In this document: piece after piece, positions 1 to 64,000 of the stretch
Layout: every line of letters starts with the position of its first letter
How positions within the stretch are numbered: position 1 is the stretch's first letter
DNA from: an uncultured Acidobacteriota bacterium
Lineage (GTDB): Bacteria; Acidobacteriota; Terriglobia; Terriglobales; Acidobacteriaceae
Length of the DNA: 64,000 bases
Reading direction: 5' to 3'
Assembly (NCBI GenBank): GCA_963837365.1
Contig: CAWIMW010000007.1
Span: 70,478-134,477 of the forward strand
Made by a program: the position numbers and the translations under genes
The notes under the pieces: generated by a model
What the model saw: only the letters and a program-made list of their open reading frames with translations
Database searches by the model: none
What the model was told of the DNA's origin: nothing

Positions 1-613
1 GATTGTTCTTAGTCCGCCGGGAAAGCACCTGCACCACGCGACGGATTTCCTCATCGCGCCCGATGACGGGATCGAGCTTACCCTTGCGAGCTTGTTCTGT
101 CAGATCGCGAGCGTACCGCTCCAGCGCCTGATATTTCGCTTCAGGGTTTTGATCAGTAATGCGCTGCGACCCGCGCACTGCGGTCAGCGCTTTGAGAATC
201 GCTTCGTGAGTCGCTCCGTGGCGCGCGAGAATCTGCTGTGACATATCTTGCTTTAGCCGGGTAACTGCAAGCAGCAAGTGCTCGGTGGAGACGTACTCAT
301 CCTTAAAGCCGTCAGCCTCCTTGAAAGCACCGTCAAGAAGCTGGTTCGCCGCGGGCGAGAGTCCGGCTTGGGCGGAGGCACCTGAAACCTTGGGCAGCTT
401 CTCCAGTTCACGATAGATTTCGCTCAGCACCGCCTGCGGGCCAATGCCGATTTTCTCCAGCACCGGCGGAACGATGCCTTCTTTATCCTCCAGCAAAGCC
501 GCGAGAATATGCAGCGGCTGGAGCTCAGGACTACCGTGCTCGGAAGCGTGCTCGTTCGCGCGCTGCACTGCCTCCTGCGCTTTCACTGTGAATTTGTCCC
601 AACGGATGGCCAT
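1..613 (-). CDS. clpB: ClpB chaperone/disaggregase, N-terminal ~204 codons (gene runs off the left edge)
   Basis: Own minus-strand translation from ATG 613..611 gives [48 protein letters not shown]...[29 protein letters not shown]. This is the Clp_N repeats plus the conserved [15 protein letters not shown] block that precedes the first Walker A. It is absent from the ORF track because no stop lies in the window. Confidence 0.85.
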
Positions 614-654
614 GGTTATTCCTTCACTTCATTTGTAATTCTAGTGCAAACAAA

Positions 655-870
655 ACGGGAGACGGCATCTGTGCCACCTCCCGTCCAACCTCAGGGGCTA
701 AAGCCAGCATTTGTCGTGCTCGTGGCGATATGGCTGAAGCCATATCCTGATACGAACCACGCTCGCGATTCGATTTCGTCCGGAAGCCACTCAAGGTTCG
801 TATCAGGGCAGCGCCTTTAGGCCTGCCGAAAACGTGGATCAGCCAATCCGCCTTTAGGCGCTGCCAGGCT
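655..870. repeat. Cluster of nested inverted repeats / hairpins in the hsp20-clpB spacer
   Basis: Perfect hairpin atatggc-tgaa-gccatat at 728-745. A 13-bp inverted repeat cctgatacgaacc (746-758) pairs with ggttcgtatcagg (795-807). ggcagcgcc (807-815) pairs with ggcgctgcc (857-865), with gcctttaggc repeated inside. Confidence 0.5.
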
Positions 871-927
871 TTCTACGCCTCTCGCGTTCGCTCGGGCGGG
901 CAGACGAGGTGGTCCACCGCTACGTGA

Positions 928-1419
928 TTACGCGGCTTGGCTGGTGCTCTTGGGCTGCTTGCCTTCGAGCGCCGGGCCGCCCACATTTACTTTAATCTGC
1001 TTCGGTTTCGCTTCCGCCTTTTTGGGCAAGCTGACCTTCAGCACGCCCTTGTCGTAGTTAGCAGAGACGTTTTCCGCATCCACCGTCTGCGGCAGGGTGA
1101 AGCTGCGAGTAAAGCTGCCGTACTGACGCTCTACGCGGCGGAAGTTTTCTTCTTTTTCTTCCTTCTCGAACTTGCGCTCGCCGTGCACGGTCAGGGTGTT
1201 GTTCTCCACGCGGATGTCGAGGTCTTTCTCGTCGATTCCGGGGACTTCGATCTTCAGACTTACAGTGTGCTCGTCTTCGTAGACGTCCACGGCGGGGTTG
1301 AAGTTCGAGCTGCTCAGTGCGTCCTGGTTGTCGCCAAACGAAGTCTGGAACAGCCGGTTCAAGCGGTCTTGCAGGGTGGTGAATTCACGATAGGGTTCAA
1401 AACGGGTGAGTACAGTCAT
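928..1419 (-). CDS. Hsp20/alpha-crystallin family small heat-shock protein
   Basis: ORF 928..1434. The likely start is ATG 1419 (MTVLTRFEPY...) with GGAGG 8 nt upstream. It has an alpha-crystallin core (AVDVYEDEHTVSLKIEVPGIDEKDLDIRVENNTLTVHGERK...GVLKVSLPK). It lies tandem with clpB on the same strand. Confidence 0.9.
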   Translation of the reverse strand: MTVLTRFEPYREFTTLQDRLNRLFQTSFGDNQDALSSSNFNPAVDVYEDEHTVSLKIEVPGIDEKDLDIRVENNTLTVHGERKFEKEEKEENFRRVERQYGSFTRSFTLPQTVDAENVSANYDKGVLKVSLPKKAEAKPKQIKVNVGGPALEGKQPKSTSQAA

Positions 1420-1482
1420 GACTAAATCCTCCAAAGAGTTTAGAAATTTGGCTTGTTGGCCTACATCGCTTTGGATGCGGCT

Positions 1483-1524
1483 TTAGTATGTTGTGATGCT
1501 AAAATATGAGTGTGTTACTGTCAA
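1483..1524 (-). promoter_or_regulatory. Putative sigma70-type promoter of hsp20 with an imperfect palindrome over the -10
   Basis: On the minus strand: TTGACA (plus-strand 1519-1524), a 17-nt spacer, then TAGCAT (1496-1501). The imperfect palindrome TTAGCATCACAACATACTAA (1483-1502) overlaps the -10. No transcript data are available. Confidence 0.3.
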
Positions 1525-1544
1525 ATATAATATGCACAATAGTT

Positions 1545-2754
1545 TCAATTACTTACGTTCAATATCAAGCACTTAAGATAGGCTGTTTCCGGCACGTTCA
1601 ACAGAATAGGATGGTCTTTTGCCTGTCCCCGGTTTTCCAGTAAACGAATCGTTTTGTGGACATCGCGGGCTGAATCGGCCACCACTTCCATGAACTCTCC
1701 GGCGGCTGACGTGGTAGGAGCAGGAACAAGTCACCAGAATCCCGCCGGGCTTCAGCATTTTCAGAGCCCGCAGGTTTAGCTCTTTGTAGCCGCGCAGGGC
1801 AGTATCGAGGTTCTTCTTGCTCTTGGCGAAGGCGGGAGGGTCGAGGACGATGGTGTCGTACTGCTTGCCTGAGGAAGCATAGTCGCGCAGCAGATCGAAT
1901 GCGTTGGCTTCGATCCATTCAATCTCGCGCCCGGGGTTTAAGCCGATGTTGAGCGCGGCATTCTTGTCTGCGACTTCAAGCGCGGGACGGGAGCTGTCCA
2001 CTCCAGTGATCGAGGCGCAGTGTGGTGCAAGATGCAAGGCGAAGCCTCCGTGATAGCAGAAGACGTCGAGCGCCTCGCCACGGACGTACTGTGCGGCGGC
2101 GGCGTAATTCTCGCGCTGATCGAGAAAGGCCCCGGTCTTCTGCCCTTCGAGCGCGTCGTAGTGGAACTTCACGCCGTTCATGGTCACGACGGTCGCACTT
2201 TTCTCTCCCTGCACCAGCCCGGAGCTGCGCGGAGGTAACTGCTCCAGCTCGCGCACGCGGGCGTCCACGCGCTCGGCGATGGCAGCGGGGTGCAGCTTCT
2301 CGGTCAACTCGGCGAGCAGCGTCTGGCGGACCGGCTCGGCATCCATCGCCTGAGTGAGCACCTGAAACGACAGCAGGTCGTGATAGCGGTCCACGATCAG
2401 GCCGGGGAGAAAGTCACCTTCGCTGAAGATGAGGCGGTAGGCGTCGGTGTTCTGGACAACACCTTCGCGGTAGGCGAGCGCGTCCGAAATTCTCTGGCGA
2501 AGCAGCACAGGAAAATCGGAGACCGCCTCGCGCGAAACCATCCGCACGGCAATCTGCGAAGCCGTGCTGTAGAGCGCCGATCCGAGAAACTTGCCGCGCT
2601 CGTCAGCGACGCCCACCAGCGAGCCGGGCGGAACGCCCTCCGCCAAAACCACATCCGAGCGATAGACCCAGACGTGACCAGATCTAAGCCGCTCCACGCC
2701 GCGGCGGGAGATTTTGACGGTGGGGGTGGAGTGAGACTGGGGCTTGCGGGGCAT
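1545..2754 (-). pseudogene. RlmI-family class I SAM-dependent rRNA methyltransferase with an apparent 1-nt frameshift near its 3' end
   Basis: ORF 1573..2862, likely start ATG 2754 (MPRKPQSHSTPTVKISRRGVERLRSGHVWVYRSD, PUA-like). The methyltransferase core includes IVLDPPAFAKSKK and GGILVTCSCSYHVS. After HVS the track frame reads RRRVHGSGGRF... The +1 frame instead reads AGEFMEVVADSARDVHKTIRLLENRGQAKDHPILLNVPETAYLKCLILNVSN* (stop at 1545), which is the canonical family C-terminus. Confidence 0.75.
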
Positions 2755-2864
2755 GGAGAGATGGTAAACCCTAGAAAGCTTGCGAAACGCTGCCCCTGAT
2801 GAAGCGCAGCCGATCCCAATCCTGCAACCGAATAGGGGCACGGCGTTCAGCCGACCTTCCAAAA

Positions 2865-5800
2865 CTAATCAGGAAGGGAGAGCCGATCCGCATCGCTCCG
2901 CAGAAGACCTCGCTCAACCAATTCATCAGCAACTTCCAGGATGCAGTCACAAGCTTCCGCCGTCGCTCTCTCCAGACCAAACAGACGAGCCACCCCCCGC
3001 CCCAGTTCGGCTCGCAATACGCCAAATTGATCCTCAACCAAGTACAGAACCGCAAGCGAAATCTCGTCTCGGTGAATCCAATCAATCGGGCGCCTCAATG
3101 AGTTAGTTGGCATGCGGAAGGCGTTCAGGTGAGTGTCCTTTTTCCAGAGGAAATTACGCTGACGCCGTCTCTCAATTTCCTTTCTGCTCACCGCAGTGTG
3201 GACAGCTTCAGCAATGTTGGATTGCACATTTGACCCCGCTCGTTCCACCCCGCAGACATCCTTAAGGCGCTCGGCCAAGGAATCTTCGTGAATCGGACCT
3301 TCGGCCTCGACGATTCGAACCACAAGGGCTGCTAATCCACTCGAAAATCGAGTCTGGATCAAGAGTTCGCGATCAGCCGTGCCGTTAAATTTCCGATAAG
3401 GAATTCCCGGTTGATAGCGGCGCTGGGACGTCAAAGGCTCATCTTCAGGAGTTGAGACGCTTGACGTGCTGACCGTAACAGATGGCGGATCATTTCGCGG
3501 TGGTACACCTTGTACGGATTCCTCAACGGGGCGGGCCTCGGCCAGAGTCAGACTCGCGAGAACCCTTTCGATTGCGCGATCTCGATCATGGAACCACTCG
3601 GTTGACCAGACACGGTGAATGCGCCCGCGCCAACCCATGTTTTCCAATATGCTTTGCCGCAAAATATCTCGGTCGCGTGCGGTACGTGTGCTGTGGTACG
3701 TCGCACCATCGCACTCGACGGCTAACACATAGCGAGAAGGATCGCGGCGGTCTCGAATCGCCAAATCAAGTCGAAACTTGCTGGCGCCAACCTGCTCATC
3801 TACCGTCAGTCCCCGGTCGCGTAAGGCCGTTGCGACTGCATCCTCAAAATCATTGGTTTCCTCCCCTGTGGGAGCCGAAGGTGACTGAGGCAACACGCAG
3901 TCCCGCTCCGCATAAGCAATAAAGTCACGCAACGCGATTGCACCCCGATTGTTGGGACCGATTCCGCTAAGTTCGTGAGCACGGATGCTGGTCACCAGAG
4001 TGGTGTGCCATTTGGCTCGAGTGATTAGAACGTTCAGCCGACGCCAGCCGCCTTCTCGAGTTAGAGGACCGAAATTGGCAGTAACGTGGCCGTTAGCATC
4101 CTTCCCGTAGCCGACACTAATCATGATTGCATCCCGCTCATCACCTTGCACATTCTCGAGCGATTTCACGAAAAAAGGCTCATGCCCGGATGCGAGGTCC
4201 ATAAGTGGGCGAATATCAGGGCGTTGTTGGAGCGCTTCGGATATGGCGTCCTCAATAGCTTCCTTCTGCTGCACATTCATGGCAACCACCCCGAGCGAAC
4301 GGTTTGGGAATCGGGTGAAGTGTTGGATTACCAACTCCGCTACTTTGCGTGCTTCAGTTCGGTTGGTGCGACTACGTCCACGATCCCAGATACCATCCGG
4401 TACGTATACGAAGCGGACGCCCCGTCCGTCGCTGTCAGTGCATGGGGCGGGGAAGGTTACGAGTCGATTGTCGTAAAAGAACGCGTTCGAAAACTTGATT
4501 AGGCGCTCATCTCTGCTGCGGTAATGCCACTTGAGATACGCTTCCCTAAACAGAGGTACGGAAGCGACAGCATCGTCGAGCAAGGACTCTAATGGTTCAT
4601 CCGCAAGCTGATCAACTTCATCGCTTTCGTCGCCCTCATCGAGCTCAATCTGCGTTCTGAAGAAAGAAGTAGGCGGCAACTGATTGCGGTCGCCCGCCAC
4701 TACGACTTGCTCCGCTCGTAGGATGGCAGCGATGCCCTCAGGCGTCGGCAATTGCGATGCTTCGTCGAAGACCACGAGATCAAATGTGACACTTCCTGGC
4801 TTGAGGTAGGTAGAAGCCGAGATAGGACTCATTAACATGCAAGGCTTCAATGCCTGCAGCGCATGTGGTATCTCGGCGAAGAGTCTTCGCAGCGGTTTGA
4901 TCTTCTTGCGTTTTTGCAGTTCGCGACGGAGAACCGCAACCTCACTTCCGGCTAGGTTTGACTGCGCGAAGCGCAGACGCCTCGCCGACTCGGCGGCTTT
5001 TCCCTGAATATACAGGGCGACCAAGTCACGAATTGAGCTATCGAGCGATGCGAACTTCCTCACCAGGTCTTCGCGTTGCGTAGCGTTAAAGGTTGTCAAG
5101 GCATCCGACCGGGCCATCACCTCACTAATCCATAGCATGTAGACGCGGCGCTCGAATGCTTGTGGCAGGCATTTAGCGCTTATCGTGCCAAGAGCACCCA
5201 GAAATGGAGTCAACCCCGCCGAATCGCACTTCTGTAGGGTACGTTGCAGAGCGGTCCATTCCTGGACTAGCGAAAGGGCACCAAGCAACTCCGATGCTCG
5301 GTTAATGAGCGCTTTGGTGGTGGCAAACCGCGCCGAGTTGCCCTCAACGAAACCCTGCGGCCAGTAACGGTCCAATCGCTCCACTGCCTGACGAAGTACG
5401 TCAGAAAGGATTGTTGGTATCTCATGGATAGCCTGCCGAAGTGCAGCGGGAATTTCAACTCGCTGTACGGATTGCTTTTTCGTCGTCAACAACGCGGCGA
5501 CCAGCATCGCTGCTGCGCGGTATCTCTTGGCGGCCTGTGAGAGGCCTTCCGCATCGCGGATCTTTGGAGATTCACTAGAAAGTTCCGCCTGCTGCTTCAC
5601 GAAGCACTTGTCAATCTCCAGTAGACGGCAAACGATTGCGTGGGTCTGGACGGCAACAGAATGCGCAATCTTCGTTCCTCGCCTAGCGCTCCGCTGTACG
5701 CCTGACCGCCATTTCCAGTACGACGGCAGTATCCTTTGATACCGTTTCGAGAATTGCCGGACAGCGGGCAGGAGTAGCGGTTCAGCTTGTTCTGGGGGCA

Positions 5801-7586
5801 AATCGAAATGCTTCTTGTAGATCGCAAGCTGGGACTCGAAGTCCCGTTGCATGCGTGCTGCCGTTTCGAAAACGGTTGCCTTTCGCTCTAACTGCTCCGT
5901 GTCGCCGTCAAACCAGTCATGCGGTAGCCGGTCCAGAGCGGCGATTGACGCCAACGCGGGCTGAAGCCGAGTTAAGTCTTCTATTGAGAAATCGTCGGCC
6001 TCTACAACGGCTCGCAAGTGCGGAATTAGGCCCTGGATGCGATTGCCTGCTGCCAGAATTGTTCGAAGGTATTGCTCGATCTGTTCACGGTCGGAAATCG
6101 TGACTGCTGTTGCCGAAAACCCCCGCCATGGATGTCTTGCGCGGGTGTCTAGGATGCTTGCCTGTGCGCTGAGCTCACTGAGCAAATCCATTCTGTCCAC
6201 AAAGTCATCGCGCGCGACCGTCGACAGCTCGATCCAAGGAAGCGGTGTCCGCACTTCAGGAGCAGCAGAAAGCAGGGCCACTCGTCCAATCGCTTGATAA
6301 AGAGTCTTCCCTAACGGCTGCCTCACCTCGTGTAGTTCCTGGACGTAACGGTTCAAGTCAGCGCGAACACGGGTGAGCGATGTCAGTGTTTCCTCAAACC
6401 GGCCACCGTCCGACAAATCGTCGGCCTCCAGTGTTTGACGCAGTTCATCGATTATCTTGGCTTTGCCCGCTTTTGTGCTGTGGGCTTCAAGGCAGAATCT
6501 AGCTAACCCTCTTTCCTGAAGTCGCTGATGGACGACATTCAGCGCAGCCATCTTTGAACTAACAAATAGCACCTTCTGCTTTCGGCCCAGGGCATCAGCT
6601 ATCAGATTGCTGATGGTTTGGCTCTTGCCTGTTCCTGGAGGGCCGTGGATGACAACGTGCGCACCGGTCGTTCCGTAAGCTAAGGCCTCAAGCTGACTGC
6701 CATCGGCGGGAAGCACCGGGATGGGCACTGTTTTGGGGGATGGTAGATCATCCAAGCTCGTGCTGATTTCGGCTGACCCGGCCTCCAACACAGTTGCTCG
6801 TGCGAGAGCAGCAACGACCGGGTGACGTACAGCGATGTCTGCCATCGCGCTGAGGTCCTGGTAAAGAACCAGCGACTCGAAACTAAAGGTGCTTAGCCAA
6901 ACCTCCGGAGCAACCAACCATCGTTGATCTTCGACTGCTAGCTGGACAGCGTCTAAGTACCGAAGTAGCGACTCGGTAGTTGGCTCTTCCGGTATTTCAT
7001 GTAGAACTACGTGATGCCGCTCGCGAAGGTAAAGCTCCAATGCTGGGTTGAGCTGCATTTCCTCGTCAGCAAGTACAAGGCGCAGCGGTGCATTTGGTCC
7101 ATGGCTTACAACCCGAATCGGAACCATCCAAATTGGTGATAGTGATTCTCCCAACCAGTCGTCTTGCCAACTCAAGGTGCCGAAGGTGAGATGCAGAGTT
7201 GTGACACCCCGCTCTTCGACGCTGGTGCGTGCGTTGTCTTGAATGCGCCTAAGTCTGCGCGCGAGTTCCAGCGGACTCGCTGCGAATTCAACATCCCCCG
7301 GCTCGACCTCATATCCTTCCGTCTGTCGGCCACTCGCACTGTCGAACAGCGGTTGTTGGGGCCGCCGGACCGCCATCGGTAGCCGGACTTCCGCCTCACT
7401 GACGACAACTGTATTGAACAATTCGGATGCATCAGGCTTGATGATGCGTAGTTTGCTGACCCGCGAACGGTTGAGGCCCAATAGCGGGTTGCCCTTGGTC
7501 AGATCAAGCAGGCGCTCCTGCCACTTCTTGAGGTGGGCTCGTACTCTCCCTTCGTCTATTGGAGGTCCGGCGGCGTTTGCGGCCAA
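2865..7586 (-). CDS. 1573-aa DUF4011 / SF1 (Upf1-like AAA_11+AAA_12) helicase / Vsr-DUF559-like endonuclease / DUF3320 protein (Hhe-like defence candidate)
   Basis: TTG start at 7586 with AAGGAG 9 nt upstream. N-terminus LLDLTKGNPLLGLNRSR... is DUF4011-like. Walker A GPPGTGKS is at about aa 315-322 (nt ~6621-6644). Motif II VVFDEASQ is at about aa 938-945. Helicase C-terminal motifs VQGDERDAIMISVGY and LNVLITRAKW are present. A nuclease-like block LDLAIRD...YVLAVECDGATYHSTRTARDRDILRQSILENMGWRGRIHRVWSTEW lies at aa ~1270-1335. A DUF3320-like tail IVEAEGPIHEDSLAERL follows. Confidence 0.8.
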   Translation of the reverse strand: MAANAAGPPIDEGRVRAHLKKWQERLLDLTKGNPLLGLNRSRVSKLRIIKPDASELFNTVVVSEAEVRLPMAVRRPQQPLFDSASGRQTEGYEVEPGDVEFAASPLELARRLRRIQDNARTSVEERGVTTLHLTFGTLSWQDDWLGESLSPIWMVPIRVVSHGPNAPLRLVLADEEMQLNPALELYLRERHHVVLHEIPEEPTTESLLRYLDAVQLAVEDQRWLVAPEVWLSTFSFESLVLYQDLSAMADIAVRHPVVAALARATVLEAGSAEISTSLDDLPSPKTVPIPVLPADGSQLEALAYGTTGAHVVIHGPPGTGKSQTISNLIADALGRKQKVLFVSSKMAALNVVHQRLQERGLARFCLEAHSTKAGKAKIIDELRQTLEADDLSDGGRFEETLTSLTRVRADLNRYVQELHEVRQPLGKTLYQAIGRVALLSAAPEVRTPLPWIELSTVARDDFVDRMDLLSELSAQASILDTRARHPWRGFSATAVTISDREQIEQYLRTILAAGNRIQGLIPHLRAVVEADDFSIEDLTRLQPALASIAALDRLPHDWFDGDTEQLERKATVFETAARMQRDFESQLAIYKKHFDLPPEQAEPLLLPAVRQFSKRYQRILPSYWKWRSGVQRSARRGTKIAHSVAVQTHAIVCRLLEIDKCFVKQQAELSSESPKIRDAEGLSQAAKRYRAAAMLVAALLTTKKQSVQRVEIPAALRQAIHEIPTILSDVLRQAVERLDRYWPQGFVEGNSARFATTKALINRASELLGALSLVQEWTALQRTLQKCDSAGLTPFLGALGTISAKCLPQAFERRVYMLWISEVMARSDALTTFNATQREDLVRKFASLDSSIRDLVALYIQGKAAESARRLRFAQSNLAGSEVAVLRRELQKRKKIKPLRRLFAEIPHALQALKPCMLMSPISASTYLKPGSVTFDLVVFDEASQLPTPEGIAAILRAEQVVVAGDRNQLPPTSFFRTQIELDEGDESDEVDQLADEPLESLLDDAVASVPLFREAYLKWHYRSRDERLIKFSNAFFYDNRLVTFPAPCTDSDGRGVRFVYVPDGIWDRGRSRTNRTEARKVAELVIQHFTRFPNRSLGVVAMNVQQKEAIEDAISEALQQRPDIRPLMDLASGHEPFFVKSLENVQGDERDAIMISVGYGKDANGHVTANFGPLTREGGWRRLNVLITRAKWHTTLVTSIRAHELSGIGPNNRGAIALRDFIAYAERDCVLPQSPSAPTGEETNDFEDAVATALRDRGLTVDEQVGASKFRLDLAIRDRRDPSRYVLAVECDGATYHSTRTARDRDILRQSILENMGWRGRIHRVWSTEWFHDRDRAIERVLASLTLAEARPVEESVQGVPPRNDPPSVTVSTSSVSTPEDEPLTSQRRYQPGIPYRKFNGTADRELLIQTRFSSGLAALVVRIVEAEGPIHEDSLAERLKDVCGVERAGSNVQSNIAEAVHTAVSRKEIERRRQRNFLWKKDTHLNAFRMPTNSLRRPIDWIHRDEISLAVLYLVEDQFGVLRAELGRGVARLFGLERATAEACDCILEVADELVERGLLRSDADRLSLPD

Positions 7587-7689
7587 CTTACTACGCTCCT
7601 TGGACAGGCGACCGGGGGAAAGCGTATTGTACTCTGCTTCGGCGGCTTATGACTTCTCCGCGGTCGGATTGCAGGCGAGGGCACCCGCC

Positions 7690-8457
7690 CTACACCTTCT
7701 TCCCCGCCAAATTCTGCGCCACGGCATACGCCGCCGCCCCGATGATCCAGGAGATAAAAAACGCGGTCCAGTTCAGCCGCGTGGTGGGTGCGGCGATTAC
7801 TTGTGGCAGCCAGAGCAGCAACGTGTAACAGGTGATCTGTCCGGCTTCGGCCCAGGCGGCGAGGCGGGGGAGTACACCAAACAGGACTCCGAGTCCGCTT
7901 GCAATCTGTCCGGCTCCGGTGAGGATGGCCCAACCCTTAGGGAACGGGAGCCAATGAGGTATGAAACCGATGGTGGCCTGCACGTACACCAGGTGCGACA
8001 GCCCGACCGGAATGACCGATATCCCGAAGAGGATGCGCGCCATGCGGACTCCGCGCTCGCCCGCGAGGAAGGCGAGTGGCGAGCTTTGCGGAATGTCTCC
8101 CAAGCGTGCAAACAGTGTCCAGCCGCCAGCCAGCAGCATGGTGAGTTCTCCCAGGCCGAGCCAGGTGCCTTCAATCTGCGGCGCGACTACAACGCCCGGC
8201 ACTTTCAGCAACGCCCACAGAATTAGATAGGGGAACAAAATTCTCACTGCCCAGACCCGAGTCGGCGGCAACAAGAGCCCAGCGCCCAGCAGCAACATCA
8301 GCACGCCCGAGCCGTAGGCGACCGCCGCGCGCGCCGGAAGCCACGCCGGAACCGGCTGCCACACCAGAGCGAAATCGCCGTAGATGAGAGCCAATACTCC
8401 GAGGCCGAGCAGACCGATCGCAAAGAGAACCAAAGCAGGTTGTTGGGATTTGTTCAT
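7690..8457 (-). CDS. Polytopic inner-membrane protein (possibly DoxX-like), function unknown
   Basis: ORF 7690..8472. The first ATG is at 8457 (MNKSQQPALVLFAIGLLGLGVLALIYG...). About 8 hydrophobic segments are visible. Confidence 0.55.
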   Translation of the reverse strand: MNKSQQPALVLFAIGLLGLGVLALIYGDFALVWQPVPAWLPARAAVAYGSGVLMLLLGAGLLLPPTRVWAVRILFPYLILWALLKVPGVVVAPQIEGTWLGLGELTMLLAGGWTLFARLGDIPQSSPLAFLAGERGVRMARILFGISVIPVGLSHLVYVQATIGFIPHWLPFPKGWAILTGAGQIASGLGVLFGVLPRLAAWAEAGQITCYTLLLWLPQVIAAPTTRLNWTAFFISWIIGAAAYAVAQNLAGKKV

Positions 8458-8652
8458 CACCGTTCCATTCAAGTTCGGAGAATTCTACTCTGGAGGGGGC
8501 CTGCACTTTCAAGCCAGTTCTTGGGGAGCTACGCTCCGCGCGCGGGGGCAGGCAAGGGCGGCTCCACAAAACCTTCCGTTACAATGAATGTTCCAGCCGT
8601 AGCAGGTTTGGCAATTGCCGTTCAGTTCCGAAACTTTCTCTTGGGGCTTACC

Positions 8653-10581
8653 ATGATCAGGTTCGCATCCGTCTTATTTGCATTGGCGTCGTTCTTCGCG
8701 TGCGGTTTTCCAGCCCAGTCTCAAACCTCTCCGCAGACTCCCGACATTTCGGGCACCTATGAGGCGCCTGCCGGCTCCTACGACTATGTGAAGCGCGTGG
8801 TCATGGTCCCCATGCGGGACGGTGTGAAGCTATATACGGTCATCGTAATTCCCAAGGGGGCCAGGAACGCTCCCATCATTCTCACCCGCACTCCTTATAA
8901 CGCGGCCAAGCGTACCGAGCGCTTTCTTTCTCCACACATGCTCGGCACTCTGCCACAGGGCGATGAAGTTTTCGTAAACGCCGGCTACATCCGCGTGTTT
9001 CAGGATGTGCGCGGCAAGTACGGCTCCGAAGGCGATTACTTCATGACCAAGCCTCTGCGCGGGCCGCTGAACTCCACCAGCACCGACCACTCGACTGACG
9101 CCTGGGACACGATTGATTGGCTGGTGAAGAACGTGCCCGAGTCGAACGGCAAGGTCGGCATGCTGGGCAGCTCCTACGAAGGATTCACCGTGGTGATGGC
9201 GCTGGTGAACCCGCATCCGGCGCTCAAAGTCGCCGCCCCGGAGAGTCCCATGGTAGATGGTTGGATGGGAGATGACTGGTTCCACTTCGGCGCCTATCGG
9301 CAGACCAACTTTGACTACATCACCGGACAAACCAGCAAAAGGGGCGAAGGCAAGTCCGTCGCTCGTGAGGGATACGACGACTACGATAACTTCCTCCGCG
9401 CCGGGTCAGCCGGCGACTACGCCAGGGCGAAAGGCCTCGACCACTTTCCCTTCTGGCGAAAAATCGAAGAACACCCCGCCTATGATTTCTTCTGGCAGGG
9501 ACAGGCGCTCGACAAAGTGATGGCGCAGCAACCGCTGAAAGTTCCCACCATGTGGCTGCAAAGCCTCTGGGACCAGGAAGACATGTGGGGCGCAATCCAC
9601 TGCTACATGGCCGTCGAACCCAAGGACACCACCAACCGCATGAACTTTCTGGTGATGGGCCCGTGGCGTCACAGCGGCGTGAACTACGACGGTACCTCGC
9701 TGGGCCCGCTGCACTGGAATGGCGACACCGCGTTGCAATTCCGCCGCGATGTGCTGCTGCCTTTCTTCAATCAATATCTGAAAGATGGCGCGCCCAAGGC
9801 CGACACTCCGCCAGTCTTCATCTACAACACCGGCGAGAACCATTGGGACCGCCTGCAATCCTGGCCGCTGGCCTGCGAAGCAGGCTGTGCCACAAAATCC
9901 AGGCCGCTCTATTTGACCGCGGGCTTCGGGCTGTCGTTTACCGCGCCGGCGTCGGATGCAAAGTCCGCCTACGACGAGTACGTCTCCGACCCTGCCAAAC
10001 CCGTGCCCTACCAGCCGCGCCCGGTGCACTTTGCCGACGGCGATGCTTGGCGGCGCTGGCTGGTAATGGACCAGCGCTTCGTGGTGGATCGCCCAGACGT
10101 GTTGTCGTACGAAACTGAACCACTGACCGAGCCTTTACGCATCAGCGGCGCACCGGCTGTAAATCTGGTTGCCTCCACCAGCGGCACCGACAGTGACTGG
10201 GTGGTGAAGTTGATTGATGTTTATCCCGACGAAGTCCCGAGCCAGTCCGAGATGGGCGGCTACGAACTCAACCTCGCCATGGATATTTTTCGCGGACGCT
10301 ACCGCGAAAGCTTTGAAACTCCGAAGGCGATCACGCCGAACTCGCCGCTGGTGTACAAATTTATCCTGCCGACGGCGAACCATGTTTTCCTGCCCGGACA
10401 CCACATCATGGTGCAGGTGCAGTCGAGTTGGTTTCCGTTGTATGACCGCAATCCGCAAACCTTCGTGCCTAATATCTTCCTGGCCAAACCGGCTGATTAC
10501 GTGAAGGCTGCACAGCGTATTTATCACGCAGCGGGACAAGCCAGCTTTATTGATCTGCCGGTGGTGCCGGTGAAGCAGTAA
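8653..10581 (+). CDS. CocE/NonD family hydrolase (S15 X-Pro dipeptidyl-peptidase-like), secreted
   Basis: ORF 8440..10581. The signal-peptide start MIRFASVLFALASFFACGFPAQS is at ATG 8653. Family-typical blocks include VMVPMRDGVKLYTVIVIPK, ILTRTPYNA and GMLGSSYEGF, plus the C-terminal beta-sandwich (SSWFPLYDRNPQTF). Confidence 0.85.
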   Translation: MIRFASVLFALASFFACGFPAQSQTSPQTPDISGTYEAPAGSYDYVKRVVMVPMRDGVKLYTVIVIPKGARNAPIILTRTPYNAAKRTERFLSPHMLGTLPQGDEVFVNAGYIRVFQDVRGKYGSEGDYFMTKPLRGPLNSTSTDHSTDAWDTIDWLVKNVPESNGKVGMLGSSYEGFTVVMALVNPHPALKVAAPESPMVDGWMGDDWFHFGAYRQTNFDYITGQTSKRGEGKSVAREGYDDYDNFLRAGSAGDYARAKGLDHFPFWRKIEEHPAYDFFWQGQALDKVMAQQPLKVPTMWLQSLWDQEDMWGAIHCYMAVEPKDTTNRMNFLVMGPWRHSGVNYDGTSLGPLHWNGDTALQFRRDVLLPFFNQYLKDGAPKADTPPVFIYNTGENHWDRLQSWPLACEAGCATKSRPLYLTAGFGLSFTAPASDAKSAYDEYVSDPAKPVPYQPRPVHFADGDAWRRWLVMDQRFVVDRPDVLSYETEPLTEPLRISGAPAVNLVASTSGTDSDWVVKLIDVYPDEVPSQSEMGGYELNLAMDIFRGRYRESFETPKAITPNSPLVYKFILPTANHVFLPGHHIMVQVQSSWFPLYDRNPQTFVPNIFLAKPADYVKAAQRIYHAAGQASFIDLPVVPVKQ

Positions 10582-10851
10582 GGAGCAGAGGAGTTAAAAT
10601 GCGTCCAAGCCGACATGTTGGAGATTTCGGCCGACTATATTGTTGGTGACCCTAATCAGGATAGAGTTGAGCGACTAAGAAACAATAGTGCCAGTATTCT
10701 AAAGCGCGGCACCGATCATTCTGTGCCTTTAACGTTCACAATTCGTTAGAGTCGAATATTAATTTTCGATTAACTCCACCCAGATACTTTTTATCCCCGC
10801 CATTAAGAAATGCAATTGGACACCCGCTCAACCACCCGTTACCGTTTAATC

Positions 10852-11565
10852 ATGGACATAATATCTTCAAATCATTCTTCAGTTGATTTTCTGCATGAGA
10901 TCGGCAGCCGCATGGCTTTGGCGGATCCCTTGCATGAGGTGTTAGACCAAGTGGTTCAGTTTGCAGCAAATCTGGTGGAGTGCGACTCCTGCTTCGTATA
11001 CGTGCTGGAAGGCGACGAGTTGGTGCTTTGTGCTTCCAAGAATCCGCATCAAGAAGTGATTGACCGGCTCAAACTGCACATTGGCGAAGGCATCACTGGC
11101 TGGGTGGCCGAACATCGCGAACCGGTGGCGATCTCCCAGGGCGCAACCCAAGATTCGCGCTTCCAGTATTTCAATGAATTGCCGGAAGATACCTTCGAAG
11201 CCTTCCTATCGGTACCGATTTTGTCGCGCGGTCGTCTGGTGGGGGTGATTAACCTGCAACACCGCCAATCGCACGTTTACAGCCAGCGGCAGATTCGATT
11301 GATTTCCACCATCGGGTTTCTGGTTGGCGCGGAGATTGAAATGGCCCGCTTGGAAGGCGAAAACTCCGATCTGGTGCAAAAGCTGGAGACGCGCAAGATC
11401 GTGGAGCGGGCCAAAGGAATTCTGCAACGCGACCTGGGCTTAAATGAAGAGCAGGCCTACCTGGCGTTGCAACGGCAGAGCCGGCAAAAACGCAGGTCCA
11501 TGAAAGATGTTGCTGAGGCCATTGTGTTGAGTGAAGAGATCAAACGCGGATCGAATACCAATTAA
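10852..11565 (+). CDS. GAF + ANTAR domain RNA-binding antitermination-type regulator
   Basis: GAF core (CDSCFVYVLEGDELVLCAS...GEGITGWVAEHREPVAI...LSVPILSRGRLVGVINL). C-terminal ANTAR (LETRKIVERAKGILQRDLGLNEEQAYLALQRQSRQKRRSMKDVAEAIV). An alternative ATG lies at 10810. Confidence 0.8.
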   Translation: MDIISSNHSSVDFLHEIGSRMALADPLHEVLDQVVQFAANLVECDSCFVYVLEGDELVLCASKNPHQEVIDRLKLHIGEGITGWVAEHREPVAISQGATQDSRFQYFNELPEDTFEAFLSVPILSRGRLVGVINLQHRQSHVYSQRQIRLISTIGFLVGAEIEMARLEGENSDLVQKLETRKIVERAKGILQRDLGLNEEQAYLALQRQSRQKRRSMKDVAEAIVLSEEIKRGSNTN

Positions 11566-11576
11566 CGATACGCCAT

Positions 11577-11610
11577 GAAAAATGGCCCGCCCCTACTGCC
11601 AGGGCGGGCC
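11577..11610 (-). terminator. GC-rich hairpin plus T-run, probably a bidirectional terminator between convergent genes
   Basis: ggcccgccc (11584-11592) pairs with gggcgggcc (11602-11610), a 9-bp stem. An A-run at 11577-11583 gives a T-run on the minus strand, just after the stop of the 11630..12070 gene. Confidence 0.65.
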
Positions 11611-11629
11611 CTCCTCGTACAAGTCAGAA

Positions 11630-12070
11630 CTACTGAATAGCCGCCGCCACAGTGGTGGTCGTCTTGGCCGCAGTTCGTGCTATTGCACCTTCCTTCATGG
11701 CGGGAACCGCGAAGTGAAGTTCCGTGTCCGCATCGGACAGGTACAAGGCGCTTACGTAGCGGTCGCTGCCTCGGGTTTCCAGTTCCAGGCTGGTGCTCTT
11801 CACCGGATACCCCTCGGTGCCGCACATAGGCAACATGATTGCCACGACTTTGCCATCGGCGCTGCGCACCATGACTCTGGAAGGGACACTCGTGGAGTCG
11901 AGTGTAAAGTCATAAGAACCGGGCGCCAGCACAGCCGTACCCCAGTGGGTTGTTGACGTCAGGGTGAACTTACCTTTGACTCCTTCCGCGTGGGCCATCA
12001 CTGGCAACGCAAAAGCCAAAGCCAAAACAAGAACTTTCGTACGCGCAAAACTGCTCACTAGATTTTTCAT
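11630..12070 (-). CDS. Secreted hypothetical protein
   Basis: ATG 12070 with a GGAG-type SD. Signal peptide MKNLVSSFARTKVLVLALAFALPVMAHA. I recognise no family. Confidence 0.55.
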   Translation of the reverse strand: MKNLVSSFARTKVLVLALAFALPVMAHAEGVKGKFTLTSTTHWGTAVLAPGSYDFTLDSTSVPSRVMVRSADGKVVAIMLPMCGTEGYPVKSTSLELETRGSDRYVSALYLSDADTELHFAVPAMKEGAIARTAAKTTTTVAAAIQ

Positions 12071-12597
12071 TACCTCATCTCCTTTTGAAATGTTGGGAGA
12101 GACACCACCGGCCTGAAGCCGGTAGAGCCGCTCGGTGATTTGTTGGGACGACGAGGTCAGGAATGAACTAAAACAACCGGGTGGAACATCGAACTACGCA
12201 GTTCGCGTCACTTTACCGCATACAGCAAGCAGTGACATGTTCACTGTGCCAGAGATCACTCTTCACGTCCAATTGAAAATTGTTATGGCGGGAATTGATG
12301 GGAAGTGAAAGCGTGACTTCGGTAACATCATTGATAAATTGTTGCGGTTTCGTGACCTGCCAATAAATACTGGAATTGATCGCCACCTGCACCGCACGAA
12401 TTCACATCGTTACAAAAACCCCAATTTTGCCTCAGCCCCTCGGTCAAGACCAAACTGCTGCACTTGTGCTAATCCGCGGCGGCAGGGTGAGTGGCCCCTG
12501 GAATCGGAGTCAACAAGGGGCATAAAATCGCCGCAGAATCCACAGCCAACTAAGTTATACTGCGCTGAAGTCGAGAAGTTCCAGTGAGGACGCAATC

Positions 12598-12894
12598 ATG
12601 TCGGTGACGATGATGGAAGAGGTATCAGGGCAGGTTCCTGGCGACGATTTCCAGGCGCTGGAAGAGAAAGTTTATCGCACTATTGAGCTATATAAGTCGG
12701 CCCGCGAAGCCAAAGCGACGGCGGAACGCGATGCCAAACGGCTCCGCGAGCAGTTGGAAGAACGCGAAGAGGAAATCGAGAGTATGCGCCGCGAGATGGT
12801 TCGTCTGCGCAAGGAGCGCGAAGAAATAAAATCGCGCGTGGAAAAAATGTTGCAACGCATCGATACTCTGGCTGAGGAAGCCGCGGCAAGCTAG
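12598..12894 (+). CDS. zapB: ZapB-like coiled-coil cell-division protein
   Basis: A 98-aa protein that is almost entirely heptad-like charged coiled coil (REQLEEREEEIESMRREMVRLRKEREEIKSRVEKMLQRID). It lies immediately upstream of zapA. Confidence 0.6.
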   Translation: MSVTMMEEVSGQVPGDDFQALEEKVYRTIELYKSAREAKATAERDAKRLREQLEEREEEIESMRREMVRLRKEREEIKSRVEKMLQRIDTLAEEAAAS

Positions 12895-12930
12895 GCTTAA
12901 CGCCTGGAAAATTTGTGCGGAGGAGCGAGT

Positions 12931-13266
12931 ATGGCGACAGCAGTGAAACATCCGCCGGTGAAAGACGCGGCCAACCACAGCGTGCGCGTGGAAATCTTCG
13001 ATCAGGCCTACAACCTGCGCGGCTCAGACGCGGAATACATTCTCAGGCTGGCGGATTACGTAGACAGCAAAATGCGCGCCGTTGCCGAACAGACCAACAC
13101 CGTGGACACCGCGCGCCTGGCGGTATTGGCGGCGCTCAATATCGCTGATGAATATCATCTATTGAAAAAGGGCCAGGACCACGGACCGGTTGATTATCTG
13201 AAGCGGGCGAACCGCCTTTCGGATGCCTTGGATGAAGTTCTGCAAGACAAACCCAAGGCCGGATAG
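12931..13266 (+). CDS. zapA: Cell division protein ZapA
   Basis: ATG 12931 with GGAGG upstream. VRVEIFDQAYNLRGSDAEYILRLADYVDSKMRAVAEQTNTVDTARLAVLAALNIADEY is typical ZapA. Confidence 0.8.
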   Translation: MATAVKHPPVKDAANHSVRVEIFDQAYNLRGSDAEYILRLADYVDSKMRAVAEQTNTVDTARLAVLAALNIADEYHLLKKGQDHGPVDYLKRANRLSDALDEVLQDKPKAG

Positions 13267-13299
13267 TGCCAGGTTAAAGAACGTTAAATAAATAAGCGC

Positions 13300-13495
13300 T
13301 ATCGCGTTACTTTAGTTGCAAGCTGCCTGCCATCTTTTTGTACTTTAACCCTTGCCAAGCCAGCCGATCTCCCCGTAGCATCCAACCTGAAAGCCGGCCT
13401 GCCAGGTTGGTGATGGTGGGTAACCGATTTTTGAACCAATGCTGAATGAACGGGAGCTCGACTCGAACTAGGATCCGGTGTGCGACGCTCCGCCA
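13300..13495 (+). ncRNA. ssrS: Candidate 6S RNA (ssrS-like rod with central bubble)
   Basis: Non-coding stretch directly downstream of zapA, which matches the E. coli zapA-ssrS synteny. Apical hairpin: ccaacctg (13382-13389) pairs with caggttgg (13403-13410). Closing stem: tagtt/agctgcc (13313-13327) pairs with gggagct/aacta (13452-13470). A large asymmetric internal bubble lies between them. The 3' bubble strand carries UUGAACCAA, and GGUUGGUGA is present; both strings also occur in E. coli 6S. Folded by eye only. Confidence 0.4.
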
Positions 13496-13709
13496 TGCGG
13501 AGATGCCTAAAGGGTCTCGGCGGGCACCCAACGTCTACCGACGGGTTCATTCTCGGCCTCATCACACGGCACAGTGGGTCGGCTTGATTGAACTGAGAAC
13601 TGGCCACCGAGAACTGAGAACTGAAATTCCTCCGTTGCTGTCCTATCCCTGTATCATTAGCTGATAAAATGAATGTCTAAATTCCCCAATAGCAGCATCA
13701 AATAATTGA

Positions 13710-14513
13710 GTGTTCCCACAACTTTTTCATATCGGTAATTTCAGCATGCCCACCTACGGGTTGCTGGTTGCGACGGGCGTGCTGGTCGGGCTCTGGATCA
13801 GCGTGCGTAATTCTGCCAGGCAGGGAATTAATCCTGAACACGCATGGAACCTGGGGATCTACGTAGTCCTGGCCGGGATCATCGGCGCCAAAGTGCTGTA
13901 CGTCATCAACGAGTGGAGCTCCTACTCCGGTCATATCCGTGACATTTTTACTTTGAGCACCTTGCAGGCCGGCGGAGTGTTCTCTGGCGGCTTGATCGCG
14001 GGTTTGGCAATTGCGGTTTGGTACATACGAAAGCACAGTATTCCAGCACTGGCTGCCTGTGATGCATTTGCCCCGGGACTGGCGCTTGGACATGCCATTG
14101 GCCGGCTAGGATGTTTTTCCGCAGGTTGCTGCTTCGGGAAAGAGACCCACCATTTTTGGGGTGTCACCTTCACCAACCAGCTGGCGAATTCGATTTCAGG
14201 TACGCCGCTGCATGTTCCCCTGCAACCCACGCAGCTCTTCGAGGCTGCGGTCGAGCTGGCAAATTTCTTCATATTGATGTGGATGTTCAAGCGCAAGAAA
14301 TTTGACGGCCAGGTTTTCGGTGCATTTCTGATCCTTTACGGTACCGCCCGTTTCTTCCTGGAGTTCCTGCGTGACGACCCAGGGCGCGGAGAAGTTTTCG
14401 GGGGATTCATGAGCGGCACGCAGCTGATCGCCATTTTTTTAGTGCTTGGTGGCGGACTGCTGTGGTGGCTGAAGTCTTCACAGCGAGCCGTCCTGCATCC
14501 CGCTGCACGATAA
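13710..14513 (+). CDS. lgt: Prolipoprotein diacylglyceryl transferase
   Basis: GTG start at 13710. FPQLFHIGNFSMPTYGLLVATGVLVG aligns to the Lgt N-terminus. The conserved HAIGRLGCFSAGCCFGK motif is present. Confidence 0.9.
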   Translation: MFPQLFHIGNFSMPTYGLLVATGVLVGLWISVRNSARQGINPEHAWNLGIYVVLAGIIGAKVLYVINEWSSYSGHIRDIFTLSTLQAGGVFSGGLIAGLAIAVWYIRKHSIPALAACDAFAPGLALGHAIGRLGCFSAGCCFGKETHHFWGVTFTNQLANSISGTPLHVPLQPTQLFEAAVELANFFILMWMFKRKKFDGQVFGAFLILYGTARFFLEFLRDDPGRGEVFGGFMSGTQLIAIFLVLGGGLLWWLKSSQRAVLHPAAR

Positions 14514-14559
14514 TCCTCGACTCTACAGTTCTCATCCCTGTGGTGTAAGCTACCGTCCT

Positions 14560-14865
14560 ATGTTCCCTTTTTCTCCAATCGTCATGGTGTTCGGTCTCAT
14601 CATGATGCTGGTGGCCGGCTTCACCGTGGGTACCATTACGGGATTTGTGCTCACCTGGATTCGCAAGAGCAGCCGCCGCGGCCTATGGAAAGCGGGTCTG
14701 GCAGGAATGCTCGCCTACGTGACGGTTTTTGTAGGCATGGGTTACATTTCGGCAGTTACTCGCAGTCAAACTATATTTGCAAATCCAGCCCTGGCCGCAT
14801 TGTTGGCGGCGGTTGCGGCGCCTGCCTTTCGCGAATGGCTGCGTACTCCCGACAAGACGGTCTAA
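14560..14865 (+). CDS. Small membrane protein (3 predicted TM segments), hypothetical
   Basis: A 101-aa ORF with clearly hydrophobic segments (MFPFSPIVMVFGLIMMLVAGFTVGTITGFVL...). No family recognised. Confidence 0.45.
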   Translation: MFPFSPIVMVFGLIMMLVAGFTVGTITGFVLTWIRKSSRRGLWKAGLAGMLAYVTVFVGMGYISAVTRSQTIFANPALAALLAAVAAPAFREWLRTPDKTV

Positions 14866-14887
14866 TTTCGCTCGTCGATTGCTCTTC

Positions 14888-15865
14888 ATGATAGACGCTG
14901 AATATCCAAAACATTTTGTTACATGCCCTGAGGATGCAGCCACGCGTCTCGACCAGTTTCTGACTGCAAAACTACCCGGAGCCAGCCGCGCCCGCGTGCA
15001 GCAGCTTATTTCTGACGGCAAAGTGCTGGTTAACGAGGCGGTTGCAAAAGCTTCTTATCGCCTGCGCGGCGATGAACTGGTACAGGTAACAGGCCAGAAT
15101 GTCTTGCCTCCGCTGCGGGCCAAAGCCGAACCCATCGCGCTCGATATCGTCTATGAAGACGACGATCTGGCGGTCATCAACAAGCCCGCAGGAATGATGG
15201 TGCATGCGGGAGCAGGAGCAACCGACGATGCCCGCAACCGCGGCACGCTGGTCAATGCATTGCTGCACCATTTCCAGCAGCTCTCGGGCATCAGCGGGGA
15301 ATTACGGCCGGGGATCGTGCACCGGCTGGATAAAGAAACCAGTGGCCTCATCATCGTTGCCAAGAAAGATGAAATCCACCGCAAGCTGGCAACTCTTTTC
15401 GCCAAGCGACAGGTCAAGAAAACGTATATAGCTCTGGTGCACGGCACCGTCAAGCAAGACAAGGGAACGATCAGCAGCAGCATCAGCCGCGATTCCGTGC
15501 GGCGGGTCCGTATGACCACGCGGCGCTCCGGTGGGCGGGAAGCGATTTCTCATTACAAAGTGCAACGGCGGATTGATTCGAAATATGGCAAATTCACCAT
15601 GCTGGAAGTGCGCATTGATACCGGTCGCACTCATCAGATCCGCGTCCACCTTTCATCCCTGGGGCACCCTGTAGTGGGAGATGCACTCTATGGCGCGCCA
15701 CGCGAGGTACGCGGAAAAAACACAAAAACGATTTCGTTGTCCAGAAACTTTCTCCACGCAGCCGCCCTGGAGTTCCAGCATCCAGGTACAGGGGACGTGA
15801 TTCAGCTGCAACGCGACCTTCCCCCCGAGTTGTGTGCGTTCACCGCCAGCCTCGCCGGGCCCTAA
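14888..15865 (+). CDS. rluD: RluA/RluD-family 23S rRNA pseudouridine synthase
   Basis: ATG 14888 (MIDAEYPKHF). N-terminal S4 domain (RLDQFLTAKLPGASRARVQQLISDGKVLVN). Catalytic HRLDKETSGLIIVAKK and THQIRVHL motifs are present. Confidence 0.9.
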   Translation: MIDAEYPKHFVTCPEDAATRLDQFLTAKLPGASRARVQQLISDGKVLVNEAVAKASYRLRGDELVQVTGQNVLPPLRAKAEPIALDIVYEDDDLAVINKPAGMMVHAGAGATDDARNRGTLVNALLHHFQQLSGISGELRPGIVHRLDKETSGLIIVAKKDEIHRKLATLFAKRQVKKTYIALVHGTVKQDKGTISSSISRDSVRRVRMTTRRSGGREAISHYKVQRRIDSKYGKFTMLEVRIDTGRTHQIRVHLSSLGHPVVGDALYGAPREVRGKNTKTISLSRNFLHAAALEFQHPGTGDVIQLQRDLPPELCAFTASLAGP

Positions 15866-16036
15866 CTCCAATGCTGTAAGCAATAATTCCGCTGGGGACT
15901 GGTTTGCATCTAAATTTCAAATAGGCTGCACCAGGGGCGAGTCTTTTTTCTAAGTCCAGGGTTTATCGGTTTGGTAGCTTTTGTCTTTAGTGTTTGCGCC
16001 GTTCGTCATGATTTCTGCGTTTCCCAGGAGGAAGAC

Positions 16037-16387
16037 ATGTTGAGAATGCAGAGTAAAGTTCTTGCCGCGGCAGTATTGATCGCCGGAACACTGGTACTTG
16101 CGGGATGCCCGCAGCGGACCACGATTGGGAGAATTAATGGTGATCCCTACCGCTTTGCCGGAAAAGAAGTCACCATTGCCGGTCGTGTGACCAACTCATT
16201 CGGCGGACTGGGCACAGGGGTCTTCGAATTACAGGACGAAACCGGGCGCATGTGGGTTTTCAGCGAGAAATTTGGGGTTCCGGGACGCGATGCCCGGATC
16301 GCCGTGACTGGACGCATTCAGCAGGGGTTCACCTTCGGCGGAAAAAACTTTGCCGTCATTCTGCGCGAGACCAAACGCAGGCATTGA
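16037..16387 (+). CDS. Small lipoprotein (OB-fold-like), hypothetical
   Basis: ATG 16037 preceded by AGGAGG. Lipobox in MLRMQSKVLAAAVLIAGTLVLAGC. Confidence 0.6.
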   Translation: MLRMQSKVLAAAVLIAGTLVLAGCPQRTTIGRINGDPYRFAGKEVTIAGRVTNSFGGLGTGVFELQDETGRMWVFSEKFGVPGRDARIAVTGRIQQGFTFGGKNFAVILRETKRRH

Positions 16388-16407
16388 GGAGCGCCCAACC
16401 ATTCCAA

Positions 16408-17004
16408 CTATTGCTTGGTGTCCGTAGCTGAGGCGGAGCTGACGTTAAACGTCAGCTTCGATCTGGCGGGCACGATCACCTGCATACTCCTGCTGCTGGG
16501 TGATCCGGACCCCACGCTTACATCGGTGCCGGGAATCGTGGTGGCAACTCCTCCGCGGTCCATGCCGGGCAGAGTGCCAATCGTGGCCCGCGCAATATCT
16601 CCCTTGCGCGAGCTGGGGTTGGTGGGCCGTCCGGTGCGCGGATCAATCGTGCCAGGCTTCCCGTGCAGCACGATCATGTTTGTCTCCAGCAGGTAAAGTT
16701 TGCCGCGCGAGCGTATCGAAGTTAATTCGAGGTCCAGTTCTCCAGGGTAGCGGTAGTTGTAGGTAGGCTCTGCCAGTTTGACCACTCCTTCGACCATCGC
16801 TCCTTTTTCAAAAACGACTGCCTCTCCGGCAGAAACACTCTTGTTGAGTGTAGCGGTGAATCGCTGCCCGGTCGCTGAACCATCGGATGTAAGGCTTTCC
16901 TCCATCCGTACTTCCAACTTGATGTTCCTGGGCAGATCGCCAGCCGCAACCGGTAATACCGCTAACAAGGTAAAAATGAGGGCACAAGAATAGTTAGAAA
17001 TCAT
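16408..17004 (-). CDS. Secreted hypothetical protein
   Basis: ATG 17004. Hydrophobic N-terminal signal (ALIFTLLAVLPVAAG). No family recognised. Confidence 0.5.
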   Translation of the reverse strand: MISNYSCALIFTLLAVLPVAAGDLPRNIKLEVRMEESLTSDGSATGQRFTATLNKSVSAGEAVVFEKGAMVEGVVKLAEPTYNYRYPGELDLELTSIRSRGKLYLLETNMIVLHGKPGTIDPRTGRPTNPSSRKGDIARATIGTLPGMDRGGVATTIPGTDVSVGSGSPSSRSMQVIVPARSKLTFNVSSASATDTKQ

Positions 17005-17173
17005 AAACGTCCCTACGCGTCAGCCGGAGAAATTATGCTCTTATTTCTTACCCGCAGCAATGGGAATGGCCATTTGGTAGTGGGTCAGTTTGTTTTCTCC
17101 GCGACCTTTGCGGCAGTTCTCTGCGTACTTCGCGGTTAAGGTTTGGGTTTTTCTGGAGAGCTCAAAGTTGAAT

Positions 17174-18730
17174 TTATTTGTTTTCGTTCTTCAACACACG
17201 CTCTTGCAGCGCCTTGGTCACAACTCGCAGCATCTCATCCCAGGGCGCGGGCTTTCCCGTCCAGATTTCGAACTGTCGCGCAGCCTGATGAACGAACATT
17301 TCAAATCCCGGAATCACTTCCGCCCCGCGCGCCTTGGCCAGTTTGAGCAAGCGTGTTTCGATGGGGTCGTACACCATATCGAAAACAAAGCGGGCCTTGA
17401 TTTCTTCTTCCTTCAGCGGAGTTTCTCGCGTGTTCCCCAACCCCAGCGGCGTCGCGTTGATGATCACATCAAAAGCCAGCTTTTTAAGATCGGCACGCTT
17501 GATGCTGCGAGCATGCGCCTGGCGCGCCAGTTTCTGTGCCGGGCCTTTGCTGCGGTTCAGAATGTAAATTTCCGCCCCACGTTCCTTGAGCCCGAAAACC
17601 GCCGCCCGCGCCGCCCCACCCGCCCCGAGTACCAGCACTTTGGCGTTCTCCAGGGGAAGGCGCCGTTCCAGCGGACGTACCACACCTGCCGTATCCGTGT
17701 TGAAGCCGTATAACTTTCCGTCCTGTGCACGCACCACAGTGTTGCACGCCCCGATTTTTGTGGTATGAGCGTCGGTGTTATCGAGGTGTTCGATAATCGA
17801 TTGCTTGTATGGCATGGTGACCGAAAGGCCGTGGATCGGAATATCACGCAAGCACAGCATTAAATCTTTGAGGGTTTTGGCGTGCAGCGCCACATAAACG
17901 GCGTTCACGTTTTCCCGCCGCATGGCCGCATTCATGATGGCCGGCGAAAGTGAGTGGGACACCGGATCTCCCACCACCCCATACACGCGTGTGGCCGCAT
18001 CCACTTGATCGATACGATAGGTGTTGCGCAATTCCTGCGACGTCACCTGGCCGGGAGCTGTTTTTTCCTCGTCGCTGACCGAAGCAAAAGTAAAAGCGCT
18101 GCCTGCCCGCACGCCGATCACGCGGCTGATGATGCCTTGCTCCCCCATGCACATGCCCACCAGCGACTGCTTGTCACCTTGCTTCTCCAGAAACTTCATC
18201 ATGGTGACGTTGTCGTACAGCGTCGTGGCCGTACTGACGACCTTGTAATAGTCGGCGGGAATGCTCGTCATCTTCGCTAAAGTTTCATCGAGCTTTTTGG
18301 TGGCCCGGAAGTCGTGGAAGGAAAGAACCAGTGCCGCGTGCGACCGCAGCTTTCCAATCTGTGCCGGCTTGCACTTCACCGCGCTTTGCAACTCCAGGTC
18401 AATTAACTGGCAACCCGCGGCTGTGGCTTTGCTCAAAATATCCAACTGCGACGCGATGGAGCCTTTAAACTTGCCTCCGCCGCTCGTACGCCGGCAAGTG
18501 GCAATCACGGCTACATGAGGATGATATTCGGTGAACCGCTTTATCTTCGGCAGGGCCAGCGCCGGACGGGGAAGATAATCAAGCCGGAATTCCAGAAAAG
18601 TATTGTCCCGCACCAAAGACTCCGCTTTTTCAATGAGTTCCGTCGGATCCGACCCCGTGACGGCAACGCATACCCGAGGCAGTCGGAGCGGGATCAGGCG
18701 TGATATAAGAACGTTGGGTGCGGTGCTCAT
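17174..18730 (-). CDS. Bifunctional type I 3-dehydroquinate dehydratase / shikimate dehydrogenase (AroD-AroE fusion)
   Basis: Likely start at ATG 18730 (MSTAPNV...). The N-terminal half is AroD-like (RVCVAVTG...EFRLDYL...LVLSFHDF). The C-terminal half is AroE-like (YGVVGDPVSHSLSPAIMNAA...GLSVTMPYKQ...GACNTV...NTDTAG...VLVLGAGGAARA). Confidence 0.85.
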   Translation of the reverse strand: MSTAPNVLISRLIPLRLPRVCVAVTGSDPTELIEKAESLVRDNTFLEFRLDYLPRPALALPKIKRFTEYHPHVAVIATCRRTSGGGKFKGSIASQLDILSKATAAGCQLIDLELQSAVKCKPAQIGKLRSHAALVLSFHDFRATKKLDETLAKMTSIPADYYKVVSTATTLYDNVTMMKFLEKQGDKQSLVGMCMGEQGIISRVIGVRAGSAFTFASVSDEEKTAPGQVTSQELRNTYRIDQVDAATRVYGVVGDPVSHSLSPAIMNAAMRRENVNAVYVALHAKTLKDLMLCLRDIPIHGLSVTMPYKQSIIEHLDNTDAHTTKIGACNTVVRAQDGKLYGFNTDTAGVVRPLERRLPLENAKVLVLGAGGAARAAVFGLKERGAEIYILNRSKGPAQKLARQAHARSIKRADLKKLAFDVIINATPLGLGNTRETPLKEEEIKARFVFDMVYDPIETRLLKLAKARGAEVIPGFEMFVHQAARQFEIWTGKPAPWDEMLRVVTKALQERVLKNENK

Positions 18731-18955
18731 TCTTGCGAGAGTGTCGGCGGACGATATTACAGGCCCGTAATTGCAGATGCAACAAGGGATTAACAATCCT
18801 GAATCAGCTCTCCAAACTTTTTAACGTAGTCTGGATGACACCGCCGTAACCTTGACCACCCCTTACCCGCTTGTTACCTTCCGGTCTGTACCCCTTTAGT
18901 TTCCATGCATTTAGCGGGTAACGGGCCATTGGTCCGGCGACGACTCGGAGGTAAC

Positions 18956-19918
18956 ATGAAGAAAACAGGTATTTTACTGGTGCTGTTGATGGCGGTTGCC
19001 GCATACGCCCAGCAAACTGAATCTATGGCGGCCATGGACGGCCCCTCGGGCACCGCCCCAACGTCGGTGACTTTCCCCTTCGAGCGCGTACAAACCCCGA
19101 CGCACGCCGACCTTTATTGCGCAGGCTTCATTAACCAGAGCCCGCTCCCCAATGTCAATTTCGTTGCCGGCGGTCTTCAGACGCCCAATGAAACTCGCTA
19201 TAGCGCAGGTGAATTGGTCTACCTGGCGGGCAGTGGATACCAGGTTGGGCAGGAATACAGTGTCCTGCGCGAGACCCGCAACCCCAGCAAGCATGAAATC
19301 TTTGCCGGGCAAGACCACATGATCAAAGCACTGGGTCAGCCCTACGCCGATCAGGGATTGGTCAAGATCGTGGATACGCGCCAGAAGATGGCTGTGGCCC
19401 AAGTGGAATACAGTTGCGATGCGATTGTTCCCGGCGACATCGTGGTTCCTTATGCGGAAAGGCCAACCATTTCGTTTCATCCTCCAGTACGCTTTGACCG
19501 ATTTGCTCCTGCTGGCGCCAAAACCAGTGGACGCATCGTGATGGCCCGTGATTTTGACGGCTTTGTAGGGACCGGCGGCAAAGTTTACCTGAATGTAGGC
19601 TCCAACCAGGGGGTGAAGCCAGGCGACTATTTCCGCGCCGTGCGTCTGTATAGTGCGGACAAGCGCGATGAAGTGGATTCACTTTCGTTTGCTGCCGACG
19701 CCATGGAAGATACCCAGAAAAATCCACCGGCCATTGATCCCAATTTTCTGAACCGGACCAAGGGCGGCGCGATTCATACCGCGAACTTGCCGCGTCGCGC
19801 AGTCGGAGAAATCGTAGTCCTGAGCGCGACTCCGACCACTGCCACCGGAATGGTTGTCTACGCACTGGAAGACATACACGCGGGCGATGGAGTGGAATTG
19901 GACGAACAACCGCAGTAA
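18956..19918 (+). CDS. Secreted hypothetical protein
   Basis: ATG 18956 with a GGAGG SD. Signal peptide MKKTGILLVLLMAVAAYAQQ. No family recognised. Confidence 0.55.
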   Translation: MKKTGILLVLLMAVAAYAQQTESMAAMDGPSGTAPTSVTFPFERVQTPTHADLYCAGFINQSPLPNVNFVAGGLQTPNETRYSAGELVYLAGSGYQVGQEYSVLRETRNPSKHEIFAGQDHMIKALGQPYADQGLVKIVDTRQKMAVAQVEYSCDAIVPGDIVVPYAERPTISFHPPVRFDRFAPAGAKTSGRIVMARDFDGFVGTGGKVYLNVGSNQGVKPGDYFRAVRLYSADKRDEVDSLSFAADAMEDTQKNPPAIDPNFLNRTKGGAIHTANLPRRAVGEIVVLSATPTTATGMVVYALEDIHAGDGVELDEQPQ

Positions 19919-19939
19919 GCAAACCAAGCAAGGAATCAG

Positions 19940-19973
19940 GCCGGAGAAGAGTCCTTCTCCGGCTTTTATTTTT
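19940..19973 (+). terminator. Rho-independent terminator
   Basis: gccggagaag (19940-19949) pairs with cttctccggc (19954-19963), followed by ttttattttt. Confidence 0.75.
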
Positions 19974-19981
19974 CAAGCCAG

Positions 19982-20584
19982 TTATGTCAGATTTTCATCG
20001 CCGAAAATCTCTGCGGTAAAGCCCTCAATCAAAGCCCCATTCTGCCACGCGTCCAACGCCAGGCCGGCTTTACGGCAGGTTTGTTCCAGGAAGGTAACGC
20101 GGTCCCATCCGTGTTCCAGCGGGACCTGGGGAAGGAGCAGGCCGCGCCGTCCTGCCTGACTCACAATCAGCCCGTGAAGTCCAACTTCTACTTGTTCGGC
20201 GAGGATGGGCTGGGGCTTGGTGAGAATGCTCAGCGAGGCTTGAAGATCTGCAAGCTCCTCGCGCGTGACCGGCCAGAATCGGCTGTCTTCAAAGGCCGCG
20301 GCACGGGCGGTTTCGATGATCGTCCGGTATAACGACGCCACGGCTTCAATGTAACCAACACAACCCCGCAAGTTTCCGCGCCAGTAAAGAGTTGTGAACG
20401 CGCCACGGGGCTCCGCCAGGTGAGCCGAGGGGGGATCCATTGGGACTTCGGAGCCATCCAACTCTGAGGCAATGGCTTGATGAGCAAGCTTAAGCAGGAG
20501 ACTGCGTTCTTCCTGGGAGAATTCCTGGGGCCGAGCCGGAACTTCAGGCTCAGGTTGCGGGGACATCATTCTTCGCGGAAACAT
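19982..20584 (-). CDS. AMMECR1-domain protein (AmmeMemoRadiSam system protein A type)
   Basis: The conserved blocks GAFTTLYWRGNLRGCVGYIE, AAFEDSRFWPV and GLIVSQAGRRGLLLPQV match the AMMECR1 fold. Confidence 0.8.
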   Translation of the reverse strand: MFPRRMMSPQPEPEVPARPQEFSQEERSLLLKLAHQAIASELDGSEVPMDPPSAHLAEPRGAFTTLYWRGNLRGCVGYIEAVASLYRTIIETARAAAFEDSRFWPVTREELADLQASLSILTKPQPILAEQVEVGLHGLIVSQAGRRGLLLPQVPLEHGWDRVTFLEQTCRKAGLALDAWQNGALIEGFTAEIFGDENLT

Positions 20585-21218
20585 TGTTCTTCCTCCGCCG
20601 GCTCAGGACGAAGGCCCGCCGGCGGCTTCTCACGACTCGCCGGTCAATCTTGGACCAGAATGCCTTGAAGTAATCGAAGGCGGAAACCAGAGATAGCGCA
20701 ACCATGAACCAGATGGCAAACAAGGCGATCCAATGGACCGGAAAAACATAGTTGCCGTAGACCGGCCATTCCTTCCAGCGATGGTCGAGTATCACCGCCA
20801 CAACGGAAACGATCTGCACCACCATCTTGAACTTGCCCAGCTCGCTGGCTTCGATGGTGAACCCCTCTGACGCGGCGATCGAACGCAACCCGCTGACCAG
20901 AAACTCGCGTCCAATAATAACCACCGCCATCCAGGCCGGTACCAGGCTGGGATTGAACTGGACCAGGGCGATAAAAGCGGCGGCAATCAAGAGCTTGTCC
21001 GCCAGGGGATCGAGCAGCATGCCTATAGTGGTAATCTGTCCGCGTTTGCGGGCGAGATAACCGTCAATTCCGTCAGTGATCGAAGCTGCGATAAACAAGA
21101 CCGAGGCCAAAAGCTCTTTGTGCCCGTCTAAACTGCTGAAGCGGCTGGAAGATAGGATCCAGATCAGCAGCGGGATGCTGAAGATGCGGGTCAGCGTGAT
21201 GGAATTGGGCAGGTTCAC
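20550..21218 (-). CDS. pgsA: CDP-diacylglycerol--glycerol-3-phosphate 3-phosphatidyltransferase
   Basis: GTG start at 21218. NSITLTRIFSIPLL followed by the CDP-alcohol phosphatidyltransferase motif DGIDGYLARKRGQITTIGMLLDPLADKLL. Confidence 0.9.
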   Translation of the reverse strand: MNLPNSITLTRIFSIPLLIWILSSSRFSSLDGHKELLASVLFIAASITDGIDGYLARKRGQITTIGMLLDPLADKLLIAAAFIALVQFNPSLVPAWMAVVIIGREFLVSGLRSIAASEGFTIEASELGKFKMVVQIVSVVAVILDHRWKEWPVYGNYVFPVHWIALFAIWFMVALSLVSAFDYFKAFWSKIDRRVVRSRRRAFVLSRRRKNNVSAKNDVPAT

Positions 21219-21312
21219 AGCGACGCCAAATTATCCTCCACTACACAAGGGGAAAGCAATGGAGGAAGTTGAGAACATAATCGGAAGATATGTCTATAAT
21301 TGGATTTAGGTT

Positions 21313-22440
21313 ATGAAGATCAGCTGTATTGGGCTTGTGGTTCTATTGGGGGTGGCGGGCACCGCAGTTTTGGCCCAGGACTCCGCGAAAGAGTTGCCTT
21401 CGGCTCCGTCCGCCACCATGCAACCTCAAAGTCCGCCTCCACCAGCCGCGCCGCCTGCGACCTCGGCGGGGACAACTGCCACGGAACCACCCGCGCCAGC
21501 CCGGCCGGATATTACGACGACACAAACTCCTCAACAAACTAGCACCGCAGCCGGTGGCTCGATTCTCGAAACCCCGAACAATAACAACACTTCTCCTCCT
21601 GATGAAACCATCATCCTCCATGTCAATGAAGTGAACGTTGTTTTCACGGTTTCCGACCGCCATGGCAAACTGATCACAAACCTGAGGAAGGACGACTTCC
21701 GAGTTCTCGATGATGGCAGACCTAACACCAACATCCGCAGTTTCCAGCGGCAAACCGACTTGCCGCTTCGGGTCGGCCTCCTGGTCGATGCCAGCAATTC
21801 CGTACGTGATCGCTTCAAATTCGAACAGGAGTCCGCAATCGAGTTTCTGAGTCAAACCATCCGTCCAAAATTTGACAAGGGATTTGTCGTGGGTTTTGAC
21901 GCTACTCCCGAAGTGACCCAGGATTTCACCGACAGTACCGAAGCGTTGGCCAGGGGAGTCCGGATGTTGCGTCCCGGCGGCGGTACGGCAATGTATGACG
22001 CGATCTATTTTGCCTGCCGCGACAAGCTGGCCAAACAGCCGCGCACCGGGCCCATGCGCTACGCCTTGATCGTGCTCAGCGACGGCGAAGACAATCAGAG
22101 TCACGTGACTCGCGAAGAAGCCATCGAAATGGCCCAGCGCGCTGAAGTCATCATTTATACGATCAGCACAAACGTAACCGGGTCGAAGAACGACGGAGAC
22201 AAGATTCTTAAGTACATCTCCGAAACCACCGGCGGCCGGGCCTTCTTTCCCTTTCAGATCACTGACGTGGCCAATGCTTTCGCCGAGATTCAGGAAGAAC
22301 TGCGCAGCCAGTATGCCCTGTCCTATCACCCCGCCGGATTCTCCGCAGACGGCCGCTACCACACTATTCAAATCCTGGCGCAAAACCACAAACACCTGAA
22401 AGTCCGCGCCCGCCGCGGGTACTACGCGCCCTCACGCTAG
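21313..22440 (+). CDS. Secreted VWA-domain protein (acidobacterial VWFA-related, TIGR03436-like), copy 1
   Basis: Signal peptide, then a P/A/T-rich linker, then VNVVFTVSDRHGKLITNLRKDDFRVLDDGRP...LRVGLLVDASNSV...TAMYDAIY...VLSDGEDN...IYTI. Confidence 0.8.
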   Translation: MKISCIGLVVLLGVAGTAVLAQDSAKELPSAPSATMQPQSPPPPAAPPATSAGTTATEPPAPARPDITTTQTPQQTSTAAGGSILETPNNNNTSPPDETIILHVNEVNVVFTVSDRHGKLITNLRKDDFRVLDDGRPNTNIRSFQRQTDLPLRVGLLVDASNSVRDRFKFEQESAIEFLSQTIRPKFDKGFVVGFDATPEVTQDFTDSTEALARGVRMLRPGGGTAMYDAIYFACRDKLAKQPRTGPMRYALIVLSDGEDNQSHVTREEAIEMAQRAEVIIYTISTNVTGSKNDGDKILKYISETTGGRAFFPFQITDVANAFAEIQEELRSQYALSYHPAGFSADGRYHTIQILAQNHKHLKVRARRGYYAPSR

Positions 22441-22569
22441 CCTGACGTCGGCACGTTGGAGAGTTATACTTCCACCGCTAAGATGTGGGCACCCGCCCAA
22501 TTTACCTGTCGATCTTGAACGTGACAAACGTCCAAACCGTGGCAGGACACAAGGAGAGATACTGTGCCA

Positions 22570-24702
22570 ATGAACCGGCGTGAGTTTCTGGCGGCTTCGG
22601 TGGCAGGCGCCGCCATGTTGCAGCAGGGAGTGGCGTTCGCGGCTCCAACCGGGAAGATCCAAGTGGCAATTGATGCCGCCAAAAGTGGCGGGCCGGTAGC
22701 TCCGCAGATTTTCGGAGGATACATGGAGCCGGCCACCACCCGCGTGTGGGCCGAGATGTTGACTGACAGAAAGTTTGCCAACCCGGTTACGAGCGCGAAG
22801 TCTCCGCCAACCAATCCATTCTTCCGCCGTTTTTTTGGCGAGCCGTTTAAGCCGTTGGGTCCCGACGGAACAGTCGAAATGGACCCGGTACGGCCCTTTG
22901 TCGGCAAGCACAGCCCGCGGGTGAAGCTTGCCGGTTCCGGGCCGCGCGGCATACAGCAGTCCAAACTGCGCTTGGGCCGCGGACGGAGTTATGTCGGACG
23001 GGTTCATCTTGCTGGCGATCCCAGCGTCAAGGGTGAGATCCGTTTGGTGTGGGGAACTGGCGCCGACGATTCGCAAACCATCGCAATCCCCTCCTTGTCG
23101 AACGAATACAACCAGTTTCCGTTACAGTTCACTGCGGGCGCCGACTCCGAGGATGCGCGGCTGGAAATTCTTGGCACCGGCAGCGGCACATTCCACGTCG
23201 GTGCGGTGTCCCTTATGCCTGCCGACAATGTGCAGGGATTTCACGCGGGAATGGTCCGCCTCTACAAGGAAGCCGGTTTCAAAATGGCCAAGTGGCCCGG
23301 AGGCAACTTTGTCTCCGCTTATGACTGGTACGACGGGATTGGCGATTCGGATAAGCGCCCGCCCCGCCTGCAACCCATGTGGTCTGACCGGGTAGAGTCA
23401 AACGACGTGGGCCTGCATGAATTTGTTGCCTTCTGCCGATTGCTCGGAGCGGATCCCTATCTAACCATCAACAGCGGATTCGGTGAAGCCCGAGTCGCCG
23501 CCGAAGAAGTGGAATACTGCAACGGTTCCACCGACACGCGCCTGGGCAAGCTGCGCGCGGAGAACGGTCATCCCGAGCCCTTCAACATTCGCCTCTGGTG
23601 CATCGGCAATGAAATGTACGGGCCCTGGCAGTTTGGCCACATGCCGCTGAGCCAGTATTGGGTGAAGCACAACTACATCGTCGAGGCCATGAAGAAAGTG
23701 GACCCGAGCATCAAGGTGACCGTGTCGGGGGCCAGTATCGCCGAGAAGTCCCTGGGCGGCGCAGAAAAGAAGAACGAGTTCTTCCCCGACATCTGGGCGC
23801 CGCTGGTACAGGAGAAACTGCCCTACGAGTTCGGAAGCCTGAATGACTGGGACGGATGGATGCTCGCCAAGTGCGCCGACAACATTGACTATCTTTCGGA
23901 GCACACCTACGCCTATCCGGACCTGGCGTTCGACGCAGAGAAGCAGCTCTTTGTGGATGTTCAGGACCCGCTTCAGTTCCGCACCCGGCGGATGGCCAAC
24001 CGCATCGGCGAAGCCTTCGAGGCGTGGCAAAAGTATCTGGAAAGAATGCCGTCGCTGAAAGAGAAGAACATCAAATTCATCTTCGATGAATGGGGAATTC
24101 GCAACCGGTCCGCGGATGGAAAATCGCATCCCCCAACCGGAATGGTGGGGCCGTTGTCGTACGCGCTCTTTCTGCACGAATTGTTCCGCCACTCCGACAT
24201 GGTGGCGGCGAGCTGCCCGACGGGAGGACTGTTCACGGTGTTGATTGACAACACCGGCGAGGCGGTCGGTTTCTCAGCCGAGGGGCTGGTGATGAAGCTC
24301 ATGGCGAACCACTTCACTGGTGCTCTCCCAGTGGAGGTGAGCGGGAACTCGCCTCAACAGGGAATGAGCGGAACGCCGATGGTCGATATGGGTTCCAAGC
24401 CAACTGGAAGCGCCACGTATCCTCTCGACGTGGTTGCTGCGCTCTCCGGCAATAAGAAGAAGTTTCTTGTCTCTGTGGTCAACCCGACGGAAGAAGCGCA
24501 CGAATTTTCACCCCAGACTGCTGGAGTGAAACTACGCGGGCCCGGCAAGTTGTGGCAGATCGCGGCTCCCAACGTGAACGCTGCGAATGAGCCAGGTAAG
24601 AAGCCCGCCGTGGAAATCCTCGAATACCCGCAGAAGGCGCTTGCGGAAAGCGTGCAGGTTCCAGCGATCAGCGTCAACGTTTATGAATTCGAGGTTGCGT
24701 GA
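22570..24702 (+). CDS. GH51-like alpha-L-arabinofuranosidase with Tat signal
   Basis: Tat motif MNRREFLAASVAGAAML. WPGGNFVSAYDWYDGIG and WCIGNEMYGPWQFGH are typical GH51 catalytic-domain blocks. An alternative GTG start lies at 22564. Confidence 0.8.
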   Translation: MNRREFLAASVAGAAMLQQGVAFAAPTGKIQVAIDAAKSGGPVAPQIFGGYMEPATTRVWAEMLTDRKFANPVTSAKSPPTNPFFRRFFGEPFKPLGPDGTVEMDPVRPFVGKHSPRVKLAGSGPRGIQQSKLRLGRGRSYVGRVHLAGDPSVKGEIRLVWGTGADDSQTIAIPSLSNEYNQFPLQFTAGADSEDARLEILGTGSGTFHVGAVSLMPADNVQGFHAGMVRLYKEAGFKMAKWPGGNFVSAYDWYDGIGDSDKRPPRLQPMWSDRVESNDVGLHEFVAFCRLLGADPYLTINSGFGEARVAAEEVEYCNGSTDTRLGKLRAENGHPEPFNIRLWCIGNEMYGPWQFGHMPLSQYWVKHNYIVEAMKKVDPSIKVTVSGASIAEKSLGGAEKKNEFFPDIWAPLVQEKLPYEFGSLNDWDGWMLAKCADNIDYLSEHTYAYPDLAFDAEKQLFVDVQDPLQFRTRRMANRIGEAFEAWQKYLERMPSLKEKNIKFIFDEWGIRNRSADGKSHPPTGMVGPLSYALFLHELFRHSDMVAASCPTGGLFTVLIDNTGEAVGFSAEGLVMKLMANHFTGALPVEVSGNSPQQGMSGTPMVDMGSKPTGSATYPLDVVAALSGNKKKFLVSVVNPTEEAHEFSPQTAGVKLRGPGKLWQIAAPNVNAANEPGKKPAVEILEYPQKALAESVQVPAISVNVYEFEVA

Positions 24703-24818
24703 GAGGGAAGGGATCGCTGTCCAGGTTCCCCTGTTATTTTTCATTCCGACGAAGAGCGCAGCGACAAGGAGGAATCTGCGTTCTTCCGCACTGATTCTAA
24801 AGTCATGATTCTGCGATC

Positions 24819-25886
24819 ATGAAAGTATCAGCTAACCTAAAAGTCGGACTAATCGGCTTCGGCCTGGCAGGACAATCCTTCCACGCCCCCATCATCAGGG
24901 GCACACCGGGCCTGGAGTTGGCATGCATCTTCGCGCGCAGCGGAACCCTGGCGCAAGAGCGTTATGCCGATGTGCGCATTGTCCGCACCCTGGATGAACT
25001 GTTAGCGGACGAGCAAATCCGCCTCTGCGTGGTAGCCACTCCCAATACCAGCCACTTTGAACTGACGCGGCGTTGCCTCTTGGCAGGCCGCGACGTAATC
25101 GTGGACAAGCCCTTCACCACAACTCTGCGCGAAGCGGAGGAGTTAGTTACCCTGGCAGCACAGCAAAATCGCGTGCTCACCGTCTACCAAAGCCGCCGCT
25201 GGGACGGAGATTTTCAAACCGTAAAGAAAATCGTGAACGCCGGTACGTTAGGCGAGATTACCGAGTATGAAGCCCGCTACGACCGCTTCCGCCCGCAATC
25301 CAAGCCCGGCACCTGGAGAGAGCGCCCCGAGCCGGGAGCGGGAATTTTGTTCGACCTTGGGCCGCATCTGTTGGATCAGGCGCTGCTGCTGTTTGGCACT
25401 CCGCAGGCACTGAGTGCGCGATTGCTGTATCAGCGTGGCGGAGTAGTGGATGATGGCTTCGATGTCGCGCTGGAGTATCCCAAGTTTCGCGCTCTGCTGC
25501 GCGCCCGCATGCTGGCCTATAAGCCCGTACATCATTTTTTGATTCATGGAAACAAGGGATCATTTGTGAAGTATGGGATGGATCCGCAGGAGGACATCCT
25601 GCGCAGTGACAAGCGGCCGGCTGGAACTGACTGGGGCGCAGATTGGGGAGTGGATCCGGAAGCAAACTGGGGAACCTTGAGTTTGGCAGATGGCGGCGTG
25701 CAGAAAATCAAGACCGAAGTAGGTGACTACAGGAACTACTATGCCAATGTGCGCGATGCGATTTTAGGGATGGCACAGCTTGATGTGCAGCCGCAGCAGG
25801 CATTGAACACGATGCAGGTTTTGGAGTTGGCGCAGAAGAGCCATCGGGATCGGCGTTCGATTGGATGGGACGAGTCAGGAAATTGA
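24819..25886 (+). CDS. Gfo/Idh/MocA family NAD(P)-dependent oxidoreductase
   Basis: N-terminal Rossmann fold LKVGLIGFGLAGQSFHAPI. The EKP-like motif (VIVDKPFT) and the family's C-terminal alpha/beta domain are present. Confidence 0.85.
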   Translation: MKVSANLKVGLIGFGLAGQSFHAPIIRGTPGLELACIFARSGTLAQERYADVRIVRTLDELLADEQIRLCVVATPNTSHFELTRRCLLAGRDVIVDKPFTTTLREAEELVTLAAQQNRVLTVYQSRRWDGDFQTVKKIVNAGTLGEITEYEARYDRFRPQSKPGTWRERPEPGAGILFDLGPHLLDQALLLFGTPQALSARLLYQRGGVVDDGFDVALEYPKFRALLRARMLAYKPVHHFLIHGNKGSFVKYGMDPQEDILRSDKRPAGTDWGADWGVDPEANWGTLSLADGGVQKIKTEVGDYRNYYANVRDAILGMAQLDVQPQQALNTMQVLELAQKSHRDRRSIGWDESGN

Positions 25887-25907
25887 TTCCACTCCATCTT
25901 GAGCTAT

Positions 25908-26621
25908 TTAAGTCTGTACCAATCCTTCCAGGGCAGATTTGTTGAGGATCACCAGATCAGAGCCCCTCGACTGGATGAATCGCCTCATTTTGAAGTCGGC
26001 AAACAGGCGGCTGACGGTTTCGCGGGTAGTGCCGATCATCTCCGCGATTTCCTGGTGCGTCAAAACCAAACGCAGCTGTAGAGAATGGTCTGAGTCCCGC
26101 TCCACGGACCAGCCGAGCAGCAGTTTGGCGAACCTTTGCCCCGGGGAGCTGGTTAGTCCCAGAGTGCGGATTTCCTCATAGGCCGTATAGTAGTTGCGGC
26201 TCAGTTGCTGTGCCACCCGTAGCGCAACTTCCCCATAGTCGTGAAGAAATTGCCGCAAGGCATCCGCGGCAATGAAGTTCGCCTGCCCGGGCTCCACCAT
26301 TTCTGCTGTGACCTCGTAGGGGCGGGCAGAAATCGTCGCGTTCAGTCCCAGCACGTCTCCGTGCTCGGAGATATTAGTGATGATGGTCTTGCCTTCGCGG
26401 GAAGTGGTGGACAGTTTCGCCTTGCCGGTGCAAAGCACAAATACCCCACGTCCCAGTTGGCCCTCAATGAACAGCGTGGCGGCGCGGGGATAGACCGCGG
26501 GGGATGTGATGTCATTCAGTCGCTGTACCGCCAATGGGGAAAGATTGCAGAAAAGATGCTGCTCCCGCACGGGACAAACGGTGCAGTCGTCGAGGATGTT
26601 CAGACCATAGGGCAACTTCAT
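25908..26621 (-). CDS. Crp/Fnr family transcriptional regulator
   Basis: A cNMP-binding beta-barrel (LFIEGQLGRGVFVLCTGKAKLSTTSREGKTIITNI) plus a C-terminal HTH (LTHQEIAEMIGTTRETVSRLFADFK). Confidence 0.85.
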   Translation of the reverse strand: MKLPYGLNILDDCTVCPVREQHLFCNLSPLAVQRLNDITSPAVYPRAATLFIEGQLGRGVFVLCTGKAKLSTTSREGKTIITNISEHGDVLGLNATISARPYEVTAEMVEPGQANFIAADALRQFLHDYGEVALRVAQQLSRNYYTAYEEIRTLGLTSSPGQRFAKLLLGWSVERDSDHSLQLRLVLTHQEIAEMIGTTRETVSRLFADFKMRRFIQSRGSDLVILNKSALEGLVQT

Positions 26622-26941
26622 GGACGTTCCTCATCTGCTTGAGAAACCACAGGGCCTCTAACGGAGTCCCGTTAGCCATGATCTTTGGGAGCTACAAATA
26701 CTGCGTACCCCACTACCTTTGAGATTGATCGTAGGGCTGGTAGCCACGGTCCGACTGTTCAAAATTGCTCATTTTCAGAAATTAGGGTAGGGATCCTCAG
26801 AGGTTAAGCCAAGCCATTCTGGGCAGTTTCAACGCAGGCCTGAAGGCGCTCCTCCACCCCCGCAAGGCTATCTTCACACTCGCGATCTGGGCGACCCTGG
26901 GGGACAGCCAGCAGGAGACCAGCCCTACTCTTACATAGTCG

Positions 26942-28009
26942 TTACTCCGCCGCAGGCGCAAAATATCCGCTCCGCGCCTGCACTTTGTAATCCCCCTTGG
27001 CCTTGATCTCCAGTTTCCGGAAAGCTCCGTTGTGCGTCAGGTTGGTTGGCGTATATCCAATACTGTACTGGCTGCGCAGTTCCCGCGAGATCTGGTCGAA
27101 AGCATCTCTCAGCTTGTCAACTTTGTTTCCAATCTCAATCATCCGGCCGCCGGTTTCTTTGGTGAGCTTGTTCATGTCCCCCGCGCCGGAGTAGCCTCCG
27201 CCGTAAAAGTCACGATCCGCCAATAGCAGCACATAGCAGATGGAATCCGACTTCTGCGCCGCCTCGATGGCATCACGAAGACGCGTCTGGCTTCCCTGGT
27301 CTTCGCCGTCGGTCAGCAGGATCATGGCTTTGCGTCCCACCTGCTGCGCCAGCTCATCATGCGAAGCTAGATAAACCGCGTCGTAAAGCAAGGTCCCACG
27401 CGGGACGCTCGATGTAGGAATCGGCCCTTGGCCAATGCCAGGAATACCTCCATACACTCCGCCGCCGCTGTTGATCTTGGCGCGGTTCAGCGCAGCTTTC
27501 AGGTCGTGCGCTGAACTGGTGAAGTCCTGCAACAACTCCACATTCACATCAAAGCTCAGCACAAACGCCAGATCTTTCGCCCGCAGCACGTTTTGCAGGA
27601 ATGTTCCTCCCACTTCTTTTTCCGATTGCAGCACGCGGGTCTGGCTGGCGCTGGCATCAATCAAAATCCCCAAAGTCAAGGGCAGGTCGGAGTTGGCGCT
27701 GAAATATTTGATGGTTTGTGGCTTGCCATCCTCAAGGACCTCAAAATCGTCCTTGGTCAGGTTCGGAATCAACCCTCCCTTGTGGTCTTTCACGTTGAAA
27801 AAGGTCTGCACCAGGTCGGTCCGGGTCTTGAAGACCGCGGTCGGTTCCTCGCTCGGGGTCGTGTCCTGTTGAGTCTGGCTCTCCGAACCCGGCGGAGGCT
27901 GCGGCATGCGGGGAGGCGGCATAGGGACTACTGGGGGTTGCTGCCCCGCTGCCAGCAGAACAACCATCCCGACCGTCAAAAGCAAAAAAGCGATACGCAC
28001 TTTGGACAT
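26942..28009 (-). CDS. Secreted VWA-domain protein (TIGR03436-like), copy 2
   Basis: Signal peptide, a P/Q-rich linker, then FFNVKDHKGGLIPNLTKDDFEVLEDGKPQ...LTLGILIDASASQ...TLLYDAVY...LLTDGEDQGS. Confidence 0.8.
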   Translation of the reverse strand: MSKVRIAFLLLTVGMVVLLAAGQQPPVVPMPPPRMPQPPPGSESQTQQDTTPSEEPTAVFKTRTDLVQTFFNVKDHKGGLIPNLTKDDFEVLEDGKPQTIKYFSANSDLPLTLGILIDASASQTRVLQSEKEVGGTFLQNVLRAKDLAFVLSFDVNVELLQDFTSSAHDLKAALNRAKINSGGGVYGGIPGIGQGPIPTSSVPRGTLLYDAVYLASHDELAQQVGRKAMILLTDGEDQGSQTRLRDAIEAAQKSDSICYVLLLADRDFYGGGYSGAGDMNKLTKETGGRMIEIGNKVDKLRDAFDQISRELRSQYSIGYTPTNLTHNGAFRKLEIKAKGDYKVQARSGYFAPAAE

Positions 28010-28143
28010 TGAGTGATCCCAGGAATTCTTTGCTAGTCTATTCTTTCAGAAAGTTAGATGCACCGAAGGGGAGTCTCCAAGCATCCCAAGCAGTGAAGGT
28101 TTCATACGCATTACAATGAGAGGGTGAGTCCTTGGCGCTGAAA

Positions 28144-29457
28144 ATGACTGGGATGCGACGTAAAGTATTTAGTTTGATGGCGATACTTTTGCTTACACCG
28201 GGCTTGGTGATCTCGGCCCAGGACAATAAGCAGGACATTCCTGATGCCCCCTCGGCCGCGCAGCCGCCACAGTCATTTCCGCAGGATGCACCGCCCGCGC
28301 CGAAAGAACAACCTCAGACCAGTGAACAGCCCAAGGAAGCCACCCCCGGGGTAGTTCAACCTCCGTTGCCGTTTCCAGGAGACGAGCCCGCGAAACCATC
28401 CCCGGAAGTAAAAACCATGCCGCCAGGGACTCCGAGAGGCGATGGCAGTAATACCCGCGAAGATCTCTACACATTCAGAACTACAACCAATTTCGTGCAA
28501 GTGCCTGTGACCGTGAAAGACCAGGATGGCCGCCTGGTGAATGGTTTAGTCCCCAAAGATTTTCAGGTCCTGGAAAACGGCGAACAGCAGAAGATGACTT
28601 TTTTCACCAGCGATCCATTTCCGCTCTCCGCGGCGGTGATTTTTGATCTGGGGATGCCCGACAGCGTGGTGCAGAAAGTAAACCGGACATTCCCCGCGCT
28701 CGAAGGCGCATTCAGCCAGTTCGATGAAGTCTCGCTCTACGTGTACAGCGGAACCGTCTCCCGCGTTACCGACTACAGCGCGGTCAGCGCACAGTTGACC
28801 GACACATTGAACGAACTCAAAACCAAGCGCGGAAGAAACGATGGAGTTCCCGTGACCGGCGGCCCCTTCGGACCGCAGGGGCCAGTGATCAATGGAGTGC
28901 CTGCGGGACAGGCCGTTCCTGTGCTGATTACGCCGCCAAAAGAGTCGCACGTTATCAATGACGCCATTCTTGCCGCAGCGCTTGATCTCAGCAAGCGCGA
29001 ACGCGACCGCCGCAAGATTATTTTTGTGATCAGCGATGGCCGCGAACTCGGCAGCACAGCCAGCTACCGTGATGTACTAAAAGTGCTCTTGACCAACGGA
29101 ATCGTGGTGTACGGAGTCGGAGTTGGTAGCTCGGCATACCCCGTCTACGGCAAGCTGCAAAAGTTCCACATCCCCCGCCTGGGTACCGGGGATATCCTCC
29201 CCAAGTACGCCTCGGCCACGGGTGGCGAGCTGTTCACCGAAATGTCCAAGGACGACATTGACGCGGTTTACGCCCGGGCCATCGGGGACGCCCGCAACCA
29301 GTACACCCTGGGCTACGTGACCAAAACCGCTCCGGGAGGCGGCTATCGTGAGATTGAGGTACGAGTGGCCCGTCCGGATTGCTCCCGCTACTCGGGGTCC
29401 TGTGTCCGGACGTATGCCAAGGCCGGGTACTACCCTACACCCCCGCCGGTCCGCTAG
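28144..29457 (+). CDS. Secreted VWA-domain protein (TIGR03436-like), copy 3
   Basis: ATG 28144 (the track starts at TTG 28132). Signal peptide, a P/Q-rich linker, then VQVPVTVKDQDGRLVNGLVPKDFQVLENGEQQ...FVISDGRELGS...VYGVGVG. Confidence 0.8.
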   Translation: MTGMRRKVFSLMAILLLTPGLVISAQDNKQDIPDAPSAAQPPQSFPQDAPPAPKEQPQTSEQPKEATPGVVQPPLPFPGDEPAKPSPEVKTMPPGTPRGDGSNTREDLYTFRTTTNFVQVPVTVKDQDGRLVNGLVPKDFQVLENGEQQKMTFFTSDPFPLSAAVIFDLGMPDSVVQKVNRTFPALEGAFSQFDEVSLYVYSGTVSRVTDYSAVSAQLTDTLNELKTKRGRNDGVPVTGGPFGPQGPVINGVPAGQAVPVLITPPKESHVINDAILAAALDLSKRERDRRKIIFVISDGRELGSTASYRDVLKVLLTNGIVVYGVGVGSSAYPVYGKLQKFHIPRLGTGDILPKYASATGGELFTEMSKDDIDAVYARAIGDARNQYTLGYVTKTAPGGGYREIEVRVARPDCSRYSGSCVRTYAKAGYYPTPPPVR

Positions 29458-29622
29458 CCGTTGTTGGCCAAGACTTTAGCTTAGGGATTTCTCATCTAGT
29501 AACGTGGGTAATCTGTGGTAACTGCCGCCGCTGTGGTATAAAACGGAACAGTATCTAAACCCAAAATTTGATGAGGGATAGCTCCGGTTGGCAGTATTCC
29601 CTCCAGGTGTCCGAGGAAAGTC

Positions 29623-30210
29623 TTGAGTTTCATCAACTTTGCAGCCCGCGAAATCAACTGCAAGATCGTGTATTACGGCGCCGGGTTAGGCGGCAAGACC
29701 ACGAACTTGCAGCACATTTACAAGACCACTGCCGAACAGCAGAAGGGCAAGATGATTTCGCTGGCCACCGAGACCGAGCGTACGTTGTTCTTCGACTTCC
29801 TGCCTTTGGATTTGGGCTCAGTCCGCGGCTTCAAGACCCGCATACACCTCTACACCGTCCCCGGCCAGGTCTTCTACGACGCCAGCCGCAAGCTGATCCT
29901 GCGCGGGGTTGATGGCATCGTGTTCGTCGCCGACTCCCAGCAGGAACGCATGGACGCCAACATAGAGGCCCTGGACAACCTCATGGCCAACCTCAAAGAG
30001 CACGGCTACGACTTCAACAAAATTCCCTACGTCCTGCAACTCAACAAGCGCGACTTGCCCAACGTGCTTCCGGTGGAATCGTTAAGCAAGGAGCTGAAGC
30101 GTAAGAATGAGCCCATTATTGAAGCAGTGGCTTTTCAGGGAACTGGGGTGTTTGACACCTTGAAAGAGATCGCCCGGCAGGTGCTGGTGGAGTTGAAGCA
30201 GGGCGGGTAG
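29623..30210 (+). CDS. mglA: MglA-family Ras-like small GTPase
   Basis: TTG start at 29623 with GAGGAAAG upstream. [33 protein letters not shown]...TLFFDFLPL...[37 protein letters not shown]...LNKRDL is near-collinear with Myxococcus MglA as I recall it. Confidence 0.9.
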
Positions 30211-30283
30211 AAGCAAAAGTGGCTAGTGACTAGCCAAAACCTGGCCCTCAAAGAATTCTTTACTAGCCACTAACCACTAGTCA

Positions 30284-31660
30284 CTATTCTAGCTGCAACG
30301 ACTTCAGCATCTGCTCAAACGTCGGACGCACGGCGCTGAAATCTTTGTCGGGTGAGATGAAGACCAGATAAAGCAACGACCCGTCGCTGCGTTTCACCGT
30401 CACCAGCCAATCCCGCTCCTTGATCGCTGTCCCCTGTTGGTCTTTTATCGGCGAACTCCCAATCAGATCCAGTGATTTCCCCGCGATTCCGTTTATGCGT
30501 ATGTCTTCGTCATTGCCAATCGCGCGCAAGTCCGCGTTCGATTGCCGCAGAGAGTTCAGCAGTTCATGCGTCGCCTGGTCCAGGCTGGCATTGGACTCCT
30601 CCGGCTGATAGGCATTGATCATCACTCCGTTAGCGATGGCGTTCTCCGAGACTCCGCTTGGAGGAGCGATGGTGACGGAAGAATTCTGGTCGCCATACAC
30701 TTGCCAATTGTCCGGATAGGAAATCTTGTAGTTATTATGGGAGAAAGTTTTCGTACTGCTGCTGGGAGCGTTGGTCTGCGTCTGGCCGGCTTGGGCTTTC
30801 TGCATGTCAGCAATTTGCTGCGCCGTCAGAGGTTGCATGCCTGCTACGCGCTTCTTAATGCCGGCGAAGTTACTGCTACTCGCCACATACTGCTTTCGGG
30901 GCAGGGTCGCAACTTCCTGGGATACCGCTGCCGCACGATTCCCCGGATTTGGATGGTCACTGAAAAATTGCTGCACATTCGTGCTGCTCCCCATTTCCTT
31001 TTCCAGTTTGGAAAAGAAGTCGGCCATGGCATGGGGGTCGTAGCCACTGTCATACATGATGTCAGTTCCGAGCAGGTCCGCTTCCGACTCGGCTTTGCGG
31101 GAATTCTTGAGGAAATAAGACCCGACTCCGAAAGAAATTCCCATCTGGGCCATCTGAGAAAGGGCGCCCTTGCCCATGACCCCGCCCAAAATCGCCAGCG
31201 GGAGCTGCGCCGCCATCTGCTTGGTCGCCGCGCGCGTGCCATGGCGCTGCACCACGTGGGAAATTTCGTGCGCCATCACTCCCGCCAGTTGGGCCTCGTT
31301 GTCCGCAGCTTGAATCGTCCCCAGGTTCACAAAGATCGGGCCGCCCGGCAAAGCGAACGCATTGATCTCCTTTTGATTCACCACATGAAATTCATAGGGC
31401 CACTTCTCCCCCGGCGCATGCGACGCCAGCTTCTGCCCCAGCTTCTGCACATATTTGGTGACGGGATCAGAATCCGGCAGCAGTGGAAGTTGTTTCTTTA
31501 CCTCAGCAGCAGCTTGCTGTCCCGCCTGGACTTCCTCCTGCGCCGAAAACATATCAAACCCGCTGGAAGGTTTGACGCGAGCTTGGAGAAGGCCAGGGCT
31601 AACCGCCCATAATGCCATCCACACCAAAAATCCACCGGTAGCAAGATATTTCTCTCTCAT
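30284..31660 (-). CDS. M48 family zinc metallopeptidase with C-terminal extension, secreted
   Basis: HEISHVVQRH (HExxH) with a downstream ESEADLLG. N-terminal signal or membrane anchor. AGAGGA SD before ATG 31660. Confidence 0.85.
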   Translation of the reverse strand: MREKYLATGGFLVWMALWAVSPGLLQARVKPSSGFDMFSAQEEVQAGQQAAAEVKKQLPLLPDSDPVTKYVQKLGQKLASHAPGEKWPYEFHVVNQKEINAFALPGGPIFVNLGTIQAADNEAQLAGVMAHEISHVVQRHGTRAATKQMAAQLPLAILGGVMGKGALSQMAQMGISFGVGSYFLKNSRKAESEADLLGTDIMYDSGYDPHAMADFFSKLEKEMGSSTNVQQFFSDHPNPGNRAAAVSQEVATLPRKQYVASSSNFAGIKKRVAGMQPLTAQQIADMQKAQAGQTQTNAPSSSTKTFSHNNYKISYPDNWQVYGDQNSSVTIAPPSGVSENAIANGVMINAYQPEESNASLDQATHELLNSLRQSNADLRAIGNDEDIRINGIAGKSLDLIGSSPIKDQQGTAIKERDWLVTVKRSDGSLLYLVFISPDKDFSAVRPTFEQMLKSLQLE

Positions 31661-31777
31661 AAAATCCTCTGTCTGTCAGATGCCGGTTCCAGTACGCCGT
31701 TTTCCTTAGAGCGCCGCCACCATCCAATTACGCGTAATGGGAATTCTAATTCCACCTGAACCTCGCCGCCTATCTGC

Positions 31778-33518
31778 TCAAGCCCGGGCAAATCCGCACC
31801 GTTCTACGAGCCCAACAAATCGAGCATCCGTCCGGAACTCGTCCCACTTGGGGTCAATCGGCAGGAAGATCAGATGCACGTCCCGGACTTGGAACGCGCG
31901 CTCGAGACAGTTGAGGGCCAAGTCGCGTTGGTCGAGCCCGGCATGAATCAGGGCCGCCGCATAAGGAGGGACATAGCGATCATGCGCAATGGCCTCCAAC
32001 GTATCCAGAACCTCCATGGCTTCATCCTTGCGTCCCAGCTTCGCGAGCAAATAGCCACGAAGAGAAAACGCCTTACTGTTACCACCACTAAGGCGTGCCG
32101 AAGTGTTGAGAGATTCCAACGCCAATTCAACCTTGCCCAATTGCACGTAAGCCTGGGCGAGCTGAAAATGGCCAATCCAGAATTCCGGATCCACAACGAT
32201 TGCCTGCCTGGCAAACTGCACTGCCGCGGCATAGTCGCGCGCAGCAAAGGCGGCTTGGGCCGAGAGTGCCTGGTGCATGGCGAGTACTGGATCAAGTTCG
32301 CGCGCGCGGTTGAGCGCTTGCTGTGCTTCCTCATGCATGCCGAGATGCGACAGTAGAATCCCAAGCATACGGTGCGCGAGGGGGTAGCTGGGATCAAGTT
32401 CAATTGCCTTCCGGTAGGCCGTCTCCGCCTCTGCCCAGTCCCAATCGAGCCAGAACTTCAAGAATCCCAGAGAAGTTTGCGCCTCAGCAAGTTGTGGCTC
32501 AGAGCTGACGGCACGGGTAGCAGCTTCACGGGCGCGCGGCCATACCTCAAGTGGAGACGCGTCCCCGTTCATGGGGCTTGCGGCGTAACGCGTCAGCGAT
32601 TCCAGACCAGGCGAGCGCATAGGCCCGATCCAGTTCGGTAGCACGGGCATAGCACTCGATCGCGCGCTTGGTTGTCGGCGGTTTGTTTTGGTGCCAGAAA
32701 TAACGGCCGCGTAAATACAAATCGTAGGCCTCAGCATTCCGCGTCTGCCGGCGGCCCAGCGCGTTCAAACGCTGGGGAGAAAGCTGGAGCCGTATCTGCT
32801 CGGCAAGAGCAGCGCCCAACTCACACTGCAAAGCCAGCATGCTCACCGGTTCGCTGTCGTACGACGAGGACCACATCTGGACTTGGTCGCCCGCGCGAAT
32901 CAACTTGGATGTGATCCGCAGTCGTCCGCCCTCGGCACGAATGGAGCTTTCCACCAGGTACGCGGCGCCCAACTCGCGGCCAATCTCTGCCAGGGTTTTT
33001 GCGGTTCGCTTGTACGCCATCACCGAGGTGCGGCCAATCACGCTCAAGTGGTCCGGATCAATCTGGCCGAGCGAGGTGATGGTTTCCTCGGTAAGTCCAT
33101 CGCTGAGGTATTCCTTCTCCGCGTCAGTGCTTAGATTCTCAAACGGCAGGACGGCCAGCGTCACCCGCGATGACGCCTCCTGAGGCACTGCCTGGGCGGA
33201 TTCCACAGCCGCGGTAAAACGGTATCCTTTGCCCGGGATGGTGGCGATGTAGCGGTTCTCGCCCCGGCTTTCCCCCAGCACGCGCCGCAAAGTTGAAATG
33301 TTCTGATTGAGGTTGTTTTCTTCGACCGCCGTATCCGGCCACACGGCTTGCATCAACTCTTCCTTGTCTACAACGTTTCCGGTTCGCCGCACCAGATGGA
33401 GCAAGGTGTCGAACACCTTGGGCGTAAGTGGCACTGAGACGCCATTGCGCAACAGCAGACGCTTGTCTACTTCGATACGAAAGCCTTCGAATTCGTAAGT
33501 CTTGGGGTTCGAACTCAT
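31778..33518 (-). pseudogene. CadC/OmpR-type winged-helix DNA-binding + TPR regulator, split by a 1-nt frameshift
   Basis: ORFs 32547..33518 and 31778..32737 overlap. The N-terminus is YEFEGFRIEVDKRLLLRNGVSVPLTPKVFDTLLHLV...IATIPGKGYRFTA (trans_reg_C). Reading ...AWSGIADA and then skipping one T near 32585-32591 continues as YAASPMNGDASPLEVWPRAREAA... This is collinear with the intact paralog at 43506..45437 (AWSGLCDAYVVKAVDMEAP...). Confidence 0.75.
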
Positions 33519-33650
33519 AAGGGCCGAAACTTCAGAAAACTTCAGAAAGATTCATATGATTCTAAAGATTTTCCCATCTGCTAGCGAGGATTATGTGGGT
33601 CGAAACCGCCGGACAAGATCCGGGAGACATGGCAATGAGGAGAATTCGAT

Positions 33651-34202
33651 ATGAAGTTTAAGGTTGGGAAAACACTGTACTTACTGGGGGTGGCAGGGTT
33701 TGCGGGGTGTTTGCTGCTGTTGTCGGCACCGCATGCGAATGCCGGAGAGCCGTTCCACGGAAAAACAATCGTAGGGACTTGGCACGTGGATGTCCAACTA
33801 CACACCTGTGACGCATCCGCAGCGCCTATGGGTAAGCCGTTCGCGGCGCTGTTGACCTTCGCAAGCGGTGGCACCATGAGCGGGAGCACCTCAAACTCCG
33901 CCTTCGCTGTCGGCCAGCGCAGTTCGGACCAGGGCATCTGGAGCTTCAGGGGTTGGCGCAAATACCAGGCCAAGCAAGCGGCGTTCATTTTCTATACAAC
34001 GCCGCCCATCCCCCCTGTCACCATGGGAGGCCCTCCGGTCTCTCCCGGTTTCAACGCCGGCGTGCAAACCATCTCGCAGGACATTGAATTCAAAAACGGT
34101 CCTGACGAGTTCAACAGCGAAGCACAGATTGATTTTGCCGACGAGACCGGCGCTGTCTACCGGCACGCCTGCGCCACAGCGGTAGCCCAACGATTCGAGT
34201 AA
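33651..34202 (+). CDS. Small secreted protein, paralog of 42748..43386
   Basis: Signal peptide MKFKVGKTLYLLGVAGFAGCLLLLSAPHANA. It shares the blocks IVGTWHV, GIWSFRGWRKY and ISQDIEFKNGPDEFNS with the protein at 42748..43386. Confidence 0.55.
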   Translation: MKFKVGKTLYLLGVAGFAGCLLLLSAPHANAGEPFHGKTIVGTWHVDVQLHTCDASAAPMGKPFAALLTFASGGTMSGSTSNSAFAVGQRSSDQGIWSFRGWRKYQAKQAAFIFYTTPPIPPVTMGGPPVSPGFNAGVQTISQDIEFKNGPDEFNSEAQIDFADETGAVYRHACATAVAQRFE

Positions 34203-34345
34203 TGCACCTCGGGGTTCAAGATTTCCGCAGGGGCGACCGTCAAAGTGGACCTGAGGGTGATGAAGGAACTTGCCGGGCAGTACGAGTGCCGGCTTGGAGC
34301 CATACAGCGGAGTGATCGTCACCACAGCGTGATTTCTAGCGGTGG

Positions 34346-35314
34346 TTACAAATCGTTGGACAAGGCCAACCCCGGCGTGTGCGAAACATGGTCGTGCTGC
34401 GCAAAGAATCCCCATACCCGTGGCCAGAATTCCTGTGGCGCTTTCCCTGCGGCTCCACAATGCGCAGCCCCAGGCACAAGCCAGAACTGGGCTTTGGGGT
34501 TAGCTCGCGCCAGTACCCGCGATTGATCGGGAAGAATATTGATGTCGGCATCCCCATGAATCAACAGCACTGGGACGCTGGAATTTCTTAACGCATCTAC
34601 CGGGTTGGCACGAAAAAGATCCACACCGTAACGCCATTTTGCATAACGCAGACCAACTTCAACCGGCAGCAGGCCGATGGTTCTGCCGAATAGCCGTTCC
34701 AGGCCGAAACGTCCGGCGCCAATGAAATATCCCTCCCGATCGTAAGCCACGCTGCGGAAGGTGGAGAATCCGGAATCTGCAACCACCGCGCAAAATCTGG
34801 GTTCGGAGCTGAGACTCTCCAGTACCAATGCCGCGCCCATCGACTCGCCCAAACCATCCACGCAGGTAGCTCCGCGGTCATAGAGCCACGAAACCCAGCG
34901 ATGAATGTCATCGCTTTCCCGCACTCCGTAGGTGGCTAGATCACCGCCGGATTCTCCATGCGCCCGCGAATCCGGCAGCAGCACGCGATACCCATGTTGC
35001 AGGAACGTACGCCCGTAACCAGCCACTCCGCCGCGGTTGTCACCAATGCCATGCAGCAAAATGACCGCCCGCCCATTCTCGTGCTCCGGCACGCTGTACC
35101 ACGCGCGCAGTTCGACTCCGTCAGCCGCATGAATGGAAACCGGCTCCAACTTTGCGCCGTACGGTGCATACATCGCGGCAATGGGGGCTTCATTAGGACG
35201 GGTACGCCCGGGGTGTAAGGTCATCTCCGCCAGCACAAACCCTGCAATTAGCGAAAGGACGACGTAGCTCGCTGCACACTTAAGCGCGATCCTGACCGGC
35301 CGGTATATGGGCAT
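34346..35314 (-). CDS. Alpha/beta hydrolase with N-terminal membrane anchor
   Basis: Oxyanion-region HG in ILLHGIGDN. Nucleophile elbow GESMGA. C-terminal IHGDAD, then AAH. Confidence 0.8.
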   Translation of the reverse strand: MPIYRPVRIALKCAASYVVLSLIAGFVLAEMTLHPGRTRPNEAPIAAMYAPYGAKLEPVSIHAADGVELRAWYSVPEHENGRAVILLHGIGDNRGGVAGYGRTFLQHGYRVLLPDSRAHGESGGDLATYGVRESDDIHRWVSWLYDRGATCVDGLGESMGAALVLESLSSEPRFCAVVADSGFSTFRSVAYDREGYFIGAGRFGLERLFGRTIGLLPVEVGLRYAKWRYGVDLFRANPVDALRNSSVPVLLIHGDADINILPDQSRVLARANPKAQFWLVPGAAHCGAAGKAPQEFWPRVWGFFAQHDHVSHTPGLALSNDL

Positions 35315-35397
35315 TCTTATGGACTAGTACGCCCCGGCGGGCGGTAATGTTTCCAAAATTTCACAAAACCCAGACTTAGTGATCCATCCTGCAAGTC

Positions 35398-35619
35398 CTA
35401 AAATCCGCAGGTCTTAGTTCCAGTATTTCCGCCACGGCGGCCATTCAACCACACACCGCGCAGCAGGCAGCCGATGGCAATTCCGTACAGCAAGCCAGTC
35501 TCTGCATCATTGATGCCGATGCGGTTTTCAAAATGCAGCGCAAGCATGGCCAGAATCAGGCACAGCGAACCTACGCGGATCATGGTTGACGGCGTATTGA
35601 AAATATTGCGAAATTTCAT
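35398..35619 (-). CDS. Small membrane protein (2 TM), hypothetical
   Basis: ATG 35619 with an AAGGAGA SD. Third gene of the HTH trio. Confidence 0.4.
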   Translation of the reverse strand: MKFRNIFNTPSTMIRVGSLCLILAMLALHFENRIGINDAETGLLYGIAIGCLLRGVWLNGRRGGNTGTKTCGF

Positions 35620-35639
35620 CTGCGATTCTCCTTCGGAGT

Positions 35640-35855
35640 TTAGTCAGTTAAGTAGTAGTAAGTCATGGCGGCCAACTTTACGCCCACAAAAGTAAGGCTG
35701 ACGGCGAGCAAATCCCAACTCCAAACGTGGTTGATGTAAAAGCGATAAGCGAAAAGCAAAATTGCAGTTACGCCGCCAATCACTCCGGCCAAACTGGTGG
35801 AGCGCAGGCGATGGGTGAGAAAACGTTCGTCAACCAATTTGCTAAGGATGTTCAT
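35640..35855 (-). CDS. Small membrane protein (2 TM), hypothetical
   Basis: Its ATG 35855 overlaps the TGA of the upstream HTH gene (ATGA), which indicates translational coupling. Confidence 0.45.
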   Translation of the reverse strand: MNILSKLVDERFLTHRLRSTSLAGVIGGVTAILLFAYRFYINHVWSWDLLAVSLTFVGVKLAAMTYYYLTD

Positions 35856-36064
35856 GAGTGGTTCTCCAGCTTGAAAATGTCATCCGTGGAACAGCCAAAA
35901 ATCCGGGAAAACATCAACGCCAGCGGCAGGCTGGGGACATAGCGGTTGCGCTCGATGGAAATGATGCTTTGCCGCGTGACCCCTGCTTTGTCTGCCAGCT
36001 CCTCCTGGGTCCAGCCACGCTCGCTGCGGAGTTCTTTGACCCGGTTTTGGATGTTCGGCGCCAT
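35852..36064 (-). CDS. XRE-family helix-turn-helix transcriptional regulator (70 aa)
   Basis: VKELRSERGWTQEELADKAGVTRQSIISIERNRYVPSLPLALMFSRIF is a classic HTH_3 sequence. Confidence 0.8.
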   Translation of the reverse strand: MAPNIQNRVKELRSERGWTQEELADKAGVTRQSIISIERNRYVPSLPLALMFSRIFGCSTDDIFKLENHS

Positions 36065-36300
36065 GTAAAGCTAACTGTACATCGCAAAGGTGGGCGTGTC
36101 AAGCGTACTTTACATTTGACCAAGCTGGTAAGCGGCACTGGGACTTCCAACCCCAGTCACTTGCTCACGTGATTCTGATCACTTCCTTCGCCGCCAAGCC
36201 GCTGAACAATAGGTGTTGCGTAAGGCGCATGTGCCCCGTCACGCGCGGTGCCCGTATTACATAGGCTCGTGAATCGGAGCGGAACCCCGAGGAGGAATGT

Positions 36301-38610
36301 ATGCCGGTCACCAAGCAGCAAGTGCTGGACTATCACTTTGGAGCTCGTCCAGGAAAAATTGAAGTCTCCGCCACCAAGCCTTGTCGCACGCAACGCGATC
36401 TGAGTCTGGCCTACACCCCCGGAGTTGCCCATCCCTGCTTAGAGATCCAAAAAAATCCCCACGATGTTTTCAAATACACAGCCCGCGGCAATCTGGTGGC
36501 AGTAGTCACCAATGGCACCGCCGTCCTCGGCCTAGGTGATATCGGGGCGCTTGCCGGCAAGCCGGTGATGGAAGGCAAAGCCGTATTGTTCAAACGCTTC
36601 GCCGACGTGGATGTTTTTGACATCGAACTCAACACCCACGATCCCGACGAAATCATCAAGGTCTGCCAACTGCTGGAGCCCACCTTCGGCGGCATCAATC
36701 TGGAAGACATCAAAGCCCCCGAGTGTTTCTACATTGAAGAGATGCTCAGGAAGACCATGAAAATTCCCGTCTTCCACGACGACCAGCATGGCACGGCCAT
36801 CATCTCCGGAGCAGCCTTGCTGAACGCGCTAGAAGTCGCAGGCAAGGACATCAGCCGAGTACGTGTGGTCTTCAACGGCGCCGGCGCGGCGGGCATTGCC
36901 TGCGCCCAGCATTATGTTCGCCTGGGTGTGAAGCGGGAGAACATCATTCTCTGCGACACCAAAGGTGTGATCTACAAAGGCCGCGAAGAAGGCATGAACC
37001 GCCACAAAGAGCACTTTGCCGTGGACACCAACTTGCGCACTCTGTCGGACGCGATGCAGGGAGCCGATGTATTCGTGGGCTGTTCCGTCAAGGGAGCGGT
37101 CACTGGCAAAATGGTGCAGTCCATGGCGGTTCGCCCCATCGTGTTCGCCATGGCTAATCCCGATCCGGAAATTACCTACGATGAAGCCAAGGCGAGCAGA
37201 AATGATGTCATCGCCGCCACCGGCCGCTCCGACTTTCCCAATCAGGTCAACAACATTCTTGGATTCCCCTTCATCTTCCGTGGAGCTCTCGACGTTCGCG
37301 CCACCGCCATCAACGAAGAAATGAAGCTAGCCGCGACTAAAGCTTTGGCCGCTCTGGCCAAAGAGGATGTGCCGGATTCCGTCTGCCGCGCTTACGGAGT
37401 CGATCGTTTCGGCTTCGGCGCCGACTATCTGATTCCTAAACCGTTCGATCCCCGCGTGCTGGTGTGGGAAGCCTCGGCGGTCGCGTTGGCCGCGATGAAG
37501 AGTGGAGTCGCGCAGGAGCCGGTTGACATCGACTCCTATTCCGAAGATCTGGAACGCCGCTTGGGCAAGGCGCACGAGATCTCGCGAGTCATGATTCACA
37601 AGGCGAAGGCCAAGCCAAAGCAGGTTGTTTTCCCCGAAGGAGACCACGACAAAATCCTGCGCGCGGCGCATTGCCTGATCGAAGAAGGAATTGCGATCCC
37701 AGTATTGCTAGGCGATCCCACCACTATTTACAACCGCGCCGCTGTGCTCGGCCTGACACTCGGCGAGCTGCGAATCATCAATCCCGCCACCACCCTGACT
37801 CGCGAAAATTACGTCCAGGAACTGTTTCGCTTACGGCAACGCCGGGGCGTGACCCTGTCCGAAGCGCGGATCCTGCTCAAAGATCGCAACATCTTCGCTT
37901 CCATGATGGTCCACATGGGCGACGCCGATGCGCTGGTTGCAGGCGTCACCCAGCATTTTCCCGAGACCATCCGTCCTGCCCTGCAAATCGTGCGCATGCG
38001 GGAAGGCCTGCACCGCGTTTCCGGCTGTTACCCCATCGTCACCCGTGCCGGCGATCTGTATTTCCTCGCAGACACCAGTGTGAACATTGATCCCACCGCC
38101 GAAGAGCTGGTGGAAATTGCCCTCTGCACCGCAGAAACCGCGCGCCGCTTCGACGTAGTACCGCGCGTGGCCATGCTCTCGTTCTCCAGCTTCGGCAGCG
38201 CACCGCATCCGGCCAGCGACAAGATCCGCAAAGCCGTAGATCTGCTGCACCAAGCTGACCCGACGCTGATCGTGGACGGCGAAATCATGGCCGACGCCGC
38301 CGTCTCTCCTGAGATGCTGGAGCAGTTGTACCCGTTCAGCACACTAAAGGGCGGAGCCAACGTGCTGATATTCCCCGATCTCAACTCGGCGAATATTGCC
38401 TGCAAGCTGCTATCGAAGATCGGGGGTACGGAAACCCTGGGGCCGATCCTGATGGGAATGAGCAAGCCCGTGCACCTGGTGTTGCGCAATTCTGAAGTAG
38501 AAGAGATCGTGAGCGCCGCCGCCATCGCGGTGGTAGACGCTCAAGAGTTGGAAGCCTCGGCGCCGCTGCCGACCAAAGAAGTGCGCGTCCCGCTGGCAGT
38601 AGAGCGCTAG
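36301..38610 (+). CDS. maeB: NADP-dependent malic enzyme (malic enzyme + PTA-like C-terminal domain)
   Basis: [34 protein letters not shown] and FHDDQHGTA motifs are present, with a ~330-aa phosphate-acetyltransferase-like tail. AGGAGG SD. Confidence 0.9.
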
Positions 38611-38846
38611 CTGTGCACGTAAACTAGAGATATTCTCCACCCTGTTTCATTCAGGGCATATCGTAGTTCTGCGTGATCAAAGTCACCCAGCCTCCCGGTC
38701 CGGGGTGCATGTCTGCAATCACTCCGGCGCGTGACCCCAGACACAGCGCAAAAGTTCCCCAGGCGAAAGAATAACTTTCGTACGAGACGGCGTGTTAGGC
38801 CTCGGACACCGGTGGCAACAAAAGGCCTGAACGCGGGAGGTGAGGT

Positions 38847-39401
38847 ATGACCGTCCCAATCCTTCTCGCTATTGCGGTTGTCGCAATCGCACTTGGACTG
38901 CTGGTATTTCGCTCCATCCCTATGCTGCGTGCGTATTTCACTTATCGCGGCAAGCGCCTGGTGACCTGTCCCGAGACCCACAAAACAGTGGCCGTCGACG
39001 TGGCCGCCAAAAAAGCAGCTCTGACCGCCTTCCTCGGCGATGAACAGTTACGCTTGGACCGCTGCTCAAGATGGCCGGAGCATGAAGACTGCGGCCAGGA
39101 GTGCTTGCAGCAGGTGGAAACCGATCCCGAAAATTGCCTGGTGTGGAAAATTGTTTCCGACTGGTACGACGGGAAAAACTGCGCCATCTGCCACAAACAT
39201 TTCGGCCCCCTGAAGCACCTGGATCATGCACCCGCGCTGATGACTCCGGAGCACGTCACCACAGAGTGGGAAGATTTTCGTCCCGAACAGCTCCCCGAAG
39301 TTTTCGCCACTCACTCGCCGGTATGCTGGGACTGCCACGTCGCTGAAACCTTCCGCCGAGTTCATCCGGAACTGGTCGTATACAGGGGAAAAAGCGCGTA
39401 G
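38847..39401 (+). CDS. Membrane-anchored Cys-rich protein, hypothetical
   Basis: One N-terminal TM (VPILLAIAVVAIALGLLVF), then 11 Cys by my count, including CAIC and CWDC pairs. GGGAGGTGAGG SD. Confidence 0.5.
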   Translation: MTVPILLAIAVVAIALGLLVFRSIPMLRAYFTYRGKRLVTCPETHKTVAVDVAAKKAALTAFLGDEQLRLDRCSRWPEHEDCGQECLQQVETDPENCLVWKIVSDWYDGKNCAICHKHFGPLKHLDHAPALMTPEHVTTEWEDFRPEQLPEVFATHSPVCWDCHVAETFRRVHPELVVYRGKSA

Positions 39402-39577
39402 CGGAATGTAGTCCGGCATGCGGTTTGTATCAGGGCATCGGCTTCAGCCATGCCCTTAAGATTCCAAAACGGAGTTCCGCGCCGGTACCGCGCAACTACC
39501 AATCGCCCGACACTTTTCTGACAGCTCTCGATCTATACACGGCATGGTCAAAAACCGATGCCCTGACCCAAATGACA

Positions 39578-39605
39578 AGAAAAAGGCGCCGGTCGCCCGG
39601 CGCCT
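39578..39605 (-). terminator. Rho-independent terminator of the AAA+ gene
   Basis: aggcgccgg (39584-39592) pairs with ccggcgcct (39597-39605). On the minus strand the hairpin is followed by TTTTT. Confidence 0.65.
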
Positions 39606-39626
39606 GGTTCACCTACCAGCAACTTG

Positions 39627-40847
39627 TTATTTCTCTGGCTGCACCGCTCCAATTTCCTTGCGGCTGGGACCAGGGATGGGCCGCGCCGTTTTGGCCGCTA
39701 GTGGAGCCACGCCTACTGCCGCCGCTCCGTAGCGTTCCAACAGCGCTGGAACCATGGCGCCTTCTGCTTCCTTCACGAAGGTCACCTGGTCGGCCATATC
39801 CAGATCGACACGGATGAAGTCTCCGAGTTTCACCTGGTTCGTCGCCACCAAATTAGCCAGCGGGAAAACCAAGTGACGCTCGATGGCACGCTTCAAATGC
39901 CGCGCACCATACTTCGGGTCAGTTCCTTCTTCCAACAGAAAGTTCTTAACCTTGGCAGTGCAGCTGAACACGAACTGATTGGCGGCAGACGCCATCAGAA
40001 TGCGCTGCTGCACCATGCCCAATTCAATTTCGAGAATCTGCCGTAGGTGCTCCGGACGCAGGGTCTTGAACACCACTGTCTTATCGATCCGGTTCATGAA
40101 CTCCGGCGTGAACTTGCGGCGTGCCGCTTCAACCGCGGTGCGCCCGATCTTATCGTCCAGCGCAGCATCTACTTCCACCTTTTCCGGAGCGAATCCCAGC
40201 TTGCCATTCACCAGGTTGGTCATCTCGCCGGCGCCCAGGTTCGAAGTCATGATGATGATGCACTGCGACATATCCACGCGGCGGTTATCGCCCAAAGTCA
40301 GCGTGGCTTTGTCCAGGATGCCCAACAGCAACTGCCACAACGAATCCGACGCCTTTTCAATTTCGTCGAACAGCAGAATCGAGAGCTTCAGTTTTTCGGT
40401 GTGCCATTGATTGAGGGCCTCCTGCGTCAGTAGCGGATGCGTCTCGCGGTGTCCCAAATATCCCGGAGGCGACCCGATCAACTTCGCAATCTCATGCGAG
40501 TGCTGGAACTCAGCGCAGTCAATCTTGATGCAGGCGCGCGCGTCCCCAAACAGTGCTTCTGACATGGCCTCAACCACCCGGGTCTTGCCCGAGCCTGTAG
40601 GCCCGAGAAAAAGCAGGTTGCCCACCGGGCGTCCGGGAGCATTCAGCCCAGCCAGGAACATCTGGTAGATTTCCACGACTTTTTCGACCGCCGCATCCTG
40701 CCCGACAATCCTGCGGCGCAGGGCACTCTCGAACTCTTTGGCGTCGTTACTGCGAAGGGTGGGATCGAGCACCGTATTGAGAACTGGCTTCATATGAGCT
40801 GGCCCTTTACCTCGGGGCTTGGCCTCTTCCTGGGGGAATGGTGTCAT
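39627..40847 (-). CDS. Stand-alone single-ring AAA+ ATPase related to the D2 module of ClpA/ClpB/ClpC
   Basis: RRRIVGQDAAVEKVVEIY...LFLGPTGSGKTRVVEAMSEALFG...IDCAEFQHSHEIAKLIGSPPGYLGH...ILLFDEIEKA...IIMTSNLG, plus a ClpB_D2-small-like region. No Clp_N, D1 or M-domain is present. An alternative ATG lies at 40793. Confidence 0.75.
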   Translation of the reverse strand: MTPFPQEEAKPRGKGPAHMKPVLNTVLDPTLRSNDAKEFESALRRRIVGQDAAVEKVVEIYQMFLAGLNAPGRPVGNLLFLGPTGSGKTRVVEAMSEALFGDARACIKIDCAEFQHSHEIAKLIGSPPGYLGHRETHPLLTQEALNQWHTEKLKLSILLFDEIEKASDSLWQLLLGILDKATLTLGDNRRVDMSQCIIIMTSNLGAGEMTNLVNGKLGFAPEKVEVDAALDDKIGRTAVEAARRKFTPEFMNRIDKTVVFKTLRPEHLRQILEIELGMVQQRILMASAANQFVFSCTAKVKNFLLEEGTDPKYGARHLKRAIERHLVFPLANLVATNQVKLGDFIRVDLDMADQVTFVKEAEGAMVPALLERYGAAAVGVAPLAAKTARPIPGPSRKEIGAVQPEK

Positions 40848-41163
40848 CTACTCGTTTCAATTTGGGAGACATATTCTGTCATCCCGCAGTTCGTTTGGCT
40901 ACGGTCTTTTGTGCAAACGACACGCCATCCCCGGTGTCCAGCCATGCCTTGCTTACTCAATAACTTAGATGCCCAAGCAGGGGCCAAGGAGCCAATGACG
41001 TTCCACACTCATGCGGCGGATAGGAAAACATTTGCGCATCTTGGGAGGGCAGCCCTGGCCCAACCCTCCCGAATTGGACACGGGTCGTTGTTCCGACGTA
41101 ACTGGCGGGGAATATTACTGCCGGGTAGCATCCGGATGAGATATCGTATTCAAGGAGAACGAC

Positions 41164-42627
41164 TTGCGCCACTCTCGTCCTACTCACACCGCGGCTCTTG
41201 TTTGCCTGGCTTGGGCTTCTTTTATTTACGCCGCGTTTGCTGTCGATCAGGCTGGGCAGACTGCACACACTGCACAAATAGTAAAAGTCACCAAGACCTC
41301 GACTGCAAAAGCGGAGGCTCCAGCAGCGCAGATTGCGCAGAAAGTTGCTCCGGCAGGAAGCGCAATGTACGTCGCGAAGCGTGGCGAGAGCGTGATTTCC
41401 GTGGCCCGGCAATTTCTTCCACGGACCTCGTATTTAACGTCCTCCGAAGTGGCCGATGCAATTCGCAGCGCCAACGACGATGTGCACGGGACTTTTCTCA
41501 AGCAGGGACAAAATGTGATCGTTCCCGGAATCTTGCCGGCGCCAATCGTGGAGAAAAGCATTCCGGTCTCCAAAGATTTTGAAGTGCGTGCAATCTATTT
41601 GACCGGATTCATGGCGGCCAGCGATCATGGCATCGCTACGGTAAAGCGCTGGCGCGAAGTGGGCGGCAACTCGGTGGTGTTCGATATTAAAGACAGCGAT
41701 GGCAGCGTAAATATCCCGTTCGATCATCCGCTGTTGGGCAAACACAAGGTTGCTTTCCATGACCTGCCGAAATACATCCGCTTCCTGCATTCGCAAAACA
41801 TGCATGCCATCGCCCGCATCGCGATTTTCCGTGATGAGCGCCTGGTCCAGGAACACCCGGAATTGGCCGTGCAGTCGCGCAAGAACAACATCGCGTGGCG
41901 CGAAAACGGAAAACTAGTTTGGACGGACCCATCGAACCCAAAAATTCAGGACTACAACATTGCCCTGGCGAAAGCCGCAGCCGCCGCCGGCGTGGACGAA
42001 GTGCAGTTCGATTACGTGCGCTTCCCCGCCGAAGGCGACCAGAAAGACGCAAAGTTCGTTTTCCAGGCCGAGCATCCCGCCTGGCAGCGTCCGGATGTGA
42101 TTGCAGATTTTGTGAAGAAAGCGCATGAAGCTTTGCAGCCATCCGGCGTGCTGCTTTCACTCGATGTATTCGGGGTGATGGCGTGGCAGCGTTCGGTGGA
42201 CCTGAATCACACCGGGCAGGACATCGTTCGCATGGCGAAATATTGCGATGTGCTTTCCCCCATGATCTATCCTTCGCATTTCTTCGGCATGGACAACATC
42301 GCCCGCCCCGGAGATGAACCGGAGCATTTCATCGGAATTTCCATGGACCGCTTCGAAAAAATCACCCAGGGCAGCGGAGTGGTAATTCGCCCTTGGCTGC
42401 AAGCCTTCCACTGGCGTACCAGGACCTATTCACCTGAATACATCAAGATTCAGGTCTTGACCGCCAAGAACAAAGGCGGGATCGGCTTCTTGTTCTGGAA
42501 TGCGGCCAATAACTACAGCAAGCCGTATGCCGCCATGCCGGCGATGCGAGCAGACAAAGGTAAGTACTTTCGCGGCGATGAGCTTCCATCTGTAACCCAA
42601 GCCAGCCTAAGCGGTGGCACCAAATAA
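41164..42627 (+). CDS. Secreted LysM-like + DUF4015 putative glycoside hydrolase
   Basis: TTG start at 41164 with an AAGGAG SD. Signal peptide. A LysM-like segment YVAKRGESVISVARQF...KQGQNVIVPG. A DUF4015-like core IYLTGFMAA...VVFDIKDSDG...DEVQFDYVRFP. Confidence 0.7.
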   Translation: MRHSRPTHTAALVCLAWASFIYAAFAVDQAGQTAHTAQIVKVTKTSTAKAEAPAAQIAQKVAPAGSAMYVAKRGESVISVARQFLPRTSYLTSSEVADAIRSANDDVHGTFLKQGQNVIVPGILPAPIVEKSIPVSKDFEVRAIYLTGFMAASDHGIATVKRWREVGGNSVVFDIKDSDGSVNIPFDHPLLGKHKVAFHDLPKYIRFLHSQNMHAIARIAIFRDERLVQEHPELAVQSRKNNIAWRENGKLVWTDPSNPKIQDYNIALAKAAAAAGVDEVQFDYVRFPAEGDQKDAKFVFQAEHPAWQRPDVIADFVKKAHEALQPSGVLLSLDVFGVMAWQRSVDLNHTGQDIVRMAKYCDVLSPMIYPSHFFGMDNIARPGDEPEHFIGISMDRFEKITQGSGVVIRPWLQAFHWRTRTYSPEYIKIQVLTAKNKGGIGFLFWNAANNYSKPYAAMPAMRADKGKYFRGDELPSVTQASLSGGTK

Positions 42628-42747
42628 GCGTTCCGTCGCGCCTTTTGCCGTAACGTAGGAAAGAAATCCAGATTCAGACGGCAATAATCCGGCCGTGCGT
42701 CTCCCTCTGCCGCACGGCCGGATTCTCGAAAGACCTTCGCCCAATCG

Positions 42748-43386
42748 CTATTCGAAGAACACGCTCAACGGTGTATTCACTGTAATACGCTTTGCCTTGA
42801 TCTCGCCGATGATGTGCGGCCCTATGTTTCCCGACGGATCCGTGGCATCGAGAATGAACGACCCCGAGTATTCGTTTCCATCCCGGCTCAAGGTGACGTT
42901 TTCCTGAATGTGTGTGGGACCGGCGGGATTGCCGATTCCTGAGGGAGCATTGCTGGGATCATTCCCCAAGGCGAAGTGATTCAGTTTGTATTTGTTGAAA
43001 CCCACCCGCTCCCATACACCCAGGCAGAAGTTGCCGTCCTGCGCGGGACGGCCGGAGTTCATGATTTCCGTGCCATCCGCATGCCACTGCACGATCGCAG
43101 AATCAATCACAGCTCCGTCCGGCGGCGCGTCAGGGCCGGTATTGCCCTTGGCAAGGAACACCACCTTCCACATTCCAACGATGGGATCGTCAAAGGTGTA
43201 AGGATAGTGGGCCATCACCAGGGATCCAGCCCCGTAACCGTTTGAACCACTCCAGGACTGGCGATGCAAAGCGCCACGCCGGGCGGCTTGCGCGCTTCCG
43301 CATTCGGCGCTGGCACTGGTGGCCAACATGGTCCCGATCAGAATGATTCCCATTGCCGCGGCAAATCTCTTCAATGCTGTTTTCAT
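42748..43386 (-). CDS. Small secreted protein, paralog of 33651..34202
   Basis: ATG 43386 with a GGGGGAGGA SD. Signal peptide MKTALKRFAAAMGIILIGTMLATSASA. It shares the blocks IVGMWKV, GVWERVGFNKY and IQENVTLSRDGNEYS with the protein at 33651..34202. Confidence 0.55.
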   Translation of the reverse strand: MKTALKRFAAAMGIILIGTMLATSASAECGSAQAARRGALHRQSWSGSNGYGAGSLVMAHYPYTFDDPIVGMWKVVFLAKGNTGPDAPPDGAVIDSAIVQWHADGTEIMNSGRPAQDGNFCLGVWERVGFNKYKLNHFALGNDPSNAPSGIGNPAGPTHIQENVTLSRDGNEYSGSFILDATDPSGNIGPHIIGEIKAKRITVNTPLSVFFE

Positions 43387-43505
43387 GTATTTTTCCTCCC
43401 CCAAAATTTCGCACTTGCGGGCGCAATCCTGCCCTGCCGGTTACCTCCGCGCAATGAATGGGAGATAAAGCTTGGGTGAAGAATGGGTGAACCCGTAAGT
43501 TGTTG

Positions 43506-45437
43506 ATGGGCCATGACGTTTGCCACAAGTCGCTGTCGGGGTGCTATAGTTTTGGCCCGGTTCGACTACGTGCTGTGATCGCTTCTCCCTACCAATTCGG
43601 TGAATTTGAGCTGGATTGCGCCCGCTATGAGCTGCGGCGTAACGGCCAGCCCCTCAAGCTTGAGCGCATCCCCATGGATTTGCTCATCCTGCTGATCGAG
43701 AAGGATGGCAACGTGGTGGCGCGGCAAGAGATCATCGAGCGGCTTTGGGGCAAAGATGTTTTTGTGGATACCGAGCACGGGATCAATACCGCGATCCGCA
43801 AGATCCGCATGGTATTGAAAGACGATCCCGAACAGCCACGTTACATTCAGACCGTAACCGGAAAAGGCTACCGGTTTGTCGCCGATCGCAAAAACGGGCA
43901 GCCTTCAGCTCACCCGGCAATACAAGCGGCGGCCACTCCCTCGGCGCAGGTTCCCATACCAGCCACGCCACGCCGCTGGTGGCCTGTAGCCTCCGCAGTT
44001 TTAGGACTAGGTCTGATTGCGGCTGCACTGTTGACCTTCAATGCAGGCGGACTTCGAATTCGCCTGTTTGAACACCCAGCGCAAATTCGCTCCATTGCGG
44101 TTCTCCCACTGAGCAATCTTTCCGGCGATCCCCAGCAGGACTACTTCGCCGATGGCATGACTGATGAACTCATCACCATGCTGGCCAAAAATACTTCTCT
44201 GCGCGTGGTCTCGCGCACTTCCGCCATGCGCTTTAAAGGTGTCCAGAAACCTGTGGGGGAGATTGCGCGCGAACTGGGGGTCGACGGCATCCTCGAAGGA
44301 TCGGTGGAAAAATCCGGGAATCGCGTGCATATGACCGTGCAGCTGATCCATGCGCCCAGCGATACCCACATCTGGGCGGAGAGTTACGACCGCGATTTCA
44401 CGGATGCCCTGTCCCTTCCGTCGGAATTGTCCCAGGCTGTGGCTAAACAAATTAATGCGGTTATCTCTCCCAGCCACCGCAAAATAGAAGTCAATGCCGG
44501 AGCTTACGACGCCTATTTGCGTGGACGATATTTCTGGTTCCAGAACAATTTGGACCGCAGCCTGGAAAATTTTCGGAAAGCCATCCAGATCCAGCCGAAT
44601 TATGCTGCGGCCTGGAGCGGCCTCTGCGATGCTTACGTCGTAAAAGCGGTGGACATGGAAGCCCCGGCAAAAGATGTGATGGCACCGGCCGCTGAAGCCT
44701 GCCATAGAGGCGTAGAGCTGGATGATTCGTTGGCCGAGGCCCACAGTTCACTGGCGGGTTTGTACCTGTTTGGCGACTGGGACCCGAGGCGCGCGGATGA
44801 AGAGGTACTTCGCTCTCTTGCATTGGATCCCAATCGCGCCGAGACCCATCACCTGCGGGCGTACATCCTGTTGGCGCTCAATCGCGGGCAGGAGTCCATA
44901 GAGGAGCAAAAACGCTCCACCGAACTGGATCCGTTTGCACGCCCCTGGGCCCTCGGTAAGGTATACATGCAGCAACGCCAATTCGATGCGGCCCTGAGCG
45001 AATTACGTGTGCGCGCAGAAGCCCAGCCGCAAGATCTCATCACCCTTTACATGCTCTATCAGGCCTACGGTCATAAGGGAATGCCAAACCAAGAGCTACA
45101 GGTAATGAAACAGCTTTCGGCATTGATCGGCGGTACAAAAGGGGTGGATGAAGTGCAACGCGCTTTTGGCAAAGGCGGTCTGAAAGCTGTCGCCGATTTG
45201 AGGCTCAATAAGCTGAAGGCCCGTGCCCGTACCGCATACATTTCGCCGATGAACTTGGCGATGGTGAGCGCCGCGGCTGAGCGTAAAGAGGAGGCATTGA
45301 AATATCTTGAAGAGGCCTACGCAGAACGCTCCCCGTGGCTGATACTGGTGCAGGGAGAGCCGGGCTTTGACTTCCTGCATTCCGACGAGCGCTATCGGGT
45401 GCTTATCAGGAAAATAGGCTTGCCGGAGACCAACTGA
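43506..45437 (+). CDS. CadC/OmpR-type winged-helix DNA-binding + TPR regulator (intact paralog)
   Basis: YQFGEFELDCARYELRRNGQPLKLERIPMDLLILLIE...IQTVTGKGYRFVA (trans_reg_C), one TM segment, a TolB-N-like region and TPRs. The start is uncertain: ATG 43506, or GTG 43575 by analogy with the paralog N-terminus. Confidence 0.8.
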   Translation: MGHDVCHKSLSGCYSFGPVRLRAVIASPYQFGEFELDCARYELRRNGQPLKLERIPMDLLILLIEKDGNVVARQEIIERLWGKDVFVDTEHGINTAIRKIRMVLKDDPEQPRYIQTVTGKGYRFVADRKNGQPSAHPAIQAAATPSAQVPIPATPRRWWPVASAVLGLGLIAAALLTFNAGGLRIRLFEHPAQIRSIAVLPLSNLSGDPQQDYFADGMTDELITMLAKNTSLRVVSRTSAMRFKGVQKPVGEIARELGVDGILEGSVEKSGNRVHMTVQLIHAPSDTHIWAESYDRDFTDALSLPSELSQAVAKQINAVISPSHRKIEVNAGAYDAYLRGRYFWFQNNLDRSLENFRKAIQIQPNYAAAWSGLCDAYVVKAVDMEAPAKDVMAPAAEACHRGVELDDSLAEAHSSLAGLYLFGDWDPRRADEEVLRSLALDPNRAETHHLRAYILLALNRGQESIEEQKRSTELDPFARPWALGKVYMQQRQFDAALSELRVRAEAQPQDLITLYMLYQAYGHKGMPNQELQVMKQLSALIGGTKGVDEVQRAFGKGGLKAVADLRLNKLKARARTAYISPMNLAMVSAAAERKEEALKYLEEAYAERSPWLILVQGEPGFDFLHSDERYRVLIRKIGLPETN

Positions 45438-45446
45438 TTTGCCCCA

Positions 45447-47377
45447 TTATTTCTGCGCGCTTTGCTCTTTTCTTTTCTTCGCCTCTTCCTCAAAGTATTT
45501 CTGAAACTTGTCCCAGGTAGGCTGGAGCTGCTGCGGATCGTGGACCAGCGAGGCGAAAAATGCGGTAGCGTCCACCTCTCCGGGCATACCGCCGATATTG
45601 CGCCAATTCGCCGGCTGCGGCGGTCCGCCCGGCGAGCCGGCAGGAGGAATGATTGACGGAAGTTGGAACGCATACATGCTCCCCCCAGCAAGGGGTTCAT
45701 GCGGATACTGCAAAAGCCAGCCGCAATTGTGTGCGTCTAGAATGTAGCCCGCCGACACTACGACCCAACGGCCTCCATCGCTCACAGCCGGGTTCTGGCA
45801 GTTCCATGTTTCGGCCTGTTTCATGTACACGGTCGGATCGAAGAAACCGTATGCATCCAGCGGTACGCGTTGTAACCCGCGGGATCGGGCCCAATCTGCC
45901 ACTTCAGGCAATGACTGGTTCCAGTCGAGATTGGAATCATTCACCAGCTCGTAGTTGGGCCGCCCCATGCTCAAAGTGTTGAGGAACGGCATGTAGTGGG
46001 GATAAATACGGATTGCCAGGACGATCAACACTGCTGCCAATGCTGCTGTGAGCCAGGCACTCGGGCGCGCACCTGGCCAACCTGAGTTACGCAACGCCTC
46101 CAGCATGCGCGGCAACGGCGCCAGCAGCAAAATGATGAGCGCCAGTGGCGTCAAAAAATGACGGATGCTGATGGTCAGCCGGCTGAGGACGCAGGCAGCA
46201 AAGAACATCAACAGAAACGTCCACACCGCGCGCCAGTGCAGTTCCATCCCGTCGCGCACCGGAGAAAGCCCGGTTTTCAAGCGTGATTTCGTCACCCGCC
46301 GGACAACCAACGCCAAGAGCAGCAGGCCAAGAAACGCCAGCGGCGATTTCAGCAAAAACAGTATTGGGAAGTAAAACCACTCTCCGTGGGGATAAGTGTG
46401 GCCAAGGATGAAAGTTGGCCGGCTGGCGGTGAACAGGAACGTGGCGAAACCTTGCAGGAAAATCCAAATGGGCATCAACGCACGCCGCAAAAATGGGGAT
46501 GCGGGAAAGTGGGGAATGACCGAGAACGAAGCGGTCGGTTGTTCCCAGGAGCAGATCAAATACGTGAAATACACGACCAAGGCGGCCAGCACTGTGCCTT
46601 TGATTAACGCTCCCCAGCGTTTGCGGCGCCAGGCTCGTAACTCGGCCTTTTCGGATGGCATGCCCGGGAACGCGGCCGGATGCGCAGGCTGACGATGAAC
46701 GCGACAAAACAGAAAAACAAAAGTCCGGCGGAAAACTTGGAGAGAATCGCAGCTCCCAGAGCAAAGCCGAACCTGAGCACATTTCCGCGGGAAGGCGTTT
46801 GCCACATGCCGGCAAAAGCCCACATGGTCAGCAGAGAAAAAAGCGTGACCACCGTGTCTGAGAGAACCAGCGGCCCAAACGCAATGAACGCCGGCATGGT
46901 GGCAAAGGCGCACAGAGAAAGCAGCCCGCCGGCTGGGCTCGTCAGTCGTTTACCATAGACGTAAAGTACCCATCCCAGCAGCAGGGTTACCAGCAGCATG
47001 GGAACGCGCGCCCACCACACGGTGCTGATGGGGTCATTCCAAGTGGCGATGAAGTAATGCCCGAACACCCATTGCCCGATGTATTGCTTGAAAAAGCCCT
47101 GGTCGCTGAATGTCCACGAGACATGCGTGTAGTCAGCTTTGGCGCCCCGCAAGGCGAGCGGGATTCCCGCCAGGATTTTGCTCAGCGGCGGGTGTTCCAT
47201 GTTCAGTCGTAGATCGAGTTTTTGAACGTAGCTGGTCCCGGCTGCGATGTGGGAAAGTTCATCGAAAGTAACCGACTCCCGCCGCGCGGCGCCTCCGGCA
47301 AGTATGCCCATCAAGGCCACAAGAAGGACGGCTGCAGCGGTGATAACTTTCGATTGGAGCGTGCGTTCAGAGGTCAT
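45447..47377 (-). pseudogene. GT39/ArnT-like (PMT_2-type) membrane glycosyltransferase, split by a 1-nt frameshift
   Basis: ORFs 46604..47377 and 45447..46913 overlap. Frame A ends with a helix ...LLFFCFVAFIVSLRIRP. Frame B continues AAFPGMPSEKAELRAWRRKRWGALIKGTVLAALVVYF... The junction is near 46665-46685. The N-terminal part has a typical GT-C look (FDELSHIAAGTSY..., many TM segments). Confidence 0.7.
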
Positions 47378-47607
47378 ATCTGAGATACGAATCTACTGCG
47401 GCTCAAGTTCTGGACTGGCGGGAACGCCAAAAGTATATACGACCGGACATCCAGAAAATGCAGCTATACTTAGGCTTGGCGTGCAGGACGCCACCCGTCC
47501 GCGGACAGGACCGAGTCCACCTGAGTGAATTTGAAAATCAAGGTTCCTAACGAACCTCCTTTTCGCCCGTACCGGCGGACTCGGGCATGACCTGAAGGAG
47601 GTCCGTC

Positions 47608-48852
47608 ATGGCTGATCGTCACTTTCCTGTCCGTCCTAACCTCGAACAACTCAAACACCAAGCCAAGGATTTACTGCGCGCTGTCAGGCGCGGGGATGCT
47701 TCGTCGGTCGCAGACTTCCAGAAACATCACGCGAAGCAAATTGACCCCGGCCAGGCGAAACTGGCCGATGCTCAATTCGCGCTGGCAAGAAGTTATGGAC
47801 TGCCGAGTTGGCCTCGCTTGGTCGTTGCCTGCCGGATGACGAACGCGATCTGGGCCGGAGATATGGCCACGGTTCGTGAGTTGATCATGAAAGATCCAAA
47901 GCTACTGCACGAAGACGCTCGTGGCGTGAAAGGCAACTGGGGACCACCGATGTCCTACGCCGCGAACCTCGGCCGGGACGAAATCATTCAGATGCTTCAC
48001 GAGTTCGGCGCAAAGGATCTCCAGCACGCTTTTTCCCGCGCCTGTCTTCAGGGAAGGATTGAAACCGCCAAGCGTCTTCATGCGATTGGCGGTCGACTCG
48101 CGCCCGGTGCAGTGATGGGGCCTTGCGAGACTTTGTCTGCGACGGGCCTGGAATTTCAGCTTCAACTCGGCGCTGAACTCGCCGATCAGCACGGCGATCC
48201 TCTGGCGCCCTGTGCTCTGGTTCTGCAAACGTACAGTCGCAATCCGAAAGGGAAACATCGCTGCCTGGAAGTCATGGCTCAACATGGGGTCCATCTTCCC
48301 GACACTCCGACAATGGCAATGCATCGCGGACGAAATGATTTGCTGGAAAAACATCTGCAACGCGACCTTCATTTGTTCAGCCGAACTTTCTCTCACCAAG
48401 AAATCTATCCACCAGAATTAGGCTGCCATACCGATCATTCTCTTGCGCTCCAAGGCACGCCACTTGCGGGGACAACGCTATTGCACCAGTGCGTAGATTT
48501 TGACGAGTTCGAGATTGCTCGTTGGATGCTCGAGCATGGGGCCGATGTAAACGCAAAGGCGGAAGTTGACGACGAAGGCTTCGGTGGCCATACGGCGCTA
48601 TTCGGGTGTGTAGTCTCGCAGCCTTACCGCACCAATTTGCGGACCGACGACAGCTTTGCCCGCTTCCTCCTGGACCATGGGGCAGACCCGAATGTCCGTG
48701 CTTCGCTGCGAAAGCGCCTCCGCTTTGTGGAAGACGAGACGATGCACGAGTACCGCGATGTCACGCCGCTCTCCTGGGGGAAGCAATTTCACGATCAGGA
48801 TTGGGTCAATAGAAGTGCGATGCGGTTGATTGCCGAGCGTGGCGTGAAATGA
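47608..48852 (+). CDS. Ankyrin-repeat protein
   Basis: GAAGGAGG SD. Ankyrin-type repeats are visible (GTTLLHQCVDFDEFEIARWMLEHGADVNA...GHTALFGCV...FLLDHGADPNV). Confidence 0.75.
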   Translation: MADRHFPVRPNLEQLKHQAKDLLRAVRRGDASSVADFQKHHAKQIDPGQAKLADAQFALARSYGLPSWPRLVVACRMTNAIWAGDMATVRELIMKDPKLLHEDARGVKGNWGPPMSYAANLGRDEIIQMLHEFGAKDLQHAFSRACLQGRIETAKRLHAIGGRLAPGAVMGPCETLSATGLEFQLQLGAELADQHGDPLAPCALVLQTYSRNPKGKHRCLEVMAQHGVHLPDTPTMAMHRGRNDLLEKHLQRDLHLFSRTFSHQEIYPPELGCHTDHSLALQGTPLAGTTLLHQCVDFDEFEIARWMLEHGADVNAKAEVDDEGFGGHTALFGCVVSQPYRTNLRTDDSFARFLLDHGADPNVRASLRKRLRFVEDETMHEYRDVTPLSWGKQFHDQDWVNRSAMRLIAERGVK

Positions 48853-48900
48853 CCGTAGGAGGCCAACGTTTTTACCCAGGGCGTAAATCAGTCCGAATAA

Positions 48901-48998
48901 GCCGCAAAGCGGCGAAAGATTGCAGCCCAGGGCGAAGGGCGTGGTGTTCGCCCTTCGCCCTGGGTCAGAAACAAACAAGTGGCAAGCCCCGAAGGGGC
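48901..48998. repeat. REP-like cluster of three GC-rich hairpins
   Basis: gccgc-aaa-gcggc at 48901-48913. A perfect 16-bp stem: cccagggcgaagggcg (48926-48941) pairs with cgcccttcgccctggg (48949-48964). gcccc-gaa-ggggc at 48986-48998. Confidence 0.55.
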
Positions 48999-49102
48999 GA
49001 AAGAAACCCAAGCCCCGAATTTGAATCACCTGATGGCAATCCCAAGGCCCCTGGAGCGCGGAGTATAATTTAAGGACTGTTCGTCACGATTTAAGGAGCA
49101 TT

Positions 49103-50050
49103 ATGGCCCTCCAGAAGACGGAAAACATCTGGCACAACGGCAAATTGGTCCCCTGGGACAAAGCCACCATCCACGTCATGTCCCATGTGGTCCACTACGG
49201 ATCGGCAGTATTTGAAGGTGTGCGTTGCTATGCCCCGCAGGGCAGCCCTGCCATTTTTCGCGCCCCGGAGCATATGCAGCGACTTCTGGATTCGGCCAAG
49301 GTTTACCGCATGGATGTGGATTACTCGGTGGACGAGCTGGTCTCCGCGACAAGCGAGTTGATCAAGGCAAACGGCGCATGGCCCTGCTACATTCGCCCAA
49401 TTGTGTTGCGGGGATACGGCGAAATGGGCGTGAGCCCGCTGAACTGCCCGGTCGAGGTTTACATCGCGAATTATCCCTGGGGTAAGTACCTGGGCGGCGA
49501 AGGCAACGAAGGCGTGGATGTCTGCGTTTCCTCCTGGAACCGCCTGGCGCCGAACACATTGCCCGCGATGGCCAAAGCCGGCGCCAACTACATGAATTCC
49601 CAGCTCATCAAGATGGAAGCGGTGTTGAATGGTTATTCCGAAGGCGTAGCACTCGATACCAACGGATACGTAAGCGAAGGTTCCGGCGAAAATGTTTTTG
49701 TGGTCCGCAATGGCGTACTGCAAACCGCGCCTCTGGGGAACTCAGTGTTACCCGGTATCACCCGCGATTCGGTGCTGAAGATCGCCCGCGACCTGGGAAT
49801 CACAGTGGTAGAAGCGGGTATCCCGCGTGAGATGCTCTACATCTCCGACGAAGTCTTCTTCACTGGCACCGCCGCCGAGGTCACGCCCATCCGTTCGGTG
49901 GACAAGATCAGCGTGGGCAAAGGCGTAGTCGGCCCGGTCACCAAGGCGGTGCAGAAGGAATTCTTCGCCATCGTCCGCGGTGAGAAGCCGGACCGTTACA
50001 AATGGCTCACCCCAGTGGCGGTCGGAAGCAAGCAACCAGTCGGAGTATAA
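49103..50050 (+). CDS. ilvE: Branched-chain amino acid aminotransferase
   Basis: [32 protein letters not shown]...[13 protein letters not shown]...GENVFVV...LPGITR are class IV aminotransferase blocks. Confidence 0.9.
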
Positions 50051-50067
50051 TCAGGCCCGTCAAATTT

Positions 50068-50104
50068 ACAGAAGGGGCGCCCGGCGCTCCTTCTGTCCTC
50101 TTTT
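50068..50104 (+). terminator. Rho-independent terminator after ilvE
   Basis: acagaaggggcgc (50068-50080) pairs with gcgctccttctgt (50084-96), followed by cctctttt. Confidence 0.6.
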
Positions 50105-50139
50105 AAAGTAAAACCAACCGTTACCCATACGGAGGAATT

Positions 50140-50805
50140 ATGTCTCAAGGCCTCACTCCCGATTTTGCCGAGGGCTATCGCTGGATGATGCTAGACGGCA
50201 TCAAGCGCGAAGCCGAAATCACCAAAAAAGTATTCGCCGCAATTCCCGACGCCAAGTCCGATTACAAACCCGATCCCCACGCCCGCACGGCCTGGGAACT
50301 CGCCTGGCACGTGGCCAACACCGATGTCCAGTTTCTCGACGCCATCGCCGACCTGAAGTTCGATATGGAGGCCATGCAAACTCCTCGCGCCGACAAGCCT
50401 ACCAACGTCAGCGAACTGGTCGCATGGTATGAAAAGCATATGCAGCGCGGAGCGACGCGGGTCGCAACCATGTCGACAGAACAGCTGCTTACTCCGGTTG
50501 AATTTGTTGGGGTGTTCAATTTTCCTGCGGTGTTTTACCTGGGATTCTTGAACAATCACAGCATCCATCATCGCGGCGAGCTGGCCACTTACCTGCGGCC
50601 GATGGGATCGAAGTGTCCTTCGATTTACGGCGGCAGTTACGATGAGCCGTTCCAGCCACCGGCCCGGCGGAGAACCCGGCAGCGTAAGGCTGCGAACTTT
50701 AGGAAATTGCCGACGAGCCGCCCACAAAGGGCGGCTCTTCGGCTTCAGCGCTACTTTCCCGCACCATACTACTTTTACCGGATATTTTTCGAAATCCCGG
50801 TCTGA
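50140..50805 (+). CDS. DinB-family protein; annotated 3' end probably artefactually extended
   Basis: DinB-like 4-helix pattern (AWELAWHVANTDVQFLD...NNHSIHHRGELATYLR). The last ~45 codons are R/P-rich and read through a 9-bp GC hairpin (50715-50737). An alternative frame reaches TAA at 50685-50687. Confidence 0.65.
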   Translation: MSQGLTPDFAEGYRWMMLDGIKREAEITKKVFAAIPDAKSDYKPDPHARTAWELAWHVANTDVQFLDAIADLKFDMEAMQTPRADKPTNVSELVAWYEKHMQRGATRVATMSTEQLLTPVEFVGVFNFPAVFYLGFLNNHSIHHRGELATYLRPMGSKCPSIYGGSYDEPFQPPARRRTRQRKAANFRKLPTSRPQRAALRLQRYFPAPYYFYRIFFEIPV

Positions 50806-51149
50806 GGTAAGAACGACCATTTCCTCGACCAACGCTTGGGCAATGATAAGGCGGTCAAAAGGGTCTTTATGGTGGAGCGGCAAGTCGAACACTTTAGCGC
50901 GTGATTTGGTTAGCGGCGAGCGGTTGAATATTTTGCTCCGCTAATCGTCTGGGGATGTAACTCGGAGGGGCCTCTGGCAGAACGTATTTTCCTAATTGTG
51001 TGCTTTGATGCAGATTTCCCAGGTACTGCCGATCGAAAGATAAACCTCCGCTGTTTCGTTGCTGAGGACCGCGCGCCCTGCGTCTCCAATATTCTCCGGC
51101 GCGAGCTTACACTCCATAGCCAGACCATCGTGTCGAGAAGATATTTCAT
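50764..51149 (-). pseudogene. PIN-domain VapC-type toxin, disrupted by at least 3 frameshifts
   Basis: Stitching three frames gives MKYLLDTMVWLWSVS / APENIGDAGRAVLSNETAEVYLSIGSTWEICIKA / QLGKYVLPEAPPSYIPRRLAEQNIQPLAANQITR / AKVFDLPLHHKDPFDRLIIAQALVEEMVVLTSDRDFEKYPVKVVW. The ATG at 51149 overlaps the antitoxin-frame TGA (ATGA). Confidence 0.7.
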
Positions 51150-51418
51150 TTGTCTTTTTTGGTGGGGCTCGACAACGGCAGGAAGCTCTCCCCCGTAAAA
51201 CGCTTCGAGCAAATCATCCGGAAGGGTGTCGGAATCCTCGGCAATCCAGACTTTCCCGCGATCCATTCCGAGTGGGCGAGCTTTCCCTTTGGGTTGGAGA
51301 GGCGCCAGCCGGGCCACTGGCACTCCCGCCTTTGCGATGATGATCTCTTCCCCCCTTGACTAACTCGCTCAATCAGTTTGGAGAAGTGGGTTTTCGCTTC
51401 ATGGATGTTAATTTCCAT
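51146..51418 (-). pseudogene. Phd/YefM-type antitoxin, disrupted by homopolymer-length frameshifts
   Basis: ATG 51418 gives MEINIHEAKTHFSKLIERVSQG. A run of 6 G (plus-strand C6, 51350-51355) breaks the frame. The other frame continues EEIIIAKAGVPVARLAPLQPKGKARPLGMDRGKVWIAEDSDTLPDDLLEAFYGGE. An A6 run (plus-strand T6, 51155-51160) prevents return to the TGA that overlaps the toxin ATG. Confidence 0.65.
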
Positions 51419-51428
51419 TCCTCTATTA

Positions 51429-51454
51429 TAGACTAAGTCCATAGACTAAGTCTA
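51429..51454. promoter_or_regulatory. Two tandem palindromic operator-like sites upstream of the antitoxin
   Basis: TAGACTAAGTCCA (51429-51441, one mismatch) and the perfect palindrome TAGACTAAGTCTA (51442-51454). They lie 11-36 nt upstream of the antitoxin ATG. Confidence 0.45.
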
Positions 51455-51588
51455 TTTAGATTACCGTCATTTTTCGATATTCACTTAACACTCATCAGTC
51501 CAATTACTTAGGTCATCTTGGGCTTGATGCCGATTGGGTAGATCATACGCATAGCAGTCTGCCCAATCCGCTGGGGGAAGAGTCTCGA

Positions 51589-52713
51589 ATGAATATTGAT
51601 GACCTGCTTCGTATCGCCATGGAACGGCGATCTTCCGATTTGCACCTGAAGGTCGGAAACTATCCCCACCTGCGCATTGACGGCGAACTGGTACCCCTGA
51701 CCGATCAGCCGCGTGTCAGCGCCGAAGACATGCTGACCATGGCCTTCAGTATGATGTCCGCGCGCCAGAAGCAAAAATTCAAAGAGAACACCGAAATTGA
51801 CATGGCCTACGGCGTCGCCGGACTAGGCCGCTTCCGTGTGAACGTATTTCAGCAGCGCGGCAACGTGGGATTGGTGCTGCGCGTCATCCCGACCAAGATC
51901 CGCGCTTTGGATGAACTCTATCTGCCCAAAATTGTCGAGCAGATTTGCGACCTGCCTCGCGGCTTGATCTTGGTCACCGGCGTCACCGGTTCCGGTAAGT
52001 CAACCACCCTGGCCGCCATGGTGGACCGCATCAACTCCACCCGAGCGGAACATATCATCACCATCGAAGACCCCATCGAATTCCTGCATCGCGACAAAAA
52101 GGGATACGTCAATCAGCGCGAAATCGAAGTAGACACGCCGACCTTTTCGGCGGCGCTTCGCGCTTCACTCCGGCAAGACCCTGACGTCATCCTGGTCGGC
52201 GAAATGCGTGACGTGGAAACCATCGGCACCGCTCTGCACGCCGCAGAAACCGGACACATGGTGTTCTCGACCTTGCATACTCTGGATGCGGTCGAAACCA
52301 TCAACCGTATCATCGCCGTCTTCCCGCCGCCGGAGCAGAAGCAGATCCGCTTGCAGTTGGCTGCAATATTGCGGGCTGTGGTCAGCCAGCGGCTAGTCAA
52401 GCGCTGTGACTCCGAAGGCCGCGTGCCTGCTGTAGAAGTCATGATCAACACCGCATATATTCGCGAATGTATCCTGGTCCCGGAAAAAACCCGCGCGATC
52501 CGCGATGCTATTTCTGCCGGAACTTCGCAGTACGGCATGCAGACCTTCGACCAGTCGCTCTGGGACTTGTTCCAGGCTGGTCTGATCTCTTACGAAATCG
52601 CTTTGGAAAACGCCTCCAACGCCGACGACTTCAAGCTGCGTATGCAGGGGGTCTCTTCCTCCAGCGATCTGTCGCGCAACGAGATGCAGGCGGCAGGTTT
52701 CGGCGGCCGTTAA
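51589..52713 (+). CDS. pilT: Type IV pilus retraction ATPase PilT
   Basis: ASDLHL-like motif (SSDLHLKVGNYPHLRIDGEL). Walker A GVTGSGKSTTLAAM. Asp box, Walker B (ILVGEMRD) and His box (TGHMVFSTLHT). Confidence 0.9.
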   Translation: MNIDDLLRIAMERRSSDLHLKVGNYPHLRIDGELVPLTDQPRVSAEDMLTMAFSMMSARQKQKFKENTEIDMAYGVAGLGRFRVNVFQQRGNVGLVLRVIPTKIRALDELYLPKIVEQICDLPRGLILVTGVTGSGKSTTLAAMVDRINSTRAEHIITIEDPIEFLHRDKKGYVNQREIEVDTPTFSAALRASLRQDPDVILVGEMRDVETIGTALHAAETGHMVFSTLHTLDAVETINRIIAVFPPPEQKQIRLQLAAILRAVVSQRLVKRCDSEGRVPAVEVMINTAYIRECILVPEKTRAIRDAISAGTSQYGMQTFDQSLWDLFQAGLISYEIALENASNADDFKLRMQGVSSSSDLSRNEMQAAGFGGR

Positions 52714-52723
52714 CTTTCAACCT

Positions 52724-53881
52724 CTACCAGACTTTGGCAGCTTCCGCAGGAATGGGAAGATGCTTCTCTTTTGGGCGCAATCGGCGGCGGAACGGCTGTT
52801 CGATATACCAATAAACCACGATGGAAACTCCCACCATAATCGCGATTCCCACCAGAACACCAAGCAAACTTTGATGGTGCAGGTTCTGATAGGGATCAAA
52901 GTAGATTGCGATCATCCAGCTGTGCAGCAAATAGAGGCTGTAGCTGGCATCTCCCAGGAGTACGAGCGGTTTTATCTCAACAACCTTCGCCCACCTCGGT
53001 CGCAAGGCCAGTCCATAAATAACAATGGCAAACGCCGGCGTCAGCAGCGAATCATGCAGGATGGTGTAGGGAATCTTCGCACTAAAGGTGACGGCGGCAG
53101 CAGACATCAGCAGTCCGGCCAATATCAAAGGCGTCGCCCATTTGCGACCGATTGAATTCCGCAGAAAAAGAAAGCCCAGGCACATGCCGGCCAGAAACTC
53201 CGGCACACGGGCTAGAGGGTGAAATTTGACTGCGTCCAGCCAGAACAGATGCAGAGACTGATCATTCACCTGCATCACCCCGTCGGGTTTGAAAATCGCA
53301 TATCCGGATGAGAGAACAAGACTAAAAAACCAGGCAAGAACAGCGATGATCGCCAGCTTACGTCCAGACTTCCGCGTCAGCCATACCACCAGCAAGGGGA
53401 AAGCCACATAAAAGAATGCTTCGTCGGAAAGACTCCACGCTGGAGAATTCCAGGCCAGTGAAGCCTGCGGCAGCCAGGACTGTAAAAGCAGTGGCGGCAA
53501 AGCCCATGACGCAAACATGTGCGACTTAAACCACGTAAATGCGGGAATATCTATATTCTTAAGAACAACGGTTGCATAGATAAACGAAGGAGCCGTAACC
53601 AGCAACGAGAAAAGATAAGCGGGATAGATTCGCGCCATGCGCGTCTGCCAAAACGTGCGCACAGTCCAAGCCCGCCCGGCATAGGTGTAAACCAGAATGA
53701 ACCCGGACAGCACGAAGAACAGCCCCACCCCGACATACCCAATCGATGACAAATTCCGATACCACCCCGGGCCCGAAGTGACGTGCATGGAATAGAGATG
53801 GAAAATCACCACATGCAGTGCCGCAAAGAAACGCAACGAAGTAAGTGCCGGAAGGCGCGGTCGGTTGACTTCCAGGTCCAT
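52724..53881 (-). CDS. Acyltransferase family 3 (membrane O-acyltransferase)
   Basis: LTSLRFFAALHVVIFH at the N-terminus and about 10 TM segments, typical of Acyl_transf_3. Confidence 0.8.
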   Translation of the reverse strand: MDLEVNRPRLPALTSLRFFAALHVVIFHLYSMHVTSGPGWYRNLSSIGYVGVGLFFVLSGFILVYTYAGRAWTVRTFWQTRMARIYPAYLFSLLVTAPSFIYATVVLKNIDIPAFTWFKSHMFASWALPPLLLQSWLPQASLAWNSPAWSLSDEAFFYVAFPLLVVWLTRKSGRKLAIIAVLAWFFSLVLSSGYAIFKPDGVMQVNDQSLHLFWLDAVKFHPLARVPEFLAGMCLGFLFLRNSIGRKWATPLILAGLLMSAAAVTFSAKIPYTILHDSLLTPAFAIVIYGLALRPRWAKVVEIKPLVLLGDASYSLYLLHSWMIAIYFDPYQNLHHQSLLGVLVGIAIMVGVSIVVYWYIEQPFRRRLRPKEKHLPIPAEAAKVW

Positions 53882-53990
53882 GGATGCCCCTATTGGAGTT
53901 TCATGAAGATAGTTCCGTTTACGGAATAGGGCAAGCCGCGCCTGCCGCAGGCATGTTTTTTCTGCTGATTTTGGAGTACCGTTTGGAAAT

Positions 53991-54524
53991 ATGGCATTCG
54001 CGCGGCCGCGAAAACTCTTTACTGAGCAAGAACTCTATGACTATGCCGTGGGCGCGCTAGGGCGTCGTATGCGTTCGGTGGCTGAGCTCAAGCGCCTGCT
54101 GCGCCCGCGGGTGGAAGCTGACACCGAGGTCGGCCAGACCCTGGTCGAACTCATAGTCCGGAAACTCAAAGACCAGGGATATCTCAATGACACCAGGTAC
54201 GCGGAAGCCTATTCCTCGTACCGCAAGAACAATGAAAAGTTCGGACGCAGGCGCGTCATCACCGAACTTAAAATTAGAGGTGTACACGGCGAGGTGATCG
54301 ACAAAGCCGTCGATGCGGCTTATGAAGAAACTAACGATGAGAAGCAGGCCCGGGCATATCTTCAGCGCAAGCGCTTGAAAAAGCCCATGAATCAAAAAGA
54401 GACGGCAAGAATTTTTCGTCAACTTGTCCGGGCGGGTTTTGCATCAAAGACCATATTCACCATTTTGAAAAAGTGGGATGTGGACGAAGAAACACTGAGC
54501 GCGTTGGATACAGAACTAGAGTAG
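53991..54524 (+). CDS. recX: RecA regulator RecX
   Basis: Three-fold helical repeat pattern (YDYAVGALGRRMRSVAELKRLL...LKDQGYLNDTRYAEAYSSYR...). It lies upstream of alaS, as in many bacteria. Confidence 0.8.
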   Translation: MAFARPRKLFTEQELYDYAVGALGRRMRSVAELKRLLRPRVEADTEVGQTLVELIVRKLKDQGYLNDTRYAEAYSSYRKNNEKFGRRRVITELKIRGVHGEVIDKAVDAAYEETNDEKQARAYLQRKRLKKPMNQKETARIFRQLVRAGFASKTIFTILKKWDVDEETLSALDTELE

Positions 54525-54543
54525 GAACGATAAGGAGAAGTTT

Positions 54544-54948
54544 ATGAAATTCAGATGGGTAATCATTTTAGCCGCAGCGCTGGCCGGGACCTTTGCCTAT
54601 TCGCAAGGCGTCGGAGCCGATGTGAAAGACGCGGCCAAAGACACTGGCGACGCAACTAAAAAAGTCGCTCACAAAACCGCTACCGGCACCAAGAAGGCAG
54701 CCACGAAAACCGCCGACGTAAGCAAAGACGCCGCCAAAGATACCAGCAGCGCCACCAAAACCGCCGCCAAGCATACCGCCAAAGGCACCAAAAAAGCGGC
54801 CAGCAAAACCGAAAGCGCGACAAAAACCGCAACCGCCAAGACCAGCCGCGGCGTTTCCAAGGGAGCTAAGTCAGTGGGCCATGTATTCAAAAAGCCAAAA
54901 GACGACAAGCCCAAAGATCAACCTCAGGACATGCCCGTGCAGAAGTAG
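54544..54948 (+). CDS. Secreted K/A/T-rich protein built of 8-9 exact 11-residue repeats (LEA group 3-like periodicity)
   Basis: Signal peptide MKFRWVIILAAALAGTFAYS. Then AAKDTGDATKK / VAHKTATGTKK / AATKTADVSKD / AAKDTSSATKT / AAKHTAKGTKK / AASKTESATKT / ATAKTSRGVSK / GAKSVGHVFKK. Confidence 0.6.
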   Translation: MKFRWVIILAAALAGTFAYSQGVGADVKDAAKDTGDATKKVAHKTATGTKKAATKTADVSKDAAKDTSSATKTAAKHTAKGTKKAASKTESATKTATAKTSRGVSKGAKSVGHVFKKPKDDKPKDQPQDMPVQK

Positions 54949-54965
54949 CCAGCAAAAACAGGCCA

Positions 54966-55029
54966 CGGATTCACGCGGATTCTCGCAGATAAACCCAAGC
55001 CTGGATTTAGGTTGATCCGCGTGAATCCG
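54966..55029. repeat. Perfect 15-bp inverted repeat with 34-nt spacer upstream of alaS
   Basis: cggattcacgcggat (54966-54980) pairs with atccgcgtgaatccg (55015-55029). Confidence 0.55.
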
Positions 55030-55086
55030 CGAAGATCCGCGGCCAATGTTTTTCCGCCCCAATGCTAGAATCAAAGTAAATTCCCT

Positions 55087-57957
55087 ATGCCAACTGGCTC
55101 CGAAATTCGCCGTAAGTTTCTGGATTTCTTCATCGAAAAGGGACACCGCGAGGTGCATTCGTCATCGTTAGTCCCGCATAACGATCCCACTTTGCTGTTC
55201 ACCAACGCGGGCATGAATCAGTTCAAGGACGTCTTTCTTGGCCTGGAAAAGCGCGACTACAACCGCGCCACCACTTCGCAGAAATGCGTCCGAGCCGGCG
55301 GCAAGCACAACGATCTGGAAAACGTGGGCTTCACCAACCGCCACCACACCTTTTTCGAGATGCTGGGAAATTTTTCCTTCGGCGACTACTTCAAAAAAGA
55401 CGCCATCGCTTACGCCTGGGAGCTGATTACATCGCCAAAGTGGTATGGAATTTCGAAAGAGAAGTTGTACGTCACTATTTTCAAAGGTGAGAGCGGCGTC
55501 CCGAGAGATGCCGAGGCTTACGATCTGTGGGCCGGCCAGGGAGTGCCGAAAGACCGTATCTTTGAGATCGGCATGAAGGACAACTTCTGGCAGATGGGCG
55601 ACACCGGCCCCTGCGGCCCTTGCAGTGAGATTCACTATGACATGGGAGTGACGGCGTCCGATCAGGGACACACTGATTGTGAGTTCGGATGTGACTGCGG
55701 GCGGTATGTCGAGATTTGGAATCTGGTGTTCATGCAGTTTGACCGCGATGCGAGTGGAAAGCTGAATCCGCTGCCCAAGCCTTCGATTGACACGGGCATG
55801 GGACTGGAGCGGGTTGCGTCAGTGCTGCAAGGCGTGATTTCAAACTACGACACAGATCTATTTACTCCGCTAATCAAACGAGCAGCCGAGCTAACCAAAA
55901 CTCCAGCCACAACCACAGGCCACGTGGGGACGGGCGTCTCGCCCGTCCATGCCGAGCAAGGCTCGGCAGCCACGCCAAGCGGAACTTCGAAATCAGCTGC
56001 ATCCCTGCGCGTGATTGCGGACCACTCCCGCGCCGCGACGTTTCTGATTTCGGATGGAGTCCTGCCGTCGAATGAAGGGCGCGGGTATGTGCTTCGCAAG
56101 ATTATTCGGCGGGCGATTACGCATGGGAGGCTGCTGGGACAAAAGAAACCCTTTTTCTATTGGATGGTGCCCGAGGTTGTGAGATTGATGACACAACCGG
56201 AGTACGGTGGCCCGTATCCAGAATTATTGGACACAGCCGAGCGAGCGCAGAAGGTCCTATACGAGGAGGAGAAGCGCTTCTTGCACACACTGGATGTTGG
56301 CCTCTCAAAGCTGGAAGAGGATCTGTCCACGCTTAGCGCCGAAAGGTATCTTGCAGAACACTCGCAAGAAACGTTGACCGAGTTGAAACGGATCTTTGGT
56401 AGCCACATTACCAGTGAAGACTGGGGCTCCATGCAGCCAAGGTTGCGGCCTGCGTATCGTGGCGACAAGGCTTTCAGGCTCTACGACACATTCGGATTGC
56501 CAATAGATTTTATTCAAGATGCCGTAAGAGATGGCGGATTCTTGTTCGATCAAAATGGGTTCGACCGGGCGATGAATGAACAGAAGTCCCGCGCCCGCGC
56601 CTCCTGGAAAGGCGCAGCCAAGCAGACCGCCAACCCCGCCTACCAGCAGCTCCCCAAATCCGAGTTCGAAGGCTACCGCCAAACGCGCTCCGAAAACTGC
56701 GAAGTCCTGGCCATCATCCACAACGGCCAAGGCGCAAAAGAACTAAAGCCCGGTGATGAAGGCGAGATCATCCTCGACCACACTCCGTTCTACGCCGAGT
56801 CCGGAGGCCAGGTCGGCGACCGCGGCGTTCTCTACAGCGACGAATTAAACACGGTAGTCGCCGACGTGAAAGGCTGCTACTACCCGGTCCAAGGCGTGCG
56901 CGCGCATCAAGTCACCGCCAAGCAGCCAATCCGCGTAGGCGACAAAGTGGATGCGGTAGTCAGCACCGAAACCCGCCAGGCCACCATGCGCAATCACACC
57001 GCCACGCATCTCCTCCAAGCCGGTCTAAGAGAAGTGTTGGGCAAGCACGTAAAGCAGGCAGGTTCACTGGTCGCGCCCAATCATCTGCGCTTCGACTTCT
57101 CCCACTTCACCGGAGTCCAGGATGAAGAACTGCAAGACATCGAAGACCTGATCAACAAAGAAGTCCTGCGCAACCAAAAAATCGAAGTCATCGAAAACGT
57201 CCCCATTGACGTGGCCATCAACCAATACAAAGCCATGGCCCTGTTCGGGGAAAAGTACGGAGACAAAGTCCGCGTCATCAAGATCGGCGATTTCTCCACC
57301 GAACTCTGCGGCGGCACCCACACCGCGCAGACCGGCGAAATCGGCCTGATCAAAATCCTGAAAGAAAGCAGCGTCTCTTCCGGCGTGCGGCGCGTGGAGG
57401 CCATCACCGGCGAAGGCTCGCTCCACCACTTCCGCAAAGATCATCAACTGGAAAATGTGGTCGCAGCTCTGGCTACACATTCCGACACCGTATCTCCGGC
57501 CGAGGCTTTGAAAGCTGAGTTGGAAAAGAAAGACGCTGAGATCAAACGCCTGGCCCGCGAACTTGACCAGGCCCGCATGAAGTCCGCTTCCGCCAGCAGT
57601 GCCAACCTCGGCGACAAGATTAAAGATGTCAAGGGAGTCAAAGTCCTCGCCCATCGGGTGGACAATCTTGAGCGTGCACAGATGCGTACTCTGGTGGACC
57701 AACTTCGCGACAAACTCGGCTCCGGCGTAGTTGTTTTGGGTTCCGCGGTAAATGGCAATGTTTCGCTAATTGTGGGCGTGACCAAAGACCTTACCAACCG
57801 CGTCCAGGCTGGCAAAGTGATCGCTCCGGTTGCGCAAAAAGTCGGCGGCAAAGGCGGAGGGCGGCCCGATTTGGCTGAAGCCGGCGGGAAAGATCCAGGC
57901 GCCCTGGACACCGCACTAAATGACGTTTATGGAGTTGTGGAATCGCTGTTAGGATAA
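55087..57957 (+). CDS. alaS: Alanine--tRNA ligase
   Basis: [20 protein letters not shown]...[11 protein letters not shown]...[13 protein letters not shown]...[18 protein letters not shown], with an editing domain (HTATHLL) and a C-terminal DHHA1. It is longer than typical because of two insertions. Confidence 0.95.
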
Positions 57958-58021
57958 GCGGACCAGATATCAGTTAGCAGTTCCCGGTTCTCAGTGGAAC
58001 TTTTGCTCTCCGGGGGTAGCT

Positions 58022-58384
58022 ATGGACGATCGTCTCCGGTTTATCCAACACCAAGACAAAACCATCCTGCTGATTGATATGACGGGAGCGAACAAGCAGG
58101 AGCAACTCAAACTGTTGTCCCGCATTAAGGCAACGGTTACGGAGCAGCCCCGCGACTCGGTTCTGGTGTTGGCTGATTTTACCGGGGTGCAGATCGATAA
58201 AGAGGTGGCCACGCGAATCAAGGAAGTTCTGGTGTTTGACCGTCCCTATGTGAAACGCGCGGCGTGGGTGGGGGCGAAGGACCTTCCCCAGGTTTTCTAC
58301 GAGAATTTCAAATCCTTCTCCCGCCGGGACCTTCCCCTTTTTGATACCCGGGATGAAGCTATGGAGTGGCTCGTGGCCGCATAG
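58022..58384 (+). CDS. STAS/SpoIIAA-like small protein, hypothetical
   Basis: 120 aa. The alpha/beta pattern and the C-terminal RDEAMEWL resemble STAS-like (DUF3478-type) proteins. The assignment is weak. Confidence 0.45.
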   Translation: MDDRLRFIQHQDKTILLIDMTGANKQEQLKLLSRIKATVTEQPRDSVLVLADFTGVQIDKEVATRIKEVLVFDRPYVKRAAWVGAKDLPQVFYENFKSFSRRDLPLFDTRDEAMEWLVAA

Positions 58385-58386
58385 CC

Positions 58387-59382
<996 letters not shown>

Positions 59383-59672
59383 TTTGCTTTTCTCCTGCGT
59401 TGTTTTCTTCGGACACACCCGTAACGCGCTGAATGGCTATTGAGAATGAATGATTGCTTTAAAAGTAACTCGCCGTATAACTCAGAAGACGATACAGAGT
59501 CCATGGCTGGAGATGCGGACCCGACACAGGTTGCGAGCAAAATTTCACACAGATGGAATATCACAATCCGCGCGACTTTGCGAGAAAATTTCGCAATTTA
59601 GTTAGGTATTTTCCGCAGAAAAATTTCTAGAAATTAAAATGAATAACGCCCGTAGATGTATCTAGGCTCTCA

Positions 59673-60788
59673 CTAGCTCCGCCACTTCAAGGTAACCGGT
59701 CCGCTCAGTGGATGCTGCGGTTCTCCGCCATTGCGTTTCGCTTCAAGATGCGCGGCCTTCAGCGCAAAATACCATTTCGCCGGACGGTCCGCGTCATCAA
59801 TCAACATCAGGTGCGGATTGTATTTCAGGCCCTGGGCCTGTAATTCCATGGTGCGCCGGTCCTGTTCCACAAATTTTGCGAACACATATTTCAACAGCGA
59901 CGGCCCGAACGGCACCCAGTTGAAAATATTCCAGCGGGCGACTACATCAATGCGGCATCGGTCATGAGCGATGGGAGTGACCGTAGTCAGACTGGAGAAC
60001 CAATATTTCCCCGCGCGAATAGTTTCCGTGCGCATGTTGGGAAGAACGAAATCGATGGTGGTGGTAATTGAATCGGCAGCCGCATACATGCGCAGCAACT
60101 TGTAAGGCGCGCTGTTCGAACTGGGTGTGTGCGCGCTCATGCGGAAGCCGTTGGGGATCGGCTCAAAATCTTTCTTTTTTTCGTGGATGCTGTGGCGGCT
60201 GCGCCACCACCAGGCCTGATGGACGAATGGGCCGTGGGCGGGGTCCATCAACCCGATGATCCCATGGTCCACGCTCACCGGCATGTCGGCGGTGAGGTAC
60301 GCAGTCTGGAACCGCTTGCTGAATTTTTCAATCTGCGGCGCAGGAGTTGCCGTCTCGGTACGTGTGAAACCCGCGCCCGGCGCAGGAGGCTCCGGTAAAT
60401 ACACCCAGATGTAACGGTCATGCTCTTCGCACGGATAGCTGCCGGCATAAATGCGATCAAGTTTGAGCTTCTGGTCCGCAGTAAGCGATGGAATCACGCG
60501 GCACTGCCCGCTCTGCGCATCGAATTTCCAGCCGTGGTAACTGCACTCCACCTGTTCCCCATCGAACCATCCGCAGGAAAGCGGCATGCCGCGGTGCGGA
60601 CAGGCATCATTCATGGCAAACACGCGCCCTTGCAGATCGCGCCCAATGACCAGTGGCGTCCCAAGTATGTGGGCGCGTTGCAGTTCACTCGGGCCGACTT
60701 GCTCGCCTCGCAGTGCACGATACCAGAAGCCATACAGCCATTGCGAATCAGGCGCCTGCCGGTCGGGAAGTTGCTCCATGGTGCTCAT
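59673..60788 (-). CDS. Rieske [2Fe-2S] non-haem iron oxygenase (PaO/Tic55-like)
   Basis: The Rieske motif CPHRGMPLSCG...CSYHGWKF, plus a C-terminal catalytic-domain-sized region. Confidence 0.8.
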   Translation of the reverse strand: MSTMEQLPDRQAPDSQWLYGFWYRALRGEQVGPSELQRAHILGTPLVIGRDLQGRVFAMNDACPHRGMPLSCGWFDGEQVECSYHGWKFDAQSGQCRVIPSLTADQKLKLDRIYAGSYPCEEHDRYIWVYLPEPPAPGAGFTRTETATPAPQIEKFSKRFQTAYLTADMPVSVDHGIIGLMDPAHGPFVHQAWWWRSRHSIHEKKKDFEPIPNGFRMSAHTPSSNSAPYKLLRMYAAADSITTTIDFVLPNMRTETIRAGKYWFSSLTTVTPIAHDRCRIDVVARWNIFNWVPFGPSLLKYVFAKFVEQDRRTMELQAQGLKYNPHLMLIDDADRPAKWYFALKAAHLEAKRNGGEPQHPLSGPVTLKWRS

Positions 60789-60840
60789 GAAATCTAGTCA
60801 GCGTATATCATAACGGCGAATCTACCGCATGAGGGTAACG

Positions 60841-61851
60841 ATGCAGAAACATTGGACGATCTTGGCGTTGATTTTTCTAAGCTGCGCGATATGTGCGGCG
60901 AAACAACCAGTGGTAGCGCACAACCAAGTCTCCACATTTTCCATCGTGGCCCGCGACCCCGCCACCGGACAGATGGGAATTGCCGTCGCCTCACGCTATT
61001 TCTCCGTCGGCTCGGTCGTCCCCTGGGCAGAAGCGGAAGTAGGAGCAGTTGCCACTCAGGCGGATGTCAACGTAGGGTACGGGCCAAAGGCCTTAGCGTT
61101 GCTACGTCAGGGGTTAACCGCCCAGCAAGTCGCGGACAAACTACTCGCCGAAGATACCTTCCCCGGAAAAGACGGGCGTCAGTTCGCGATCATAGACGCC
61201 AAGGGAAACGTTGTAACTTACACCGCGCCCAACGCACCCAACTGGGCGGGTGGACAAAAAGGTAGGACCTGGGCGGCGCAGGGAAACATTCTGGTCGGGC
61301 CACAGGTTCCTGAAGCGATGGGCAAAGCCTTTGAAGCCACCAAGGGGGAGCTGGCGGAGAAACTCTACACCGCTTTGAAAGCCGGTGATGCCGCGGGTGG
61401 AGACCAGCGTGGTCACCAGTCCGCCTCCATGCTGATCGTCTGCAAACAATGCGGACGCAACACCAACAACGACCGCTACCTCTATATCAATGTAGACGAC
61501 AGCGCCGATCCTTTCACCGAGCTACGGCGTCTATTGGATACAGCATTGGCCTACAACTACGGAGACACCGCTTACAAGCTGCTCGAAGCCCACAAAATCA
61601 GTGAAGCCCGTCAGGCTGCAGAGACGGCTGTGCGCTACTCGCCCAACAATTCGGACAGCCACCTGGACCTGGGGTTTCTGAACTACTTGGCAGGCGATAA
61701 GCAATCTTCCCTGCGGGAGTTCCTCATGGCCAAGAAGCTCGACTCTAACTTTCGCAAACAGTGGGACGCCGAGGTGTCCTATGAAAAAGCCTTCGCCCCA
61801 ATTTTGCAGGACAACGAGTTCCTCAAACAGGTCTTCCCTGAAGGAAGGTAA
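60841..61851 (+). CDS. Secreted DUF1028 (Ntn-hydrolase-like) protein with C-terminal TPR-like region
   Basis: ATG 60841 with a GAGGG SD. After the signal peptide, STFSIVARDPATGQMGIAVASRYFSVGSVVPWAEAEVGAVATQA is typical DUF1028. Confidence 0.75.
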   Translation: MQKHWTILALIFLSCAICAAKQPVVAHNQVSTFSIVARDPATGQMGIAVASRYFSVGSVVPWAEAEVGAVATQADVNVGYGPKALALLRQGLTAQQVADKLLAEDTFPGKDGRQFAIIDAKGNVVTYTAPNAPNWAGGQKGRTWAAQGNILVGPQVPEAMGKAFEATKGELAEKLYTALKAGDAAGGDQRGHQSASMLIVCKQCGRNTNNDRYLYINVDDSADPFTELRRLLDTALAYNYGDTAYKLLEAHKISEARQAAETAVRYSPNNSDSHLDLGFLNYLAGDKQSSLREFLMAKKLDSNFRKQWDAEVSYEKAFAPILQDNEFLKQVFPEGR

Positions 61852-62091
61852 TACCTCCAACAGGTGGTTACTACCACGTATGCTCCAGTTTTAGGACTTT
61901 TATAAGTTATTACTTATCTTGTAGTTACAAAGATTACTCCATTGGTTCAATGGCCCTTTGTCAGATTGCCCACCCCTCCCCCAGGCCCTATAATCAGGTC
62001 ACTCTGGTAGGTTCTTGATCGTTCAGGCTCCCGGGTATTACAAGGCGAAGGTGACGTGTGCCTTCGCGCGGAGGATATTTTGTACCCGGCC

Positions 62092-62922
62092 ATGCGAATT
62101 CGCCTGCACGCAGTCCTGATGGCAAGTACCGTAATCGCGACCTCTCTTTCCTTCACTACGCCATACGTGCAAGCACAAGCGCGCGCCGGAAGCATTGTCA
62201 CTTCCACCGATGAAGACGGCCGCACAATCTTCGTCAACGATTCAATTTCTACTTCTTCAGCTTCCGCCGCTACCGCGGTCCGGAAGCAAGCGGCCCCGGC
62301 CAGCTCAGGTAAACGCCTGGTTTACTGGAGTCCGAAGGACAAGAAGTGGAAGACAGTGCCCAACGCCAACGTCCGTGCCGCCCGTTCGGCCGCCGCTGAG
62401 GTGGACGATTTTCGTAACCAGAACATCGGGTTCGCCAGCAAGCCGTACACGGAGAAAGAAATCGACGCAGCCATTGAACAGGCGGCGTCGCGGCATAACG
62501 TGGACCCCAACCTGGTCCGTTCGGTCATCAAGGTGGAGTCCAACTTCAACCCCAACGCCGTGTCCCGCAAGGGAGCGATGGGGCTGATGCAGCTTATGCC
62601 ACAGACAGCACGGCAGTTACGGGTCAAAAATCCTTTTGATCCGGAGCAAAACGTGGATGCCGGGGTCCGCCATCTAAAGCAGTTGATGGAGAACTACGGC
62701 GGAGACGTCAAGCTGACGCTGGCGGCCTATAACGCTGGAGCCGGAGCGGTGAACCGCAGCGCCGGAATTCCGCATTACGCGGAAACCCGGAATTATGTGC
62801 GCCGGATTACCGATCTGTACTACGGCGGCAACGGGGTGAGCATCCTGGGGAACCCGGTGCACAATCCCATGCGGATCCAGCGCGACGCTCGCGGCGTGCT
62901 TTATATCAGCAACGTAGACTGA
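62092..62922 (+). CDS. Lytic transglycosylase (SLT domain)
   Basis: Signal-like start MRIRLHAVLMASTVIATSLSF (an alternative GTG lies at 62056). Catalytic block VIKVESNFNPNAVSRKGAMGLMQLMPQTA...AYNAGAGAV. Confidence 0.85.
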   Translation: MRIRLHAVLMASTVIATSLSFTTPYVQAQARAGSIVTSTDEDGRTIFVNDSISTSSASAATAVRKQAAPASSGKRLVYWSPKDKKWKTVPNANVRAARSAAAEVDDFRNQNIGFASKPYTEKEIDAAIEQAASRHNVDPNLVRSVIKVESNFNPNAVSRKGAMGLMQLMPQTARQLRVKNPFDPEQNVDAGVRHLKQLMENYGGDVKLTLAAYNAGAGAVNRSAGIPHYAETRNYVRRITDLYYGGNGVSILGNPVHNPMRIQRDARGVLYISNVD

Positions 62923-63003
62923 CATTGGTCAGTCTAAGCAGTCATTAAGCGATTACGGTCGAGAACATTGAAGAATCCTGCTAGAAGCCTGCGCACTCTG
63001 CGC

Positions 63004-64000
63004 ATGGGAGCTATTGCGCTCCTGCTTGCGCTGCCGTTTTTCTCCGCCCAGGCTCGTACCTTCAAGTCCGGAGACTGGGCCAGTTCACAGTTTGATACCG
63101 CCGAACGCATGCGCGAAGCCCTGAATGGGCGTCCCACTAAGGAGCGCTCACGCGCGGAATATCAGCGCGTAGTGAACGCTTACCGGCGGGTGTACTTCGG
63201 CGCGCCAACCGCGGGCAAAGCCTCACTCGCCGTGGTTGCCGAAGCCGAAGTCATGGTGGAGATGGGCCGCCAGTTCAATGACGCAAGAATTCTCACGCGG
63301 GCGGTCCACAAGTATGAATTTCTCCGCCGCGAGTACCCAGGCAGCAGTCAGCGCGTGGATGCACTGTTCACCATCGGCGAAATCTATAAAGATGACCTGA
63401 ACGATGCCGATCAGGCGCGGGACACTTTCGCCGAGTTTTTACGCCGCTATCCCAAGAGTCGCCAGGCGGATGACGCGCGCAAAGCTCTGAATGGAATCGA
63501 ACAAGCGGCCCTGAAAACCAAAGAAACGACCGCGACCAAGGGCGACGATAAGAAAACGGATACCCAGGCTAATAGCGACGATAAAAAAGATAATCCTGCA
63601 CCCGAGGCAGATAATACCGAACTGGCGCGGGTCACCGGCATCCGCTACTGGTCCGCGCCGGACTATACCCGCATCGCGATTGATCTTGAACAGGACGTGA
63701 AGTTCGATTCCCAACGTATCGATAGCCCCGACCGGATCTACTTTGATTTAAAGGGTACGAAGTTGGCTTCGACCCTGGTGGGAAAAAGTTTCGATGTAAA
63801 CGACGGATTTCTGAAACAAATCCGGATCGGGCAGTTCCAATCAGATTGCACCCGAGTGGTATTGGAAGTGGATAGCCTTTCCGACTATGACACCTTCCTG
63901 CTTTCCAATCCATCGCGCCTGGTGATTGACGTACACGGTAAGCAGCAGGCAAAGAAATCAGAGCCGGATAAGCCCGCAGCACCCGCAAAAGCGGAAGAAA
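63004..64000 (+). CDS. AMIN-domain cell-wall protein, probably an N-acetylmuramoyl-L-alanine amidase (AmiC-like); 3' end beyond the window
   Basis: Own translation: MGAIALLLALPFFSAQA..., then TPR/YbgF-like helices, a K/D-rich linker, and the AMIN domain ITGIRYWSAPDYTRIAIDLEQDVKFDS...RIYFDLKGTKL...RIGQFQSDCTRVVLEV...LVIDVHG. No stop occurs before 64000. An alternative TTG start lies at 62968. Confidence 0.6.
   Translation, partial: MGAIALLLALPFFSAQARTFKSGDWASSQFDTAERMREALNGRPTKERSRAEYQRVVNAYRRVYFGAPTAGKASLAVVAEAEVMVEMGRQFNDARILTRAVHKYEFLRREYPGSSQRVDALFTIGEIYKDDLNDADQARDTFAEFLRRYPKSRQADDARKALNGIEQAALKTKETTATKGDDKKTDTQANSDDKKDNPAPEADNTELARVTGIRYWSAPDYTRIAIDLEQDVKFDSQRIDSPDRIYFDLKGTKLASTLVGKSFDVNDGFLKQIRIGQFQSDCTRVVLEVDSLSDYDTFLLSNPSRLVIDVHGKQQAKKSEPDKPAAPAKAEE

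Follow-up and report, generated by a model that had tools for sequence, protein, structure and literature searches.

An accessory helicase-nuclease gene of the DUF4011 superfamily occupies a strain-variable site in an Acidobacteriaceae genome

A single long gene and the architecture of its product

The 64,000-nt stretch of an uncultured Acidobacteriaceae genome that we analyzed (the window) carries, between a DoxX-like gene and rlmI, a helicase-nuclease gene at 2865..7586 on the minus strand. As the preliminary description had it, this is one long ORF of 1573 aa with a TTG start (7586-7584) and its stop codon at 2865-2867, preceded by a Shine-Dalgarno sequence, AAGGAG, which we read at 7596..7601 of the minus strand, 9 nt 5' of the start. 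The gene call is based on the sequence and on a full-length match to the PADLOC family PDC-S37, and the 4.7-kb frame is free of interruption. Because of its length and its more than 5,000 homologues, the ORF is not a chance one; the length and both ends of the protein agree with those of the homologues, and the TTG start is backed by homologues whose N-terminus lies at the equivalent position (e.g. MAGNAAGHPIDEQRVRAHL). The nearest homologues with DNA share at most 83% amino-acid identity with the protein, and synonymous sites are likely to be saturated in comparison with them. The GC3 of the gene (0.572) is the lowest among 29 long ORFs (mean 0.660, sd 0.041) and its codon usage is atypical given the gene length, while its overall GC content is unremarkable (55.6% vs 56.1% in the window).

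All Pfam domain matches in the protein exceed the curated cut-offs, and they bear out the order proposed earlier: DUF4011, SF1 helicase, restriction-endonuclease-like nuclease and DUF3320. DUF4011 (7026..7514, minus strand; residues 25-187; 86 bits) is the core of an N-terminal alpha/beta domain, which an AlphaFold model of the protein (mean pLDDT 79.7) extends to about residue 262. Its EERGVTTL loop (124-131) is invariant among homologues and falls in a low-confidence region of the model. When a profile of 15 DUF4011 sequences was compared with the PDB sequences, no relative was found at E up to 10.

The motor is encoded in two separate parts. The N-terminal part of helicase domain 1A (6432..6701, minus strand; residues 296-385) contributes a Q-like motif (D295-x-S-Q298), Walker A (GPPGTGKS, 315-322; nt 6621-6644) and motif Ia. 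The C-terminal part of 1A together with 2A (3972..4946, minus strand; residues 881-1205) contributes motif II (DEASQ, 941-945; nt 4752-4766), GDxxQLPPT (965-973), HYRS (1021-1024), QGDERD (1147-1152) and GGWRRLNVxxTR (1179-1190, including RRLNVxxTR at 1182-1190), all of them invariant. AAA_11 matches residues 296-362 and a second stretch, AAA_12 matches residues 1016-1199, and motifs Q, I, Ia, II, III, IV, V and VI of the Upf1-like SF1B helicases are present. Foldseek likens the helicase fold to SETX, Dna2, Sen1, Upf1 and IGHMBP2 (probability 1.0). With these Upf1-like helicases (Dna2, Sen1/SETX, Upf1, IGHMBP2) the window's protein has the motor fold and all motifs in common, whereas its DUF4011 and winged-helix tail are extra, and the distance from motif Ia to the region before motif II is about 500 residues, compared with about 45 in IGHMBP2. 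Dna2 likewise joins an Upf1-like motor to a nuclease; however, the Dna2 nuclease is an N-terminal PD-(D/E)XK domain with an Fe-S cluster, and the one found here is C-terminal and Vsr-like, differing in both family and position.

What separates the two parts of the motor is an all-helical insert of about 495 aa (4947..6431, minus strand; residues 386-880), which follows motif Ia and precedes motif II. The distance from Walker A to motif II is 620 aa, in agreement with the earlier estimate of about 600 aa, and the earlier impression of a mostly helical segment is matched by the model, in which residues ~375-913 are essentially all helical with pLDDT ~85-94. The insert is the fastest-evolving part of the protein (39% mean identity of the homologues to the window's protein), with no indels among close homologues. 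We found no relative of it in Pfam or the PDB; permissive Pfam scans of DUF4011 and the insert as separate segments returned noise only, and Foldseek with the whole model returned helicases and, beyond these, only coiled-coil matches of low probability, to dynein and MukB. Internal repeats were considered and rejected, as hhalign self-comparison of six sub-segments and two halves gave probabilities of 9% or less, the single higher score having come from overlapping residues.

The nuclease (3549..3848, minus strand; residues 1247-1346) is a Vsr-like restriction-endonuclease-fold domain of the MTES_1575 family (PF18741), matched at 117 bits against a gathering cut-off of 38.2 over profile positions 1-96 of 96. 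The strings VLAVECDGATYH (1287-1298) and RDRDILRQSILENMGWRGRIHRVWSTEW (1304-1331), already quoted in the preliminary description, are present, and E1291, D1293, H1298, R1304, D1305, R1306, D1307 and R1310 are invariant. The domain is modelled with pLDDT ~90, and its fold resembles the catalytic domain of I-Bth0305I (3r3p_B, probability 1.00; TM 0.78 normalised to the target, E = 0.037 with the multi-domain query). The catalytic motifs of the protein are intact: in 43 homologues the SF1 motifs and the E-x-D-G-x-x-x-H and RDRD residues of the nuclease are all invariant, and in a wider set of 106 most of these residues are still invariant and the remainder at least 90% conserved. A linker follows (3417..3548, minus strand; residues 1347-1390), poorly conserved (26% mean identity) and partly disordered (pLDDT <50 at 1369-1382). 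The C-terminal tail (2868..3416, minus strand; residues 1391-1573) contains DUF3320 (PF11784; 1418-1456, 46.5 bits vs a cut-off of 25) and is modelled as tandem winged-helix domains with pLDDT 94-98, for which the fold matches are SelB WH2-4, cullin WH-B, MukE/JetB and AlkX/YcaQ (E 7e-4 to 4e-2). The wHTH of MTES_1575 proteins has been described as overlapping DUF3320 (PMC3710099).

Placement next to named anti-phage families

By its sequence matches, the single polypeptide belongs to the DUF4011/Hhe/ProA/PDC-S37 superfamily, which is spread over bacteria and archaea, with more than 4,000 clusters when grouped at 50% identity. The best match is PADLOC PDC-S37 (model PDLC05009; 1201.2 bits, E = 0), with residues 14-1568 aligned to HMM positions 5-1543 of 1550. 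PDC-S37, a single gene without conserved partner, is collinear with the window's protein from end to end and no structural difference was detected. The family is already catalogued in PADLOC, close to two named anti-phage proteins, and the gene opens no new category. As predictions by guilt-by-embedding, PDC entries have candidate status; in one study only 4 of 8 tested PDCs protected (10.1101/2024.09.26.614923). A literature search returned no mention and no experimental test of PDC-S37, nor a test of any member of the short-form clade of ~1570-1600 aa.

The next-best named families, both anti-phage, are ProA at 1189 bits and Hhe at 798 bits. The ProA equivalog model (NCBIfam NF058533, 'anti-phage protein ProA') gave 1189.3 bits, under its cut-off of 1500. 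Its positions 355-1903 align with residues 14-1540 in one stretch, with DUF4011, helicase and insert, nuclease and tail collinear, but the first ~350 profile positions are without counterpart in the window's protein. The same holds for six close homologues, which likewise score under the ProA cut-off; five more distant representatives are also under it. We considered a split gene, with the ProA N-terminus encoded in the upstream DoxX-like ORF, and rejected it, as this ORF has no NCBIfam match at E up to 10. Longer relatives (1473-2128 aa) were considered as bona fide Hhe or ProA and none of them reached either cut-off. The literature search returned no primary paper on ProA.

Hhe was reportedly first described by Gao et al. 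2020, not in the PADLOC survey to which the preliminary description assigned it. The earlier suggestion that the domain order matches Hhe did not survive closer comparison. The Hhe equivalog (NCBIfam NF042953) gave 797.6 bits against a curated cut-off of 2000, with the best stretch aligning residues 662-1348 to profile positions 1012-1682 of 1797. As comparator we used a PGAP-annotated Hhe of 1911 aa from a Klebsiella pneumoniae plasmid (WP_064145664.1). Pfam finds the order DUF4011, SF1 helicase and MTES_1575 Vsr-like nuclease in both proteins, BLASTP gives 30% identity over residues 105-509 (DUF4011 and Walker A) and 38% over 755-1346 (helicase and nuclease), and the ECDG..YH motif of the nuclease is conserved. 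On the other hand, the comparator has ~940 aa from Walker A to motif II instead of 620, the central inserts are unalignable, its DUF4011 region is expanded, with 158 profile positions taking up residues 30-308, and it is without a Pfam match to DUF3320. The window's protein is thus rejected as Hhe. The comparator also has a defence and mobile context, with a type I restriction enzyme, two DUF262 genes and IS66 on a conjugative plasmid. In E. coli Hhe, the nuclease-domain substitution E1731A abolishes a weak anti-T7 activity (10.1101/2022.06.16.496414), and T7 class II DNA-metabolism genes behave as Hhe triggers (10.1101/2024.10.10.617714). E1291 of the window's protein, in the motif VECDG, lines up with the glutamate in the ECDG motif of the Klebsiella Hhe and may correspond to E1731 in the E. 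coli numbering. The MTES_1575-type giant proteins (Anantharaman et al. 2013, PMC3710099) are similar in having an SF1 helicase, a Vsr-family REase and two wHTH overlapping DUF3320, but they also carry an N-terminal HEPN domain (Swt1/Abi2) and a transglutaminase-like peptidase, neither of which was detected in the window's protein.

A strain-variable cassette between DoxX and rlmI

The gene is the sole gene in a strain-variable cassette of 4,892 bp (2779..7670, no strand assigned), in place of which the sister strain L024 has 2,143 bp of unrelated DNA. The flanks of the two strains are nearly identical by blastn: 99.85% over 10,787 nt on the side ending at window position 7671, and 99.57% over 2,779 alignment columns on the side starting from 2778. 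One breakpoint falls within the terminator hairpin of DoxX, and the other lies upstream of rlmI, ~22 nt from its ATG. The cargo of L024 at this site consists of a toxin-antitoxin remnant (a ParE-like toxin remnant) and hypothetical ORFs, one of them an unclassified ORF of 259 aa. Since the sister strain, with flanks 99.6-99.9% identical, lacks the gene at the exact site, the gene is accessory and set between core genes, as had been proposed.

The position of the gene is not shared with its relatives. No flanking gene is common to the nine Terriglobales copies, while rlmI-hsp20-clpB stays syntenic over an equal distance, and none is common to the window and the 16 homologue loci with flanking DNA, in keeping with a single-gene system that needs no partner. 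Most homologue neighbourhoods are housekeeping; one close homologue (81% identity) adjoins genes for an SLFN_AlbA_2 protein, an SNF2 helicase, a Metallophos protein and an SMC_N/AAA_23 ATPase, and relatives are present in 550 plasmid records. We detected no direct or inverted repeats spanning the cassette, no integrase at its borders and no tRNA in the whole window. A defence island was considered and rejected, as, out to ~32 kb, each of the 17 ORFs nearby either is a housekeeping gene or has no Pfam match; no other defence or mobile-element gene lies within ~30 kb of the locus. In the adjacent rlmI, a 1-nt insertion shifts the frame relative to L024, and so at least one disrupted gene lies close by in the window's assembly or strain.

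Possible function

We consider it probable, with moderate confidence, that this stand-alone accessory gene, acquired at a strain-variable site, defends the cell against mobile elements with a single protein, which would translocate at the expense of ATP and cleave DNA. In favour of this are the full-length match to PDC-S37 with two anti-phage families as next best, the intact catalytic motifs, and the accessory status of the gene, including its low GC3, the lack of shared flanking genes and the plasmid occurrence of relatives. When the gene was first described as an accessory defence gene, its accessory nature was seen correctly and its identity with Hhe was not; the defence role itself we infer from the relatives, by analogy, and the following scheme is likewise conjectural as regards DNA target, polarity and autoinhibition. 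At rest, the enzyme may be restrained, or its loading target chosen, by the N-terminal DUF4011 together with the large variable helical insert; replication intermediates of foreign DNA, or changes that a phage induces in DNA metabolism, would release it. The Upf1-like SF1B motor would then move along DNA with ATP, 5' to 3' by analogy with the solved relatives, the C-terminal tandem winged helices would grip the duplex, and the Vsr-like nuclease would nick or cleave the DNA, halting the invader. Several observations count against a defence reading: the candidate status of PDC entries, of which only half of those tested in one study protected, the scores under the Hhe and ProA cut-offs, a locus with no other defence or mobile-element gene within ~30 kb, the mostly housekeeping contexts of homologues, the unremarkable GC content and cassette borders free of repeats, tRNA and integrase.

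The same architecture could instead serve genome maintenance, with a Dna2/Sen1-like helicase-nuclease processing host flaps, R-loops, stalled forks or mismatches and carrying its defence label through guilt-by-association only. Dna2, Senataxin/Sen1, Upf1 and IGHMBP2 are its relatives in fold and sequence, the Vsr fold is a repair-nuclease fold, the neighbours are housekeeping genes in the window as in most homologue loci, and the length is conserved across thousands of clusters in bacteria and archaea. In P. aeruginosa, moreover, a large DUF4011 gene is core, being found in every isolate, and merely flanks a defence hotspot, a proximity that could inflate guilt-by-association (PMC10250203). 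However, a core repair function is not expected of a gene that is missing at its site in a sister strain with >99.5% flank identity. Among close relatives the gene is never found at a conserved position, its GC3 and codon usage are atypical, its relatives are frequent on plasmids, and the characterised relative Hhe gives nuclease-dependent protection against phage (10.1101/2022.06.16.496414). We regard a role in genome maintenance as unlikely.

A further alternative concerns the substrate: the motor could run on phage or host transcripts, with the winged helices on structured RNA as in SelB, resulting in transcript clearance or growth arrest and not in DNA cleavage. The nearest solved relatives of the motor are mostly RNA helicases (IGHMBP2, Upf1, Sen1/SETX), which in itself counts against a DNA-directed defence, the tail resembles the SECIS-RNA-binding WH2-4 of SelB, and HEPN RNase domains occur in the related MTES_1575 giant proteins (PMC3710099). 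Against this, Pfam detected no HEPN or other RNase domain in the 1573-aa protein, Dna2 is an equally good structural match, and many of the winged-helix matches are DNA-binding proteins (AlkX/YcaQ, MukE, JetB). The Vsr, I-Bth0305I and DUF559-type domains, too, are DNA endonucleases. An RNA target seems improbable. That the gene is inactive or decaying cargo, acquired and no longer selected in the window's strain, would fit the frameshift in the adjacent rlmI and the atypical codon usage, but is very improbable given an intact 4.7-kb frame with its own Shine-Dalgarno sequence, catalytic motifs that all match the invariant columns of the family, and length and ends as in the homologues.

Beyond a single-protein defence role for this gene, a bolder and rather doubtful reading can be put forward, in which the whole short-form clade (DUF4011, a motor with a variable helical insert of ~500 aa, Vsr-like nuclease and tandem wHTH) would constitute a candidate family of single-protein immunity in its own right. 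DUF4011 and the fast-evolving insert would then form a new type of sensor in an Upf1-like motor, reading phage-induced states of DNA metabolism and not sequence or modification, and the DoxX|rlmI junction would be a hotspot of strain-variable cargo in the Terriglobales lineage, whose other cargo, such as the 259-aa ORF of L024, could include defence genes.

The comparison with Hhe cautions that domain order alone is insufficient for naming such proteins 'Hhe'. The protein offers clear targets for mutagenesis, namely K321, D941/E942 and E1291/D1293 and deletions of DUF4011, the insert or the winged helices. Should the defence role hold, the gene would stand for a very large family, with its more than 4,000 clusters, in which the sensing elements DUF4011 and helical insert lack any structural or functional precedent. 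It would also be a clean case of single-gene cassette replacement at a precisely delimited position of the chromosome, in a lineage of soil Acidobacteriaceae/Terriglobales on whose phage biology there is hardly any experimental work.

A strain-variable site upstream of rlmI

The preliminary description had taken the helicase-nuclease gene to be accessory, and the different cargo of a near-identical sister strain demonstrated that it is. On the 260-kb contig of this strain (L024; ENA ERZ25039533 contig_62542), the DoxX-like protein is 100% identical to that encoded upstream of the window's gene, and on either side the genes run in the window's order (shikimate DH ... rluD, lgt, GAF-ANTAR, S15 peptidase and DoxX; then rlmI, hsp20 and clpB). 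L024 1-10787 and window 18457-7671 share 99.85% nucleotide identity, and L024 12931-15708 and window 2778-1 share 99.57%. The flanked segment is 4,892 bp long in the window (2779-7670) and consists of the gene with 86 nt on its 3' side and 84 nt on its 5' side; in L024 it is an unrelated 2,143 bp (10788-12930). One breakpoint falls in the hairpin of the DoxX terminator, the other ~22 nt ahead of the ATG of rlmI. Exchanged in this way between near-identical flanks, the gene is a one-gene cassette at a site that varies between strains, and its accessory status is the strongest new result of our analysis.

In the L024 cargo, a 79-aa ORF shares 4 nt with the ORF of a truncated ParE-like toxin of 58 aa (Pfam E = 8.6e-4, under the gathering score). 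The rest consists of a 159-aa protein with a signal peptide, an unclassified ORF of 259 aa (MALFSHYIGIDYSGAE...) that matched no Pfam family, and a degenerate copy, 120 bp long, of the 5' end of rlmI (83.6% identity); no PADLOC match, including for the 259-aa ORF, was found among it. The DoxX/rlmI site may be a cargo hotspot, and turnover between strains, here beside what remains of a toxin-antitoxin pair, is what defence and mobile cargo typically shows. In three relatives with orthologues of the flanking rlmI-like gene (83-86% identity), rlmI-hsp20-clpB is kept as in the window, whereas the genes preceding rlmI differ, none of them a DUF4011 gene. Further observations agree with a cassette. 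No flanking gene recurs between the window's copy and the others close to it in Acidobacteriaceae/Terriglobales, and none of the window's 29 long ORFs has a lower GC3 than this gene (0.572; mean 0.660, sd 0.041). Measured against the other ORFs, its codon usage lies at a distance of 0.357, where the four next-longest ORFs reach 0.24-0.25; its overall GC is ordinary (55.6% vs 56.1% for the window). Neither border repeats nor a tRNA were found, and the simplest guess is that the conserved flanks recombined homologously.

The region upstream of rlmI is also rearranged between species, beyond cassette exchange alone. A CDP-alcohol phosphatidyltransferase gene (window 20643-21221; 554-1213 in L020, a contig of a relative; 91% protein identity) lies ~18 kb from rlmI in the window and ~9 kb from it in L020, in the opposite relative orientation. 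Separately, the window's rlmI-like gene (1573-2862, minus strand) is frameshifted by an indel at about 1703, where the window has one extra G relative to L024; the canonical RlmI C-terminus (GEFMEVVADSARDVH...NVSN) runs on in another frame, and L024 RlmI is intact (402 aa). Either an error in sequencing or assembly introduced the frameshift, or the gene is a genuine pseudogene.

Domain organization and predicted structure

The gene is a single ORF of 1573 codons without interruption (window 2865-7586, minus strand), with a TTG start at 7586-7584 and AAGGAG nine bases upstream (7601-7596); homologues start at the same position, e.g. MAGNAAGHPIDEQRVRAHL. Every domain named in the preliminary description was recovered by Pfam above its curated cut-off: DUF4011 (residues 25-187, 86 bits), AAA_11 (296-362 and a second stretch), AAA_12 (1016-1199), the MTES_1575 REase (1247-1346, 117 bits) and DUF3320 (1418-1456, 46.5 bits). 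Walker A (GPPGTGKS, 315-322) and motif II (DEASQ, 941-945) are indeed 620 residues apart and the quoted nuclease strings are present, confirming that the ORF is real and was correctly described.

In an alignment of the protein with 42 homologues (47-83% identity), and in a second one with 105, the SF1 motifs (SQ298, GPPGTGKS, DEASQ, GDxxQLPPT, HYRS, QGDERD, GGWRRLNVxxTR) were invariant or nearly so, as were nuclease residues E1291, D1293, H1298, R1304, D1305, R1306, D1307 and R1310. The homologues average 69-78% identity to the window's protein across the helicase and nuclease cores, 61% across DUF4011 and 48% across the C-terminal tail; residues 386-880 reach just 39%, yet essentially without indels.

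The AlphaFold2 model of residues 1-1200 (mean pLDDT 79.7) has an N-terminal alpha/beta domain to ~residue 262, a RecA-like motor and an all-helical region from ~375 to 913 (pLDDT ~85-94). By Foldseek the motor matches Senataxin, Dna2, Sen1, Upf1 and IGHMBP2 with probability 1.0, and DUF4011 and the insert gave no confident match. PDB sequence and profile searches agreed, matching only Upf1-like SF1B helicases, and found no solved structure of any family member. Since ~500 residues of the protein stand opposite ~45 of IGHMBP2, the insert expands the stretch from motif Ia to motif II; it shows no detectable internal repeat and has no Pfam family. In the model of residues 1201-1573 (mean pLDDT 90.4), a disordered linker (1369-1382) separates a compact nuclease domain from at least two winged-helix units. 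The nuclease is similar in fold to the catalytic domain, also Vsr-like, of I-Bth0305I (target-normalised TM 0.78), and the tail to tandem winged helices in SelB, cullins, MukE/JetB and AlkX/YcaQ, consistent with the overlap of the MTES_1575 wHTH and DUF3320 described by Anantharaman et al. 2013 (PMC3710099).

Placement within the superfamily

The domain order had been said to match the anti-phage protein Hhe. The order DUF4011, helicase, Vsr nuclease does hold, but membership does not: the NCBIfam Hhe model gives 798 bits against a cut-off of 2000, and the insert is unalignable. With the Hhe example WP_064145664.1 (PGAP-annotated, 1911 aa, conjugative Klebsiella plasmid), identity is 38% over 755-1346 and 30% over 105-509; in that protein, Walker A and motif II are ~940 aa apart, DUF4011 is expanded and DUF3320 is without a Pfam match. 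In PADLOC-DB, Hhe is matched only partially (549 bits), while the candidate single-gene system PDC-S37 is matched end to end (1201 bits, protein 14-1568 vs HMM 5-1543 of 1550). NCBIfam ProA, another anti-phage protein, scores 1189 bits against a cut-off of 1500, and because this match begins at profile position 355, the first ~350 ProA positions are absent from our protein. Six close homologues behave likewise, and five longer or more distant representatives miss both cut-offs. Judged by these profile scores, the ProA and Hhe equivalogs are narrow clades inside a broad superfamily, and the label is corrected from Hhe to PDC-S37-type, related to both and a member of neither.

The superfamily is very large: the N-terminal 900 residues alone, used as query, matched 10,590 cluster representatives (clustering at 50% identity) with E up to 1e-3, and 4,023 with E up to 1e-30. 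Representatives of ~1570-1600 aa align continuously through the insert; those of ~1840-1950 aa align only to ~residue 570, resuming later. Family members are carried by haloarchaeal plasmids (Halomontanus, Halalkalicoccus; ~33% identity, 85% coverage) and by Ralstonia megaplasmids (108 records, some with an IS5 transposase annotated under the match). Only three phage records match, one of them a human-faecal contig of 11.4 kb without annotation, labelled 'Bacteriophage sp.' (78% coverage).

PDC entries are candidates predicted by guilt-by-embedding, and 4 of 8 tested were protective in one study, PDC-S37 lying outside the tested set (10.1101/2024.09.26.614923). The literature searched yielded no mention of PDC-S37 and no primary source for ProA.

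Probable function

Taken together, the protein is probably an anti-mobile-element helicase-nuclease, in which the motor would translocate by ATP hydrolysis and the Vsr-like nuclease would cleave DNA, both gated by DUF4011 and the insert. Besides the turnover between strains, three points speak for defence. First, the named relatives are anti-phage proteins only. Hhe was reported active against lambda, T3, T7 and PhiV-1, and its weak anti-T7 activity was lost in the nuclease-domain mutant E1731A (10.1101/2022.06.16.496414); E1291 aligns with the ECDG-motif glutamate of Hhe, which may be the mutated residue. Class II DNA-metabolism genes of T7, and g40 of Bas63, behave like triggers of Hhe (10.1101/2024.10.10.617714). 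Second, plasmids commonly carry family members (550 records). Third, a defence-like gene run lies upstream of the 81%-identical homologue P0002 (L026:1-9778; Logan SRR28624395_43859), with precomputed Pfam assignments of SLFN_AlbA_2, a 1004-aa SNF2-family helicase, a Metallophos (SbcD-like) protein, a 1076-aa SMC_N/AAA_15/AAA_23 ATPase and an MPN635_N protein.

Against defence, no other defence or mobile gene was found within ~30 kb in the window, and homologue contexts are mostly housekeeping. In addition, a large DUF4011 gene is core in P. aeruginosa and merely flanks a defence hotspot (PMC10250203), an arrangement that could yield false candidates by association. A genome-maintenance role, with which such contexts might fit, is nevertheless unlikely. 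That the Upf1-like motor acts on an RNA target seems more doubtful still, and decaying cargo is highly improbable for so intact a frame.

The probable anti-mobile-element helicase-nuclease of the window adds to a family already catalogued. The metagenome sample of the sister strain also contains a 79%-identical homologue (P0005, 1500 aa), adjoining mnmE, yidC and dnaA on contig L019 (ENA ERZ25039533 contig_25931). If P0005 belongs to the L024 genome, that strain would carry a different allele at a different locus.
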